Below are positions 1-64,000 of a DNA stretch of 64,000 bases, piece after piece. The notes under the pieces were generated by a model. The model had not been told where the DNA came from and did no database searches. It saw nothing but the letters and a program-made list of their open reading frames with translations. The number at the start of each line of letters is the position of its first letter. Position 1 is the stretch's first letter. Source of the stretch: Longimicrobiales bacterium (lineage in GTDB: Bacteria; Gemmatimonadota; Gemmatimonadetes; Longimicrobiales; Gaopeijiaceae); assembly GCA_965226375.1 (NCBI GenBank), contig CBDDCX010000006.1, positions 480,001 to 544,000 of the forward strand, in the 5' to 3' direction. The translations under genes and the position numbers were made by a program.

Positions 1-221
1 CGTGGTCCTCACTTCTCCAAAGGCCGTTGCCTCTGGTGAAGCCCAAGTATCTGCGTTCCAATGCGATACCTAAAGATTGGTAAGTTATGTCCCACTTCTC
101 AACAGTTTTGGTGCGGCAGCGAGCGGACGGGTTTGCCCTGTTCCCTGAGAGGAGGGGAAGTATACCTTGTTTCGACCCGTTCGAGTAAGGTTCGATTCGA
201 CCACTGCACGAGGAGATTCCC

Positions 222-836
222 ATACCCCGCAAGGCATTCCGCCTGAAGCACGCGTCGGTCGCGGTCGGCCTTTTTCTGGCCCTGGCGGGGCTCCAACCCG
301 ACGACCTCCGCGCCCAAGACGTCGACGGCGTCGAGTCCATGGAGGCAGTGACGGCCTCCATCGGCGGCTTCCTTCGCGGCGCGAAGATCATAGGCGGGAC
401 GGAGGCCATGCTGGGGGGCGAGGCCTCGCTCCACTTTTCCCGGCACTTCTCGATCGGTGCGGCCGGGGGAGCCTTGTTAGGCCCGGTGTCCGTGACCGAA
501 TCCGGGGCCGACCTCGGCACGGACCTGCGTATGGGTTACGGGGGCGTGCTCCTCGGATACGAGGCTCGCACAGCGAATACGGTCTCGGTGGCCGGACGAT
601 TGCTTCTGGGGGCCGGCCACGCGTCGATAAGGGCGATACCGGTGGGAAACGAGCTAGGAGCGGACAACTTTTTGGTCCTCGAGCCCGAGGTCGTACTGCG
701 GTTCCGTGCGGTGGGACCCGCGCACCTCGGGTTGGGGGCGGGCTATCGGATGACCTTCGGAGTTCAGGATCTGCCTACCCTGACGGACCACGATCTCGAG
801 GGTGTCAGTGTGACGATCCTCCTGCTATTTCTGTAG
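222..836 (+). CDS. Putative exported outer-membrane beta-barrel-like protein; probable start is ATA at 222 rather than ATG at 339
   Basis: Alternating hydrophobic beta-strand pattern and hydrophobic C-terminus. The frame is open from TAA 186-188; GAGGAG at 210-215 lies 6 nt before ATA 222 and gives a signal-peptide-like IPRKAFRLKHASVAVGLFLALAGLQPDDLRA-Q. Confidence 0.55.
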   Translation: MPRKAFRLKHASVAVGLFLALAGLQPDDLRAQDVDGVESMEAVTASIGGFLRGAKIIGGTEAMLGGEASLHFSRHFSIGAAGGALLGPVSVTESGADLGTDLRMGYGGVLLGYEARTANTVSVAGRLLLGAGHASIRAIPVGNELGADNFLVLEPEVVLRFRAVGPAHLGLGAGYRMTFGVQDLPTLTDHDLEGVSVTILLLFL

Positions 837-3800
837 GACCCCACCCCCGGTCGCTCCGTTGGCGAGCTCCGCCATCAAAGCGATCTCCCGAACCGCCACA
901 GAGAGCCCCGATACCGACATGGATTCCTCACCGCGGATCTCCTCCATCAGTTCCTGGAAACGCCCATACTCGCCTGTGTTGGTGCGTAAAGCTCCGTCCC
1001 CCTCTTCCGACCCCACGACCAGCCGTGTGAGGGATGAATGCGCCCGACTCAGATCGGCGGCCAACGCCTGCGCAGCCCGCTGTTCCCAACGATCCTCCGA
1101 GGCAGATCCGAAGATCGCCTGCCTGAGCCATGGAATGTGGAAACGCTCGGAGACCTGGTAGTACGCCCGAGCCGCCACCAGAGGCTCCGTACCCGTCTCC
1201 CGCGCAACTCGGAGGATCTCGAGCAACTGATCGAGGAACCGGAGGGTGATCAGGCTCCGCGCAAGAGACGACTCCGCACCGTTTCGTTCGATCTCGGTCA
1301 CGCGACGCTCGAAGACGATCTTGTCCTCCCCAGCCACAAAGTCCCCGAAGTCGGCGCGCAGCGTCTCGAGCTTGCCCCGGTTCTCGCCGATGAGCTTGGC
1401 CGTCTGGCTCTCACTGTCAACATTCGCAAGAATCCAGCGAGTAGTCCTTTCGAGTACTCGTGCAAGCCCGAGCAGCCAACGATACGCCACCCTCGACGAG
1501 AGTCCCGCCTCGGCTCCGCTCACTCTACGGACGAGCTCCTGATGACCGGCCAGACGTGCTGCAATCAGCCACGCCCGAGCGACGTCGGCAGCCTCCCGAC
1601 CCGTATCGCGCGACACGCGGTTCACAAAAGTGGCACCCATCAGGTCGACCAGGTCGTTGGTCAACTGGCAAGCGACGATCTCGCGCCGCAGCCTATGGAG
1701 GCCAAGGCTCTGCTTGCCCGAAGCCTCCAGGGCGGCGTCGGGGAAGTAGTCCAGCAGGTAGTCCTCCGTGCCATCGTCGTCCGGGAGCTCGCTTTTGAGT
1801 AGACGGCCCATGAGCTCCAGCTTGGCGTAGGACAGCAGCACACAAAGCTCCGGACGGGTCAGGGAAACCCCCTGCTCCTCCAGTCGGTCGCACAGCACCT
1901 CCCACGTCGGCAGATGCTCTGCGGCTCGCTCCAGCCCACCGGTCTTTTCCAGCGCGGACATGAGGTCCCTGAAATCGTCCAGGCCGTCGCTGGCCCTCTG
2001 TTGGTCGAGGGAGATGGCAAGACTCTGGCTCTCGTTGTCGGCGAGAACCAGTTGAGCAACGGAATCTGTGAGTTGCTCGAGCAGTTGGTTCCGGTCGTCC
2101 TCACCCATGGTCCCCGAGCGAACGGGATGCCTTAGCAGGATCTTGAGGTTGACCTCCCGATCGGAGAGGTCCACACCACCCGAGTTGTCCAAGGCATCCG
2201 TGTTCAGCATACCACCTCGCAGGGCGAAGTCGATCCGAGCCCGTTGCGTGAAGCCCAGGTTGCCGCCCTCGCCCACGACCCGGCAGCGAAGCTCATCGGA
2301 GTTCACCCGGACAGCGTCGTTGGAGGGATCCCCCGCATCGGCGTCGGACTCGAAAGGTGCCTTTACGTACGTCCCGATGCCGCCGTTCCAGAGCAGCTCC
2401 ACGGGTGACCGGAGTACCACTCTGATGAGAGACTCCCCATCGAGAGTCTCCACGTCGTCCGAAACTCCTAGCGCCTTGCGCGCCTCGGGGGTGAGATCGA
2501 CCTCCTTCGCGCCTCGGGGCACGATCATGGCACCCGTACTCAGGACGTCGCGATCGTAGTCCTCCCAACTCGACGGCCCCAGCGCGAAGACACGCTGGCG
2601 CTCCTTGAACGAGGCTTCGGGATCAGGATCGGGATCGATGAAGACATGGCGGTGGTCGAAGGCCGCGACGAGCTTGATCTGCGTGGAGAGGAGCATTCCG
2701 TTGCCGAACACGTCTCCGCTCATGTCCCCGATCCCGACCACGGTGAAGGGCTCCATCTGGATGTCCTTGCCCTGCTCGCGGAAATGCCGCTTCACGCACT
2801 CCCAGGCACCCCCGGCCGTGATGCCCACTACCTTGTGGTCGTAACCGTACGATCCCCCGGAGGCGAAAGCATCGCCCAACCAGAAGTCGTACTCGGCGGC
2901 TACACCGTTGGCCACGTCCGAGTACTTGGCGGTGCCCTTGTCCGCCGCCACCACCAGGTACGGGTCGGCCACGTCCCAGCATACCACGTGCTCAGGCGGA
3001 ACGGTGGCGCCTTCGTGGTCGAGATTGTCGGTAAGGTCGAGTAGCCCCCGCATGAGCGTCTTGTACTGCTCGCGTGACTCCTCCGCCATCTCGTCTCGGT
3101 CGACGATCTTACGTAGGGTGACATACCCCCCCTTCGATCCAGCCGGCACGATGACCGCATTCTTCACCATCTGGGTGTTTACGAGCCCCAGGATCTCCGT
3201 GCGGAAGTCGTCGGGCCGATCGCTGTATCGAATCCCACCGCGAGCGACGGTGGCACCGCGAAGGTGGACGCCCTCCATACGCGAGGATCGCACCCACACC
3301 TCGTACAGCAGCCTCGTTCGAGACACGTCCCGGAGAGCCCTGGCCGCCACCTTGAAGGAGATGTAGGGCACGCCCCCCGAACGTCGCGTAGGTGATCGTC
3401 CCCCGTTGCGGAAGTAATTGGTGCGCAACGTCGCATCGAGAAGAGCCGCCATCCGACGGAGAGCCCGATCGTCCGCCAGGAGCGTAACCGAGGTCATGAG
3501 CTGGGTCAGAAGGGCACGCAGGTCCTCCACGAGCGCCATCCTGTCCTCGTGGTTGACGGGGCCCTCGGGGTCGAACTTGGCCGTAAAGATGTCGAGGAAG
3601 ACCCTGGCGATGTTGGGATAGCTCACGAGCGCCGTGGGCAATGACAGCCGACTCGGCACCGCGCCCAACTGGAACGCGTAGGCCGTATACGCTCTGAGCA
3701 CGTCGACCTCTCTCCATGAGAGGTTGGCCAGGATTACGAGTGCGTTCAGAGTATCGTTGGTCGCGTCACCGAAGCGGACGGCCAAGATAGCGTCAGCGAG

Positions 3801-5732
3801 GAGGGGTCCCTGATCCTCGGCCTCGAGCGGCCTCGCCGCCGAATCCTGCACCGAGAACGAGTAGATGATGGCGTCGGGCGTACCCCGCCCCTTGATTTCG
3901 TAGGGCACCACCGCGATCACCCTGAGGCCCGCATTCTCCAGAATCGGCATGAAATCCGAGAGGATGAGCTTTTCGCCGATCAGGTAGAGCTTCAGCTCCG
4001 TGGTGGCGCCCTCCTCGTCAGGGGCACTACCGCCAGCGAACGAGATGGAGACCACGCGGTCGTCCGCCCGCATGGCCTCCAGTTCAAGAATGTCATTGAC
4101 CGCCACCAACGGCTCCGTGGCAGCTCTGTACTCAGGACTGAACCCCTCGCCATATCGAGCCGCGAGACGACGGGCCTCTTCGGGCGGTCGTACCTTTTCG
4201 AGGCCCCCTCGAACACGATCCGCCCAGGACCTGATGAGCTCTCCGATCAACTTCTCCAGGTCGCGGCTGTCTAGTCCCTCGATCTCCTCACCGGGCGCGG
4301 CCATATAGAAGTGCAGTCGGGCTTGATCGCCTTCGCCCAGGGTCAGGTGATAGTTCAGGACATCGGCCTGGAGATACCGAACCAGAGCCTCTTCGATTGC
4401 CCGCCGCACGTCACCGGAGAATCTGTCCTTGGGGATGATGACCATGACCGAAAATCCCCGACGGAAGGGATCTTCTCGCACCGTAACGCGGACGTCGTCC
4501 GTGTGGTACGACGTCAGAACGATCTGGACATCGGCACCTATCTGTTCCACCGTCGAGACGAACAGCTCCTCCTTCGGCATGGAGCTGAAGATCGTCTTGA
4601 TCTCCTTGTAGTCGTGTGATCCCTCTGAGGCGCTGGCACCGTCGAGGATCACCTGCAGCTTGCGCCGCAGGATGGGGATTTTCTCCGCTTCCTCCGAATA
4701 GGCCTTCGATGTAAACAGGCCGATGAACCGGTGCTCTCCCAGAACCTGCCCTTCCGACGAGAGCTGCTTGATCCCGATGTAGTCCATCCGGGCGAGGCGG
4801 TGCACGGTAGATAGGGCATTGGTCTTACTGATGATCAGGTTCGGCCCACCCTCGAGCAGGTCCCTGATCCCGGGCCGGAGATCGCTCACCAGCACCGGCT
4901 CCGCGTAGGACGACTCCGCCTCGTTCCTCAGGACCCCGAGACCCGAGCCGGGCTCGACCACAATGGCCCTTCCACCCTCGATGTCGACCAGGTCGTAACC
5001 CCGATACCCCAGGAAGACGAAGCCCCCATCACGGAGCCAGCGCAGAAACGCCTGAATCTCGCCGAGCTCCTCGCCGATTTCGGCGAGCTCGGCCATGCTC
5101 TCCGCAAGCTCGGCCACGACGTCGTTTACCGCATCGATCATGGGATGGAAGTCGTCGGTGGCCCGGACCACATCCTGAAGTCGACTGTTCGCCTCGTTAC
5201 GGAGGTAGTCCAGGGCCACAGGGTCCGTGACCCGGCCCACCTCACAGTGCACAAGCGACTCCTTGGTCTCTCCCTCCCTGGATGCCCGCACATCTGTGAC
5301 CTGGCCATCCTCGCCCCGCTCCACGTGGATCACGGGGTAGACGAGATGCTCTATGGAGAGGTCCTGCGTGTGCAAGAACTCCCGGAGGGAGTCCACGATG
5401 AACGGACGCTCGGAGATGTTGGTGCGCAGAACCGTTACGGGTGCGAACCATCCTTCGTTGTCGACATCCGGATTAAACACCTCCACGTCGACCCGATCGG
5501 GCCGGGCACGCTGGAGAAAACGCCAGGCCCCGAGCACCGTGCGTGCCAGTGCCTCCGCGCTGCGCTCTTGCAGAAACTCCCCTGTCGCCTTGGACAAGAA
5601 GATCTCCGCGAACGAGGTGACTAGTGCAGCTTCGTCCGGGGAGACCTGCCGCTCGAGTTGCCGGCATACCGCGTCGATGGTAGGCGAGTCCTGCCGCAGT
5701 TGGCGGACCGTCGCTTCGGATGTGTCGCTCAT
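825..5732 (-). CDS. gdhB: NAD-specific glutamate dehydrogenase, large bacterial type
   Basis: About 1600 aa with ARGGIRYSDRPDDFRTEILGL, YLVVAADKGTA, GIGDMSGDVFGNGML, LWNGGIGTY and EGGNLG motifs. Start taken at ATG 5732; the ORF extends to 5813. Confidence 0.93.
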   Translation of the reverse strand: MSDTSEATVRQLRQDSPTIDAVCRQLERQVSPDEAALVTSFAEIFLSKATGEFLQERSAEALARTVLGAWRFLQRARPDRVDVEVFNPDVDNEGWFAPVTVLRTNISERPFIVDSLREFLHTQDLSIEHLVYPVIHVERGEDGQVTDVRASREGETKESLVHCEVGRVTDPVALDYLRNEANSRLQDVVRATDDFHPMIDAVNDVVAELAESMAELAEIGEELGEIQAFLRWLRDGGFVFLGYRGYDLVDIEGGRAIVVEPGSGLGVLRNEAESSYAEPVLVSDLRPGIRDLLEGGPNLIISKTNALSTVHRLARMDYIGIKQLSSEGQVLGEHRFIGLFTSKAYSEEAEKIPILRRKLQVILDGASASEGSHDYKEIKTIFSSMPKEELFVSTVEQIGADVQIVLTSYHTDDVRVTVREDPFRRGFSVMVIIPKDRFSGDVRRAIEEALVRYLQADVLNYHLTLGEGDQARLHFYMAAPGEEIEGLDSRDLEKLIGELIRSWADRVRGGLEKVRPPEEARRLAARYGEGFSPEYRAATEPLVAVNDILELEAMRADDRVVSISFAGGSAPDEEGATTELKLYLIGEKLILSDFMPILENAGLRVIAVVPYEIKGRGTPDAIIYSFSVQDSAARPLEAEDQGPLLADAILAVRFGDATNDTLNALVILANLSWREVDVLRAYTAYAFQLGAVPSRLSLPTALVSYPNIARVFLDIFTAKFDPEGPVNHEDRMALVEDLRALLTQLMTSVTLLADDRALRRMAALLDATLRTNYFRNGGRSPTRRSGGVPYISFKVAARALRDVSRTRLLYEVWVRSSRMEGVHLRGATVARGGIRYSDRPDDFRTEILGLVNTQMVKNAVIVPAGSKGGYVTLRKIVDRDEMAEESREQYKTLMRGLLDLTDNLDHEGATVPPEHVVCWDVADPYLVVAADKGTAKYSDVANGVAAEYDFWLGDAFASGGSYGYDHKVVGITAGGAWECVKRHFREQGKDIQMEPFTVVGIGDMSGDVFGNGMLLSTQIKLVAAFDHRHVFIDPDPDPEASFKERQRVFALGPSSWEDYDRDVLSTGAMIVPRGAKEVDLTPEARKALGVSDDVETLDGESLIRVVLRSPVELLWNGGIGTYVKAPFESDADAGDPSNDAVRVNSDELRCRVVGEGGNLGFTQRARIDFALRGGMLNTDALDNSGGVDLSDREVNLKILLRHPVRSGTMGEDDRNQLLEQLTDSVAQLVLADNESQSLAISLDQQRASDGLDDFRDLMSALEKTGGLERAAEHLPTWEVLCDRLEEQGVSLTRPELCVLLSYAKLELMGRLLKSELPDDDGTEDYLLDYFPDAALEASGKQSLGLHRLRREIVACQLTNDLVDLMGATFVNRVSRDTGREAADVARAWLIAARLAGHQELVRRVSGAEAGLSSRVAYRWLLGLARVLERTTRWILANVDSESQTAKLIGENRGKLETLRADFGDFVAGEDKIVFERRVTEIERNGAESSLARSLITLRFLDQLLEILRVARETGTEPLVAARAYYQVSERFHIPWLRQAIFGSASEDRWEQRAAQALAADLSRAHSSLTRLVVGSEEGDGALRTNTGEYGRFQELMEEIRGEESMSVSGLSVAVREIALMAELANGATGGGVLQK

Positions 5733-5960
5733 GGGTAAGTCAGGAGGAGCCTGTGCGCGTTTGCGTCGCGACGATCGAGGGTCAGAAGAAGAGTCCTCGC
5801 GATTGATCGTCAAAGATAGAAACGGCCACTGGTCCCTTCAAGAAGCACGTGTATGATCCCGGGTCAGCGGCCAACGTTGCCCGTCCAGCCCTGGCCCTCG
5901 CCCACCGGCTGCGTCTAGCTTTCGTGAGCCGGCCTACACGTTGACCATCCCAGGCAACTA

Positions 5961-7202
5961 ATGCGCTTCATTCACGCCGCCGACATACACCTCGACACCG
6001 CATTCTCGAGCCGCTCGGACACGGTCCGGGCACGTTTGCGCGATGCGTCACGCGTCGCCTTCCGGCGGCTCGTCGATCTGGCCCTGGCAGAGGAAGTAAA
6101 CGCGGTCCTCCTGGCCGGTGACCTTTTCGACGACGAACGGCTCTCGTTCCAGACCGAGCGCTTTCTCCTGGAACAACTCCACCGCCTCGAGCAGGCTGGC
6201 GTACCCGTAGTGTACGCAACCGGAAACCACGATCCGGGCCGTGAGGGACGTCGATCGGCAGATCTCGCGTGGCCCGACAACGTGACAGTGGCCGGGAGAC
6301 GAGAAGCTGTGCGCATTACCGTCGAGAACCCCGAAGGCGAAGCTCTGGGCGTGGTAACGGCCGCAGGGCACGAAACCGCCGCGGAAACGGAGGACCTGTC
6401 GGAGACCTTCCCGACCCCAGAGGGACGCCTCCCGGAGGTGGCCGTTCTGCACACCCAGGTCGTGGACTCTCCCGGAGCCACAGATCACGCGCGATACGCC
6501 CCTTCCCACCTCGACGCCTTGAAGGGCGCCGGCTTCGACTATTGGGCGTTGGGGCACGTGCACAAGCGTGCCTGCCTCTGCGAACATCCCGGCATCTACT
6601 ACCCCGGCAATCTCCAGGGACGCACCCATGGCGAACGTGGAGCCAAGGGCTGCCTACTCGTGGAACTCTCACCGGGCGCAGCCCCGACCGTGGAGTTCAA
6701 GGAGTTGGCCCCGATTCGATGGGAGGATGTAGAGGTTCGGGATCCCACCGACGCTGCCTCGCTCGATGCTCTCGTGCGCACGGTAGCCTCCCGGTGGGAC
6801 GAGGCAGTGAATGGAAACGGGATATCCGGGTGGATCGCCCGCATAAGCATCTCCGGAGCGACGCCTCTCTGGAGGGAGCTGTCGCGTGAAGAGGATCAGG
6901 AGCACTTGCGAGAGGAACTGGCTCATCGACTCGAGTTGCTCGACGTGACGCTCCACATCGGCAGCGTACATCCGGAGATTTCGGTCGAGGAACACGCAGC
7001 CCGAGAGGATGTGCTGGGGCAGGTACTGCAACTGGTGGCTTCGGTTCGAGCCGGGGATGCCACCGTGGCCGATCTGCGACCCGAACTCCTTCTTGGTCTG
7101 GACGGACAGGATCATCTGGACGAGTACGTCCGGACCCTCCTGCATTCAGCTGAAGAAGAAGTCCTGTCACGTATGCTCAAAAACGTGGTCGAGCAGGGAT
7201 GA
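5961..7202 (+). CDS. Mre11/SbcD-type metallophosphoesterase, YhaO-like DNA repair exonuclease
   Basis: Intact motifs ADIHLD, AGDLFD, GNHD, VLH, ALGHVH and YPGNLQGR; ATGA overlap with the downstream ATPase. Confidence 0.88.
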   Translation: MRFIHAADIHLDTAFSSRSDTVRARLRDASRVAFRRLVDLALAEEVNAVLLAGDLFDDERLSFQTERFLLEQLHRLEQAGVPVVYATGNHDPGREGRRSADLAWPDNVTVAGRREAVRITVENPEGEALGVVTAAGHETAAETEDLSETFPTPEGRLPEVAVLHTQVVDSPGATDHARYAPSHLDALKGAGFDYWALGHVHKRACLCEHPGIYYPGNLQGRTHGERGAKGCLLVELSPGAAPTVEFKELAPIRWEDVEVRDPTDAASLDALVRTVASRWDEAVNGNGISGWIARISISGATPLWRELSREEDQEHLREELAHRLELLDVTLHIGSVHPEISVEEHAAREDVLGQVLQLVASVRAGDATVADLRPELLLGLDGQDHLDEYVRTLLHSAEEEVLSRMLKNVVEQG

Positions 7203-9880
7203 AGCTCGAGCGTATTCGCGCACGTGCGTTCGGCGGCCTGGAGGCGTTCGATTCGGGGGAAGAACCGCTCTCGGACCTGGCCGTGGTCGTGGGGCCCAAC
7301 GAGTCGGGCAAGACTACCTTCTTCCACCTGCTGGCATCGATCATCTACGGGCTCTACCCGACCTCCCGGGATCTGCACCCCTACGCGCCCTGGAGCGGAC
7401 ACGACCTCGATGTAGAAGCCGACCTGCGCCTGGATGATGACGAATTGTGGAGCGTCCGGAGACGTCTTCTCGCCTCCCCTTCCGGCCAACTCACCCGAGG
7501 CGAACATGAAAAAGCCCTCCGCAATGAAACCCTGCCCTGTGCGACGCACGTCACGCGCGGAGTCTTCCATCAGGTGTTCGCCCTGACCCACACGGAAATA
7601 TCCACCCTCGAGTCTGAGGCCTGGTCGGACATACAGGACCGGCTCATCGGCGCGATGGGTGCACGCGACCTGGTCACTGCACGCTCTGCGGCAGAGGTAC
7701 TCGAGCTGGAAGCTCGCGGGCTGTGGCGACCCGACCGCAGGGGCAAACAGGAGATCCGCCAGTTGCGGGAGCGCATCCATACTGCTTCGGCGAGGCGCCG
7801 CCAAGCGTTGGAAACCGATCGACTGCTCAGAGGCTCGATGGGTGCCCTGGAGCAAGTCAGGCACGATCTGAAAGAGGCCAAACTCGTTCGTGAGCAGCAA
7901 AGGCTCCTCATCGAGCGTACGACCACGCTCCTCCCCGCCCGGAAGCTGCTCGATCGCGCGGCCGAGCTCGACGAGGAGGCCGGCCCACTCCGGGCGTTAG
8001 ACGAGATTCCCCCGGATCCCGTCGCTGCGCACGGCCGCCTCGTCGCCGAAGTGGCCAAGCTCCGCGAACGTCTTGCCCGCAACTGCGAGGAATCCAAGGT
8101 TCCCCGCGAGCGCATGGACACCTTCGGATCCGCCGGAGCTCGCATTCTCGAGGCCCGCGTGGACATCGAGGATCTCGGGGCGGAGGTGGCCGGCCTGAAA
8201 CCGGCTCGTGCCCGCCTCGGCTCCCTAGAACGCGAAATCCAGGACCATCGTCGTCACACCGGTGCGTCCCTGAACGATCTGTTCACGCGAATCCTCACCC
8301 CAGACGAAGAGAGGGCCCTGAGGCGCATCGCGCCGAAGCAGCTCCACGAGCGCATCAGAAGCGCGGTCAGAGCAAGGGATCGTCAGCGGCAACAGGAAAT
8401 TCGCTCCACGCTCCGCGGGGAGACCCCGAGACCTTCAGCCCTAACCCTACTGATCGGCGTGACGTCGGGGCTGGCAGCAGCGGCCCTTTGGTTCACAGAC
8501 GGTGCGGAGCCCTGGCCCAAGGTAGTCGGGGCAATTCTGGCTCTGGCATCGGTCACGCTGCTCACACGGTGGTGGACCATGCGTGAGGTGTTCGTGCGCA
8601 GCGGAGGGGATGATTCGTCCGATTCGCCACCGGAGGGCGGGCCCGGCGATTCGGAGACCGTTGTGTCGGCCGTTACGGCTCTCCGTGGGATTCTTGGTGA
8701 TCTGCCGATCCGTGACGAGGTGGTCGAGGAGCCCGGTCCAGAGATGGGCGCCGCGGTTGTACGGCTCCAGGAGCTGTTGGACGACCTCGACGCTCGAGCT
8801 GTGGAAGCCGAAGAGCTGAGAGGGGCCTTTGCGAGCGCGGGCGAACGCATCGCCACCGTCGGTAGTGGACTGGAGATCGATCTTCCCTCGGATGACACGG
8901 CCGCCGTTCATGTGCTGCAAACCGAGCTTCGTGATGCGGGACGAGCAGAGGAGGTATCCACCTTCGCACGTCGCACGCTGGAAGGTCTGGAACGAGCCCA
9001 ACAAGAGATCCGACATGAGCTCGACGAGCGAACTCGAGAACTCGACCTTCTCGAGGACGCGGTCCGAAAGCTGGGCGAAGGCGACGTCACCTCAGGCTTG
9101 GAGGCGGCCGGGCGAAGGCAGCGCGCCAGGGCGCGCGCGGAGCAGATCCGTGAGGACCTGACCCGCTCCCATCCCGATCTGGAAGAGTTGACCTCTGGAC
9201 TCGACCAACTCGAGAGCGCCGAAGGCCGCCCCATTGGCGACGACGAATTGGCGGCTACGCGGCTCGCCCATGAGGAGCAGTCTGAACACATAGAGGAGCT
9301 TACGGGACGAGTGAAAGAACTCGAGCACGACTGCGCCCACGCCGGGGAGCAAACCACGGCTGACCAGATCGACGGGGAGATCGGGGCGCTGGAAGCCGAT
9401 CTCGGCTACCTGGAGGGCGAGCACGACCGCAAGCTTGTGCTGGCCCACCTCATCCGGGATGCCGATCGCCGATTTCGTGAGGAGCACCAGCCCGATGTGG
9501 TGCGGAAGGCCTCGGACTACCTGAAGACCATCACGAGCGGCCGATACGAGCTCATTACCGTGGGCGACACGGGCAGCTTCCACGTGCGCGGGCCCGGCTC
9601 CGATGGACCCGTGGAGGCGTCGAGCCTCTCCACAGGAGCCCGGGAGCAGCTGTATATGGCGATTCGACTCGCGGTCATGAGTCACCTCGACGAAGAAAGG
9701 GAGAGTCTGCCCGTATTCGTGGACGAAGCCTTCGTTAACTGGGACGCAAGGCGGCGCGCCAGTGCCTTCGCGCTTCTGCGCGAGATCTCGACCACCCGTC
9801 AGGTGTTCGTCATGACCTGTCACGGCCCGTGGGCCGACGAGTTGGTCGCACACGGTGCTCAAAGAATCGAGCTGCCGTGA
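7199..9880 (+). CDS. YhaN-like Rad50/SMC-type ATPase with coiled coil and two central hydrophobic segments
   Basis: Walker A GPNESGKTT, signature LSTGAREQL, Walker B VFVDEAFVNWD, H-loop MTCH; hydrophobic pair near the middle. Confidence 0.85.
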   Translation: MKLERIRARAFGGLEAFDSGEEPLSDLAVVVGPNESGKTTFFHLLASIIYGLYPTSRDLHPYAPWSGHDLDVEADLRLDDDELWSVRRRLLASPSGQLTRGEHEKALRNETLPCATHVTRGVFHQVFALTHTEISTLESEAWSDIQDRLIGAMGARDLVTARSAAEVLELEARGLWRPDRRGKQEIRQLRERIHTASARRRQALETDRLLRGSMGALEQVRHDLKEAKLVREQQRLLIERTTTLLPARKLLDRAAELDEEAGPLRALDEIPPDPVAAHGRLVAEVAKLRERLARNCEESKVPRERMDTFGSAGARILEARVDIEDLGAEVAGLKPARARLGSLEREIQDHRRHTGASLNDLFTRILTPDEERALRRIAPKQLHERIRSAVRARDRQRQQEIRSTLRGETPRPSALTLLIGVTSGLAAAALWFTDGAEPWPKVVGAILALASVTLLTRWWTMREVFVRSGGDDSSDSPPEGGPGDSETVVSAVTALRGILGDLPIRDEVVEEPGPEMGAAVVRLQELLDDLDARAVEAEELRGAFASAGERIATVGSGLEIDLPSDDTAAVHVLQTELRDAGRAEEVSTFARRTLEGLERAQQEIRHELDERTRELDLLEDAVRKLGEGDVTSGLEAAGRRQRARARAEQIREDLTRSHPDLEELTSGLDQLESAEGRPIGDDELAATRLAHEEQSEHIEELTGRVKELEHDCAHAGEQTTADQIDGEIGALEADLGYLEGEHDRKLVLAHLIRDADRRFREEHQPDVVRKASDYLKTITSGRYELITVGDTGSFHVRGPGSDGPVEASSLSTGAREQLYMAIRLAVMSHLDEERESLPVFVDEAFVNWDARRRASAFALLREISTTRQVFVMTCHGPWADELVAHGAQRIELP

Positions 9881-10731
9881 CGAGCTGGTCTCCGCAGGGA
9901 GGATATAAGCTTCCTCTCCACGCGGAGTGCTTTGGAGAGGGCAGCAGCTCCGTAGTGCTTCTCCATGGTTTTGGAGGGAGCGCCTTCTCCTGGCGATACT
10001 GGGTCCCCGCCCTGGCGGAGCGTCACACGGTGTGGGCCGTGGACCTGAAGGGGCACGGCTCGGCGCCGGCCCCCGAAGACGATCGCTACACCCCTCACGA
10101 TCACGCCGAGCTGATCCACCGCTTCATCATCCAGAAGGACCTGCGTGAGCTGACGCTGTGCGGCCACTCCATGGGTGGGGGACTCGCGTTACTCGTCGCC
10201 CTTCGCCTGCTGGATGAGGGACGGCTCGAGCGCCTCGTAATTGTGGCCGGCGCCGCATACCCGCAGCGGCTGCCACCCTTCGTCAAGTTGGCCCGCATGG
10301 GCCGACCGGCCCGTTGGTTCTTCGCGTCGGTTCCGAAGCGACGGCTCATCGGATGGATACTCCGGTCCATCGTTTACGACCCGTCGGCCATCAGCGGAGC
10401 GCAGGTGGAAGGCTACGCCGAACCGCTCAGAAGCGCGCCGCATCGTCTGGCCCTGATCAAGACGGCGTTGGGCATCATCCCGTCCGATGTCTCCGAACTG
10501 ACCGCTCGCTTTGCCGAGATCGACGTCCCGACGCTACTCCTGTGGGGCCGCCACGACGCGGTCGTGCCGATTTCGGTCGGCGAGAGGCTCCTGGAGGTCC
10601 TGCCCCGCGCGCGCCTCGAGGTTCTGGAGGAGTGTGGTCATCTGTCCCCTGAAGAGCTCCCGAAGGAATCTCTGCAGATCGTCGAGAGCTTCCTCAGCGG
10701 CGACGTCTCAGACGTTCCGTCGCAAGGGTGA
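9877..10731 (+). CDS. Alpha/beta fold hydrolase
   Basis: LLHGFGG, DLKGHG, nucleophile GHSMGG, WGRHD and CGH; GTG 9877 overlaps the upstream stop. Confidence 0.9.
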   Translation: MTSWSPQGGYKLPLHAECFGEGSSSVVLLHGFGGSAFSWRYWVPALAERHTVWAVDLKGHGSAPAPEDDRYTPHDHAELIHRFIIQKDLRELTLCGHSMGGGLALLVALRLLDEGRLERLVIVAGAAYPQRLPPFVKLARMGRPARWFFASVPKRRLIGWILRSIVYDPSAISGAQVEGYAEPLRSAPHRLALIKTALGIIPSDVSELTARFAEIDVPTLLLWGRHDAVVPISVGERLLEVLPRARLEVLEECGHLSPEELPKESLQIVESFLSGDVSDVPSQG

Positions 10732-11440
10732 GGAGCATCTTGCTCCCGGCGCGGATCGTTCCCCTGACGGAGCCGGAGATCTTGGACTCCCCTGCGGACC
10801 GGGCCCCATGGGCGACCTCGATCTCGATGATGCGGAACGCCTGGGTGGTGGCCCGGATTTGCATCTGCAGCGTCCAGCCCCAGTTGCGATCGTCCATTTC
10901 CAGCTCGGCCAGCTTGCGGAAGTCGATGGCCCGGAACGGAGGCAGGTCGCGAAAGCTCCGACCGTAAAGGATGCGAATCATCGAAGTGATCAGGCGGTTG
11001 CCGACCCGTGCATGGGGAAAGAGCGTGCCGACCTTGTCGACGCCTCTCCGTCTGACACCCAACGTGAGATCCGCCTCATCATCGAGGATCGGACGCGTGA
11101 GCATCTCGATCTGTCCCGGGCCCTCGTCGTGATCCGCATCCAGGAATACCAGAACCGCGGGCGGGTTCGGCATGGAGCGCAGGAACTCGATGCCCGCCAA
11201 ACATGCCGCCCCGTACCCCCGCTCCGGCTCCGTGACGAGGTAGGCCCCTCCCTGGACCGCCACATCCGGAGTCCGGTCCCTGGAACCGTTGTCGACCACC
11301 ACGACGGGCCCCACGGACCGATCGCGCAGGTCTGCGAGGAGCCCCGGAAGGGTCTCTTGCTCATCGAGGGCGGGGATCAGCACTGCAACGGAATGGGTCA
11401 CGGTCAGACCGGGAGCGGTGGAGACGACAGAGGCGATCAT
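10694..11440 (-). CDS. Glycosyltransferase family 2, polyprenol-phosphate-sugar synthase-like
   Basis: IPALDE, VVDNGSRD, RGYGAACLAG, FLDAD, WGWTLQMQIRA and GESKISG motifs. Confidence 0.88.
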   Translation of the reverse strand: MIASVVSTAPGLTVTHSVAVLIPALDEQETLPGLLADLRDRSVGPVVVVDNGSRDRTPDVAVQGGAYLVTEPERGYGAACLAGIEFLRSMPNPPAVLVFLDADHDEGPGQIEMLTRPILDDEADLTLGVRRRGVDKVGTLFPHARVGNRLITSMIRILYGRSFRDLPPFRAIDFRKLAELEMDDRNWGWTLQMQIRATTQAFRIIEIEVAHGARSAGESKISGSVRGTIRAGSKMLLTLATERLRRRR

Positions 11441-11474
11441 CGTGAACCTAACGCCTGATGAAAAGGAACCCTTC

Positions 11475-12782
11475 ATGAGGCCGGGCCGTTTCCTCGCGGC
11501 CATGGGTGCCGTCGAATGCGTCTTCCTGGTTACCGCCGCCTGGTGGCCGGAGCGCGGGTTCCCCTGGCCTGGTTTGGGGCTGGTCGGAGGTGCCTTCCTG
11601 GCCTACGTGCTTGCCGCCCGTGCCACCGGAAAAAGTGGCGGCACTCCGACCTCCCCGGGGGAGATCGGATCCCCCTCGTCGAGCTCGCACAGCACCCAGC
11701 TGATGATCATCTGGGGTTGGGCCGTAGTCCTACGCCTGCTCCTGCTTCCCGTGGCCCCGGAACTCACGGACGACTTCTACCGCTACCTCTGGGACGGACA
11801 CGTTCAGCTCCAGGGGGTGAACCCGTACCTCTATGCCCCGGGGGACCCGGCCCTTGAGGCGCTCCGGACACCTTGGCACGGGCTCATCAACAACCCCTCG
11901 GTGTCAACGATCTACCCGCCCTTGGCTCAGATGGTCTTTCTCCTCAACGCTTTGCTGGGCGGGACCATCCTGGGGCTCAAGGTGGTGTGGGTGTGCCTGG
12001 ATCTCGTGACCGCCTGGCTCCTGGGTAGGGTGGCGAGTCGCTCGGGCCGTGACCCACGTGGGGTGTTGATCCTCTACTTGTGGTCACCGTTGCTTATCAT
12101 CGAGACTGCCTGGAACGGGCACCTCGAGACCTTGGGGTTGGTGTTCATCGCACTCCTCCTCTATCTCGGTGCCCATCCGGTGCGGGTGGGTCTGGCACTG
12201 GCGCTCGCTGCCCTGGCCAAGTTCGCTCCGGCCGCCGCACTACCTCCACTGTGGAGGCGATACGGGTGGAGGACTCTGCTGGCCTTTGGTGCCACAGTGG
12301 CTGCGCTCTATCTGCCCTACGCGTCGGCGGGGACGATGCTGTGGGGAGGTCTGTCGACCTTCGCCGAGCACTGGCGGTTCCAGGAGGGGGCGTTCGCGGT
12401 GCTGGAATGGATCATTCCTGGCCCCCGGGCGCCTCGCGTGGCGGCGGGATTGATCGTCCTCGGGGTCATCGGCTGGACGGCCTGGAGGTCGTACGATGCC
12501 GAGAAGGCACTCTTCTGGATCCTGGGGACCGGCCTTCTACTCTCCCACACCGTCCACCCCTGGTACGTTCTCTGGGCGCTTCCCTTCGCGGCCCTGCGAC
12601 GTAACCGCGGCTGGATCCTTCTAAGCGGGCTCGTATTCCTCGGCTACTGGGGTCTCGAGACCTCTCACATCAAGGGGATCTGGCCTCAGCCCGTTTGGGC
12701 CCGTGTGCTCCTTTGGGCTCCCGTGTTCGGGCTCCTCCTGTACGACGGCGTCAAAGATCGGAGACGCCGCGTCGCGGCCTAG
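11475..12782 (+). CDS. Multi-pass GT-C glycosyltransferase (GT87/DUF2029-like)
   Basis: LTDDFYRYLWDG, NPYLYAP, TIYPPLAQ, WSPLLIIETAWNGH and HTVHPWY motifs; many TM segments. Confidence 0.8.
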   Translation: MRPGRFLAAMGAVECVFLVTAAWWPERGFPWPGLGLVGGAFLAYVLAARATGKSGGTPTSPGEIGSPSSSSHSTQLMIIWGWAVVLRLLLLPVAPELTDDFYRYLWDGHVQLQGVNPYLYAPGDPALEALRTPWHGLINNPSVSTIYPPLAQMVFLLNALLGGTILGLKVVWVCLDLVTAWLLGRVASRSGRDPRGVLILYLWSPLLIIETAWNGHLETLGLVFIALLLYLGAHPVRVGLALALAALAKFAPAAALPPLWRRYGWRTLLAFGATVAALYLPYASAGTMLWGGLSTFAEHWRFQEGAFAVLEWIIPGPRAPRVAAGLIVLGVIGWTAWRSYDAEKALFWILGTGLLLSHTVHPWYVLWALPFAALRRNRGWILLSGLVFLGYWGLETSHIKGIWPQPVWARVLLWAPVFGLLLYDGVKDRRRRVAA

Positions 12783-14213
12783 GTCGCCCAGCCCCCCCAG
12801 CCCCAAGCCCAGGTAGCCCGAGCCGAACAGCACGATGAACGGCACCGATCCGTGGAATCCGGCCACGAGCGCACCGGCCAGGTAGCCGACCATCACCGCT
12901 CCCATGGACAACTTCAGGACCAGATCACGTGTGGCGACGGGGGTACGATAGGAGGTGCGCTCGGCCTCACCTTTCTTGGGAGTTCGAACGAAGGCATCGT
13001 CGCCCCGGTGGAAGAGCCCCCGGATCACCGATCCGGTCACCGCGACGGTCAGCCCCACACCCAGGGCCAACGCCTGCGGAACGGCTCGCAGGCTCCAGGC
13101 CCAGTCCCGCCCCCGCTTGCGGGCGGCCTGAGAGTAGAACACGAGGAAGGGCACCGTAGCTGCCGTGAACACCAGAAGGTCCGGGAGCAGATAGTGCTCG
13201 ACGCCGAGCGTGCGTCGAGCGATCTGAGAGGGCAGCAGCAGAAGGCCCAACATCAGCGTGAGCGGATGAGCGAGGTGGCCACACAGGTGCACCGTCGCCT
13301 CCAGCTTTACGCCGAGGGGCCACGGTCCCCGGAGCAACTCCGGCAGGACCTTCTTCGCAGTCTGGATCCCTCCCTGCGCCCACCGTCTCTGCTGCACTTC
13401 CAGGGCACCGACCGTGGACGGAATCTCGGCAGGCACACCGATGTCCTCCAGGAAAACGAAGTCCCATCCCTTCATCTGTGCCCGGTAACTGAGATCCAGA
13501 TCCTCAGTCAGGGTGTCGGCCCGCCAGCCGCCGGCCTCTTCGACGCATGTACGGCGCCACATGCCCGCCGTGCCATTGAAGTTGAAGAAGCGCCCGCTCT
13601 TGTATCGACCGCCCTGCTCGAAGAAGAAATGGCCATCGAGAAAGAGGCTCTGGCCCTTCGTCAGCCAGCTCTCGTCCGCATTCAGATGGTCCCAACGAGC
13701 TTGTACCATACCCACGCCCTGGTCGCGAAACGGGGGTAGGATATTCCGGACCAAGTCCGGTGGGGCCACGAAGTCCGCATCCAGAACGAGGAGGAAGTCT
13801 CCTCGTGATCGCGCGGTTCCGTGGGCCAGGGCGCCCGCCTTGTACCCTTCCCGCGTCGCTCGCCTGATGTGCTCGACGGAGACGCCTTTGGTTCGCCACT
13901 GGGCGGCGAGTTCCCGCGCGATGTCGGTCGTGCCGTCCGTGGAATCGTCCAGGATCTGCACGTCGAAACGATCGCGGGGATAGTCCTGCCCGCACGCCGC
14001 ATCCACGAGCCGGCCAATGACATGGACCTCATTGTAGACAGGCAACTGGATGGTAACCCGAGGAAGCTCCTGCTCGGGCCATGGATCCCGAACCGCCAGC
14101 CGCTCCCGTCGCGAGAGCCATAGCAGGTAGGTCCTGTGCACGGCGAAGGGCAGCAGTAGGGCGAGCACACCTGCCGTGACAAACAGCGTGATGTAAGCCA
14201 GCACTTCCGGCAT
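12621..14213 (-). CDS. Membrane GT2 glycosyltransferase, cellulose synthase-like
   Basis: VTIQLPVYNE, ILDDSTD, GYKAGAL, LDADF, FNFNGTAG, TEDLDL and QQRRWAQG (D,D,D,QxxRW). Confidence 0.9.
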   Translation of the reverse strand: MPEVLAYITLFVTAGVLALLLPFAVHRTYLLWLSRRERLAVRDPWPEQELPRVTIQLPVYNEVHVIGRLVDAACGQDYPRDRFDVQILDDSTDGTTDIARELAAQWRTKGVSVEHIRRATREGYKAGALAHGTARSRGDFLLVLDADFVAPPDLVRNILPPFRDQGVGMVQARWDHLNADESWLTKGQSLFLDGHFFFEQGGRYKSGRFFNFNGTAGMWRRTCVEEAGGWRADTLTEDLDLSYRAQMKGWDFVFLEDIGVPAEIPSTVGALEVQQRRWAQGGIQTAKKVLPELLRGPWPLGVKLEATVHLCGHLAHPLTLMLGLLLLPSQIARRTLGVEHYLLPDLLVFTAATVPFLVFYSQAARKRGRDWAWSLRAVPQALALGVGLTVAVTGSVIRGLFHRGDDAFVRTPKKGEAERTSYRTPVATRDLVLKLSMGAVMVGYLAGALVAGFHGSVPFIVLFGSGYLGLGLGGLGDLGRDAASPIFDAVVQEEPEHGSPKEHTGPNGLRPDPLDVRGLETPVAEEYEPA

Positions 14214-14310
14214 TCGGCTCGCCCGGGTGAGGAAATCAGATGAGAAGGAGTACTCGTAGACCCAGTGTATCCCCAACCCGGCCGCAGGGCATGGTGTTCC
14301 GGGCCCGATC

Positions 14311-15985
14311 CTACCCGCCCGTCAGAACAGAGACGATGTCCATCCTTGTCGCGGAGCGGGCCGGGCCATAGCTGGAGATCAGCCCCAACATCAGGAAAAC
14401 GACCGGAAGAATCACCAACGACCAGGGATGGATTCTGGAAACTCCGAAGAGGAGGTGGGCCCAGAATCCCGAAACGGCGTACGCCAAGGGCAGTCCCAGC
14501 AAGAAACCGTAGAGCATGAGCCCCAGGCCGTCTCGTAACACGAGGAGCCGAACGGCACCACTTCTGGCGCCCAACGCCAACCGGATCGCCATCTCTCTCT
14601 GGCGCCGGCACACCCAAGAATTGACGATTCCGTAGAGACCGACGCTGACCAGAAGAAGCGCGACCAGGGCGGAGATCACGACCAGCGAGAATCTGGTGCG
14701 CTCGTCCGACGTCGTGTTCGCCACGAGCTCTGCGAGCGTGGCGGCTTCAATGATCGGAGCATCGGGATCCACGGACCACACCTCGCGCCTCACCGCCGGC
14801 ATGAGTGACGCGGCTTCGACGTCGGTTCTCAGAACGACGTTCCTGTTCCAACGAGGACTGCGGGCAAAGGTCATATAAATCATGGGTGGGGTGACTTCGG
14901 ACAATGACTCGTGCTTCACGTCGCCCACCACCCCTATGACTCCAGCGGATCGGGTCGGCCCGGGCGAGTCAACGCCTTTCCCACGGCAACCTCACCAGGC
15001 CAGAGCGCATCGGCGAGCGTCCGGTTGACCAGTACGACGTTCCTCGAGTCCTCAACATCCCGGGAGTCGAACGCTCGACCGCGTATCAGGGGCATCCCGA
15101 CCACCTCCAGATAGCCGGGACTGACGAGCCAGACGACTCCCTTATGATCTGATGTGGGATCATCGGGCCTCCCGAACCGGTCCTCGATGGCTCGACCCGT
15201 CAGCGTGCTGTAATTCACAGAAGCGACGCCTTCCACCCCCGGCAGGTCCGCGAGACGTCGATAAATCTCCGCGTAGAAGGCCTGCGCCCCTTCGGGTGAT
15301 CCCGCGGGCCGAAGCCGAAAGGTCAGGACGTCGGTATCGATACCGGGGTCGACCCGTGTCAGCTGCCAAAGGCTCCGGGTCAGATGAGCGGCGGCGGTGA
15401 GCAATACGACCGACACGGCCACCTCGGCCACGACGAGAAGGCTCCTCGTCCGCGTCTGGCGTAGGCTCGCCGTCGAGTTCCGACCCCGCTCCGACACGCG
15501 GCGGTACGCGTCCCGCGTCGCATGGAGGGCGGGACCGGTCCCCATGAGCAGGGCGCTCACAACGCAGACGGCCAAGGAGAAACCCAACGCCCTCGCGTCC
15601 ATAACGACATCACCGGCGAAAGATCCGCTCCCTACGAACAGGATCCCCAACCGGTTCGTCAACATGAACGCGAGGCCCACGCCCAACACTCCGCCGACTC
15701 CCGCCAGAACAATGCTCTCGGTGAGAAGTTGCGTGATCAGGTCGCTCCGGCTCGCACCGAGAGACACGCGCACCCCGAACTCGCCCCGTCGATCGTCACC
15801 ACGACCCAGCATCAGGCCCGCCACGTTGGCGATGGCGATGGTCAGGACCAAGAGCGCGCTGGCAAGCGCGAACAGAAGCGTGCGCTTGACGTCGCGGGCC
15901 TGCCACTCGGAGTCCACAGATCGATGCCGTCCGGGCTCCGCCGGCGCGATGCCCGGATCGGGCGAAAGCCCGCCGGCATCACGCC
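14311..15985 (-). pseudogene. Degraded MacB/FtsX-type ABC permease (duplicated orphan permease style): 5' truncated, internally deleted and frameshifted
   Basis: Three pieces in shifting frames: GVMPAGF...IDLWTP (about 15985-15910), LTIAIANVAGLMLGR...RVSLGASR...QLLTES (15917-14934) and VIGVVGDVK...REMAIRLALGA (14940-14311). One base is missing at CTG GA GTC ATA, about 14940. Confidence 0.8.
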
Positions 15986-16097
15986 GGAGTCAGTGCTCTG
16001 GTGCCCGCGCGAAGAGCCGCTGCGGCGGATCAAGTCGAAATTCTGCGAACGGACGAATGAGGCGGACTGGACGCGCCGGCACGCGGCTCGGATCGCG

Positions 16098-16574
16098 TCA
16101 GCCCGGCGTGCCTCCGGCTTCCTCGATCTCGGCAGTCCAGCCGATCTCAACGGCACCCTTCAGGCTCTGCGCCGTAGGGCACTTGTCCACATGTCGTGCG
16201 AGCGCCTTGTCCACGGTCTCACGAGTCCCTTCGGGAATCTGGATGGCATAGTGGACATTGATCGAGGTGAGGACGGGAACCCTGTCTCGCATCTCGTTGA
16301 TCCCCTCCGCACTGGAGCGGATGTGATCGCTCGGCAACTTGACCCCGCGCACCTCCAGTGCGCCTATGAGAGTCCCGAGTAGTCAGCCGGCTGCCGCGGC
16401 CACGAGATAATCCACGGGAAGAGGCAGGTTCGGTTCCGAATCGAGTCCATAGTGGGCTTTCACCGGACCGTGCACGCCGAAGTCGACTTGAGTGCCATCC
16501 TCCAGAAGGGCGCGCCGGTGGACTCCCGACAGCCTTCCAACCTCGGACCGCGCGATGTAGAACGGATCGCTCAT
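16098..16574 (-). CDS. OsmC/Ohr-family peroxiredoxin with in-frame UGA, predicted selenocysteine at the first catalytic Cys (158 aa)
   Basis: Track ORFs 16383..16736 and 16098..16352 share one frame: PVDYLVAAAAG-TGA(16385-16383)-LLGTLIGALEVRGV...KCPTAQSL. The resolving Cys is present and a hairpin follows the UGA. Confidence 0.82.
16341..16374 (-). promoter_or_regulatory. Candidate bacterial SECIS hairpin
   Basis: Minus strand GACUC-UCAUAG-GCGCAC-UGGAG-GUGCGC-G-GGGUC starting 8 nt after the UGA: 6-bp apical stem, G-rich loop and 5-bp lower stem. Confidence 0.7.
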
Positions 16575-16765
16575 TCCGCCACCTCCCCCTCTGGTTCCGT
16601 TGTCGCCACTTCGAAGCCCGGGCAATCGAGCACGGGTAGCGGCGGGTATTTGCGATAACGCGAGTCCTCGAATGATCGCTCGCAGAGATGAAAGATAGAC
16701 CCTCGCTTGTTCTCGACCACCCGGACGAAGGCGCATTTCTCACAAAGTCCCACGGGCCCGATCAA
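16571..16765 (-). CDS. Small Cys-rich hypothetical protein (64 aa), possible metal-binding
   Basis: GLCEKC...HLCERS...YRKYPPLPVLDCPGF. Its TTG start overlaps the pgeF-like stop and its stop overlaps the osmC ATG. Confidence 0.7.
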   Translation of the reverse strand: MIGPVGLCEKCAFVRVVENKRGSIFHLCERSFEDSRYRKYPPLPVLDCPGFEVATTEPEGEVAE

Positions 16766-17499
16766 GGCCGAACTCCCAGCAGCGCCGACTGGCGCTCGGA
16801 TCGCCCGCCCCGGTGTGAGAACAATCGGGCCGTTCCGCAAACAGTGCATTGCTCCGAAACCGAGATGTGTCCCTGTTCGAGACCGAGTCCCAACGCCTGC
16901 GAGACCAGCACGGCGCGCACGTCAACAGGTGATGGACCGGGCGGCGGAGGCAGCTTCAATGCGTCGAACACCTCGGGGCCGACCTCATAGCAGTTTCTGC
17001 AGATGGCTGGTCCGAGATGCACCTCCAGATCGACGGCCTCCGAGCGAAAACGGGTGCGGAGTGTCCGGACCCCCTCCAAAAGGATGCCGCCCGCGATGCC
17101 TCTCCATCCGGCATGCAGCAGGGCCACGACACACCGTTGGGGATCAACCAGGTATACGGGCACGCAGTCCGCCACGGTAACCGCCAGCAGAACGCCCGAT
17201 GTGGACGTGGCGTGCCCATCCGCGGGATCACCCTGGATGTGTACCCCGGGGGCCAGCTCGTCGTGCACGGCCACCCGGGTCCCGTGCACCTGCCTGGCGT
17301 GGACTACCGCCCCGAATCCGCTGGCGTCCCGGAGCGTCCGCCAGCGCTCATCCGCCGCCGGGGAAGGGGTATCACCGAAGAGTCTCAGGTCGAACGGCTC
17401 GTCCGCGGGACCGGCATGGGTGATGCCGGCCAACAGCCAGGGGAAACGATCCAGCCACTCACCCACCGGATGAAACGGAACGACAGTGTCTGCGAGCAT
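16762..17499 (-). CDS. pgeF: YfiH/PgeF laccase-domain (polyphenol oxidase family) protein
   Basis: QVHG, VTVADCVPV, LHAGWRG, LGPAICRNCYEVG and CTVC...LFSHR motifs. Confidence 0.88.
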   Translation of the reverse strand: MLADTVVPFHPVGEWLDRFPWLLAGITHAGPADEPFDLRLFGDTPSPAADERWRTLRDASGFGAVVHARQVHGTRVAVHDELAPGVHIQGDPADGHATSTSGVLLAVTVADCVPVYLVDPQRCVVALLHAGWRGIAGGILLEGVRTLRTRFRSEAVDLEVHLGPAICRNCYEVGPEVFDALKLPPPPGPSPVDVRAVLVSQALGLGLEQGHISVSEQCTVCGTARLFSHRGGRSERQSALLGVRP

Positions 17500-17542
17500 G
17501 TCGGGGATACTTCAGATCCCCGAAGCGATTATCAAGGCAACC

Positions 17543-20002
17543 CTATCTCACGCCGGTCACACGCAAACCCGCCACCACAGTCCTGGGGAGTCCAGGGTGG
17601 AGCCCGGCCGGGCGCCGCGCCACGCTGTACCGCTCGTCGGTGAGATTCTGGATACCGGCGAACAAGGTCCCCACCCCCTCGAGGTACAAGTCCCCTGCCA
17701 GATTGAACACCACGTACGCATCCGTCCCCTCACCTTCGGGAATGTCCTCCTGCCCCGCCCGTGTGCGCATGGCGCCCGACGCCACCGTAGAGAGCGTCAC
17801 GCTCCACCCCGGACGATCGTACCCGATGCTCCCGCTCATCTGGTGCCCCGGCAGGTAGGGAAGCCTGTCGCCGATCTCCACCTCACCCCAGGGGCCGTAA
17901 TCGGAGTCGAACGCGGACCGGAATTCGGCACGGGTACGTGTGTAGGTAATACGTACCGGCAGGCTAGTGTCCCAGTCGCGCCCCCAGGCGAAGTCGTAAT
18001 CGACAGACGCTTCGACACCCAACACAACGGCATCACCACCGTTGTACGCCTCCCCGGTGCCGTCCTCTGCGGTGGCGAGCGTGGCCCGTCCGAGGATGTT
18101 CGTGTAGTCGCTGTAGAACATGCTCGCCTGGGCGGCCAGACCGGAGTCCCGCCACCTACCTCCCAGCTCGTAGTTGACGCTACTCTCCGGTCGTGTGACC
18201 TCGTCGGCGCCAGGCCCCTGCGGTCCGAACCCCCTGTGAACACCCCAAAAGAGATTGAGCGCGGGAGCGGCTCGATAGGAGAACCCGACACCCGGGATCC
18301 AGGCGTCCACCCGGTTCTTCTGGACGCGGGTCGGCTCCGCGCGCGCCGGGTCGTCCTTGGCGTAGTCTGTACGAGTAAAGTCGATATGCTCGAATCGGAT
18401 GCCGGGTGATACCCTCAGGCGCCCGAGCTCGATCTCATCCTGTACGAAGAAGGCGAGCGCGTCGGCCGAGCTGACGCGATTGGACTGGCTCCCGGGCTCG
18501 CCGGGGGTCGTGAGGACCATACCCTCGTCCCGCATCTCGAAGGCGTCCTCCCATTGGAAGCGGTCCTCCTGGTCACGGTGGAACCGCACGCCCACCTCCA
18601 CCGCATGATCGCCGCGGCTGAGACCCAACGCTGACTGCACACCCTGCGCGAAGTAGTCACGGTTGTTCGCCCTGACCCGGAGTGCGTTGGGATCACTACC
18701 ATGGCCGCGCAGGACAGCCAACGCCGTCCCATGCTCGTCCGGAGCATCCAAGACTTCGCTGATACCCGTGCCGAGCACGCTCTGCAGCTTGTACCAGTTC
18801 CGTGAGAAGTCATTGCGATAGGCCGTGGTCGTCACGTCGACCGCCCCGTGAACCCAAAAGTGTCGGAGCTGAATCTGCGAATGCTCCGCCTTCATCAGGT
18901 CTGACTCGGAGGCTGGATATCGGTGCAGCGGATTCACGGCGAAGTCCGCGTCCGTGAGGCCGAGATAGGTTGATGCCGACTCTTCGTCGGTGTATCCGAG
19001 CTTGGGCTCCAGCTGCTGATACCAAGGACTGCTGCGATCGCTGTTGATCCGGACCTTGCCCATGAAATCGGCCACGTCGAAGCCGGTCGGGGCAGCGCTG
19101 GCCAACTCCTTGAAACCATCGGTCTCCAGCGAGTACGCCTCGATGAGCCAACCGAGGCGGGCCCCCGAATCGCCGATGCGCCCGTGGCCCCTCAACGTAC
19201 CGTTCTCACCCCCCGCCCCCTCCATGAACCACGTGAGCCGATCCGGGATCGACGACGAAACCAGATTGATCGCGCCGCCGATGGTTCGGGGACCATACCG
19301 GACCTGGCTCGATCCCTTACGGACCTCCACGGCCTCCATACGTCCCGCCACCGGAAAGTAGTAGGCGGACGGCGCTGTGTACGGTGCGGGAGCGATGAGC
19401 ACGCCGTCCTCCATGAGCGTGACCTTCGAGCTCCGGTCTACGCCGGTCCCTCTCAGGCCGATGTTGGGACGAAGTCCGAAACCGTCCTCGTCCTGCACGT
19501 TCACGCCCGGCACGAGCCGCAGGAAATCATGCACGTTGTCAAACACGAAGGCAGGAGATTCCAGGTCGGCTGCCACCAACACATGAGCCGCCCCCGGGAC
19601 CTCGTCGATGTCGAGGGGATCACCGATCATCCGTGTCCGTTCCATCAAGACCCTGATGGGATCGAGGCGGATCGGTCCAGCACCCATCTCGGCAACCAAT
19701 CGGAGTTCTCGGTCGTCGACCACCGTCACCGTCTTGGTAAGGGTGGAGTGCCCAAGGCGGACAAAGCGCAAGGATATGGTGCCTAGGGGTATCCCCCGCA
19801 GGGAGTAGCGCCCAGCATCATCGGAGAGGGTGCGAAGAGAGGTGCCCATCACCTCCACGGACCTTCCCGAAAGAGCCGAGCCGTCCTCGGTGGCCTGGAC
19901 GATTCCCGAAATCCTGCCGGGACCATCCTGCGCGTTCAGAGAAGATGAGAACAGTGAGGCCGCGACGATCAACTGCAGAGTCCTGCAAGTGGAGAAGCTC
20001 AT
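17543..20002 (-). CDS. TonB-dependent receptor, FecA/Fe(III)-dicitrate receptor-like
   Basis: Signal peptide, carboxypeptidase-regulatory-like N domain, plug motifs EDGFGLRPNIGLRG and APAPYTAPSAYYFP, C-terminal NLTDERY...PGLPRT. Confidence 0.9.
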   Translation of the reverse strand: MSFSTCRTLQLIVAASLFSSSLNAQDGPGRISGIVQATEDGSALSGRSVEVMGTSLRTLSDDAGRYSLRGIPLGTISLRFVRLGHSTLTKTVTVVDDRELRLVAEMGAGPIRLDPIRVLMERTRMIGDPLDIDEVPGAAHVLVAADLESPAFVFDNVHDFLRLVPGVNVQDEDGFGLRPNIGLRGTGVDRSSKVTLMEDGVLIAPAPYTAPSAYYFPVAGRMEAVEVRKGSSQVRYGPRTIGGAINLVSSSIPDRLTWFMEGAGGENGTLRGHGRIGDSGARLGWLIEAYSLETDGFKELASAAPTGFDVADFMGKVRINSDRSSPWYQQLEPKLGYTDEESASTYLGLTDADFAVNPLHRYPASESDLMKAEHSQIQLRHFWVHGAVDVTTTAYRNDFSRNWYKLQSVLGTGISEVLDAPDEHGTALAVLRGHGSDPNALRVRANNRDYFAQGVQSALGLSRGDHAVEVGVRFHRDQEDRFQWEDAFEMRDEGMVLTTPGEPGSQSNRVSSADALAFFVQDEIELGRLRVSPGIRFEHIDFTRTDYAKDDPARAEPTRVQKNRVDAWIPGVGFSYRAAPALNLFWGVHRGFGPQGPGADEVTRPESSVNYELGGRWRDSGLAAQASMFYSDYTNILGRATLATAEDGTGEAYNGGDAVVLGVEASVDYDFAWGRDWDTSLPVRITYTRTRAEFRSAFDSDYGPWGEVEIGDRLPYLPGHQMSGSIGYDRPGWSVTLSTVASGAMRTRAGQEDIPEGEGTDAYVVFNLAGDLYLEGVGTLFAGIQNLTDERYSVARRPAGLHPGLPRTVVAGLRVTGVR

Positions 20003-20065
20003 GCCCTGGCACCGTGCGTATCTATGTATAAACCCGGCGTTCGCACACATAGCGCGTATCGACGA

Positions 20066-20098
20066 GTGTTATATGAGAACGAGTCTCAATCACAACAC
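20066..20098. promoter_or_regulatory. Fur-box-like inverted repeat upstream of the TonB receptor (divergent with sucA)
   Basis: TGAGAAC-G-AGTCTCA (20074-20088) has 7-1-7 geometry, flanked by GTGTT...AACAC, about 70 nt upstream of an iron receptor gene. Confidence 0.65.
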
Positions 20099-20242
20099 GG
20101 AAGATATGTGCCGTCAACCCTGACGGCAACAACCACTTCAAGCTTGAGCCAGGGCTCGCCGGAGGGGGAAATTCGACTAGGTTACTGGTTCCTATTTTCG
20201 AGGTCGCCGAGGACCGATTACCGGTCCCGCCCGAAGCCGTGA

Positions 20243-23074
20243 GTGATGGAAGAGAAGCCCTTCGACAGCCAGAACGCCGCGTACGCCCAGGCGCTCTATG
20301 AGGAGTTCGCCCGGAACCCCGAAGCGGTTCCGGAGGAGTGGCGGCACTTCTTTTCGTTGGGCCCAGCCGCTGCCCGTGAGGCGGGACTCATGGTGCCCGA
20401 AAGCCTGGCGGCGAACGGGGGCAGGTCGGTGGCGGACACGCCCGTCGGCGGAGCCGGACAGGTCCCGACCGAAACCCTCCACGCGGTGCAGGGTGAAGCC
20501 GACACCATGCGCCGTCTTCTGCCCGTGGTGGCACGAGCCACGTCGTTCGTGCAGGCCTACCGCGACCACGGGCATCACCTCTCGCAAATCGACCCACTGG
20601 GATCCGCACCTCCGGGGCATCCCCAGCTCGACCCGTCGTTCTTCGGAACAAGCATGGAAGAGCTCGAGGAGCTGCCCGCGTCGCTGGTCATGGAGAACGT
20701 TGGAGACGAGTCGCTCGCAAACGCCCTGCAGAGGCTCCGAAACGCCTACTGCGGAACCATAGGCTACGAGTTCGAGCACCTCGAAGACCCGTCGGTCGTC
20801 CGGTGGCTCTGGGAGCAGGTCGAGTCGGGCATACACGCGCAACCGATGGCGGCAGAAGACCAGGTTCGCCTCTCGCAACGACTGGCCGAGGTCGAGGGGC
20901 TGGAGCAGTTCATCCACAAAGCCTACCTGGGCCAGAAGCGCTTCTCCATCGAGGGAACGGACATGATGGTCCCTATGATGGACCTCTACCTCGAGGAGGC
21001 CGCCCGCGACGGGGCGGAGCGGGTCGTCCTGGGAATGGCCCATCGGGGCCGTCTCAATGTTCTCGCCCACTTTGTGGGTGTGGGATACGAGGAGATCATC
21101 CGTGAGTTCGAAGGCATCCAAGCCAAGGGTGCCTTCACCGTGGAGGGGACCGGTGACGTGAAGTACCACCACGGGGCCGAGGGTGAGCGCAGCCTGGCCG
21201 ACGGGTCGGTGATTCGAATCACCCTGGCGCCGAACCCGAGTCACCTCGAATTCGTGAACCCGGTGGTGCAGGGAATGGCCCGAGCCCTTCAGCATGGTAG
21301 CGACCGGCAGGACTCCGAGCGGAATACGGCTGCCGTGGTGCCGATCCTTATCCATGGTGATGCGGCGTTCGCGGGCGAGGGAGTGGTGGCCGAGACGCTC
21401 AACCTCGGAAGGCTCGAGGGCTACACCACGGGTGGGACCATCCACCTCATCGCCAACAACCAGATCGGCTTCACCACCCTGCCAATCGACGATCGCTCCA
21501 CGCGGTACGCCAGTGATCTCGCCAAGGGATTCAGCTTCCCGATCATCCACGTGAACGCCGACGACGCCGAGGCGTGTATGACGGCGGTCCGGCTCGCCAT
21601 GGCCTATCGGGCCGAGTATCACGATGACGTCGTCATCGACCTGGTGGGCTATCGTCGCTACGGGCACAACGAAGGCGACGAGGCGGGTTATACCCAACCT
21701 CTCGAGGCGAAGAGGATCAAGGAGCATCCGACGGCTCGGGCCGTCTACGCGGAGAAACTCATCAGCGAGGGAGTGCTGAGCAGCGACGACGTGGCGGCCA
21801 TCACGGCTCGGGTGTCGAGCCACCTGCGGGACGCCCAGGACCAGGTGCAGGCCGAGGAACACTCTACCTCGGACGTGTTCGAGGACTCGAACCTGGAGCC
21901 ACCACACGGATCCGTCGCGTCCGTTCCACTCGACGTGCTCGTGGAGGTCAACGCTGCCGCAGTGGCTACGCCTGAGGGGTTCACCGTCCACCCGAAACTC
22001 GAGCGGCAACTCGCGAGGCGCGACGACGGCTTTGGCCCGGACTTCTCGATGGACTGGGGTCACGCCGAGGCGCTCGCGTTGGGCTCGCTCCTCTGGGAGG
22101 GCATCCCGGTGCGGCTCACAGGTCAGGACTCCCAGCGCGGCACCTTCAGTCACCGCCATCTCGTGCTCCACGACTCCGAAACCGGCCGGCAACATACTCC
22201 GCTCGAGCAATACGGAGACGCGCGCTTTACGGTGATCAACTCCCCGCTCTCTGAGATGGCCGTGCTGGGCTTCGAATACGGATACAGCGTGGCTTCGGAG
22301 AAGGACCTGGTGCTCTGGGAGGCTCAGTTCGGCGACTTTGCCAATGCCGCTCAGGTCTCGATCGATCAGTTCGTGTCGTCGGGATGGGAGAAGTGGGGGC
22401 AGGTGGCCACCTTGGCCCTGCTACTTCCGCACGGATACGAGGGCCAAGGGCCGGAGCATTCGAGCGCGCGATTGGAGCGCTTCCTGCAACTGTGCGCGGA
22501 GGACAATATTCGGGTGGTGTCCCCCACCACACCCGCGCAGTACTACCACCTGCTTCGGAGACAGGCACACGTTCGGCCGGAGCGACCGCTGGTGGTCATG
22601 ACTCCGAAGAGCCTGCTGCGTCATCCCAAGGCCACATCCCCCGTCTCCGATCTGGTGGACGGGACCTTCCTGCCCGTTCTGGACGATCCGACGATCGCTG
22701 ATGCCGAGGCGATCACACGACTGCTGCTCTGCTCCGGAAAGCTCTACTACGACCTGGTGGACAGCGAGCTGCGCGGGGATCAGCCTGCGGTGGCGGTGGT
22801 GCGGGTGGAGGAGCTCTATCCGTTCCCTGGGTCCGAGATCGAGGCGCTCCTCACCCACTACCCATCCGTGCGCGAGGTGGTCTGGGTTCAGGAGGAGCCG
22901 AGAAACATGGGGGCCCTTTCTTACGTGGGCCCTCGCCTGAGGGCCGCCGTTCCCCGGGACCTGAAACTCAGCCATGTGGCCCGCCCGGAGCGGGCTAGTC
23001 CGGCCGAAGGAAAGCACATCGACCACGTGGTGGAGCAGGCCCGCGTCATCCGGGAGTCGCTCAAGACTGGGTAG
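20243..23074 (+). CDS. sucA: 2-oxoglutarate dehydrogenase E1 component
   Basis: GQKRFSIEG, GMAHRGRLN, GDVKYH, NPSHLE, HGDAAFAGEG, WEAQFGDF and LPHGYEGQGPEHSSAR motifs. Confidence 0.96.
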   Translation: MMEEKPFDSQNAAYAQALYEEFARNPEAVPEEWRHFFSLGPAAAREAGLMVPESLAANGGRSVADTPVGGAGQVPTETLHAVQGEADTMRRLLPVVARATSFVQAYRDHGHHLSQIDPLGSAPPGHPQLDPSFFGTSMEELEELPASLVMENVGDESLANALQRLRNAYCGTIGYEFEHLEDPSVVRWLWEQVESGIHAQPMAAEDQVRLSQRLAEVEGLEQFIHKAYLGQKRFSIEGTDMMVPMMDLYLEEAARDGAERVVLGMAHRGRLNVLAHFVGVGYEEIIREFEGIQAKGAFTVEGTGDVKYHHGAEGERSLADGSVIRITLAPNPSHLEFVNPVVQGMARALQHGSDRQDSERNTAAVVPILIHGDAAFAGEGVVAETLNLGRLEGYTTGGTIHLIANNQIGFTTLPIDDRSTRYASDLAKGFSFPIIHVNADDAEACMTAVRLAMAYRAEYHDDVVIDLVGYRRYGHNEGDEAGYTQPLEAKRIKEHPTARAVYAEKLISEGVLSSDDVAAITARVSSHLRDAQDQVQAEEHSTSDVFEDSNLEPPHGSVASVPLDVLVEVNAAAVATPEGFTVHPKLERQLARRDDGFGPDFSMDWGHAEALALGSLLWEGIPVRLTGQDSQRGTFSHRHLVLHDSETGRQHTPLEQYGDARFTVINSPLSEMAVLGFEYGYSVASEKDLVLWEAQFGDFANAAQVSIDQFVSSGWEKWGQVATLALLLPHGYEGQGPEHSSARLERFLQLCAEDNIRVVSPTTPAQYYHLLRRQAHVRPERPLVVMTPKSLLRHPKATSPVSDLVDGTFLPVLDDPTIADAEAITRLLLCSGKLYYDLVDSELRGDQPAVAVVRVEELYPFPGSEIEALLTHYPSVREVVWVQEEPRNMGALSYVGPRLRAAVPRDLKLSHVARPERASPAEGKHIDHVVEQARVIRESLKTG

Positions 23075-23100
23075 CTTCGCACCCGGCTACCCACCTCCGG

Positions 23101-24068
23101 TCACTCCCAGCGGATTAGGAGCTTCCCGAAGTTAGCGTTCGCCTCCATGACCCGATGGGCCTCGCCAGCCTCCTCTGGCGGGAACGTGCGATCGATGACC
23201 GGCCTCGCCTTCCCACTCGAGAAGAACGGCATGACATACTCGCTAACGCTGCCTTCTCCTCCACGGGTCGCGCTCGCAGGACGGTACCCTTGATTGTTGC
23301 CCGTCGGCCCATCATGGCTCTCAGGTCGATGGTGGAAACTGCCCCTCCGGGGACTCCCACCACGACGTGACGGCCGCAGACCGCCACGACCTTCTGATTC
23401 CCCTCCAGATAGGGTCCACCCACGAGATCAAGGATTACGTCCACACCCCTACCTTCAGTGAGGTCCAGCACACGTTCCGGCCATCGTTCGTCTCCCGGAA
23501 TGCCGTGGTCCAACCCGAGTGCCGCCGCCCGCTCGAGCTTGGCGGGCGTCCGGGAGGTGCCGAACGTGCGAGCTCCGAGGGCCTGCGCAATCTGTACCGC
23601 TGTCGTCCCCACTCCACTCCCCACCGCATGGATCAGGAGAGTCTCCCCGGACCGCAGTCCCATTTGCATCACCGCCGCATCGAATGCGGTCATGAACACC
23701 TCGGGAATCGCACCGGCGTCTGCGAGATCGATGGAGTCCGGGACCGGCACGACGCAGGTGCCATGGGTCTTCACGTATTGGGCATAACCACCGCCACCCA
23801 GGATACCCATCACCCGGTCCCCTATCCGCCAACGCTGCACGTCGGGACCCAGAGCGTCCACTACACCCGAGAACTCGAGGCCGGGAATGTCCTCCGGCCA
23901 CCCCTTGGGGACCGGGTAACGCCCCATCCTCTGCAGGAGATCGGCCCGATTGACACCCGACGTTGCGACCCGCACACGGATTTCCCCGGCTTCCGGAGTC
24001 GGCATCGCTGCGGATTGGACCGACAAGACCTCCGGCCCCCCCGATTCCTGCATTACGACCGCTTGCAT
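23101..24068 (-). pseudogene. NAD(P)H-quinone oxidoreductase (PIG3/zeta-crystallin type), frameshifted near 23240
   Basis: SGVNRADLLQR, IPGLE, PEVFMTA and HAVGSGVG motifs. The family C-terminus [20 protein letters not shown]...[19 protein letters not shown] continues in another frame to TGA 23103-23101. Confidence 0.8.
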
Positions 24069-24130
24069 GCTGCCTGTTTCTTCCATGCCCGCTATCATAG
24101 GCTGATGCTGACACTTCGCCAGGCCGCCTG

Positions 24131-24913
24131 ATGCTCCTACCCGTCGAGCTCGACCGTCCCATCGTTTTCTTCGATCTCGAGACGACCGGGCTGAGCACCA
24201 CGGATGATCGCATCATCGAGATGGCCATCCTCCGTGTCTCGCCCCAAGGTGACGTGTTGGAGCGTGTTCGCCGCTTCAACCCGGGTTTGCCCATTCATCC
24301 CGAGGCCATCGCCGTGCATGGCATCACGAACGAGGACGTGGCCGGCGAGGCCCCGTTCACCGCGCGTGCAAAGGCCCTCTTCGATCTCCTCGACCCCTGT
24401 GACCTGGGCGGCTTCAACATCCGCCGCTTCGACCTCCCCATGCTACTGGCCGAGTTCAAGCGCGCCGATGTCGACTTCGACTACAAGACGCGCCGCATCA
24501 TCGACGTCCAGAACATCTTCCATCGCGAAGAGCCGCGAGATCTCTCGGCTGCAGCCCGGTTTTACTTGGGACGCGAGCATCAGGAGGCTCACAGCGCACT
24601 CGGTGACATCCGCACCACCGCAGCCGTTCTGGCGGCACAGATGGAGCGCTACCCCGAGTTGCCACGTGACATGGACGCGTTGCATCGGTACTGCGACGAG
24701 TTCATGCCCATCCGGACCGCGATCGATCAGTGGTTCAAGGACGGAGCCGAGGGGCGCGTCTTCCGCCGGGGAAAACACAAGGGCCGAGCCCTCGCTGAGG
24801 TCGCCCTCGCGGAGCCGGATTACCTGCACTGGATGCTCACCGCCGAAGACATGGACGGAGAGGTACTCGATGTCGTCCGTGAGGCCCTGGCGGGTGAGGT
24901 GCCACCCGCCTAA
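24131..24913 (+). CDS. DEDDh 3'-5' exonuclease (DNA polymerase III epsilon-like) with small C-terminal domain
   Basis: FFDLETTG, VHGIT, GFNIRRFD and AHSALGD motifs; C-terminal FRRGKHKGRALAEV...PDYLHWML. Confidence 0.9.
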   Translation: MLLPVELDRPIVFFDLETTGLSTTDDRIIEMAILRVSPQGDVLERVRRFNPGLPIHPEAIAVHGITNEDVAGEAPFTARAKALFDLLDPCDLGGFNIRRFDLPMLLAEFKRADVDFDYKTRRIIDVQNIFHREEPRDLSAAARFYLGREHQEAHSALGDIRTTAAVLAAQMERYPELPRDMDALHRYCDEFMPIRTAIDQWFKDGAEGRVFRRGKHKGRALAEVALAEPDYLHWMLTAEDMDGEVLDVVREALAGEVPPA

Positions 24914-24998
24914 TTCTACCCTCTCGTGGGTGGCTTATGGATCGGATCCTTCGACGAACCAAGCCGCCCGAGAGGCTTTCACCGGGTAGGAGTCCCTA

Positions 24999-27962
24999 AT
25001 GCTTCGCGTCAGCCACCTGAAGTCGCTCCCGACACTACGAGCGGCTGTCCTGATACTTCCGGTCCCAGGGGTCACTCAGACGGCCTCGATCTCCGAGGAC
25101 CAGCTTGCCACCTTCCGACCGCGGCTCATCGGGCCCGCCGTAACAGGTGGGCGGATTCACGACGTGGAGTCCCTCGCTGAGGATCCGTCGACCATCTTCC
25201 TCGCCTCTGCCTCGGGCCGCCTGTGGAAGACCAGCAATCGGGGCCACACCTGGCGAAACGTCTTTGCCGACCAGCCGGTCAGCACCTTCGGCGACGTGGC
25301 CATCGCCCCGTCGAATACCGACATCATGTATGCGGGCACGGGTGAGCAGAACAACCGTCAGAGTTCGTCCTGGGGAAACGGCGTTTACCGCTCTGACGAC
25401 GCCGGCGAGACCTGGCGCCATCTGGGTCTGGTCGAGACGCGGCACATCGGGAAGGTATTGGTTCATCCCACCGACCCCGACGTGGTCTACGTGGCGGCCC
25501 TCGGTAACCTGTGGCGGGGCAACGAAGAGCGGGGGGTGTACCGCTCTCGGGACGGCGGCACGAACTGGGAGCGGGTCTTGTTCGTGGACGAGCACACGGG
25601 CGCTGTGGACCTGGTCATGGACAGTAGAAATCCGGGGACTCTGTATGCCGCGACGTACCAGCGCCTGAGAAGGACCTGGGGATTCAACGGGGGCGGGCCC
25701 GGAAGCGGAATCCACCGGAGCACCGACGGCGGAGACAGCTGGACTGAACTCACGGGGGGCATCCCGGACGGAGACAAGGGCCGGATCGGCCTCGCCATCT
25801 CCGAGTCCAATCCGATGGTGCTGAACGCCCTCATCCAACATGCGGACGCCGACCAACAGGGCACGTACCGGAGCGAGGACGGTGGAGCGACCTGGCGTAG
25901 GGCCAGCTCCATGGACCCGAGGCCCATGTACTACTCGGAGATCTTCATCGATCCCTCCGACGAGGACCGTGTCTATGTGTTAGGCACCTCGACGTACAAG
26001 AGTGAGAATGGCGGAACGACCTGGACAGAGATCGCGGAGCGGCCCACCTACGATGTGGGGGTCCACGCCGACCAGCACGGCCTCTGGATCGACCCCAACG
26101 ACCCCAACCACCTCTACCTGGTCGGTGACGCAGGGTTGTGGGAGACGTACGACCAGGGGGTGAACTTCAGGAAGCTCAACAACTTCGCCATCGGGCAGTT
26201 CTACGCGATCGGCGTAGACAATCGTGATCCGTACTGGGTGTACGGCGGCATGCAGGACAACCACAGCTGGATGGGCCCCTCCGAGACCCGCCGGTGGATC
26301 GGCATCATCAACGATGACTGGATGCAGACCGGCTTCGGTGACGGCATGTACCAGCAGGTCGATCCGCCGAGTCATCGCTTCGTGTACGCGAACTCGAACG
26401 GCGGCAGCTACTACCGACTGGACGCCGAGACGGGCGACATGCTCGACATTCGCCCTCGAGCGCCCGAGGGCGAACCCGCGTACCGATGGGACTGGGCTGC
26501 GCCGAGCCTGGTCTCCAAGCATGACCCGTCGGTGGTTTACCTGGGCGGGAACCGTCTTTTCATCTCCCGCAACCGAGGCGACTCCTTCGCCCGCACAGAC
26601 GATCTGACGCGCAACATCGACCGGGGTGAGCTTCAGCTCATGGGTGTCTACGGGGCCGACATCGAGATCTCGCCGAACGACGGCACGTCGAACTTCAGCG
26701 AGATCAGCGTCATCGCCGAGTCGCCGCTGGACCCCCAGATCCTGTGGGTCGGCGTCGATGACGGCAACCTTCAGGTCTCTCGGGACGGCGGCCGAAGCTG
26801 GAGTGAGGTGAGCGGCAACGTTACGGAGCTTCCGGCGGGTACCTACGTGAGCCGGATCGTCGGCTCACAAAAGGGGGCCGGCGTCGCCTACGTGGCGTCC
26901 GACGCCCACCGCGATGGGGACTTCGACCCCTACCTCTTCCGCACCGAGGACTATGGGCAGACCTGGGAGGCCCTCGTCGATGGACTGCCATCGGGCTCCC
27001 TGAACTCCTTGGTCGAACATCCGGACAACTCGGACGTCCTTTTCGTAGGCTCCGAGCACTCGGTGTTCGTCAGCACGGATGCGGGCGCGAATTGGGCCAA
27101 AATGCCGAATCTGCCCACGACTCATGTCGATGACATGGTCATTCACCCGAGGGAGAAAGACCTCGTTCTCGGGACACACGGCCAGAGCGTGTGGATCCTC
27201 GACGATACCAGCCCATTGGCCGAGTGGACGACCGACGTTGCCTCTGCAGGCGCCCACGTATTCAGCATCCAACGCGCCACCATATTCCACTACCGTAAGG
27301 TCACCTCGTACCGCGGTCAGGCAGAGTTCGCGGGAGAGAATCCGGTATCCGGCGCCCTCATCACGTACAGCCTGGGTGACGGAAGTGGTGAAGCTCGGCT
27401 GCGGGTGACGGGTCCGTCCGGTCGCGTTGTGCGCGATTACCTGGTGCCTTCCGAGCCCGGCATCCATCGCCTGAATTGGGACCTGCGCAATGCCACCACG
27501 AGCGAGCAGGAGACGTGGCGTCGACACGACGATCCCCGCCTGGCACGACCGATCGACAATCTCGGACCCTGGGTATCGCCGGGTCGGTATACGGTAACGC
27601 TCCAGGCCCGAGGGGAGACCTCGAGCCAGACGGTCGAGGTGAGAGGCGATCCGCTGATGCCCGTGACACAGGCCATGTACGAGGAGCGTGAGACGTATCT
27701 CTTGGATCTCGTCGAGCTGGCTCGGAGCATTCGTGAGGTCCGGCCCGATCTCAGTTGCCCTGGATTCGGATTCGGCGGCGGCCAGAGGCCTGAAGGGACC
27801 GACGGGGAGTTGTGCGAGATCCAGCGTAGTGGGCGCTAACTCTCCGATGCACTGGACGGTGGTGCCGTGCAACCCGGATCCCTCTATCCCCCGACGGCTG
27901 AGCACCTGGGGCGAAAAGCCGCCCGCGAGGCCCGGCTGGCTAGGGTCCTGGAGTCCATGTAG
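24999..27962 (+). CDS. Secreted BNR/Asp-box (VPS10-like) beta-propeller protein; premature TAA at 27837-27839 removes about 40 C-terminal codons
   Basis: IGPAVTGGRI, many S-x-D-G-G-x-x-W repeats, YGGMQDN and VLGTHG. The frame continues past TAA as LSDALDGGAVQPGSLYPPT...ESM to TAG 27962. Confidence 0.8.
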
Positions 27963-28017
27963 CGCTCACCGATACCGATGCGGTGGGTAGAGAATCTCCC
28001 ATATAACCAAAGGCCAA

Positions 28018-28410
28018 ATGAGCACTTTCTTCTTGCAGTCCCACTCGGGATTTCGATACCTGGTTCTTCTGGCGGGCCTCCTGACCGTGCTGTATTCCAT
28101 CTATGGAGCGGTCACGAAACGTCCCTATGACGGCAGGATGCGCATTCTGGCGTCCAGCTTCGCCGGGCTCACACACCTTCAGATCCTACTGGGGATGGCG
28201 CTGATCTTTTCCGGACGCTTCCAGCCCGCCGTGGCGGGGCACATAGTCATGATGCTCTTTGCGGCGGCCGCGGGTCAGATTCCAGTCTCTGTCATGCGCC
28301 GCCGGCCGGACGAAGAGAAGACTTATCTTCCCCACGGTGTCTGGGCGCTGGTGTCCCTGGCTGCGATGGTGGCCGGTGTCATGGCAATCGGGCGACCGTT
28401 GGTGGGCTAG
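28018..28410 (+). CDS. Hypothetical 4-TM membrane protein with several His residues (cytochrome b-like)
   Basis: HSGFRYLVL, HLQILLG and GHIVMM in hydrophobic helices. Confidence 0.65.
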   Translation: MSTFFLQSHSGFRYLVLLAGLLTVLYSIYGAVTKRPYDGRMRILASSFAGLTHLQILLGMALIFSGRFQPAVAGHIVMMLFAAAAGQIPVSVMRRRPDEEKTYLPHGVWALVSLAAMVAGVMAIGRPLVG

Positions 28411-28451
28411 ACATTGGACTGTCCCGACACGAGGAGCGGGTCGCACAGCCA

Positions 28452-29651
28452 ATGACGTCAACCGCAGAGAATTCGCCCGACTCCCCGCTCTACTCCGCCC
28501 CCAAGGGCGGCCCCGACTTGGGTCTGGTCATGGGGGGCGGCGGGGCTCGAGCCGCCTACCAGGTGGGATTCCTCCGCCACCTGGCCGGGCGGTTCCCGGA
28601 CCTGGAAGTGCCCATCGTCACAGGCGTGTCCGCCGGGGCGATCAATGCCGCCCACCTCGCGTCACACCATGGCTCGTTCCGACAGTCCGTGGAGGAGCTG
28701 GTCTCACTCTGGGAGCGCCTCACGGTCGAAGACGTCTTTCGGGTCGACACACCCTCCCTCGGCTGGACCGGCGCTCGCTGGATATTTCAGTTGCTGTCCG
28801 GCGGCGTGGGTGGCGCGGTGCGGGTCAAGGGTCTGGTCGACACTTCACCTTTACGGACCTATCTGGCAGAGGTGATGCATGCGGTGGACGGCGAACTCAC
28901 GGGAATCCAGTACAACCTCGCGGTGGGCCGGCTCAAGGCCGTTGCGATCAGCACCTCGAGCTATACGACAGGCCAGTCCGTAACCTGGATCCAAGGGCGT
29001 GATCTAGAGGATTGGAGTCGACCCCAACGGCGCTCACGAAAGACGGTGCTCACGGTCGATCACGTCATGGCGTCGTCTGCCCTTCCGCTCTTCTTTCCGG
29101 CCATCCGTATCGGCAAGGAATTCTTCGGAGATGGAGGGGTACGCCTCGCAGCTCCGCTCTCTCCCGCACTGCATCTCGGAGCCCAGAAGATCCTTGCGAT
29201 CTCTACCCGATACGACCGCTCGGCGGCCGAGGCCCGGATACCCGAGGTCACCGGTTATCCGCCCCCGGCCCAGGTGCTCGGTGTACTGCTCAACTCGGTA
29301 TTCCTCGATCTCCTCGACCAGGACGCGCTTCGGCTGGAACGCCTGAACGCACTCATCGATCAAGTGCCCCGGAGCGGAAGGAACGGCCTTCGACCAGTGA
29401 GACTTCTGGTCTTGCGCCCATCCGTCGATCTGGGACGTCTCGCGAACGAGTTCGAGCCCGACTTGCCGAAGACGTTCCGCTTCCTGACCAGAGGGCTCGG
29501 CACACGGCAGACCACCAGTCCGGATCTCCTCAGCCTCGTACTCTTCCAACCGGACTACGTGCATCGCCTCATCGAGCTCGGTGAGACCGATGCTGAGGCC
29601 CGAACCGACGAGATCGAGGAGTTCATCCTGGCGGGGGCCTACGAAGACTGA
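28452..29651 (+). CDS. Patatin-like phospholipase
   Basis: GGGGARAAYQVG, GVSAG nucleophile and DGG motif. Confidence 0.9.
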   Translation: MTSTAENSPDSPLYSAPKGGPDLGLVMGGGGARAAYQVGFLRHLAGRFPDLEVPIVTGVSAGAINAAHLASHHGSFRQSVEELVSLWERLTVEDVFRVDTPSLGWTGARWIFQLLSGGVGGAVRVKGLVDTSPLRTYLAEVMHAVDGELTGIQYNLAVGRLKAVAISTSSYTTGQSVTWIQGRDLEDWSRPQRRSRKTVLTVDHVMASSALPLFFPAIRIGKEFFGDGGVRLAAPLSPALHLGAQKILAISTRYDRSAAEARIPEVTGYPPPAQVLGVLLNSVFLDLLDQDALRLERLNALIDQVPRSGRNGLRPVRLLVLRPSVDLGRLANEFEPDLPKTFRFLTRGLGTRQTTSPDLLSLVLFQPDYVHRLIELGETDAEARTDEIEEFILAGAYED

Positions 29652-29783
29652 TCGGGAGGGAGCTTCCGACCCGGTGGGAGCAACGCCGGGAGCACGCATC
29701 AGCGTGCCACGGGTTAGATTTATGGGGCGCATCGAACCGATCAGTTGAGTTCCCGCTCCAGCCCAAACCATTGGAGAACGGTC

Positions 29784-31745
29784 ATGTCGCAGGAGCCTGA
29801 CAAGAGCCTGGCCAGTAAGGAGGAGGCCCGACAGGTCGCCGAATCCGCAAGGGAGACGGAGTGGGGAAACCGAAGCTTCGCCCGGGGCCTGTTCGACGGT
29901 TCTCTCGACTTGCACCTCGTATATCCGCCGCCTGAGCCGACTCCGGAAAGCGAGGCTAGGGCGCGGCCGTTCCTCGAGGCACTCGAAGAGTTCACCATTG
30001 CCCACATCGACGGCGACGCCATCGATCGGGAGAGTTGGGTGCCCCAGGAAGTTTTGGACGGTCTGGCTGAGCTCGGGGCCTTCGGCATCAAGATTCCGCG
30101 AGAGTATGGCGGACTCGGACTCTCTCAGTACCACTACAACAAAGCCCTCGGGATCGTGGCCAGCCGCTGCGGCTCCACAGGTGCGTTCCTGTCCGCTCAT
30201 CAATCCATCGGCGTCCCCCAGCCGCTCATCTACTTCGGCACCGAAGAGCAGAAGAAGAAATACCTTCCGCGTCTCGCGGCGGGAGAACTGTCGGCCTTCG
30301 CGCTCACGGAGTTGGACGTGGGATCGGACCCGGCCAATCTGGCCACAACGGCGGAGCTGTCGGAGGATGGCCAGCACTGGATTCTGAACGGAGAGAAACT
30401 CTGGTGCACCAACGGACCCCGCTCAGACATCATCGTGGTCATGGCGCGGACTCCGGCGCGAGAAGGGGTGCCCCAGCGGAAGCCCATCAGCGCATTCATC
30501 GTCGAGACGGCGTGGGAGGGGGTGGAGGTCGGACACATCTGCAGTTTCCTGGGTCTCAACGGCCTATCCAACGGCGTACTGCACTTCAACAACGTGAAGG
30601 TCCCGAAGGACAACCTGCTCTGGGGTGAGGGCCGGGGGCTCAAACTCGCGCTCATCACATTGAACACGGGACGCTTGTCCATTCCGGCGTTCTGTTCGGT
30701 CGGAGCCAAGGGCGCCCTACTTTCATGCAGGACATGGGCGGCCGAACGGTTCCAATGGGGAGCCCCCGTGGGCAAGCACGACGCCATCGCTCAAAAACTC
30801 GGAACGATGGCCGCCAACACGTTTGCCCTCGATGCCGTCGTCGACCTCACGGCCCGGATGGCCGACGCCAAGAGCTTCGACATTCGCCTCGAAGCTGCCA
30901 TCGCCAAGATGTGGAACAGCGAGGTCAGCTACGAGGTCATCGATGACGCTGTGCAGATCCGGGGGGGGAGGGGATATGAGAAGGCGGACTCTCTCCGCGC
31001 CCGTGGTGAGCACCCGTACCCGATAGAGCGAGCGCTCCGGGACAGCCGGATCAATCTCATCTTCGAGGGATCCAGTGAGATCATGCGCCTCTTCATCGCC
31101 CGCGAGGCTGTGGACGGTCACCTGAGCGTGGCAGGCGACATGATCGATCCGAGAGCCCCCATGGGAAAACGGATCGCGGCATTGTTCCGGGCGGGCGTCC
31201 ATTACGCATGGTGGTATCCCAGCCGCTGGCTCACCTGGGGACGGTGGCCGCGATACGGGGAGTTCGGTCCGTTGGCAGGCCACCTACGCTACGCCCACAG
31301 GACGTCGGCCAGATTGGCGAGGTCGATTTTTTATGCCATGGTCCGCTTCGGTCCGGGCCTCGAGAGAAAACAGGCCGTGCTTGGCAGAATCGTGGATATC
31401 GGTGCCGAGCTCTTCGTTATGGTCTCGACCGTCGTGCGAGCCCAAAGCCTCGTAAGCGCCAATCCGTCGGACCGGTCACCGTATACGCTGGCCGACCTCT
31501 TCTGTCGTCAGTCCAGGGCACGCATCCGGGACAGCTTCGATCGCCTGTTCTCAAACAACGATTCCGCCACGTACAAAGCGGCACAACAAGCTATGGACGG
31601 GATGTTCTCCTGGGTGGAGGAAGGACTCGTGAAGGAAGATTGGATTCCGTCCGCAAAGCGGGCTGGCCCCACCGAGGAAACCCCGGCTGCGCCTAGCGAG
31701 GAGCCCCGACCAACCGGCACGGCCGAACCTGCGCCAACGGTCTAG
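29784..31745 (+). CDS. Acyl-CoA dehydrogenase (VLCAD/ACAD9-like length)
   Basis: AHQSIG, AFALTE..VGSD, NGEKLWCTNG, LNTGRL, GGRGY and IFEGSSEI motifs; GGAG SD before ATG 29784. Confidence 0.92.
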   Translation: MSQEPDKSLASKEEARQVAESARETEWGNRSFARGLFDGSLDLHLVYPPPEPTPESEARARPFLEALEEFTIAHIDGDAIDRESWVPQEVLDGLAELGAFGIKIPREYGGLGLSQYHYNKALGIVASRCGSTGAFLSAHQSIGVPQPLIYFGTEEQKKKYLPRLAAGELSAFALTELDVGSDPANLATTAELSEDGQHWILNGEKLWCTNGPRSDIIVVMARTPAREGVPQRKPISAFIVETAWEGVEVGHICSFLGLNGLSNGVLHFNNVKVPKDNLLWGEGRGLKLALITLNTGRLSIPAFCSVGAKGALLSCRTWAAERFQWGAPVGKHDAIAQKLGTMAANTFALDAVVDLTARMADAKSFDIRLEAAIAKMWNSEVSYEVIDDAVQIRGGRGYEKADSLRARGEHPYPIERALRDSRINLIFEGSSEIMRLFIAREAVDGHLSVAGDMIDPRAPMGKRIAALFRAGVHYAWWYPSRWLTWGRWPRYGEFGPLAGHLRYAHRTSARLARSIFYAMVRFGPGLERKQAVLGRIVDIGAELFVMVSTVVRAQSLVSANPSDRSPYTLADLFCRQSRARIRDSFDRLFSNNDSATYKAAQQAMDGMFSWVEEGLVKEDWIPSAKRAGPTEETPAAPSEEPRPTGTAEPAPTV

Positions 31746-31760
31746 TGTCCTAAGTCAGAA
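31742..31760. repeat. Half copy of the same repeat at another convergent junction
   Basis: CTAGTGTCCTAAGTCAGAA versus CTAGGGTCCTGAGTCAGAA at 61756 (17 of 19 identical). Confidence 0.6.
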
Positions 31761-33530
31761 CGCCATCGCGTCGCTGGACTGTCGTCGATACAGGCGATCG
31801 TAGACCTCGCTCCTCTCGAGGAGTTCCCGGTGCGAGCCCTGGTCCACAATGGTGCCTTGGTCCAGTACGAGAATCCGGTCTGCTCGTATGACGGTCGACA
31901 AGCGGTGGGCGATAACCAGGGTCGTCAGTCCCTCCATGAGGTGCTCGAGGGCGTCCTGGACCAGCGCCTCGCTCTCGGAATCGAGGCTGCTCGACGCCTC
32001 GTCGAGGATCAGCACCCGAGGGCGCTCGAGGATGACACGGGCGATGGCCACCCGTTGACGCTGACCTGCACTGAGCGTCACCCCGCGCTCACCGACCACC
32101 TGGTCGAGCCCGTTGGGCAATCCGGCGATGAACTCGCTGGCGTGCGCGGCGCGCGCCGCCCCTTCGATCTCCGTCTCTGTGGCCTCGAGGTTGCCGTAGA
32201 TCATGTTCTCACGAAGCGTCCCGGCGAACAGCATCGGCTCCTGCGGGACGATGCCGATCTCACTCCTGAGGTCGTGAAGAGACACAGCCCGCACATCGAC
32301 GCCGTCCAGAGACACGCCACCCTCTTCCACGTCGAAGAAGCGCGGGATCAACGAAGCGAGCGTAGTCTTGCCCGCCCCGGAGCTGCCCACCAGCGCCACG
32401 GTCTCGCCCTCTTCCAGGGTGAGATCGATCCCGTCCAGGACACGTGGCAGATCCGGGCCGTAGCGGAAGGTGACCCCCTCGTACCGCACCACCCCTCGGG
32501 TCGGGCGGGGCAACGCCTTCGGGTTAGCCGGTGATTCGATGGTCACCGGGTGGTCCAGGAGCTCGAAGATACGGCGAGCCGCTCCCGCGGCCTCCTGGAG
32601 ATTCCCCCAGAAGCCGGCCAGGGAGGTAATCGCCCCAGAGATGGTCACCGCGTAAAGAAGAAACGCGACAAGCGTGCCTGGAGTCAGCTCCCCAGCCAGA
32701 ACCAGGCGCCCCCCCTCCCAGAGCACGACGACGATGGCCCCGAACGCGGCAAAGGTGATGGCCCCCGTAAGGCTCGCCCGGGCCACGGCACGCCGGAGAC
32801 CTTCGTCACGGGCGCGATTCACCTCGGTCTCGTAGGCCCGTGCTTCGTATCCCTCCCGAGTAAAGCTCTGCACGGTCCGGATCTGAGTGAACACCTGCTC
32901 CGCGCGGGACACGGCCTCGGCCAGACGATCCTGGATGTGCGTGCTCAAGTGGCGGACTCGGCGTCCGAAGAACCAGCCCACCAAAGCAGCGAAAGGAATC
33001 GCCGTAAGGGTCACCAGGGTCAACCGCGGATGGGTGATAGTGACGAGGACCAGGGCGCCGACCAGGAAGATTCCCTGACGAATGATCTCGGGCACGCCGA
33101 AACGAAGCACGTTCTGGACGAGCCCGGAGTCCGACGCGAGGCGCGAGGTGAGCTCGCCGACCCGTCTGGCAGCGAAGAAGCCGGGAGGCTGGTGTACCAA
33201 GGAAGTGAACAGGTCCCGCCTGAGATCCGCGACGACGCGTTCAGAGACTGAAGCGGTCAGATAACTCTGACTGAAATTCACCACCGCCTGCCCGGCAAAT
33301 AACACCAACAGTCCCAGTGCGACCCGATTGAGGAGGCCGGAGTCGTTCGCCAGGAAGGCGGCGTCGAGCAGTTCACGGACGACGAGCGGAAAGGCCAGAC
33401 CGACCCCCGTGCTCATGAGCATGAGCACCGCGGCGGCGGCCAGGGACATACGATAGGGGCGGACCCGTGGCGCAAGGCGCCGAAGGAAACCTACCGTCTT
33501 CTTCGGGCTCAGACGCTCCCGTGGCGGCAC
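31755..33530 (-). CDS. ABC exporter, fused permease/ATPase (MsbA-like)
   Basis: 6-TM domain, GSSGAGKTT, LSAGQRQR, LILDEASSSLD and IAHRLST motifs. Confidence 0.92.
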   Translation of the reverse strand: MPPRERLSPKKTVGFLRRLAPRVRPYRMSLAAAAVLMLMSTGVGLAFPLVVRELLDAAFLANDSGLLNRVALGLLVLFAGQAVVNFSQSYLTASVSERVVADLRRDLFTSLVHQPPGFFAARRVGELTSRLASDSGLVQNVLRFGVPEIIRQGIFLVGALVLVTITHPRLTLVTLTAIPFAALVGWFFGRRVRHLSTHIQDRLAEAVSRAEQVFTQIRTVQSFTREGYEARAYETEVNRARDEGLRRAVARASLTGAITFAAFGAIVVVLWEGGRLVLAGELTPGTLVAFLLYAVTISGAITSLAGFWGNLQEAAGAARRIFELLDHPVTIESPANPKALPRPTRGVVRYEGVTFRYGPDLPRVLDGIDLTLEEGETVALVGSSGAGKTTLASLIPRFFDVEEGGVSLDGVDVRAVSLHDLRSEIGIVPQEPMLFAGTLRENMIYGNLEATETEIEGAARAAHASEFIAGLPNGLDQVVGERGVTLSAGQRQRVAIARVILERPRVLILDEASSSLDSESEALVQDALEHLMEGLTTLVIAHRLSTVIRADRILVLDQGTIVDQGSHRELLERSEVYDRLYRRQSSDAMAF

Positions 33531-33629
33531 GGAGATGTCCTCATCTCTCTCGGATCCATGAAATAGGCCGGTAATTCATTAGTTTTCCTGGGGCCAATCC
33601 CCGGCCAATGATATGAACGACGATCCGGA

Positions 33630-34577
33630 ATGAACACCGTGCATCATCATAGAGGCTTCTTCGTCACAACGGTCTGGACCCTGGGGCTCCTATTCCTGGG
33701 AAGCGTCGTCCACGCCACCGAATCGAGTCTCGCGTGCCCGGACTGGCCCACCTGTTACGGGACCATGGTTCCCGAGATGACCGGCGGGGTTTTTTGGGAG
33801 CATCTGCATCGACTGGTCGCGGGCGGTCTGGTGCTCATATTCGCCGCCACGACCTACGTGGGATGGAAGCCCGAAGCACGCCGCCCGGCCATCAGGAAGT
33901 GGGCCCTCGCGGGCATCGCTTTGCTCATCGTCCAGAGCGTCTTTGGCGGACTCACGGTCCTCATGCGACTCCCGGACGCCGTCTCCACGACGCATCTGGC
34001 GCTGGCGTTCCTCTTCCTGGCACTCGCGACGGGCCTGACGGTGGTGACCTCGCCACGTTGGATATCGGGAGACGGTCCGGCGGAGGGCCTGGTGGGGCTT
34101 CGCAAGATCGCTCTCGCGGGGGCGGTTCTCACCTTCCTGCAGTCGGTCCTGGGCGCGGCCGTACGGCACATGGATGCCGGCTTGGTGTGCCCGGACGTCC
34201 CCCTGTGCCTAGGTCAGTGGGTTCCGCCTCTGCAGACCGCGACCGTGGCGGTCCACTTCGGGCACAGAGTGGTCGGAATCCTGCTGCTGATGTCCCTCAT
34301 GATCCTTACGGTTCGGGCGATTAGGGAACTCGGCCCGTCTGTGGCCAGGACGCTCGCCGTATCGGCGGGAGCCGTCGTGATCACTCAGGTCATGCTGGGG
34401 TTCCTCTCGGTGTACACGCGCCTGGCGGTTATCCCCGTATCGCTCCACACGCTGCTTGCGGCGACCATCCTGACCCTCACGGTCGCTGTGGCGGTGATGA
34501 CATGGGCTCCCCGGATAGGTGACTCCCCTACCGCCGACGTCACAGCTGGAAGCGCGTCCGTGGCAGCAGGGCACTAG
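33630..34577 (+). CDS. ctaA: Heme A synthase, COX15/CtaA family
   Basis: LACPDWPTCYG, WEHLHR, second CPDVPLC and conserved His in TM helices. Confidence 0.88.
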   Translation: MNTVHHHRGFFVTTVWTLGLLFLGSVVHATESSLACPDWPTCYGTMVPEMTGGVFWEHLHRLVAGGLVLIFAATTYVGWKPEARRPAIRKWALAGIALLIVQSVFGGLTVLMRLPDAVSTTHLALAFLFLALATGLTVVTSPRWISGDGPAEGLVGLRKIALAGAVLTFLQSVLGAAVRHMDAGLVCPDVPLCLGQWVPPLQTATVAVHFGHRVVGILLLMSLMILTVRAIRELGPSVARTLAVSAGAVVITQVMLGFLSVYTRLAVIPVSLHTLLAATILTLTVAVAVMTWAPRIGDSPTADVTAGSASVAAGH

Positions 34578-34620
34578 AGGTCGGTCAAGACCGGACCCCT
34601 GGAGGCACGCGACTCCAGGT

Positions 34621-35370
34621 TCAGGCCAACGGGACGGCGATCTCTACCTCGGCACCTCCTTCGGTGCGGTTGCGCAGATGGATTCGCCCGGCCTGTAGCT
34701 CCACGGCCCGTCGTGCATGCGAGAGGCCCAATCCGAGCCCATCCTTGCTCGTCGTATAGAAGGGGTCGTACGCCCGGGACAAAGCCTCTGCCGTGAACCC
34801 CGGCCCGTCATCCTGGACGAGCACCCGACCCCACTCGTCATCGGCGGAAACCGTCACGACCACTCCCTTGCCCTCCCCGAACACCGTGGAGTTGTGGAGA
34901 ATGAGGTAGAGCGCATCGAGCAGGGCCTCGCTATTTACGTGGACGGGAACCGACCCCTTGGCGGACACCATGACCGACAGGTCCCAGTCGGCCTCGAAGT
35001 CGCGAACGGCCTCCTTGGCGATGTCCAACAGATCTTCTTCGCCTATTTCGTCCGAAGGAGCCTCGAGAAAGAAGTGGAGATCGTCGACCGCAGCGACCGC
35101 TTGCTCCGCAGCTTTTCTGAGCGACAGTCTCCGGTCTTTGAACGCCGCCGCCAGCGGAGCATCCACGTTCTCACGCAGGTATCCGCCGATCCGGGAAAGG
35201 GCGAGATGACAAGCCTCGTCGGGGCCGCTACCCTCGGGCGAGGAAGTGGGAGCGGACCCGGCCCCCCGAGCAGGCCCCCCCTTTGGCCGACTCGAACTCC
35301 TTCCGACGAAGAAGCCAACCAAAGCTGCCACCAGGGCAGCGATCACCGATACCGCCGACAACCCGTCCAT
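34621..35370 (-). CDS. Membrane-anchored histidine-kinase-like ATPase lacking a recognisable H-box
   Basis: N-terminal TM; N box LILHNS, G1 DDGPG, F box DPFYTT and G2 GLGLGL present. The H-box position reads IGGYLRENVDAPL. Confidence 0.75.
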   Translation of the reverse strand: MDGLSAVSVIAALVAALVGFFVGRSSSRPKGGPARGAGSAPTSSPEGSGPDEACHLALSRIGGYLRENVDAPLAAAFKDRRLSLRKAAEQAVAAVDDLHFFLEAPSDEIGEEDLLDIAKEAVRDFEADWDLSVMVSAKGSVPVHVNSEALLDALYLILHNSTVFGEGKGVVVTVSADDEWGRVLVQDDGPGFTAEALSRAYDPFYTTSKDGLGLGLSHARRAVELQAGRIHLRNRTEGGAEVEIAVPLA

Positions 35371-35442
35371 GTGCCTCCGTACTCGGGCTCGCCAGGTGCA
35401 GCGGACCCGTGTGATGTATTGAGAACCTACGCAGCAGGTCCC

Positions 35443-36093
35443 TCATCGAGGAGGAACTTGCTCGACTCCTCCCTGGATTCCCCACCGACAAAAGGCGTCA
35501 CCCCGTGCCTCACACGCCAGATGATCGACAACCGGCGCCCCGTGAATGGTCGCTCCCAAGACCGCAGAGCAGAGGCCCGATACCAGGCGACACGCATCGC
35601 CGCCGGGATCGGCCTGCATGAACAGTAGCGCTCGGCCTTCCATCGTAAACCCACCGCCGGCGAAGCCCCCTATGCGTCTTCCGAACAGCGCCTTGAGCCG
35701 ACGACGTACGCGCCTACGAGCCAGAGCCACCGCCAACCCGCGGGGCATGAACCGGGATCGTCGATCAGTGGATCTGTTCGCGAGCCTCTTTCCGCACTCG
35801 AAGAACACCTCTTCAGAGTCGGGTCTCTTGATCACGAGACCCACCAGATTGCTGAACTCATGATCCGAGATCTTCCGCCCGAGCTTCACCTCGTCCTGAT
35901 AGTTGCGGATCTGACGTTCCACGACATCGCTCAACCCCAGCCTGCGGGGCATTGTGATCGACGTGTCCTCCTCCTCGAACACCTCGGAGGGCCGATCATG
36001 CGTCTGGATGACCTCGAGCAGCGTGAGGGCGACCACAGCCGATACGCGGCGGCGTCCGTTGGCAGCAGCAGGGGGAGTCTGGCCGTGGTCCAT
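35443..36093 (-). CDS. Hypothetical protein with V4R-like C-terminal Cys motif
   Basis: DPGGDACRLVSG...HLACEARGDAFCRW matches the V4R C...C(x6)C pattern; ATG 36093 chosen as start. Confidence 0.65.
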   Translation of the reverse strand: MDHGQTPPAAANGRRRVSAVVALTLLEVIQTHDRPSEVFEEEDTSITMPRRLGLSDVVERQIRNYQDEVKLGRKISDHEFSNLVGLVIKRPDSEEVFFECGKRLANRSTDRRSRFMPRGLAVALARRRVRRRLKALFGRRIGGFAGGGFTMEGRALLFMQADPGGDACRLVSGLCSAVLGATIHGAPVVDHLACEARGDAFCRWGIQGGVEQVPPR

Positions 36094-36312
36094 CGCGGTG
36101 GTTTCGTGGTTACCGGTCTTCGAGGGAATCGGTGACAGCCTCAGATGCGTACGGTCAGGGAGGCGGTCGCTGCGGCTAATCTCGCTGAGCATCTGCCACC
36201 CGGCAACGCACCCGCGTCGCGGCTCGATATCGAGTCCGTACCGATATGAGAGTGACATCGCAGCACGCGGCTCGTATATAGTCTTCAACACCACCGACGA
36301 ATAAGGCATATG

Positions 36313-37340
36313 GGGTATTGCCTTAAGTCCACCGCCCACTACATGTTGTGGTCATGGCGGTTCCGGCTTCTCAGCTCCGTGGCGGCGTGGACTATCCCCG
36401 TACGCGGCTGGAGTTGGACGAGTTCTTCCCCGACGATGCGGCATGCCTGGAGTACGTGGAGGGTCTGCGCTGGCCGGAAGGGTTTGTGTGCGTGGGCTGT
36501 GGCGGGTTGGGAGAGGTCTGGCGAGCATCGCGGGGGCGTCTCGTCTGCCCACACTGTCGAAGGCAGACCTCGGTGCTGGCGGGAACCGTGTTCCACCGCA
36601 CGCGCTCGCCCCTGCGTCTGTGGTTTCTCGCTGCCTGGGAGCTCACGAGCCAGAAATACGGAGCCAATGCTCTCGGGCTCCAGCGCGTGCTCGGACTGGG
36701 AAGCTACAAGACAGCGTGGGTCTGGCTCCACAAGCTCCGCCGGGCCATGGTCCGACCGGATCGCGACCAGCTGAGCGGCGTTGTGCAAGTGGACGAGAGC
36801 TATGTCGGGGGCGTGGAGGCTGGAGTGCGGGGCCGCGAGACGATCAAGAAGGCCATCGTCGCGATCGCCGCCGAGGTCGACGGACGCAAGATCGGGAGAA
36901 TACGGCTGCGTTGGGTGCCCGACCTCTCCGCTCCGGTTCTGCGAGGCTTCGTCAAGGATAGCATCGCACCGGCAAGCACGGTGCATACCGACGGATGGCC
37001 AAGCTATCAGGGACTCGCCAAACTGGGCTTTCGCCACACGGTCACGAACCTCTCGACCTCCGGCGATCCCGCTCACGTGCTCATGTCGGCCGTACATCGG
37101 GTGGCGTCTCTCCTCAAGCGCTGGGTCCTCGGAACCCTCCAAGGAGGGATCGCCCGCGAACACCTCCCCTACTATCTGGACGAGTTCACCTTTCGCTTCA
37201 ACCGACGCACATCCCGGGCTCGCGGCCTGTTGTTCTACCGCTTGCTTGAGCAGGCTGTTCAGTGTGCTCCCACGCCAGCTTCGGCCCTTTACCTCGGCAC
37301 CGGACGTGGGAAACGGCCCGCAGAGCCCCGGTAACCACTA
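36313..37340 (+). mobile_element. IS1595-family insertion sequence, right end apparently truncated
   Basis: Putative left end GGGTATTGCCTTAAGTCC...CCACTACATGTTGTGGT precedes the transposase; only ACCACTA (37334-37340) of the matching inverted end is present. Confidence 0.75.
36354..37334 (+). CDS. IS1595-family (ISXO2-like) DDE transposase
   Basis: RWPEGFVCVGC...CPHC zinc ribbon, VQVDESYVGG, VHTDGWPSY and YYLDEFTFRFNRR motifs. Confidence 0.93.
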   Translation: MAVPASQLRGGVDYPRTRLELDEFFPDDAACLEYVEGLRWPEGFVCVGCGGLGEVWRASRGRLVCPHCRRQTSVLAGTVFHRTRSPLRLWFLAAWELTSQKYGANALGLQRVLGLGSYKTAWVWLHKLRRAMVRPDRDQLSGVVQVDESYVGGVEAGVRGRETIKKAIVAIAAEVDGRKIGRIRLRWVPDLSAPVLRGFVKDSIAPASTVHTDGWPSYQGLAKLGFRHTVTNLSTSGDPAHVLMSAVHRVASLLKRWVLGTLQGGIAREHLPYYLDEFTFRFNRRTSRARGLLFYRLLEQAVQCAPTPASALYLGTGRGKRPAEPR

Positions 37341-37511
37341 TTGGAGTGTGACGGGAATCGTGCGGCCACCCTGGGGGGGCTGGTTTCGAGCCGCGACGAC
37401 CGTTCCTTCATTCGCCCTTTGTCGTTCTTGTTTGTTCCCTCCCCCGGATCTTTTTAGTTTTGGTCCGGCACCCGCCCGAACAGACACCCGCACCGATCCG
37501 GACCTTCACCT

Positions 37512-38630
37512 GTGAAACGGTACGCGACCTACGATCCGCCGGAATACCTGGAGTGGACTCCGGATCCGGGTGACATCGAAGGGTACGAGCGCGCCGTCCT
37601 CGACGACGGCGCACGGGCCCCGATCATCAAAGAGCTCGACGAGGCGCGGCTTTGTGCACTGTACCGCGACCTTCTCCTGACACGCCTGCACGATATCGGA
37701 CTCAAGCGATGGGTGCGACAGGGTGTGCTTTCCAAGGCGTGGCTTGGCACCGGGGAAGAAGCGGTCACGGTGGGCTCGGTCTCGGCGCTCGACCGCGAGA
37801 GAGACGTGGTCTGCCCCATGATCCGGAATGCAGGGGCCTGCCACATGATGGGCATGCCTATGGCCGAGCTGTTCAGGGCCTATCTGGCCACCGCCGACTC
37901 ACCCAGTGGGGGGCGGGACCTCCATGCCGGCGATGCTTCGGTGGGGGTCATACAACCCATCAGCCACATGGGCACAAGCGTGCCCGTCATGGCCGGAGTG
38001 GCACTCGCCTTCAAGCAGCGGAACGAAGATCGCGTCGCCATGACCTGGGTGGGCGACGGGGCGACCCGCACCGCAGCGTGCCACGAGGGCATGAATTTCG
38101 CTGCGGTTCAAGATGTTCCAGCGGTGTTCGTGATACAGAACAACCAAGTCGCCCTGGGCACACGACTCGACCAACATGGCGTCGGGGACCTGGCGTACTG
38201 GCCTGATATGTACGGCATCCCGTCGTGGACAGCCGACGGTAACAACCTGCTGGACGTATATGCGGCTACGACCCTGGCCGTGCGCCGGTGCCGGGAGGGT
38301 CAAGGACCGGCCATCGTGCTGGCCGAGACCTTCCGCATGGGCGGCCATGCCACCCATGATGAGGGTGAGGCCCGCGCCACGTTTTCGCCGGAGATGTTCG
38401 AGGCCTGGGGGCGCCGCGATCCCGTGGGGCTCTTCGAGGAGTTCCTAAAGAGCAAGGGAATCTCCGAGGCACGACTGACCGCGATCGAGGATGAAGCAGT
38501 CGCCCTCGTGGACGCGGCCGCACAGGATTCTCTGAGTTCGCGGCAAGACCTCCCGGAGCCCGAGCAGGCGCTGTACTCAGGCTTCTCGGAGGGGGGTCGC
38601 TTGTTTACCCTCGCTCGCCGGCCGGTCTGA
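37512..38630 (+). CDS. TPP-dependent 2-oxoacid dehydrogenase E1 alpha subunit
   Basis: GTGEEA, GDGAT...NN TPP motif, DGNN and FRMGGHATHD. Confidence 0.88.
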   Translation: MKRYATYDPPEYLEWTPDPGDIEGYERAVLDDGARAPIIKELDEARLCALYRDLLLTRLHDIGLKRWVRQGVLSKAWLGTGEEAVTVGSVSALDRERDVVCPMIRNAGACHMMGMPMAELFRAYLATADSPSGGRDLHAGDASVGVIQPISHMGTSVPVMAGVALAFKQRNEDRVAMTWVGDGATRTAACHEGMNFAAVQDVPAVFVIQNNQVALGTRLDQHGVGDLAYWPDMYGIPSWTADGNNLLDVYAATTLAVRRCREGQGPAIVLAETFRMGGHATHDEGEARATFSPEMFEAWGRRDPVGLFEEFLKSKGISEARLTAIEDEAVALVDAAAQDSLSSRQDLPEPEQALYSGFSEGGRLFTLARRPV

Positions 38631-38669
38631 CCCTTGTAGGTAAGTACCCGAGCCAGCATATTTCAAACT

Positions 38670-38689
38670 GAAAGTGAGAATCATTATCG
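38670..38689. promoter_or_regulatory. Fur-box-like site upstream of the ECF sigma factor
   Basis: GAAAGTGAGAATCATTATC (38670-38688) matches the E. coli Fur consensus GATAATGATAATCATTATC at 16 of 19 positions, in GC-rich DNA. Confidence 0.65.
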
Positions 38690-38753
38690 GTAATCCTCGT
38701 GAATGCGGTGACTCCGAAATTCTCACTGACGGCCCTACCTAACCGGAACGCGC

Positions 38754-39386
38754 ATGGTAAAGCCGAATATGACCGATCAGTTCGCGACCTACCTGGCAGA
38801 GGAACCCCTCGCGCAGCTCAGTGACGAGGATCTCGTGACTGCGCACCTTCAGGGTCGAATGGGGGCTTTCGCGGGCCTCTACGAACGCTATCACGACCGC
38901 CTGGTCCACTTCGTCACGCGCAAGACCGGTGACAGCGACAGGGCACAGGATCTCGTCCAGGAGGCCTTCATTCGGGTGACTCGACACCTCCATCGGTTCG
39001 ACACGACGAAGAAGTTCTCCACGTGGGTGTACACCATCGCCAGCAACCTCTCCAAGAACGAGCTGCGCAATCGATCCCGCAGTCCTCTCATCCTCTTCCA
39101 GCGGCTCACCGGTAACTGGGACGACGACCATCGGCCCCTGCAGTTTGAGGACTTCCGGATGAGGCCCGACGATCTCTACAGGAAACGGTACCTGAGACGC
39201 CTGGTGGAGGACACCGTGGAGGAACTGCCGGAGCACCACCGGTTGGTGTTCAGGCTCCGTGAGCTCGAGGGAAAGAGCTACGAGGAGATCGCCGAGATCA
39301 CCGGGGTCAACCTCGGAACCGTGAAGAGTCGGCTGCATCGCGCCAGGAACTCATTCGCCCAGCGGATAGAGCCCTTCCTCAACTAG
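38754..39386 (+). CDS. ECF (sigma-70 group 4) RNA polymerase sigma factor, RpoE-like
   Basis: AQDLVQEAFIR, FSTWVYTIASN and GKSYEEIAEITGVNLGTVKSRLHRAR motifs. Confidence 0.93.
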   Translation: MVKPNMTDQFATYLAEEPLAQLSDEDLVTAHLQGRMGAFAGLYERYHDRLVHFVTRKTGDSDRAQDLVQEAFIRVTRHLHRFDTTKKFSTWVYTIASNLSKNELRNRSRSPLILFQRLTGNWDDDHRPLQFEDFRMRPDDLYRKRYLRRLVEDTVEELPEHHRLVFRLRELEGKSYEEIAEITGVNLGTVKSRLHRARNSFAQRIEPFLN

Positions 39387-39410
39387 GGCCGATTCTCCAC
39401 AATTAGGACC

Positions 39411-40072
39411 ATGTTCGACAACCTACGCCGAGCCTTCCGAGAAGCCGTCGACAATTTCAAGGAAGAGTTGGACCGCGATGACGTACCGGAGGCGGTAGAT
39501 GATCTCCTCCGGGCGATGAAGCGCGAAGCCGCCGACACCCAGGCCGAACCCAACGGCTGGAGGCGGCCATCAAAAAGGCCATCGACGCCACCGACACGGA
39601 AGAGCGCCAGGGAGAGACGTGCAGGCGTCGCGAAAAGATGGCCTCCGAGATCGGCGACGAAGAGACCGCACGGGTGGCGCGGGAATACGCCGAGAAGCAT
39701 GAGCACCGTCGTGACGTCCATGAACAGAAGGCCCTCGCCCTCAAGAAAGAGCTGGACATGCGTCGGAGCGAGTTCAAGGAGATGATCGCGGCCATCAAGG
39801 ACGCCGAGAAGAACCGGGACACGCTCACGGCTACGGCAGGGCGGGCCACAGCTCGAAATTCCATTGAAGGTGCAGACGATCTGTTCGCGGAGTTGGACCG
39901 AATCGCGGATGACTTAGAGGACGACGATGCCCAGCGAGAGGCTCAGATAGAAGTGAACGAGGCATTGGACGACGATCCACTGGATGAGTTCCGATCGGCT
40001 CCCGAGCCGCCTCCCATGGACGTCGACGCCCGGTTGGACGCGCTAAAGCGCGCCATGGGGAAGGAAGACTAG
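39411..40072 (+). pseudogene. PspA/IM30-like coiled-coil protein split by a one-base frameshift at about 39548 (real lesion or sequencing error)
   Basis: GCC GAA CC CAA CGG CTG: restoring one base joins MFDNLRRAFREAVDNF...ADTQAE to QRLEAAIKKA...GDEETARVA...DVDARLDALKRAMGKED. Confidence 0.65.
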
Positions 40073-40075
40073 AGT

Positions 40076-40585
40076 CTAGTCCAGGTCCAACTCTTCGCCC
40101 GCCTCGGCCAACTCACGGAAAAACAACAAGCCCGCGCACTCCCCTGCGAGAAACAGCAGATCCTCCCGCGTTCCCGACATCACGGATTCGTGGGTATCAC
40201 CGAGATCATCAAGAACCAGAAACCAATTCTTTCCTCTTCGGTTCCCGAGGAATACCGCCACCGTGTCGCCGTCCTCGAGAACTGTGGGTGCTTCGCCACC
40301 GATATCACTTTGGATGGTTGGAAGCGTGAAGGCGGTCCGAGCGGGCTCCGCCGCCAGATCCAGGACGAAGAGAGCCTCGGGCTCGGTGTCGCCCTGTCCG
40401 GCGACCGAGACCAACCCGCCCCTCCCGCCTCCGACTAGGTAGATCGAGCGCCATATCGGTAGCGCAAAGCGTGTTCGCTCCCCCTCGCCACCCCAGACGG
40501 AGAAGTTACTGCGTGAGCCTGCCTGCTCCCCGTCAGCCGGGGTTCGGCCCATATACTTGGTCAGATCGATGACGTCGTCGTTCAC
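40076..40585 (-). CDS. Hypothetical protein, possibly a degenerate GAF-like fold
   Basis: Uninterrupted ORF with globular composition ending REDLLFLAGECAGLL; start uncertain (GTG 40585 chosen, the ORF opens at 40675). Confidence 0.6.
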   Translation of the reverse strand: MNDDVIDLTKYMGRTPADGEQAGSRSNFSVWGGEGERTRFALPIWRSIYLVGGGRGGLVSVAGQGDTEPEALFVLDLAAEPARTAFTLPTIQSDIGGEAPTVLEDGDTVAVFLGNRRGKNWFLVLDDLGDTHESVMSGTREDLLFLAGECAGLLFFRELAEAGEELDLD

Positions 40586-40792
40586 GATCGAACCGTAGAC
40601 CCGCAGGCTCTGGGGCGCAATGCGATCCGAGCGAGGTCGACCGAGTCCCTCGGGCTCAAGACTCTCAGGGTCCAACCCTGGAGCTCAGCGGTGGAGCTCA
40701 GCGGTGGCGCGGACCGACGGATTTCTTAGATTCTCCTCCTTGAGGCCTCGGCCTCTGACGTTGAGACCACGCTTGACCCCAAACGGTGACCA

Positions 40793-41071
40793 ATGGAGAA
40801 CTGGATCGGCATCGGCATATGGATCGTGATGGGGGCCTTTGTCGGCCTTCTCATGCGTATGGCTATCAAACGACCGGAGGAGACCTCCGGGCACGTCCCG
40901 GTCCTCATGGTGCTCGGCGCCTTCGGTGCCGTCATCGGAGGCATGCTGGGAGTCGGCATATTCGAGTTCGACGATCCCCTGGCGCTGAGCGCCGGCGGAA
41001 TGGGCGGTGCTCTGGCGTTGTCCGCGTTGATGAGTTTCGTCTACCGGTGGGGCATTCGCGGTCTCATCTGA
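40793..41071 (+). CDS. Small 3-TM membrane protein, GlsB/YeaQ/YmgE-like
   Basis: WIVMGAFVGLL and LGAFGAVIGGMLG glycine-zipper helices. Confidence 0.7.
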   Translation: MENWIGIGIWIVMGAFVGLLMRMAIKRPEETSGHVPVLMVLGAFGAVIGGMLGVGIFEFDDPLALSAGGMGGALALSALMSFVYRWGIRGLI

Positions 41072-41101
41072 CGGGTCGACAAATTACGTGTTCTATGTTC
41101 G

Positions 41102-41136
41102 AGAGGCGGCGGCCCACAGGCCGGCGCCTCTTCGTT
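41102..41136 (+). terminator. Possible intrinsic terminator
   Basis: AGAGGCG-G-CGGCC-CACA-GGCCG-G-CGCCTCT followed by a weak U-tract, 30 nt after the stop. Confidence 0.45.
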
Positions 41137-41181
41137 CAAAGGCATCAACGGGCCTCAGCGGCCTCTTGAAGAAAATCGATC

Positions 41182-42543
41182 ATGAGTGATGTCCAGGAGT
41201 ACATCGGAGACGGGCTGCAGCGCTTCACCGACGAGATCTTCGAATTCATACGCATCCCGTCGGTCAGCGCCAAGTCGGATCACGATGACGACACACGCCG
41301 TGCGGCGGAGTGGCTCGAGGCGAGGATGCTGGACGCCGGCCTCGAGGCTGAGGTCATCGAAACACTGGGACATCCCATTGTACTGGGGGAGTGGCGCGGA
41401 GCCGGCGAAGACGCCCCGACCGTCCTCGTATACGGTCACTACGACGTGCAGCCTCCCGAACCGCTGGAGCTCTGGGATTCCCCGCCCTTCGAGCCGGAGT
41501 TCCGGGAAGGTCGTCTATATGGTCGTGGCTCGGCCGACGACAAGGGCCAGCTCTACCTTCATGTGAAGGCAGCCGAGGCCCACCTGAAAGCCGGGGGCGG
41601 GCTCCCCGTGAACCTCATCATCCTGGCCGAGGGTGAAGAGGAGGTGGGCTCGCAGAATCTGGTTCCTTTCGTCGAAGCGAACAGCGATCGGCTCGCATGT
41701 GACGCGGTAGTCATCTCCGATACGGCGATGTTCGCCCCTGGGCTGCCGTCTCTCCTCTTTTCGCTGCGGGGCATCGCGTACTGCGAGATCCACGTGGAGG
41801 GCCCGTCCAGTGACCTTCACTCCGGTGCGTATGGCGGCCCCGTGGTCAATCCTGCCATGGCGCTTGCGCAGATTCTGGCCACCCTGTTCGACGACCAGGG
41901 CCGCATCGTTATCGACGGCTTCTATGACGATGTATTGGATTGGGACGCCGAAACTCGGGACGGTATTCGAAGCCTGCCTTTCGACGAGGCGGACTTCGCC
42001 TCATCGGTCGGGGCGACTCTCGCCGGGGGTGAGAAGGGATATTCGGTCCCCGAGAGGCTCTGGATCCGGCCGACGTGTGAAGTGAACGGACTGCTCTCGG
42101 GCTACACCGGAGAAGGCGCGAAGACCGTACTTCCAGCAAAGGCCATGGCCAAGGTGAGCTTCCGACTGGTGGCCGACCAGAGTCCCGAACGCGTCTACGA
42201 ACTGGTGCGAGCCCATGTTGCCAAGGTCACTCCTACCGGCGTCACGACCCGGGTCGAGGAACTCCACGGTGGCATGCCCTGGCGAGCCCAGCTGAGCGAC
42301 GACCTCAAGGAAGCCGCGACAGCAGCCTTGTTGAAGGCATTCGGTGCGGCACCCGTGTTGGCAGGCGAGGGCGGGAGCATACCCATTGTAGGGGAGTTCG
42401 AGCGGGTTCTGGGCGCGCCGGCGTTACTGCTCGGCTTCTCTCTGCCGGGGGCGAATCTGCACGCACCGAACGAGTGGTTCCCTCAGGAGAACATCGAGAA
42501 GGGCATCCGGGCATTGGCATATCTCTATGAGGAACTCGGCTAG
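41182..42543 (+). CDS. M20-family dipeptidase
   Basis: YGHYDVQP, GRGSADDKG, EGEEEVGS, DLHSG, GGSIP and HAPNE motifs. Confidence 0.92.
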   Translation: MSDVQEYIGDGLQRFTDEIFEFIRIPSVSAKSDHDDDTRRAAEWLEARMLDAGLEAEVIETLGHPIVLGEWRGAGEDAPTVLVYGHYDVQPPEPLELWDSPPFEPEFREGRLYGRGSADDKGQLYLHVKAAEAHLKAGGGLPVNLIILAEGEEEVGSQNLVPFVEANSDRLACDAVVISDTAMFAPGLPSLLFSLRGIAYCEIHVEGPSSDLHSGAYGGPVVNPAMALAQILATLFDDQGRIVIDGFYDDVLDWDAETRDGIRSLPFDEADFASSVGATLAGGEKGYSVPERLWIRPTCEVNGLLSGYTGEGAKTVLPAKAMAKVSFRLVADQSPERVYELVRAHVAKVTPTGVTTRVEELHGGMPWRAQLSDDLKEAATAALLKAFGAAPVLAGEGGSIPIVGEFERVLGAPALLLGFSLPGANLHAPNEWFPQENIEKGIRALAYLYEELG

Positions 42544-42592
42544 TCGCAGACCGCTGGCAGCCGCCTGCCGAGTGACTAACGGTCGGTTCCGC

Positions 42593-44113
42593 CTAGGAGT
42601 CGGCCTCGCCTGGAGGATTTCCCGGAGGCAGCATTGCGCCGGCCCGTAAGAGGGCACGTGCCTTGTTGAGCGTCTCCTCATACTCCCGGTCCGGATCCGA
42701 GTCGACCACGATCCCGGCACCGGCCTGGACATACGCGGTGCCGTCCTTCACCACGACCGTTCGGATCGTGATGGCCGTATCCATAGCTGCTCCGCCCCAA
42801 CTGAAGTGACCCACGGCCCCTGCATACGGGCCTCGCCTCACCGGCTCCAGCTCGTCGATGATCTCCATGGCCCGGACCTTGGGGGCTCCGGAGACCGTCC
42901 CGGCGGGAAAGCAGGCCCGGAACACGTCCATGGCGGATAGGCCCGGCTGGAGTCTGCCCTCGACCTGGCTGACAAGGTGCATGACGTGCGAGTATCGCTC
43001 GACGACCATCAGGTCGGGGACCCCCACCGATCCGTACTCGGCCACCCGTCCCACGTCATTGCGCCCCAGATCGACCAGCATACGATGCTCCGCCAACTCT
43101 TTCTCATCGTCGGCCAGTTCCTGCGCGAGTACCCGATCCTGTTCCGGGGTGGTGCCCCTTGGCCGGGTCCCGGCGATCGGTCGCACCGTCACGACCCCGT
43201 CCTCGACCCGGACCAGGACCTCTGGTGAACTCCCCACTAGGCAAAGGCCATCGAGCTCCAGAAAGTAGAGATAGGGGGACGGGTTCAGTGACCGAAGCGC
43301 TCGATAAAGGTCGAAGGGTCCACCAGGGAGCTGCATCTCGAGGCGTTGGCTGAGCACGACCTGGAACGCGTCACCGGCCATGATGTAATCACGGATCTTC
43401 TCGACAGCGGCCCCGAACTCCTCGCGGCTCATGGTGCTCGTGAAGCTCGGATCTTCATCGGGTTCCGGACCGAGTTCCAGGGCAGGTGGCGCCTCCTCCT
43501 CTGATAGCCGAGACACCAGTGCCTGCGTCTTGTCACCCGCCAGATCGTACCGCCTACGGAGCTCCTCCTCGCTCAGACCATCCTCGACCTCGACCGTTGC
43601 GATTGCCATTGCACGCCCCAGAAGGTTGTCGATGGCAAGCACGACATCGATAAAGACGAAGAGTCCGTCCGGAAGGTGCAGATCGTCTGGCGGCCCATCG
43701 GGTAACTTCTCGATCTGGCGCACCACGTCGTACCCGAAGTACCCTACTGCGCCTCCCCACAGCCGGGGTAGGCCTCCGGTCGCGAGTGGTTCTCTGGCTC
43801 GCAGCCGCTCGTCGAGATCGGTCAGAGGGTCGTCGGTGGCGATGGGGGTCCAACCATCGGCTTGGGTCCACAGTTCAGCTCGGCCCTGGACCAGGCGCCA
43901 GGCTGCGGCGGGTTCGCTCCCCAAAAACGTGTATCGAGCCCATTGCTCGCCTCCGACTACGGACTCGAGAAGAAAGCCGAAGGGAGGACGTCGAATCTTG
44001 GCATAGGCGGTGACGGCAGTGTCTACATCGAACAAGAACTCTCTCCACACCGGAAGGACGCCGGCGCGACCCGCCTGTGCGCGGAACTCTTCGAAGGTGG
44101 GCTTGAGTTGCAT
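42593..44113 (-). CDS. trpE: Anthranilate synthase component I
   Basis: FLLESVVGGE, AGDAFQVVLSQR, NPSPY, RPIAGTRPRG, EHRMLVDLGRND, FPAGTVSGAPK and QAGAGIV motifs. Confidence 0.94.
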   Translation of the reverse strand: MQLKPTFEEFRAQAGRAGVLPVWREFLFDVDTAVTAYAKIRRPPFGFLLESVVGGEQWARYTFLGSEPAAAWRLVQGRAELWTQADGWTPIATDDPLTDLDERLRAREPLATGGLPRLWGGAVGYFGYDVVRQIEKLPDGPPDDLHLPDGLFVFIDVVLAIDNLLGRAMAIATVEVEDGLSEEELRRRYDLAGDKTQALVSRLSEEEAPPALELGPEPDEDPSFTSTMSREEFGAAVEKIRDYIMAGDAFQVVLSQRLEMQLPGGPFDLYRALRSLNPSPYLYFLELDGLCLVGSSPEVLVRVEDGVVTVRPIAGTRPRGTTPEQDRVLAQELADDEKELAEHRMLVDLGRNDVGRVAEYGSVGVPDLMVVERYSHVMHLVSQVEGRLQPGLSAMDVFRACFPAGTVSGAPKVRAMEIIDELEPVRRGPYAGAVGHFSWGGAAMDTAITIRTVVVKDGTAYVQAGAGIVVDSDPDREYEETLNKARALLRAGAMLPPGNPPGEADS

Positions 44114-44176
44114 GGACCTGATTCGTCATGTGAGAGAGGCCCCGGGTCGAGGCCTGGAGAACTTATGAGTGAACTG

Positions 44177-44220
44177 AAAAAGGGAAAGATCTCCCGGGTT
44201 GTCGCGGTCGACACCGGGAG
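44177..44220 (-). terminator. Terminator-like hairpin in the trpE 5' region
   Basis: Minus strand CTCCCGG-TGTCG-ACCG-CGACA-AC-CCGGGAG followed by ATCTTTCCCTTTTT, about 65 nt before the trpE ATG. Confidence 0.5.
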
Positions 44221-44376
44221 GAGCCGATGGTGGTCCTGGAGTACAGCTCGACCACGTGGGTTCCGGAGCGGTGGCGGCTGATGTTGGACGACTGGGGAAG
44301 CCTGCACCTCTCGGCACAGTAGGAGGACCGCTGTGCTATCTTGATGCCGCCGTACAGCACTCGAACCAGGAACGAG

Positions 44377-46716
44377 ATGAGCCACACTGAACCTGAAAGT
44401 GGCCCCAGGCTGGTCGCAGATAACGAGCCGAGGGTGACAGACGGTCCTAAAGTCGAGGCGCCGCCCTACCGCTGGGCGGCCTTTGTCGCTTTGGGGGTGG
44501 GCCTTCTATACTCGCTGACGCTGGCTCCCACGACCGCGTTCTGGGACACGAGCGAATACATCGCCACCGGGCACATCCTCGGCATTCCGCATCCACCGGG
44601 AAATCCTCTCTTCGTGGTGCTCGCCCGGGCATGGGACATCCTTCTAGCGCCCCTCGGGCTGGCAGTGGCTACCCGCATCAATCTCTTCTCGGCACTCATG
44701 GGGAGCCTGGCCCACGGCCTCTGGTTCCTGGCTGTCTACCATATCCTCGGGTTCTTCTCAGCCGATCGACGCTTCAGGCTGGTCGGCGCCGTAACCGCGG
44801 TGCTCGTAAGCGCCACTGCCTTTACGGTCTGGCATCAGTCAAATGTGAACGAGAAGGTGTACACGGTCTCGCTCTTCACCATCGCTTTGTTGACATGGCT
44901 CGCGTTCCACTGGCGGGAAAACCTGGGAAGGGGCAGGGACGACAACCTGCTCGTACTCATGGCCTTCATTCTGGCACTTTCCGTGGGGAACCACCTGATG
45001 GCGTTCCTGGCCGCCCCGGCTCTGGGCGTATTCATCCTGCTGGTCTCACCTCGGACTCTGCTCAACTGGAGACTCTACGCGGTGGGGGCGGTGGCCGTCT
45101 TCCTCGGCCTCTCCATTCACCTTTTTCTGCCGCTTCGTGCAGGCCTGGCGCCGGTAATCAATCAGGCCGATCCGACCTGCTCGAGCGTATCGAGCGCCCT
45201 GACGAGCATCGTTACTTGGGGGCAGGCAGGGTGTGCGGACTTGTCGGCATCCCTCTCGAGACAGCAATACGACAAGCCGCCGCTCTTCCCGCGCCTGGCG
45301 GCCCTGGGTTCTCAATATGCGAACTATCTGCAGTACTTCGACTGGCAATGGGCCAGAGGAGTGGCCGGACCCGACACCGTATTCCCGCTTCTCAGGCTCC
45401 CCTTCACCTTTCTGTTCGCGGCGCTCGGGGTCTTCGGCGCGAGCCAGCACCTTCGCCGCGATCCGGCCACGGGGCTCTACACCTTGGTCCTTTTCGCCAC
45501 GCTGTCGCTGGGGCTCGTCTTCTACCTGAACTTCAAGTACGGCTACTCCCTCGCGTCGCCTACCCCAGGCCTCCAATTCCACGAGGTGCGTGAGCGCGAC
45601 TACTTCTTCGTTGTCGGCTTCTCGATCTGGGGACTTTGGGCCGGAACAGGCATCGCGGCCCTGTGGCAGCGGTTTGCCGAGCACCTGAAGGGTAATTGGC
45701 TACGGGCGTCACCCGTGCTGTTGGTAGCGCTCGTGCCGCTCCTTCTCAACTGGTCCTGGGCCAGCCGCAAGGGCGACTATTCGGCCAGGGACTGGGGATA
45801 CAACCTCCTCATGAGCGTGGAGCCATATGGTGTGCTCTTCACCAACGGGGACAATGACACGTTCCCCCTTTGGTATCTCCAGGAAGCCGAGGGTATCCGC
45901 CAGGACGTCACGGTCATCGTCACGTCCTACCTCAACACCGACTGGTACACCAAGCAGATCCGTGACCTGACTCGCCCCTGTCCGGCCGGCGTGGACCCCG
46001 CACAGAGTCCCACGACCATCGTCTGCCAGCGTCCCTACCACGCCGCGTCTACGTCGGCGATGTATACCCATGATCGTGCCGAGGCAGAGGGGCTGGGCAA
46101 GATCGGGATCTTGATGGACGAGTCGGTGACGACCCCACTGAAATCCCTACTCGCCCTGGAAGACTCCGTCATCGAGCAGGTAGCGAGTGCCGCCGGGTAC
46201 TTCTCGATGGAAGAGGACCGCGACTTCCGCCTTGGTCCAGTGGTGGCCAGGCTGGAGGGGGGTGCGGTGGTTTTCCCCTGGCAGCAGTTCGCGTTGTCGA
46301 TCATCCAGAACAGTATCGACGACCGGCCCATCTACTTCGCTTCCAGTGGCAACGCGGCGCGGTCCCTGGGGCTGTCGCCCTATCTGGTCAGACAGGGGCT
46401 CGCCTTTCGGCTCAACCCGGGCCCTCCGGACTTGAGCCCGACAAACGTTCTCATGCAGGACGCCAGCCTGGTGCCGGTCACAGGGCCGTGGCTCGACGAG
46501 GAAAGAACCCGAGCGTTGGTCGACGAAGTGTTCATGCACCGGGGTGGAATTCCCGACGGATGGCTACACTGGCCTGATCGCTCGACCATCGGGATTCCCT
46601 ATTACTACACCTGGGCCTACGCGGCGCTGGTGCAGGCAGCGATCCAGAGCGACGACCCGAGTGCCGCGGCTCCGTATGAGGAGCGTTTGGTCGCGTGGCA
46701 GACCTTGGCGCAGTAG
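44377..46716 (+). CDS. DUF2723 / TMEM260-like multi-pass glycosyltransferase
   Basis: APTTAFWDTSEY, LGIPHPPGNPLF, EVRERDYFF and LFTNGDNDTFPLWY motifs. Confidence 0.85.
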   Translation: MSHTEPESGPRLVADNEPRVTDGPKVEAPPYRWAAFVALGVGLLYSLTLAPTTAFWDTSEYIATGHILGIPHPPGNPLFVVLARAWDILLAPLGLAVATRINLFSALMGSLAHGLWFLAVYHILGFFSADRRFRLVGAVTAVLVSATAFTVWHQSNVNEKVYTVSLFTIALLTWLAFHWRENLGRGRDDNLLVLMAFILALSVGNHLMAFLAAPALGVFILLVSPRTLLNWRLYAVGAVAVFLGLSIHLFLPLRAGLAPVINQADPTCSSVSSALTSIVTWGQAGCADLSASLSRQQYDKPPLFPRLAALGSQYANYLQYFDWQWARGVAGPDTVFPLLRLPFTFLFAALGVFGASQHLRRDPATGLYTLVLFATLSLGLVFYLNFKYGYSLASPTPGLQFHEVRERDYFFVVGFSIWGLWAGTGIAALWQRFAEHLKGNWLRASPVLLVALVPLLLNWSWASRKGDYSARDWGYNLLMSVEPYGVLFTNGDNDTFPLWYLQEAEGIRQDVTVIVTSYLNTDWYTKQIRDLTRPCPAGVDPAQSPTTIVCQRPYHAASTSAMYTHDRAEAEGLGKIGILMDESVTTPLKSLLALEDSVIEQVASAAGYFSMEEDRDFRLGPVVARLEGGAVVFPWQQFALSIIQNSIDDRPIYFASSGNAARSLGLSPYLVRQGLAFRLNPGPPDLSPTNVLMQDASLVPVTGPWLDEERTRALVDEVFMHRGGIPDGWLHWPDRSTIGIPYYYTWAYAALVQAAIQSDDPSAAAPYEERLVAWQTLAQ

Positions 46717-46833
46717 TTCCGGCTCCCGTCGACCCTAGCCTGTCCCCGCCGTGTGAGGGGCCGGGGATGGCGGCGGCACAACCTCGATCGCTATCCTCTC
46801 CTGGAACCGAAATCCCTGCCAGGAGGAATCCCC

Positions 46834-47271
46834 GTGAGCAGTGTCCCGCAAAACCTCGAAAATCACGCCAAGTTCGTGCCCCTGTACCACTTCGTGTCCT
46901 TTGGGCTCATCGCGGTCTACACGCTTTGGTCATTGTACGTCGCAGTGACCGCTTTCTCCGTCGGGGCGCTCATGTCGCTCTTCCTGGGCGTCGGCATTGT
47001 CTTCGTCTTCTTCTTCTCCAGGCTGTTCCCACTTGGCGTACAGGATCGGGTGATTCGTCTGGAGGAACGTGTGCGCCTGGAGCGCCTTCTGGGATCCGAG
47101 CGGCACGACGCCATCTACGGGATGGACACTGAACTGCTGATCGGCCTCCGGTTCGCCTCCGACGGTGAGGTCGCTGACCTCTTCAACGCGATCGTCTCCG
47201 AAGGCATCTCCGACCGGGCCGAGGTTAAGAAGCGCGTGAAGAACTGGCGGACCGACAACCAGCGGATCTGA
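46834..47271 (+). CDS. Conserved hypothetical membrane protein (DUF6526-like)
   Basis: AGGAGG SD then GTG; QNLENHAKFVPLYHF, QDRVIRLEERVR, LRFASDGE and WRTDNQR. Confidence 0.75.
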   Translation: MSSVPQNLENHAKFVPLYHFVSFGLIAVYTLWSLYVAVTAFSVGALMSLFLGVGIVFVFFFSRLFPLGVQDRVIRLEERVRLERLLGSERHDAIYGMDTELLIGLRFASDGEVADLFNAIVSEGISDRAEVKKRVKNWRTDNQRI

Positions 47272-47294
47272 CGCACAGACGTTCAGGTCCTCAG

Positions 47295-47897
47295 TTGGAA
47301 GCGCACTCACGATCGAGCGGGACCACGGCCTCTGATCCGCCTCCGGGCCACAGTTTCGAGGCGGAGATGATTCTGCAGATCGTGCAGACCGTCGACCGCT
47401 GGTACGTCGGCGTGCAGGACGTGGCCCGGTCGGTCGGCATTCTCGGTTCGGGACGGGAGTCGATCCAGGAGTCAGAGGAGGACGGTCTTCGGTACGCCGA
47501 ATTTCCGGACCTCGAGGACGAGGGTTGGCCGGGCTTCCGTATGGTACTTCCCCCCGAGGCCGCGTTCAGTCACGCGACGTCCGGCGTTTTCTACAGGGGC
47601 GCCCACTATCGCACGGACTTGGTGCGCGAAGAGCTCGTCGTGAGGTACAAGGCGGCCTTGGCAGATGCCGGACTCCGCTATCAATCCCGTGACGGCCCTA
47701 AGGATGACTTTCTTCGGACAGGGGACTTGGGTGGCGACGTCAGAATCCGTATCACCCGGAGCCGACGAGGGTGCACCACTGTCTCCACCGGACAGTATCG
47801 AGACCGTGAGAGGGTCGAAGCCGCCATCCGCGAGGCGGCCGAGCGAATGAAATCGGGTGGGACCGACACCGACCCGAGGGAATCAATGGACGCGTAG
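47295..47897 (+). CDS. Hypothetical protein
   Basis: Best-fitting ORF for the gap; no recognised motif and start uncertain. Confidence 0.45.
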   Translation: MEAHSRSSGTTASDPPPGHSFEAEMILQIVQTVDRWYVGVQDVARSVGILGSGRESIQESEEDGLRYAEFPDLEDEGWPGFRMVLPPEAAFSHATSGVFYRGAHYRTDLVREELVVRYKAALADAGLRYQSRDGPKDDFLRTGDLGGDVRIRITRSRRGCTTVSTGQYRDRERVEAAIREAAERMKSGGTDTDPRESMDA

Positions 47898-49301
47898 CTT
47901 TCCCACGCCGCTACTTCGGACACGCGTCTGGGGAGCGCCTGCCCGGTCCACACGCAGATCCACGATCCAATCGAACGATTCCGGAATCGTATCCAGAATC
48001 TCGCCCCGGCAGAAGAGAAGGATCTTCGGGACGCGAGGCATCATGCCCCTGAGGAGCCCGACGGCCCGGACCTTGGCCTCAGGCTCGAGACGGTCGAATG
48101 TGTCCCCGAGGAGCACTTCTTCAAACTGAATGCCCTGCGCGCCCCCGAGATGGATCAGCGCCAAGCGGAGAGCGAACAGATAGGCAGCCACCTCTTCGTC
48201 GGACTGCAGCCGTCTCTCTCCCTCGTCCCGAATCACCGTCGGCTCTCCGTCTCCGGTGAGTCCCACGCCCAGAACGCCACCGCTAGTCAGGCGATTCAGG
48301 TAACGGCCGGTCCGGGTCGCCAGCTTATCCCGGGCGTCGGAGAGCAACTCTGCTCGCAGAGCCTCCAGGGCCCTGCGACGCCGATCGACTCCTTCATCCT
48401 CGCTGGTGGTTGCGTGGTCCTCGACCCGCGCCGACTTGCGCCGGTCCCTCGAGGTGCCGGCCGCCCGAACGGCAGCCAGCGTATCCTCGGCCTCCGCAAG
48501 CTCCGGCAGCCGCGCACGGAGACGCTCTACCTCTTCCGCGCATTCTTCGATGGTGGCCTGAAGCCGGATCGCCTTCCCCTCCAGGTCTTGAAGGTGAATG
48601 GGCTTGAAGTCCAACTGCTCCCGACGACGCTTCCACCAACTGCCGTCCTGAACCACCGACTCCCACTCTTCACCGAGAACCGCCAGGACCGACTTGAACC
48701 GCTCGGCTAACAAGCGATCGCAGGTAGGACACTCACTGTCCGGGCCTCCGGCCTCCATCTGCTGGAGCCGTACCTTCAATTCCCGGGCCCGGTCCCGATA
48801 GGCGAGGAGGTGCGTCTCGGCATCCTGCCTCTCACGCAGCCACTCCATGTTGGCCACCTCCATATCGCCGCTCACCTCTACGGCGTCGGCCCGCATTTCG
48901 CGGACCTCACGTTCCTTCCTCACCACGGCCTCCGGGAGCCGACGAAGCTCCTGGACCCGAGCACGAAGGTTGTCCACTCCCGAATCCATCGAGGTGTGGC
49001 TCGACCTCACCGAACTCTCTCCCTCCAGATTCGCAATTTCACTGTCCACTCCGTCCATTCCGAGCCACTGCGCCAACACTCGGACAGCGCGACGCCACGC
49101 CTGTGCAGGCTCCTTCAGACCGTGCCCGGCAACCAGCGTCGCCAAGCGCTCCTCTCCCTTCACCAGGGGGCCGGCAAGCCGTTCCAGGACTTCACTGCGG
49201 AGTGGCCCATCACCACCGACAAGCGCGGCAAGACCAGGACCCAGCCGAAAGCCCGGCCAGTCCGGATCGATCAACGTTGTACCGATATCGAGGCTGCTCA
49301 A
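47883..49301 (-). CDS. Short SbcC/Rad50-like protein with zinc hook and degenerate ATPase motifs
   Basis: Coiled coil with CPTC. The Walker A position reads LVGGDGPLRSEV, signature QSDEE, Walker B/D-loop LLGDTFDRLE and H-loop LFCR; AGGAG SD before TTG. Confidence 0.75.
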   Translation of the reverse strand: MSSLDIGTTLIDPDWPGFRLGPGLAALVGGDGPLRSEVLERLAGPLVKGEERLATLVAGHGLKEPAQAWRRAVRVLAQWLGMDGVDSEIANLEGESSVRSSHTSMDSGVDNLRARVQELRRLPEAVVRKEREVREMRADAVEVSGDMEVANMEWLRERQDAETHLLAYRDRARELKVRLQQMEAGGPDSECPTCDRLLAERFKSVLAVLGEEWESVVQDGSWWKRRREQLDFKPIHLQDLEGKAIRLQATIEECAEEVERLRARLPELAEAEDTLAAVRAAGTSRDRRKSARVEDHATTSEDEGVDRRRRALEALRAELLSDARDKLATRTGRYLNRLTSGGVLGVGLTGDGEPTVIRDEGERRLQSDEEVAAYLFALRLALIHLGGAQGIQFEEVLLGDTFDRLEPEAKVRAVGLLRGMMPRVPKILLFCRGEILDTIPESFDWIVDLRVDRAGAPQTRVRSSGVGKLRVH

Positions 49302-49356
49302 CGCTTAGTTCTCCTAGGAGCCTGTGGACCACCCACTTCAATTCTTCGATAGACCT

Positions 49357-50442
49357 CTACCATTGCGTGGCTGGCAGACAACCTTCCACCAGCCGTACCA
49401 GATCCTCGAGGCTGTCCCCATCCCCATCCTCCGCCAGGCGCTTTGCCAACCGGGACGCCAAGCGCATGGACGGCCTCTCCTCAGCAGCCTCCGCCCCTCT
49501 GGTGTGCTCATCGAGTTGGACCTCCAGGTGCAAGGCCCTGCGTCGATATTCCGGCAACAACCCCTGCAGCAAGTCCAAGCGACCCGGTGGAAGCCCCTCT
49601 ATGCGAATACGTACAATCTTCTCCTCGATTCCACCCGGGACTTCGTCGAGTACTTCCCGGACACGCTCACGGAGCCGATCCGGTCGATCGTTCTCATACG
49701 GTATCGAAGCCAAGGAGACGACGGGGCGACCGTGGACGGCGTGGAATCGAACGCGCCCCGACTCCAGCTCGCACGTCAGAAAGCCCTTCTCCTCAGCCGC
49801 TTCCTCCCACGGCGTGGATCCCACCCGCTCGAGGGATCCCGCATAGTGCACCGGCCCCCCGACCTGCCGTCGATGGTGCTCGTAACCCAGGGCTACGTAG
49901 TCCCATTCCGAGGAATCCAGTGAGATGATTGCCTCGTCCCCTCCGTCGGTGGATCCATAACCTGCGAGCACATTCCACCGTGCGTCGGGGTTGGGAGCCA
50001 CCGGTGGAGGTGGCCCCTGCAGTGTGGCCCGATGGGGAACGAGCGTCACGTTCAAGTCCAGTTGAGAGTAGTACACCGAGCGCGTCGTTCCGGTCACGGC
50101 CTCGACTGCCGCCATCGTGTCGAACGTGGCCAACGGACCCGGATCCGCCACCGGGGCAGGTGTGTCTCGGGCTCCCGCCACGAGGAGGACCGGAGCCTCC
50201 GGAAGGGCCTCTCGGAGGGCCCGGAGGCCCTGAGCGAGGGCCACCAACGCTGAATGAGGGGGTTCCGGCCGGTCGAACACATCACCCGCAAGGATGATCG
50301 CCGCCGGCTTGAGTCCTATGACCCTGTCGATGGCCTGGTGGAACGCGCGGGAAACATCCGCCTCCCGGACGTTGCGACCCTGCTCCACGTGGGCGTACGC
50401 GCGATATCCCAGATGAAGGTCCGAGAGATGGGCGATGATCAT
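49357..50442 (-). CDS. SbcD/Mre11-like metallophosphoesterase with substituted metal ligands
   Basis: SDLHLG and AGDVFD are retained; GNH is replaced by GAR, the motif IV His by LAGYG, and GHxH by GYEH; YAGSLE and EEKGF are retained. Confidence 0.82.
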   Translation of the reverse strand: MIIAHLSDLHLGYRAYAHVEQGRNVREADVSRAFHQAIDRVIGLKPAAIILAGDVFDRPEPPHSALVALAQGLRALREALPEAPVLLVAGARDTPAPVADPGPLATFDTMAAVEAVTGTTRSVYYSQLDLNVTLVPHRATLQGPPPPVAPNPDARWNVLAGYGSTDGGDEAIISLDSSEWDYVALGYEHHRRQVGGPVHYAGSLERVGSTPWEEAAEEKGFLTCELESGRVRFHAVHGRPVVSLASIPYENDRPDRLRERVREVLDEVPGGIEEKIVRIRIEGLPPGRLDLLQGLLPEYRRRALHLEVQLDEHTRGAEAAEERPSMRLASRLAKRLAEDGDGDSLEDLVRLVEGCLPATQW

Positions 50443-51134
50443 GAGCTCCCGCTCTCGAATTCAGGATCCGACGGTACTTCGGCGACGGATCCCACCTCGG
50501 TTGTCACGTCACCTTCCGACGCTGGCCCGGTTCCCAGCAGCGTGGCCATACCCTCGTCCGACACCTCCTGCAGCCTCTCCAGAATCGAACCCTGCAGCAG
50601 AGCGGTGCCAGACAGCACGATGAGAAAGAAGAGCAACAAAGAGGGGGCACCGAGGCGCGACAGCCCGCTCGACCCGGCCATCAGAACCCCGAGAGCGGCA
50701 CCCAAAAACGCGAACGCGCCTGAGCTGTTTCGCCCGACAGTCGTCGCGACCGTAGATATCGCCGCCAGCAGACGACCACAAGCGTACAGTGGCAAGGCTC
50801 CCAACAAGGCCAAACCGAACGCTTGCGTGCGAGCCACGGCCCCGAACCCTTCCCCAAACGTCCAGGCGACCGTAAAGGCCGACGCGGCCAAGAAGGCAAC
50901 GAGAACGGACAGCCATCGCTGCCGGAGTACTCTGACCACCCTCGGCCAATCCTCCCCCACCGGGGGGCTGGCAAGTCCCACGCCAAGTGACACCAGCTCC
51001 ACCGCCACGATCAGCGTCAACGATCTGAGCATTCCTTCGCCCGAATACAGTAGGAGAGCCACGGCCACAGCCGCCGCTGTGGCCGCAGCCGCTCCCACCA
51101 CGAAAGAAGGCACCCAAACCAGGCGGGCCCTCAA
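50439..51134 (-). CDS. Hypothetical ~6-TM membrane protein coupled to the sbcD-like gene
   Basis: Multiple hydrophobic helices and an acidic tail; its stop overlaps the next ATG (ATGA). Loosely resembles the membrane half of fused spermidine synthases (inference). Confidence 0.65.
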   Translation of the reverse strand: MRARLVWVPSFVVGAAAATAAAVAVALLLYSGEGMLRSLTLIVAVELVSLGVGLASPPVGEDWPRVVRVLRQRWLSVLVAFLAASAFTVAWTFGEGFGAVARTQAFGLALLGALPLYACGRLLAAISTVATTVGRNSSGAFAFLGAALGVLMAGSSGLSRLGAPSLLLFFLIVLSGTALLQGSILERLQEVSDEGMATLLGTGPASEGDVTTEVGSVAEVPSDPEFESGSS

Positions 51135-51230
51135 CGTGTGGCCGTATTCCGTAAAGCGACCTCGTCCGGGGCCGGCCTGTGGTAAGGCGACATCTTTGAT
51201 TTCCCCCAGGGGCCGGGATAGTTTTTCCGC

Positions 51231-52241
51231 ATGGTCAAAGGCCTTCAGAGGGTCCCGTTGCTCGGGATTGTAATGGTCGCTTTGGGATGCGACAACGTGG
51301 AGTGGGGAGGGATCGACGTGGCCCTGAGAGCTCCTTCGGAGCCGACGATCATGGAGACCTCCGCTCCGTCAGTCGACACCACTACCGCACGCACGGACAC
51401 CACGGCCGCAGAATCCGTTCTCTTTGTCGGCCGCCGGGTTGGACCTGAAGCATGGTTGGTGCCTGTGGCTGAGCTACATACCGATGGGCTGCGGCCGCTC
51501 CCCGGAGATGGGTCGGAACAAGAGGTCCAGGCGTTCGCCGAGCGGTATTTCGCACCCGGTGCGACCTTTACTCTCTTCTCCGAAGGGGTGCGCGTGGGCA
51601 CTCTCACGGCAACCGGATACGGCACGGACACCCCTTACTGCGGGGCCAGACCGCAGGTCACCGGTCCCATCGAGCTGGTGCCGAGCGCCGCTGCCACCAC
51701 CACCTTCCTCGCCGTTCCCGACCAAATCGCAGCGACGGTGCCGTACGACGACTATGCGCCCGTGCAGCAAACCCGCGACCTCAGGGTCACTTCGCTCAAC
51801 ATGATGAGGGCGCTCCTACCCACTCTCGGCTCTCCATGGCCCGCATCCGTCCTCGAGATCCGACGGGATATTCAGGTCTTTCGAAGTAGCCCCGACGCGA
51901 ACCCCACGGTCGTCGCGACCTTCGTGTACGACGACTCTCTTCAGGTGGGGCCCGGGTCCGCCAGCGCCTACTCGGTATTCCTCGTAGCCTCCGACCCCGA
52001 CGGCGGAGGGTATCAGACCACGTACGTCGATCACCGGGTATGGAGCCAGCACGGTAAGGGTGCTGCGCGTTATTTCGAGCGGATGGACGTGGACGGCGAC
52101 GGCACACCAGAGCTCGTTCTGGAAGTCTTGGGCGAGAGATCGATCTGGATCTCTGTCTTGAAGCGAAGCGATGACGGCTGGACCGAGCTGTACCGAGACC
52201 CTTGCGGCCTTCCGGCGCCCCCAGGCTCCGGGGCTCCGTGA
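51231..52241 (+). CDS. Hypothetical lipoprotein with DxDGDG Ca-binding-like motif
   Basis: Lipobox VALGC, Thr-rich linker and DVDGDGTPELVL. Confidence 0.7.
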   Translation: MVKGLQRVPLLGIVMVALGCDNVEWGGIDVALRAPSEPTIMETSAPSVDTTTARTDTTAAESVLFVGRRVGPEAWLVPVAELHTDGLRPLPGDGSEQEVQAFAERYFAPGATFTLFSEGVRVGTLTATGYGTDTPYCGARPQVTGPIELVPSAAATTTFLAVPDQIAATVPYDDYAPVQQTRDLRVTSLNMMRALLPTLGSPWPASVLEIRRDIQVFRSSPDANPTVVATFVYDDSLQVGPGSASAYSVFLVASDPDGGGYQTTYVDHRVWSQHGKGAARYFERMDVDGDGTPELVLEVLGERSIWISVLKRSDDGWTELYRDPCGLPAPPGSGAP

Positions 52242-52260
52242 CGCGAGTGTCCGGTCGCTA

Positions 52261-53178
52261 GTGTCCACCGTCAGGATTCGGTCAAATGGTCTCCTCCGGT
52301 TCGGCACCTGGGGGCTGATCGCCGCCCAGTTGAGTTGTGCAAGCGACGGCGAGCCCGCTGGAGGCGCGGCTTCCGCGATCGCATCCGGCGGCCCGACGGG
52401 GAACCGCTTTCCCGTCGCAGTCATCGACGACTCGGGTGTTCAGCACCGCTTCGATACTGCGCCCACCAGGATCGTCTCCCTCGTTCCGTCGGCCACAGAG
52501 ACCCTCCTGGCGTTGGGCGTCCGCGAGCACCTCGTGGGCCGAACGGACTATGACCGTCTGCCGGAGCTCGCCGAGTTACCATCGGTCGGAGGTGGACTCC
52601 AGCCCAACCTCGAGGTGCTGGTCTCTCTCGCTCCCGACCTCGTCATCCGGTTCGAAGGCGAGTCGGATCGAGCCACGGCCGACCGTCTGAGCGACCTGGG
52701 CATTCCTCACTTCGCCATCCAACCGGATGGCATCGCGGACGTGCAGGCGAGCATCAGACATCTCGGAGCCATTACCGGCGCTGGCGCTGCCGCCGACTCG
52801 CTCCTGGCGGAGATCCAGGAGGCTCTGGACGATGTGGCGTCGCGTGTCGAAGGCCTACCCCGTCGCAAGGTCATATACCTCATGGGTGGCGAGCCACCAT
52901 GGGTAGCCGGTCCCGGGACGTACATACACGAGCTTATGGTCGCCGGGGGCGCGGAGAACGTCTTCAGTGACCTCGAGGGCTTGTACGGTCCCATCAGCCT
53001 CGAGGAGTTGATCACTCGTGAGGTGGATCTGATCCTCGTCTCAGAGGGTGGTGTTGCTCAGCGCGTGTCCGATGTCGAGCATGCGCCGCTGCCCAGTTGG
53101 GTGGAGGTGCCCGGACCCCGATTGGGAGAGGCCGCCAGAACGATCGCACGCTTGATTCATCCCGGGGCCTTCCGGTGA
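52261..53178 (+). CDS. Helical-backbone substrate-binding protein (BtuF/cobalamin-siderophore type)
   Basis: RIVSLVPSATETLLALG, PNLEVLVSLAPDLV, AGPGTYIHEL and PGPRL; possible lipobox QLSC. Confidence 0.85.
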   Translation: MSTVRIRSNGLLRFGTWGLIAAQLSCASDGEPAGGAASAIASGGPTGNRFPVAVIDDSGVQHRFDTAPTRIVSLVPSATETLLALGVREHLVGRTDYDRLPELAELPSVGGGLQPNLEVLVSLAPDLVIRFEGESDRATADRLSDLGIPHFAIQPDGIADVQASIRHLGAITGAGAAADSLLAEIQEALDDVASRVEGLPRRKVIYLMGGEPPWVAGPGTYIHELMVAGGAENVFSDLEGLYGPISLEELITREVDLILVSEGGVAQRVSDVEHAPLPSWVEVPGPRLGEAARTIARLIHPGAFR

Positions 53179-54164
53179 AGCAGTACGCGTGGGCTGGAGT
53201 GCTCCTCTTAGCGGTAGCGGCCGCGTTCGTGGTGAGCATTTGGCTCGGCTCCGTCCAGCTCACACCCTCGGAAGTAGTCGCTGCGCTGACGGGCGACGGC
53301 GATTCGGTCAACCGACGAATCGTTGTCGAGCTGCGGGCGCCCCGAGCGGCGCTCGCCATACTGGTAGGTGGAGGCCTGGCCCTGGCCGGAGCCGTCTTTC
53401 AGGCGTTACTCCGCAACCCGCTCGCGGAGCCATACATTCTGGGCATCTCCGGCGGTGCTGCCACAGGGGCCGTCTTGGCGCTCGCCCTCGGCCTGGTGGC
53501 CAGTCATTCCTGGGCTCTGCCGGCCGCATCGTTCGCGGGAGCGATCCTGGCCGTGGTGCTCGTGCTGAGGGTGGCGGTGGCCGCCGATAACCGTGTCGAC
53601 GTCCGCGTACTGCTTCTCGCCGGGGTCGTGGTGGGGGCGTTCTTCGCCGCATGTATCGCCTTTGTCTTGTCGGTCTCCGACGCGCGCACGGTACGCAGCG
53701 CGGTCCTGTGGATGATGGGTAGCCTGGCCGGAGCCGATTGGACCACCGTGGGGACCGTGACACTGTACACGGTGCCGGCTGCAGCGCTGCTGGTCGGCCT
53801 CGCTCGCCCGCTCAACCTCATGGCGATCGGCGAGGAGACGGCCGGGTACCTCGGCACCAACGTGGAGGGCGTCAAGAGGACCGCTTACGTGGTGGCTTCG
53901 CTCCTGACCGCAGCGGGCGTTGCCGCGACGGGCGTGATCGGGTTCGTGGGACTCATCGTGCCCCACGGCGTGAGGCTGGTCGCGGGCTCCGACTATCGGA
54001 CTCTGCTTCCCCTGTCCTTCCTTGCCGGAGCTGTTTTTTTGACCTTGGCCGACGTCGTTGCTCGGACGGTTCTTTCGCCCACCGAGGTACCGATCGGTGT
54101 TATTACCGCCTTCGTGGGAGTCCCTTTGTTCCTGGTTCTTCTGCGGCGAAGCTTGGGAGGCTGA
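53175..54164 (+). CDS. FecCD/BtuC-family ABC permease
   Basis: LRAPRA, QALLRNPLAEPYILG, GVIGFVGLIVPH and EVPIGVITAFVG motifs. Confidence 0.92.
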   Translation: MKQYAWAGVLLLAVAAAFVVSIWLGSVQLTPSEVVAALTGDGDSVNRRIVVELRAPRAALAILVGGGLALAGAVFQALLRNPLAEPYILGISGGAATGAVLALALGLVASHSWALPAASFAGAILAVVLVLRVAVAADNRVDVRVLLLAGVVVGAFFAACIAFVLSVSDARTVRSAVLWMMGSLAGADWTTVGTVTLYTVPAAALLVGLARPLNLMAIGEETAGYLGTNVEGVKRTAYVVASLLTAAGVAATGVIGFVGLIVPHGVRLVAGSDYRTLLPLSFLAGAVFLTLADVVARTVLSPTEVPIGVITAFVGVPLFLVLLRRSLGG

Positions 54165-54172
54165 GGGCGTTG

Positions 54173-54979
54173 ATGTCCCACCAAGCCAACGCGTTGGAGG
54201 CCGTGGACCTCACGGTCCACTATCCGGGAGCGGACCATGCGGCCCTGGACGGCGTGTCCATGGTCGTTCCCCGCGGAGCCTTCTACGCGGTCCTCGGACC
54301 CAACGGATCAGGAAAGTCGACACTCCTCAGGGCCTTGCTCGGAATGGTCCCCTCGGTGACGGGAGGGACCAGGGTTTCGGGTCGAACCGTTTCGGAGTGG
54401 AACCGGCGGGCCCTGGCCAGGGAGGTGGGTGTCGTAGCCCAAGCGGAGTCCCTTGCGTTCCCACTCACGGTCCGTGATCTCGTAGGCATGGGGCGCTATC
54501 CGTACCTGGGACCGCTTCAGCCCGCGACTCAGACGGACCGGGAAGCGATCCAGCGGGCGATGGAGCGTTGCGACATCTGGGAGCTCGGACACCGATTCGT
54601 CTCGACCCTGTCAGGGGGAGAGCTCCAACGGGCACGAGTCGCCAGGGCACTGGCGCAGGAGCCGAACGTGTTGATGCTCGACGAGCCCACGGCCAGTCTG
54701 GACATCCGCCATGAGATGGAAATCCTCGAACTGCTCAGGTCTTCGGCGGACGGAGGGATGACGATCTTTCTCATCACCCACCATCTCGACCTGGCAGCCC
54801 GCTTCGCAGACCGGGTGCTGCTTCTGGATCAGGGCCGCGTTGCGGCCGAGGGGGAGCCCCGTGACGTCCTTCGGGAAAGCACGCTTCAGCAGGTCTACCA
54901 GTGGCCCGTGGCCGTCGCTGACGATCCAGGTACCGGTGTCCTTCGTGTGACTCCCCTGTCCGGCAGTTACAAATCCTAG
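54173..54979 (+). CDS. ABC transporter ATP-binding protein (FhuC/BtuD type)
   Basis: GPNGSGKST, GRYPY, LSGGELQR and MLDEPTASLD motifs. Confidence 0.92.
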   Translation: MSHQANALEAVDLTVHYPGADHAALDGVSMVVPRGAFYAVLGPNGSGKSTLLRALLGMVPSVTGGTRVSGRTVSEWNRRALAREVGVVAQAESLAFPLTVRDLVGMGRYPYLGPLQPATQTDREAIQRAMERCDIWELGHRFVSTLSGGELQRARVARALAQEPNVLMLDEPTASLDIRHEMEILELLRSSADGGMTIFLITHHLDLAARFADRVLLLDQGRVAAEGEPRDVLRESTLQQVYQWPVAVADDPGTGVLRVTPLSGSYKS

Positions 54980-55016
54980 GGCTTGGCCGCCTCTGGACTC
55001 GGTCCGGGACAGGACA

Positions 55017-55916
55017 CTAGGACTCGGCCTCTTCGAACAGTATCCGGTAACTCTCGAATCGGCCCGGGTCGACCTCTTCGGCATCGACGGCTTCGCGCAC
55101 GGCGCAATCCGGCTCATGCAGGTGACTACACTCTCGAAAGCGACAACCTGTCGAGAGGGCGCGGAGTTCCGGAAAGCACGTGTCGAGGTCGACCCGGCGT
55201 ACCCCCCAAACTCCGATGTCACTGAAGCCCGGTGTGTCCGCGACGAGTCCGCCACAGCGAAGCTGGATCAGCCGTGAGGAAACAGTGGTGTGGCGACCGG
55301 TACCCCGCTTTCGGCTGAGCTCACCGGTTCTGAGCGCGTGCTCCGGCTCCAGAGCGTTCACCAGGCTCGACTTGCCCACCCCGGACGGTCCGGCCAACGC
55401 CGCGATACCATGACAAAGCTGCTCGGCAAGTGCGTCCATGCCCTCGCCGGTCTCGGCGCTCACCTTCAAGACGCGGTACTCCAAGGGCTCGTAGACCCTC
55501 TGAATCTCCTCCGCCACCTCACCGGCGCCCTCCAGATCCATCTTGTTCAGAACCACGACCGGGGTGACTCCACCATACTCGGCCACGACCAACAGCCGAT
55601 CGATGAGATCACGGCGTGGCTTGGGTCGGCTGGAGGCGAATACGGCGAGGAGTCGATCGGCGTTGGCCACCAGGACCTTGGTGGAGCGGCCTCCGAAGCG
55701 GCTACGTGTGATGGACGTCTCGCGTGGCAGAACCTCTTCGATGACGTGGGTGTCTTCACCCGCCTCGGCAACACGGACTCGGTCGCCGATAACTACCTGA
55801 TCTCCCGTGCGCCGCTCGAGCTTGAGTCGACCTCTCAGGGACGCCTCGACAATACCTCCGCGCTCGAGGGCCACAGTGTACACCCCACCGCCGACGAGGT
55901 GGACCATGCCCGTCAT
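55017..55916 (-). CDS. rsgA: Ribosome small subunit-dependent GTPase A
   Basis: Circularly permuted G motifs NKMD, GPSGVGKSS, GRHTT and DTPGF; zinc finger CRFRECSHLHEPDC. Confidence 0.95.
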   Translation of the reverse strand: MTGMVHLVGGGVYTVALERGGIVEASLRGRLKLERRTGDQVVIGDRVRVAEAGEDTHVIEEVLPRETSITRSRFGGRSTKVLVANADRLLAVFASSRPKPRRDLIDRLLVVAEYGGVTPVVVLNKMDLEGAGEVAEEIQRVYEPLEYRVLKVSAETGEGMDALAEQLCHGIAALAGPSGVGKSSLVNALEPEHALRTGELSRKRGTGRHTTVSSRLIQLRCGGLVADTPGFSDIGVWGVRRVDLDTCFPELRALSTGCRFRECSHLHEPDCAVREAVDAEEVDPGRFESYRILFEEAES

Positions 55917-55942
55917 GTGCTCAGCCAGATCGGCAACCCATG

Positions 55943-55992
55943 AAAAAAAAACCCGCCCTCCACCGAGATCGTCTCATCTCGGGGAGGGCGGG
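55943..55992 (-). terminator. Intrinsic terminator after the sigma-70 gene
   Basis: Minus strand CCCGCCCTCC-CCGAGAT...ATCTCGG-T-GGAGGGCGGG followed by nine T. Confidence 0.88.
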
Positions 55993-56009
55993 GCTTCCCT
56001 GCCTACGTG

Positions 56010-56918
56010 TCACGCCGCGAACGACTCCAGCGCGTCTCCCTTGCCGCCCTCGCGAAGCCTCCGCAGGGCCCGGTCGCGCAGCTGGCGAATACGCTCGCGC
56101 GTCACACCCAGCATGTTGCCGATCTCCTCGAGCGTATGCTCACGCTCGCCCTCGAGCCCGAAGTACAGGCGGAGCACCCTGGCGTCACGCGCCTCGAGTG
56201 TTTCCAGCGCAACCCCGACCGTCTCGGTTAGAAGCCGGCTCTCGACCTCTTGCTCAGGCTCGGCCGCCTCTTCGGTGATGAACCGCTCGACCAACTGTGA
56301 ATCCTCGCTGTCTCCGATGGGAGCATCGAGCCGGATCTCAGCCGCGTTGAGGGTCTGGAGAGATTCGATCAACTCCGGTGTCAGGTCCGTCGCCGAACTC
56401 AACTCGTCGGCCGTGGGCTCACGATTGAGTTCCTGCTTGAGGCGTTCCTTCTCACGGAAGATGCGCGCCAGATCGGACGCCCGGTTGAGCGGCACTCGAA
56501 CCGCGCGCCCGTGGTTGGCCAGAGATGCCAAAATCGCCTGACGAATCCACCAAACTGCGTAACTGATGAATTTCACGCCCTGCTCGGGATCGAACTTCCT
56601 AGCGGCCGTGACCAAGCCGACGTTGCCTTCCTGAATCAAATCCGTGAGCGCGACACCCCGATTCTGATACTTCTTGGCCACGCTGATGACGAATCGCAGA
56701 TTCGCTCGGGCGAGTTCTTGGATCGCCTCCTGGTCACCCTTCTGAGCGAGTGCGCCGAGCTCCTTCTCCTTGTCGGGGCTGATGAGCTCGTGGCGGCTTA
56801 CGTCCCTCAGATACTGATCCAGGGCGGTCTTTTCTTCGATGCTAGCGTCAAAACCGGCCAGGGGGTTCCCCCGCCCTTTCCGCCTCTTACGCGTAGTCGC
56901 TTTGGAAGCCGTAGCCAT
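56010..56918 (-). CDS. RNA polymerase sigma factor, RpoD/SigA family (short form, no region 1.1)
   Basis: ANLRFVISVAKKY, DLIQEGNVGL, KFISYAVWWIRQAI and TLEEIGNMLGVTRERIRQ motifs. Confidence 0.93.
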   Translation of the reverse strand: MATASKATTRKRRKGRGNPLAGFDASIEEKTALDQYLRDVSRHELISPDKEKELGALAQKGDQEAIQELARANLRFVISVAKKYQNRGVALTDLIQEGNVGLVTAARKFDPEQGVKFISYAVWWIRQAILASLANHGRAVRVPLNRASDLARIFREKERLKQELNREPTADELSSATDLTPELIESLQTLNAAEIRLDAPIGDSEDSQLVERFITEEAAEPEQEVESRLLTETVGVALETLEARDARVLRLYFGLEGEREHTLEEIGNMLGVTRERIRQLRDRALRRLREGGKGDALESFAA

Positions 56919-57315
56919 CGAACGTCTATCTCCTAACTACTCAGGGTTCTTCTCGTTAATCCGACCCTCGCAGGTCGGAGCTGCGTCCCCGTGGGGTATG
57001 CAGCCATTCAAGATATCGGCATACCTTCTTGATGTCTAGATGTTCCGGGCGCCACTTGGACCGTGCACCACGAAGGGGACTCCCACCCGCAGGCACGCGT
57101 CCGGCCACCCGTGACGTGATCTCGATCGCTTCGGCGTCTAACCTCAGAGGCGGCGAATCAGGCAAGTTGGTGGCCACCCTTTGCTAACCCCACGGCCCCC
57201 TCCGGTTCCCCTTTCCTTGAGGTTCGGACTCCGCTTGCGAGGTCCCCCCTTTCTTTGCGCATCTTCCCGCCGCAGTTAAGCTTCCTGCTCAATCTTCTCT
57301 CATCCTGGAGCACCA

Positions 57316-58062
57316 TTGGCACTCACGTGGCGGGTTGCCGGCACCTCGGACCCCGGGCTCAAGCGAAGCCGCAACGAGGACACTCTACTCCTCGACGAAA
57401 CCAGCGGCATCGTGATCGTGGCCGATGGCATCGGTGGCCGTCCTTCCGGTGATGTCGCGTCCGCAGAAGCCGCACGAACCGTCCGGGAAGGCCTGACGTC
57501 CGAAGAATCCGCACTTGGCTGGGGCGAGAGAATGACTGAGGCGGTCAAGCTGGCCAACCGCAACATTTGGGAGGCCGCCCTGGAGGAGCCGGACAACGCG
57601 GGTATGGGCACCACCGTAACCGCACTCGCCATGCAAGGCGACTCTGAGCAATGGGTTATCGGCCACGTGGGTGACAGCCGAGCCTACCTCTTCCGGGATG
57701 GACAGCTCGAGCGCATCACTCGCGACCACACGGTCGTGCAGGAGCTCGTGGAGTCGGGAGCCTTGACGCTGTCGGCAGCGGGGGGGCATCCGCTACGCCA
57801 CCTCATCAACCGAGCGGTCGGGACCGCGGTAGAAGTCGAGTCCAATATCTTCGCCGGATCCGTCCGTGCCGGCGACATCTTCCTTCTGTGTACGGACGGC
57901 CTGGCCGGTCTGATGACGGACGACGAGCTCCAGGAGGCACTCGAGGGCCTCACGTCGGACGGTCTAGACGAGATCACTGACGGCCTGGTTGCGGAAGCTC
58001 ACGCTAGGGGCGCACCGGATAACGTCACGATCGGCTTCCTGGCGATCGACGAAGCGAGTTGA
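57316..58062 (+). CDS. PP2C-family Ser/Thr protein phosphatase
   Basis: RSRNED, VADGIGG, GMGTT, HVGDSRAY, LCTDGL and DNVT motifs. Confidence 0.92.
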   Translation: MALTWRVAGTSDPGLKRSRNEDTLLLDETSGIVIVADGIGGRPSGDVASAEAARTVREGLTSEESALGWGERMTEAVKLANRNIWEAALEEPDNAGMGTTVTALAMQGDSEQWVIGHVGDSRAYLFRDGQLERITRDHTVVQELVESGALTLSAAGGHPLRHLINRAVGTAVEVESNIFAGSVRAGDIFLLCTDGLAGLMTDDELQEALEGLTSDGLDEITDGLVAEAHARGAPDNVTIGFLAIDEAS

Positions 58063-58065
58063 GGA

Positions 58066-59358
58066 TCAGGTCACCGGGCGGGTGATCCTCTCCAACACGA
58101 GATCCCGGTCCAATGAACGGCGCTCGAAGGTGAACACCCTGAGAACCCGAGTGGTCGTGTAGAGCTCCTGCGCCAGGCGCGGCAGGTCGATGACACCCGG
58201 AAGCCCCCCCAGACCCAGCCGCTGGACTTGGCCCGTCCGCCTTTCGATGAGCAAGTCCAACTGGAACATGGTTCGCTTGGCGGGAAAGTCGATGACGACC
58301 TCGCCGGGCTCGAGACCGACTTCTTCTGCCAACTGATCCTCCACGGCCCTCTTCATGGCCGTCTCGGAGACCGCCCAGTCCTCTACGGCGCGATCACCCA
58401 ATTCAGCAGCCGTAACTTCCAGCGCACGCTTGGGAAGCTTTCGGGTTCTGAGGGCCGGAAGCCACCGCGTCGCAAGTCTCTCCGCAATGGGGCTGTCGGA
58501 CGCGCGAGCCCGGCGCGTGATCTCGTAGATCAACTCTTCGTCGGTAGGACCGACGAGCTCCTCAGGGTCGAGGATCTGATCCCGCACGGCCTCATCAACG
58601 ATTCTCTTGTAGAGAGCTGTGGCGGCGCGTACGGCGTGGTGCCAATACACGTTCCTGAACATCTGGTACTTGGCAAAGAGCAGCGACTCCAGTGCCGCCA
58701 CTCCCTTCTCGTGGACCCCGATCTCAGCACGGCCGGTCGCCGGGTCGGTGAGGACTGCGATTCCCTGGAGCAACCGGTCCACGTCCACCTCCCCGTAGGG
58801 GACCCCGCAGAAGCGGGCGTCCCTCCTGAGGTATTCCATCTTGTCCAGGTCCAGGCTGCCCGCCACCAGGCCTCCGAGGGGGTTGTCGCTCCGTCCCTGT
58901 ATCAAAGCGTGGAGCTTGGGCCCGGCATCGGGTCCGATGGTCGCCAGCGCCTCGTTCAACTCGGGCGAGTCGAAGAACCGCACGCTGATCGCCTCATGAT
59001 CGCCTGGTAGCAGATCAGACTCCAACTCCTCCAGGGCATGTGAGAACGCATAGTGGCCGATGTCGTGCAGGAGCGCCGCATAAGGCACCAACAAGGCCTC
59101 ATCCCCGATATCCTCGGGCATGCGATGCGTTTCCTTCATGCTACGGATGGCCGTAACCGTGAGGTGATAGACGCCGAGGGCGTGGTCGAAACGGGTGTGG
59201 GTCGCACCCGGATAGACGAGATGCGCAAAACCGAGCTGTCGAATGTAGCGTAGCCTCTGGAAGGCCTGAGTATCGACGATGCGCATGGCGGTCGCATCCA
59301 GTCGAATCGTATTCCACAGAGGGTCTCGAACGACCCGATCCCGGCTCTCCGAAGGCAT
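58066..59358 (-). CDS. HD-domain phosphohydrolase (SAMHD1/dNTPase-like)
   Basis: RDPLW, FQRLRYIRQLG, VYPGATHTRFDH, LLHDIGH, LDLDKMEYLRRD and VYWHH motifs. Confidence 0.9.
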   Translation of the reverse strand: MPSESRDRVVRDPLWNTIRLDATAMRIVDTQAFQRLRYIRQLGFAHLVYPGATHTRFDHALGVYHLTVTAIRSMKETHRMPEDIGDEALLVPYAALLHDIGHYAFSHALEELESDLLPGDHEAISVRFFDSPELNEALATIGPDAGPKLHALIQGRSDNPLGGLVAGSLDLDKMEYLRRDARFCGVPYGEVDVDRLLQGIAVLTDPATGRAEIGVHEKGVAALESLLFAKYQMFRNVYWHHAVRAATALYKRIVDEAVRDQILDPEELVGPTDEELIYEITRRARASDSPIAERLATRWLPALRTRKLPKRALEVTAAELGDRAVEDWAVSETAMKRAVEDQLAEEVGLEPGEVVIDFPAKRTMFQLDLLIERRTGQVQRLGLGGLPGVIDLPRLAQELYTTTRVLRVFTFERRSLDRDLVLERITRPVT

Positions 59359-59468
59359 GGGCGGACGTTAGCGGCTCGGCGCCATGCAGAGCAATGGCTC
59401 TTTGGGACAGCGCCCCTTATACTTACCGAAGGAAAAGCGAAAGTCCTGTCACCCCGACCCTAGAGGAC

Positions 59469-60575
59469 GTGCCGACCTCCGCCCTCCGCGACCACGTCCG
59501 TAGCCACGCTGAGAACCGCCCCGGCATCTATCAGATGCTCGGTGTCGACGGGCATCCCCTGTACGTGGGTAAGTCGGTGAAGGTGAGGACGCGTCTGCTC
59601 TCATACTTCCGTGCACCGCCGGGTGACAAGGCCGCAAACCTGATCCGCGAGACCGGTCGGATCCGCTGGGAATACATCCCGAACGAATTCTCGGCGCTGG
59701 TTCGGGAGATGAAGCTCATTCAGCGCTGGCAACCACGCTTCAACGTTAAGCACAAGCCTAAGCGGGTCTACGCGTTCGTCAAACTGACCAGGGAGATCGC
59801 TCCACGCATCCTTCCCGTCACCCGGGTCATCGCCGACGGATCTCTCTACTTCGGCCCGTTTCCAGCCGTAGGACAGGTAGGCGCCACGGTGCGAGAGCTC
59901 GCACACGCGGTCGGCTTGAGGGACTGCCCGGGCGCCACGCCGGTGTTCTTCGACGATCAGCTCGAGATCTTCAAGGGCGGGCGCACTCCGTTGTGCATGA
60001 GAGCGGAGCTGGGCACGTGCCTCGCCCCGTGCTGTGGCGGCAGCACCGGAGACGCGTATCAGAGACAGGTGGAGGTGGCCCGCCGGTTCCTCGAGGGTCG
60101 GACCCGTGAGCCCTTGATCGGACTGGAGCGTCGAATGGAGCAAGCTGTGGATCGGCTGGACTTCGAGTACGCGGGTGTCCTCAGGGACCGCGTCGCGCGG
60201 CTTCAGGCCTTCCAGGACCGCCTCGCCGCGTTCAGAGGTCGTGTAGAGAGCCTGACGTTCCTCTACCGAGTGCCGGGCTTCGCCGGCGACGATCGCGTCT
60301 ACCTGATCCGCCGGGGTCGCATCCAGCGCGACTACGTGTATCCGAAGTCGAGGCGGGACCGGGACAGGGTATCAACAGCCGTAGAGGACGTATACCGGAA
60401 CATCGACCGGGGTCCCGCGGCGCTTCGACCACACGAGGCCGCAGAGATCCTACTCGTGGCCCGCTGGTTCGAGCTTCGACCCAAGGAGCTGAAGCGGACC
60501 GTAACACCTAAACAATGGCTCGAGCACAGGTCCATACGTCGCAGTCGACGCACCAAGCGCGAGGTCTTGGCATGA
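59469..60575 (+). CDS. UvrC N-terminal-like (Cho-type) GIY-YIG endonuclease with UVR motif
   Basis: PGIY...LYVGKS..VRTRLLSYF, Cys cluster C...CMRAELGTCLAPC and LDFEYAGVLRD; no RNase H-like or HhH half. Confidence 0.85.
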   Translation: MPTSALRDHVRSHAENRPGIYQMLGVDGHPLYVGKSVKVRTRLLSYFRAPPGDKAANLIRETGRIRWEYIPNEFSALVREMKLIQRWQPRFNVKHKPKRVYAFVKLTREIAPRILPVTRVIADGSLYFGPFPAVGQVGATVRELAHAVGLRDCPGATPVFFDDQLEIFKGGRTPLCMRAELGTCLAPCCGGSTGDAYQRQVEVARRFLEGRTREPLIGLERRMEQAVDRLDFEYAGVLRDRVARLQAFQDRLAAFRGRVESLTFLYRVPGFAGDDRVYLIRRGRIQRDYVYPKSRRDRDRVSTAVEDVYRNIDRGPAALRPHEAAEILLVARWFELRPKELKRTVTPKQWLEHRSIRRSRRTKREVLA

Positions 60576-61759
60576 CGCAGCATCTCGAAGGTCTTCGAGT
60601 GGTCGATCTGACACAGAACCTCGCCGGACCATACTGCACACAGATCCTCGGTGATCTCGGTGCAGAGATCGTGAAGATCGAGCCACCCCGAGGGGATGCG
60701 GCTCGGGCCTGGGGTCCGCCCTTCTGGGGCGGCGAGAGCCCCCTGTACCTCTCCGCGAACCGGAACAAGCGGAGCGTCTGCCTCGACCTGAAGACCGATC
60801 GTGGCAAAGAGATCGTCTGGAAGCTGATCGAGGAGGCCGACGTCTTCATACAGGCCCTTCGAGGAGGAGTCGTCGATGAGCTGGGGCTGGACTACCAATC
60901 GGTGAACGCCAAGCATCCCGAGATCATCTACGTGTCCGTAGCCGCGTACGGGCATACGGGCCCACTCAAGGACCGGCCCGGCTACGACCCGCTGATGCAG
61001 GCCTACAGCGGCATCATGTCGGTGACCGGGCATTCCGAGACCGGCCCGGCCCGCGTGGGTGGCTCAGTGGTGGACTTCGGCACGGGCATGTGGGCGGCAT
61101 TGGGTATCCTGTCGGCCCTGCACCAACGCTCCGATACCGGGCAGGGCTGTCACGTGACGACGTCCCTCTTGGATACGGCGGTCGGTTGGGTCTCCTATCA
61201 CCTCATGGGTTATCTCGCTGACGGCCATGTACCGGGACCCATGGGATCTCGTCTTGCCATGATCGCTCCGTACGGAGCGTTTCCCACGAGTGACGGGCAA
61301 CTGATGATCGCCGCCGGTAATGACGCTTTGTTCGCCCGGCTGGTCACGGCGCTCGATCTCCCGGACGTCGCGGATGATCCTCGATTCGTGACCAACCCCG
61401 ACCGGGTCGCGAATCGCGACGAGCTCTTCACGATCCTGGCGGCTGAGACAGGGAGATACTCCACCCGGGAACTGTTGAAGCTCCTCGGCGAGCACGCGGT
61501 GCCGGCGGCGCCCATCCAGAACATGGCGGCCGTAACCACGGACCCACAGGTCGCGGCGTCGGGCATGCTTCCGTTCGTCGACCATCCACAGATCCCCAAC
61601 TACCAGGACGTAGCCATCCCGGTTCGGTGGGATGGTGAGCGGCCTCGCACACGTACTGCGCCCCCCCGCGCCGGGCAGCACACTCGCGAGGTTCTGGCCG
61701 AATTGGGCTATGGACCCGACGAGATCGACGAGCTATTGGATGCCGAGGTCGTGGCCTAG
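60572..61759 (+). CDS. CaiB/BaiF family CoA transferase
   Basis: LAGPYCTQILGDLGAEIVKIE, NRNKRSVCLDLK, PGYDPLMQA and GQHTREVLAELG motifs. Confidence 0.93.
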   Translation: MTQHLEGLRVVDLTQNLAGPYCTQILGDLGAEIVKIEPPRGDAARAWGPPFWGGESPLYLSANRNKRSVCLDLKTDRGKEIVWKLIEEADVFIQALRGGVVDELGLDYQSVNAKHPEIIYVSVAAYGHTGPLKDRPGYDPLMQAYSGIMSVTGHSETGPARVGGSVVDFGTGMWAALGILSALHQRSDTGQGCHVTTSLLDTAVGWVSYHLMGYLADGHVPGPMGSRLAMIAPYGAFPTSDGQLMIAAGNDALFARLVTALDLPDVADDPRFVTNPDRVANRDELFTILAAETGRYSTRELLKLLGEHAVPAAPIQNMAAVTTDPQVAASGMLPFVDHPQIPNYQDVAIPVRWDGERPRTRTAPPRAGQHTREVLAELGYGPDEIDELLDAEVVA

Positions 61760-61807
61760 GGTCCTGAGTCAGAAGTCCGCCGGAATTCTGACTCAATAGG
61801 ACCCTAG
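61756..61807. repeat. 52-bp CTAG-bounded imperfect inverted repeat between convergent genes
   Basis: CTAGGGTCCT-GAGTCAGAA...TTCTGACTC-AAT-AGGACCCTAG; each CTAG contains a stop codon of a flanking gene. Confidence 0.75.
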
Positions 61808-63282
61808 ATAGTCGCCGACCCCGTCACGCTCACCCGCACCGAGTCCATCTCCTCGGCGGCACCCTCCGGGGGGGACGTGGCGAGACTCACTCCGATGGTC
61901 ACCGCGAAGCCCACGGCGAAACCGGGGATCATTTCGTACAGATCGAAGAACTGCTCTTTGAACAACAGAACCCAGAGCACCGCAGTCAGGAATCCGCTCA
62001 CCATCCCGGCGATCGCCCCGGCTCGGGTAGTCCCTTTCCAGAAAAGCGAGCAGAGGACCACGGGTGTGAACGCGCTCGCCAGACCCGACCAAGCGAAGAG
62101 TACGAACCAGAAAATCGCTCGGGCCTCCGTCAGGGCCGCCGCCAGAGCAACCGCGCCAATGACCACTGTGACACCCCTCCCGTACAGAGAGAGCTGCCGT
62201 TCGCTCACGTCAGGGTTGAAAATCTTCTGCACGATGTCCCGCACCACGGCCGACGACGCGAGGATCAGTAGGGAGTCCACCGTGGACATGATCGCCGCCA
62301 GGACCACTACCAGGAAGATGCCCGTGAAGAGCGCCGGGAACAGCTCGCTGCTCATCACGGGAAGGATCGTCTCCTGATCGATAAGGCCCGGGAAGAGAAC
62401 GCGTCCAGCCATTCCTCCGAAGACCGCACCGATGTCGAAAACCAGAATGACGAAGACGGCGATCCTGCCACCCTGAACGATGTCGCGTTGTCCCCGCGCG
62501 GCGATGAAGCGAGTGAGAAGCTGAGGCGAGCCCATGAAGGCCAACCCGATCGCGATGAACCCGGCCACGTCGATGAACCCCCGGACGCTGACACCGTTGG
62601 CGCCCATGACGCCCAGGAGGTTCTGGTCCTGGACCCTCAGGCCCTCGAGCAGCGACGACCAACCTCCCACGGCCGCGATACCCACCACAGGGAGCACGGC
62701 CAGGCACAGGAGCATCAGCACGCCCTGGAAGACATCGCTGTACGCCACGGCTTTGAAGCCGCCTACGGAGGTGTAGTAGAGGATCACCGCCGCACCGATC
62801 CAAACGCCTGTCGAGTAGCTCGTGTCCAGGAACGCCCCAAAAGCCTTCCCCGAGGCCGTGAGCTGGGCCGCAGTGTAGGCCGTAACCATGCTCACGATAA
62901 TGACCATGCTGATCACACGCATGACGTGTCCGACGTCGTGGAACCGAGACTCCAGGTAGTCGGGAACCGTGATGGAATCGTATCGGTCCGTGTACTCCTT
63001 GAACGGCCGGGCCACGTACTTCCATGCGATCAGAACTCCGAGGAACTCACCCAGCACGACCCAAAGAGCGTGGAATCCGACGGCGTACCCCATCCCCGTG
63101 AGCCCCAGGAGTAACCAGGCGCTCTCACCGGTAGAGGTGGAACTGAAGGCTATGACCCACGACGGCAGCTGCTTCCCGGCCACGTAGTAACCGGCAACAC
63201 TACCCGATGACCGGCTCCCCCACAGGCCGAGACCCAGAAGAATGAGCAGGTAGACGACGAGGACCCCAACGATGACGGTCAC
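61804..63282 (-). CDS. Sodium:solute symporter, proline (PutP-like)
   Basis: STGESAWLLLG, ITVPDYLESRF, GGFKAVAYSDVFQG and LAAIMSTVDSLL motifs. Confidence 0.9.
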   Translation of the reverse strand: MTVIVGVLVVYLLILLGLGLWGSRSSGSVAGYYVAGKQLPSWVIAFSSTSTGESAWLLLGLTGMGYAVGFHALWVVLGEFLGVLIAWKYVARPFKEYTDRYDSITVPDYLESRFHDVGHVMRVISMVIIVSMVTAYTAAQLTASGKAFGAFLDTSYSTGVWIGAAVILYYTSVGGFKAVAYSDVFQGVLMLLCLAVLPVVGIAAVGGWSSLLEGLRVQDQNLLGVMGANGVSVRGFIDVAGFIAIGLAFMGSPQLLTRFIAARGQRDIVQGGRIAVFVILVFDIGAVFGGMAGRVLFPGLIDQETILPVMSSELFPALFTGIFLVVVLAAIMSTVDSLLILASSAVVRDIVQKIFNPDVSERQLSLYGRGVTVVIGAVALAAALTEARAIFWFVLFAWSGLASAFTPVVLCSLFWKGTTRAGAIAGMVSGFLTAVLWVLLFKEQFFDLYEMIPGFAVGFAVTIGVSLATSPPEGAAEEMDSVRVSVTGSATI

Positions 63283-63323
63283 GGGTCAGCGCCCCGGCGG
63301 TCGGAGAGACTTGGGCAACGGCG

Positions 63324-64000
63324 TCAAGGAGCGCCCTCAACCCGGTGACAAGCGCGCTCCAGCCGCTCCAGTCCCTCGGCCATCTCAACCTCGGTAATGA
63401 GGAGCGATGGCCCGATACGAATCACGTGACCATGTAGGCCCCCGACCCCGATCAGCAGTCCTTCAGCCTTGGCGGCCTCGAGGAGAGCCTTCGTCTTCTG
63501 CGGCGAGGGTTCCTTGGTGTCGGGATCCTCAACCAACTCCATAGCCTGCATCAGGCCCATCCCACGCACGTCGCCGATCCACCGGAAGCGCGCATAGAGC
63601 TCCATAAGGCCCGGGTAGAGTTGGGCACCCCGCTCCTTGGCCCGCTGCGGTACGTCTTGCTCCACCATGATCTCCAGGGTGGATGCACAGGCCGCCATGG
63701 ACACCGGATTCCCCCCGAAGGTCGAGATGGTCTTGGCCTTCCACGACGCGGCGATTTCGGGGCGCGTAATGGTGGCGCCCACCGGCATTCCGTTGGCGAT
63801 GCCCTTGGCCATGACCATGATGTCGGGCTCGACCCCCGCATGCTCGATAGCGAACCAACGATCGCCCGACCGGCCGAAGCCGGACTGCACCTCGTCCGCT
63901 ATGAAGAGCCCTCCGTGGGACCGGATGATTTCAGCGACACGCTCGAAATATCCCGGAGGCGGCACGATGTAGCCGCCCACACCCATGATGGACTCGGCAA
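63324..64000 (-). CDS. Class III PLP aminotransferase, 3' part only (runs off the window)
   Basis: FIADEVQSGFGR, MAKGIANG, STFGGNP and DVRGMGLM motifs. Confidence 0.9.
   Translation of the reverse strand, partial: AESIMGVGGYIVPPPGYFERVAEIIRSHGGLFIADEVQSGFGRSGDRWFAIEHAGVEPDIMVMAKGIANGMPVGATITRPEIAASWKAKTISTFGGNPVSMAACASTLEIMVEQDVPQRAKERGAQLYPGLMELYARFRWIGDVRGMGLMQAMELVEDPDTKEPSPQKTKALLEAAKAEGLLIGVGGLHGHVIRIGPSLLITEVEMAEGLERLERACHRVEGAP

Follow-up and report, generated by a model that had tools for sequence, protein, structure and literature searches.

A degenerate SbcD–SbcC pair retained under selection as a candidate zinc-hook scaffold in a family of Gemmatimonadota

SbcCD/Mre11–Rad50 is understood as an ATP-gated nuclease. 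Inactive calcineurin-like phosphoesterases that act as scaffolds, their fold kept after loss of the metal ligands, include Vps29 and the B subunits of DNA polymerases; unlike the protein D described below, these are eukaryotic and have no Rad50 partner. In the canonical complex, end binding, tethering and signalling require the ATP-bound head, as outlined in PMC6567933, and PMC6969161 presents the Mre11–Rad50 hook as a simple means of dimerisation, for which the MukB hinge can substitute. Two other systems related to SbcCD are relevant here. Lamassu (LmuABC) is derived from SbcCD and has shortened coiled coils; partners of its short form dock on the coiled coils distal to the head, as outlined in PMC12663957. 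SbcEF (YhaN–YhaO) of Bacillus subtilis is a further pair of SbcC- and SbcD-like proteins whose roles in repair overlap, in the general terms of PMC2811018.

The window analysed here, a stretch of 64,000 nucleotides from a Longimicrobiales bacterium, carries three co-oriented genes, M, D and C.

50439–51134, minus strand: M, membrane-domain gene, 231 aa (ORF list)
49357–50442, minus strand: D, pseudo-SbcD/Mre11, 361 aa (ORF, profile, alignment, model)
49311–49315, minus strand: AGGAG ribosome-binding site of C (sequence)
47883–49301, minus strand: C, pseudo-SbcC/Rad50 with short arms, 472 aa (ORF, alignment, model)
48462–49004, minus strand: hook hairpin of C, about residues 100–280, its best-conserved part (conservation, hook-only clade)
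48720–48731, minus strand: CPTC zinc hook of C, C191 and C194 (sequence, alignment)

The layout is as the preliminary description gave it: all three reading frames are open, M and the start of D overlap in ATGA, and C has its own AGGAG, 9 nt before a TTG start codon. Contigs from 3/3 public runs, one run possibly being the source, align across the stretch without indels and differ from it at few positions, which excludes an assembly error. Scans for promoters and terminators at the M–D–C locus gave chance-level matches only. A GTTC-N7-GTTC repeat, a candidate SOS motif that resembles repeats upstream of lexA, was not found near the locus, although this is a weak test. A conserved intergenic motif is probably the promoter of the divergent upstream gene and not of M–D–C.

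D–C stands, among housekeeping neighbours, where sister families have an intact sbcDC, and both synteny and phylogeny indicate descent from a tandem sbcD–sbcC. The 44 degenerate SbcD sequences formed one clade (SH-aLRT 99) in a quick tree from which 8 near-duplicate or cut rows were omitted. Elsewhere in Gemmatimonadota the motifs of SbcC are intact in 20/20 sequences from other families, as is the GNH of SbcD in 11/11 sister rows and 17/19 phylum rows. At the level of gene comparison, these data show that D–C is the host family's own sbcD–sbcC orthologue rather than an extra copy, and that the degenerate form arose once. The pair shares with SbcCD/Mre11–Rad50 its locus and gene order, the Mre11 fold, the CxxC hook and the antiparallel coiled coil. 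It differs in lacking the Walker A Lys, Q-loop, signature and H-loop, in having lost the catalytic His and one of the metal sites, in arms of about half the length, in frequent D–C fusion and in having a hook-only derivative. Intact Gemmatimonadota SbcD is about 385 aa long and SbcC 800–835 aa, compared with 361 and 472 aa in the window.

Among 200 host-family genomes, C was found in 170 and D in 168, almost always at one locus per genome; the two are fused in 19 of the 49 host-family loci having D. Reading frames are intact across 60/66 genera of the family, with a frameshift in C of one genome (G005). The pair is not essential everywhere, since about 15% of host-family genomes, including all 13 of one genus, lack it. 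dN/dS was 0.074–0.094 for D and 0.065–0.147 for C, against 0.078–0.091 for the housekeeping neighbour rsgA. The suggestion of a repurposed pseudoenzyme under selection is thus upheld: the form is family-wide, falls in one clade and has dN/dS of 0.07–0.15, and key catalytic residues are missing in relatives as well (Walker A Lys in 0/42 rows, SbcD Asn in 0/50). A literature search covering titles and the starts of abstracts, with few subscription papers and no supplements, found no description of a degenerate, hook-keeping SbcCD; none on SbcCD in a Gemmatimonad was found either, again with few subscription papers in scope.

The model of D (pLDDT 88.6) contains the Mre11 nuclease and capping folds followed by a C-terminal helix-loop-helix, and its best Foldseek matches are Mre11/SbcD. 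D does not carry the full set of five phosphoesterase motifs with a two-metal site and catalytic His.

50413–50421, minus strand: D8-x-H10, retained metal ligands (motif I), 48/50 rows each
50281–50283, minus strand: D54, retained bridging ligand (motif II), 49/50 rows
50167–50172, minus strand: A91-R92 in place of the Asn-His of GNHD, with Asn in 0/50 and Arg in 47/50 rows
49876–49878, minus strand: H189, retained final His of motif V, 49/50 rows, one of these 49 being an artefact of aligning a truncated row

Because H189 is retained, D8, H10, D54 and H189 make up one complete metal-ligand set; the division of ligands between metal 1 and metal 2 follows the P. furiosus Mre11 structure. The catalytic His is found in 0/50 host-family rows, its place being taken by the near-fixed R92, and two other His ligands are variable, with 19/50 and 14/50 rows keeping them. 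D57, a new residue, is near-fixed (48/50), R26, R206 and R239 are invariant, and R278, like R92, is almost so. In 32 further fused D–C proteins the catalytic His occurs in 2 and the Asn in none. We conclude from the alignments that D keeps one complete metal-ligand set, and that the second set and the catalytic His are gone. Three later SbcD motifs had been described as replaced; this holds for GNH (to GAR) and motif IV but only in part for motif V, whose last His, H189, is kept.

C does not carry the Walker A, Q-loop, signature, Walker B, D-loop and H-loop set. The Walker A Lys and Q-loop Gln are each found in 0/42 host-family rows, the H-loop His in 1/42 and the Walker B Asp in 3/42 (9/9 intact rows in every case), and most of the β-sheet of the N-terminal head (lobe I) has been lost together with the Q-loop. 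C retains the antiparallel coiled coil, the fold of the ABC C-terminal half and, in 42/42 rows, the CxxC hook, whose hairpin is visible in the model. Alignment confirmed the first account of C as a 472-aa protein with all ABC motifs altered and CPTC and coiled coil kept; the motifs quoted there are correct to the letter and match the proper columns of intact orthologues. Mean identity over the hook ±45 aa is 61% in the host family versus 45% in the intact set, whereas over the C-terminal head it is 32% versus 63%; for SbcD, which served as a depth control, the values are 50% and 51%. The 17 invariant columns of C all fall within residues 154–241, and invariant Trp, Arg and Gln residues stand 22–47 residues away from the hook cysteines. 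As measured by residue conservation, constraint in C is shown to have shifted from the head to the hook arms. The conserved segment is net acidic (mean −4) and rich in Trp and Arg, a composition more in keeping with an interface for protein than with one for DNA. No second hook-bearing protein was found in the window's genome, and cluster-atlas searches matched only Rad50-like or unnamed clusters.

Hook-only proteins, 18 in all and 185–214 aa long with the hook centred, form one nested clade (SH-aLRT 94). The clade represents a single evolutionary event. Three of them (G064, G079 and G114, from 2 genera) are the only ones with genomic context; their ORFs lie at the syntenic site, and D, M and both heads are absent. 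What is left is a hairpin of about 190 aa, with about 90 residues kept on either side of CxxC. Between G079 and G114, dN/dS for the hook-only gene was 0.096, compared with about 0.29 for the adjoining gene, and a PDB sequence search with the hook-only protein returned generic coiled-coil matches only. By substitution rates, the hook hairpin alone is shown to survive under purifying selection in one clade. Since the enzyme-dead genes stay selected and one branch has been reduced to the hook hairpin, the hook is likely to have a role of its own. In most genomes the hook does not account for everything, since SbcD is constrained like housekeeping genes.

Other SbcCD-like genes may have taken over catalysis. 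One such pair lies in the window, at a locus separate from D–C and with intact motifs.

5961–9880, plus strand: SbcF–SbcE (YhaO–YhaN)-like pair (Pfam AAA_27, gene order, motifs)

The SbcEF label comes from these three features and not from direct alignment to the Bacillus proteins. The pair is present in 131/200 host-family genomes and, in most of the family, is likely to have taken over catalysis; a few genomes have an imported SbcCD. Not every genome can have made such a transfer of DNA processing, because SbcE and C are loosely associated (both present in 118 of 200 genomes, C alone in 52, SbcE alone in 13, neither in 17) and because no other sbcD or sbcC was found in G105 and G074, genomes 94–95% complete in which the degenerate pair persists. 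The same loose co-occurrence rules out an obligate partnership with SbcEF. HerA, which adjoins intact sbcD in 2 sister genomes, was rejected as a partner, being present in only 2/24 host-family genomes, both without the degenerate pair. A role as regulator of a canonical SbcCD, as earlier envisaged, is disfavoured, given that no canonical sbcC was found in the window's genome, that the pair is itself the orthologue and that it persists in G105 and G074.

M is an MFS/spermidine-synthase-like fusion gene (NF037959) reduced to its membrane domain, the enzyme domain being absent. Sister-family orthologues match this profile at 95–104 bits (cut-off 40), long host-family forms reach 18–20 bits or do not match, and M of the window, without the combination of membrane and aminopropyltransferase-like domains, has no match. 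M adjoins intact sbcD in 8/10 sister-family loci. In 200 genomes, M and C occur together in 132, C alone in 38, M alone in 21 and neither in 9, so co-inheritance is not obligate; D–C is cleanly deleted in 6/6 checked loci with M but no C, and M was not found genome-wide in 3/3 genomes searched (2/2 positive controls detected). M is likely an old neighbour of sbcD that predates the decay and is no obligate part of the system. Because M adjoined intact sbcD and the genes are retained and lost independently, the coupling to a membrane protein suggested in the preliminary description is not supported.

We favour, with a probability of roughly 55%, the reading that the inherited sbcD–sbcC pair is a non-catalytic scaffold whose hook, predicted to dimerise through zinc, docks a cytoplasmic partner protein. 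Docking on head-distal coiled coils has a precedent in short Lamassu (PMC12663957). The narrower proposition that the zinc-hook hairpin works autonomously, without ATP, nuclease activity or DNA ends, as a docking platform for a core cellular partner falls slightly short of even odds. In such a scheme, DNA processing would have passed to other enzymes, among them the SbcEF-like pair and imported SbcCD. The catalytic residues would then have been free to change, whereas the hook arms would have had a second, older task that remained indispensable. The inactive head and the single-metal SbcD would persist as an accessory module that still folds, probably binds a ligand with a phosphate group, DNA for instance, and in this way places the hook scaffold; most lineages would benefit from this module, and one would do without it. 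The putative deletion series would run from intact SbcCD through the doubly dead pseudoenzyme, split or fused, to the 190-residue hook-only protein. The conserved arm residues could, however, serve the hook homodimer alone.

Several alternatives keep DNA or metal at the centre. An SbcD dimer binding DNA through basic residues and one metal, with hooks bridging two DNAs, would make an ATP-independent tether or end protector with no need of a protein partner. The retained Mre11 fold and capping domain, the invariant or near-invariant arginines, the universal hook and the D–C fusions are all compatible with this, but selection persists on a hook-only protein that has no DNA-binding head, and canonical binding needs the ATP-bound head (outlined in PMC6567933), of which the motifs and the lobe I sheet are gone here; we consider the tether unlikely. 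For the same reasons, the requirement for an ATP-bound head and a branch that dropped both heads and SbcD, the DNA-end sensor proposed earlier is disfavoured. A little less likely again is that SbcD is altered rather than dead, a single-metal phosphoesterase or nucleotide binder with R92 and D57 in a new site and the hook scaffold serving it. The four ligands kept in 48–49/50 rows and the near-fixed R92 and D57 do suggest a remodelled pocket rather than drift. Yet two-metal catalysis is the rule in the Mre11-type fold, the Asn is lost throughout, the two other His ligands vary freely and the hook-only clade has deleted SbcD altogether. Retention of the hook dimer for a tight zinc site, as a zinc buffer or a metal or redox sensor, would explain the invariant CxxC and its survival alone, and zinc binding by the Rad50 hook is reportedly extremely tight (PMC5093744); this is highly improbable given the invariant residues far from the cysteines and the roughly 90 residues per side, well beyond the needs of a metal site.

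A free hook could form mixed zinc dimers, and C might act in defence as a decoy or poison, pairing with hooks of phages or mobile elements or absorbing phage inhibitors of SbcCD. SbcCD has already been turned to defence in Lamassu (in the outline of PMC12663957), and C has weak LmuB profile matches. These PADLOC matches are confined to coiled coil and hook, however, and Lamassu retains its Walker motifs, has no nuclease domain, carries an additional effector and lies in defence neighbourhoods. D–C, in contrast, has a dismantled ATPase, retains its Mre11 domain and behaves like a core gene; no LmuA effector or LmuC was found at the locus, and neither D nor M has a PADLOC family. Single copy, vertical inheritance among housekeeping genes, presence in 85% of genomes (170/200, one clade) and a low dN/dS instead of fast change are not the patchy, mobile pattern of anti-phage genes, and we regard this option as improbable. 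There is very little to recommend a three-gene system in which M anchors the inactive complex or receives a signal from it: M does abut or overlap D in most of the host-family loci where it is present, and in this family its enzyme domain has degenerated or disappeared, but its place beside intact sbcD and its independent losses, including the clean D–C deletions, speak against it. Slow decay of a redundant pair would account for the eroded catalytic motifs, the several whole losses and the frameshift in G005; it would also bring dN/dS near 1 and is refuted by values of 0.07–0.15. Intact frames in 60/66 genera and new near-fixed residues speak against it too, and it hardly deserves credence.

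New here are the hook-only form and the uncoupling of D–C from the membrane gene. Databases call D–C proteins 'exonuclease SbcCD subunit', a label to be read with caution as they are predicted to be unable to cut DNA in the known way. The hook-only proteins are small natural constructs for asking what the hook does beyond dimerising. In the evolution of D–C, an ATPase and a two-metal nuclease appear to have been removed while the genes were kept in about 85% of the family and the constraint on the hook tightened.

The window genes considered here are as follows.

47883-49301, minus strand, degenerate sbcC (C)
49357-50442, minus strand, degenerate sbcD (D)
50439-51134, minus strand, membrane gene (M)
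51231-52241, plus strand, 336-aa gene whose start resembles a signal peptide; no family above the cut-off
5961-9880, plus strand, SbcF-SbcE (YhaO-YhaN)-like pair with intact motifs

The three open reading frames, ATGA overlap, AGGAG site and motifs of the preliminary description are all present in the window, and contigs from three of three public runs span the stretch with zero indels. In profile searches D matched SbcD/Mre11 profiles at scores under the cut-offs, and no curated family reached the cut-off for C or M. The predicted structure of D is a full Mre11 fold (pLDDT 88.6; best structural matches Mre11 and SbcD), and that of C shows an antiparallel coiled coil bearing a hook, a C-terminal half of Rad50 type (pLDDT 83.8, pTM 0.54) and just one strand and two short helices N-terminal to the arm. 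Of the 49 family loci having D, 19 encode a D-C fusion, which supports a partnership of the two.

The locus order rsgA, ABC transporter genes, 336-aa gene, M, D, C, TMEM260-like gene, trpE is common, local losses aside, to the window's family and two sister families, which carry intact sbcD and intact sbcC (800-814 aa) at the same position. In other families of the phylum we found the orthologue in 73/74 and 31/31 genomes; all 20 SbcC fetched have Walker A, signature-like, Walker B and H-loop motifs, and 17 of 19 SbcD rows (one locus yielding no row) have GNH. The remaining two (loci L112 and L122) have Asp or Glu for the motif III Asn and are otherwise intact. Intact motifs across these families, together with shared synteny, indicate from sequence that the intact state is ancestral and that the window pair is the orthologue itself. 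Against a role as regulator of a canonical SbcCD in the same genome, suggested earlier, a profile search of the genome found no canonical sbcC; its best sbcC-family match, a 1179-aa frame, covers the first 51 profile positions only, as expected of SMC.

C is present in 170 and D in 168 of 200 family genomes, including genomes of 1.8-2.4 Mb, and 44 family SbcD lie on one side of a branch in a quick tree (SH-aLRT 99; 8 rows left out). Among 50 family SbcD rows, compared with 11 intact rows, D8 and H10 are each kept in 48, and D54 and H189 each in 49 (at each end one row is truncated; the H189 of the 3'-truncated row is an alignment artefact). No row has Asn91. Arg replaces the catalytic His in 47 rows and Asp replaces the motif II His in 48; the motif IV His is left in 19 rows, the first motif V His in 14. 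In 32 further fused D-C proteins, Asn occurs in none and His in two. By the Mre11 ligand assignment, family SbcD presumably keeps one whole metal site and has lost the other. In one subclade (L076-L080, from G080, G138, G072, G179 and G090) Glu91 occurs together with Arg162, as if a salt bridge had filled the lost metal site, in one event only.

The SbcC comparison covered 42 family and 9 intact rows, omitting the frameshifted G005 gene and rows cut by contig ends, with N-terminal columns badly aligned in a few rows. The Walker A Lys (Arg in 33/42) and Q-loop Gln are found in 0/42, the Walker B Asp in 3/42 and the H-loop His in 1/42; the CxxC hook is found in 42/42. Human Rad50 with a mutated Walker A Lys or Walker B Asp has no ATPase activity, according to passages of PMC5435944. 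The degenerate pair is SbcCD by descent and, on catalytic tests made on sequence, is predicted not to be a working member; it is not Lamassu. No description of this system turned up in the literature searched. Possible frameshifts, any of which may be an assembly error, occur in C of G005 (L045, after the hook), in D of G011 (L035, ending before the last helices) and in M of L083, which is split.

Nei-Gojobori comparisons of the window genes with seven relatives (dS 0.7-3, larger values near saturation) gave dN/dS of 0.074-0.094 for D (six estimable pairs) and 0.065-0.147 for C (seven pairs), with 0.035-0.124 in the hook arm of C and 0.12-0.21 in the N-terminal head remnant. Full-length controls gave 0.078-0.091 (rsgA) and 0.069-0.10 (btuC). 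The expectation of dN/dS below 1 was thus borne out; with both genes at the level of the controls, simple decay of the pair is rejected and scarcely credible.

Constraint in C has shifted towards the hook. Mean pairwise identity within 45 residues of the hook is 61% in the family versus 45% in intact orthologues, whereas in the C-terminal head it is 32% versus 63%; SbcD identity (50% versus 51%) indicates similar depth of both sets. The 17 invariant columns of C all fall within residues 154-241, and the conserved hook region is net acidic (mean -4, 41 rows). Intact orthologues already share W154, Q159, R226, Q229, L230 and P234, so hook-arm conservation looks like an old feature later tightened.

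Three genomes carry, beside the 336-aa gene, an ORF of about 185-200 aa comprising hook and arms only, and locally lack D, M and both heads.

L070:3917-4684, plus strand, hook-only gene of G064, syntenic site
L071:1958-2890, minus strand, hook-only gene of G114, syntenic site
L072:3614-4528, plus strand, hook-only gene of G079, syntenic site

D was not found elsewhere in these genomes, barring weak N-terminal matches of other phosphoesterases, and a third genome of the G079 genus has no hook-only gene. Between G079 and G114 the hook-only dN/dS is 0.096 (dS 1.9), against about 0.29 for a neighbouring gene. A search with the hook-only protein gave 48 matches (110-352 aa); among the best 24, 18 measure 185-214 aa, have a central hook and group as one clade inside the family (quick tree, SH-aLRT 94). 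The hook-only form is a single evolutionary event. Within the 18, two match the G064 and G114 proteins exactly or almost so; genomic context is limited to these two, and several others come from short contigs. That all 18 agree in length and ends speaks against random fragments. The 336-aa gene is itself syntenic across the order, ahead of btuF/btuC-like genes. The ESM Atlas holds clusters of unnamed 180-205-aa proteins, which suggest, as a lead only, stand-alone hook proteins elsewhere; in one cluster 66% of the members carry the Rad50 zinc-hook family.

By homology, M represents the membrane part of an MFS/spermidine-synthase-like fusion gene. Of the sister orthologues, three score above the NF037959 cut-off and two have an SDR domain instead; long forms in the family score weakly or not at all. 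The domain looks like an interchangeable membrane anchor.

L058:8107-9417, minus strand, M membrane domain fused to an SDR oxidoreductase, not spermidine-synthase-like
L100:1662-2972, plus strand, the same fusion

In 8/10 sister loci M lies upstream of intact sbcD at a distance of at most 4.5 kb; in other families it does so at none of 20 loci. It is present in 153/200 family genomes; both M and C occur in 132, C without M in 38, M without C in 21 and neither in 9 (ten C-negative handles inferred from absence in the positive list; genomes 85-100% complete; kin not independent). In one genus all 13 genomes have M and none has C, and D-C is cleanly deleted in 6/6 loci from two genera. Two features favour some link of the membrane protein with D-C: in most loci M adjoins D or overlaps it, and in this family M has lost its own enzyme domain. 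An obligate link is unsupported, given the C-only and M-only genomes, and a membrane-coupled system is highly improbable. A motif at 51190-51225, between M and the divergent 336-aa gene, is conserved in many family loci and reads as a sigma-70-like promoter of the latter.

The SbcF-SbcE-like pair occurs in 131/200 family genomes; 16 sister genomes gave no strong match and 3 weak ones, and the pair was likely gained on the family stem. Its co-occurrence with C is loose (both 118, C only 52, SbcE only 13, neither 17). Some genomes without it have another, imported-looking SbcCD (G012, G068, G007, G020); in G105 and G074 no other such pair was found. Passages of PMC2811018 describe overlapping repair roles for Bacillus SbcE and SbcC. 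Replacement nucleases would likely have permitted decay of the catalytic sites in D-C; retention of the pair is not explained by replacement. A herA-like gene with sbcD and sbcC of another type lies at G007:C1:1412784-1418495, G020:C22:18604-24814 and G029:C467:57991-63198, and both family genomes with this cluster lack the degenerate pair. Two sister-family genomes have a HerA-like ATPase gene immediately upstream of their intact sbcD (L051:4459-6378, minus strand; G038:C6:385668-387602). Upstream of lexA (G000:C8:1757457-1757687) a GTTCGG-like word occurs as direct repeats, a candidate operator.

In the canonical complex, DNA binding, tethering and signalling depend on the ATP-bound head, according to passages of PMC6567933. 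Degenerate SbcC is predicted to form no such head, and the hook hairpin is kept in every carrier; together these point to a zinc-dimerised scaffold. Among other readings, a DNA tether working free of ATP is unlikely and a remodelled single-metal enzyme slightly more so; a defence decoy is improbable, and a zinc buffer would be a very long shot. We favour, at roughly 55%, a predicted non-catalytic scaffold, dimerised through zinc, in which a Trp/Arg surface near the hook likely forms the docking site for a partner; the single-metal SbcD and the dead head would be an accessory module, likely holding DNA or another phosphate-bearing ligand. Short Lamassu, an SbcC descendant with a docking site on head-distal coiled coils (passages of PMC12663957), is a precedent for such a scaffold, and D-C may serve the family as a hook-based platform of this kind.
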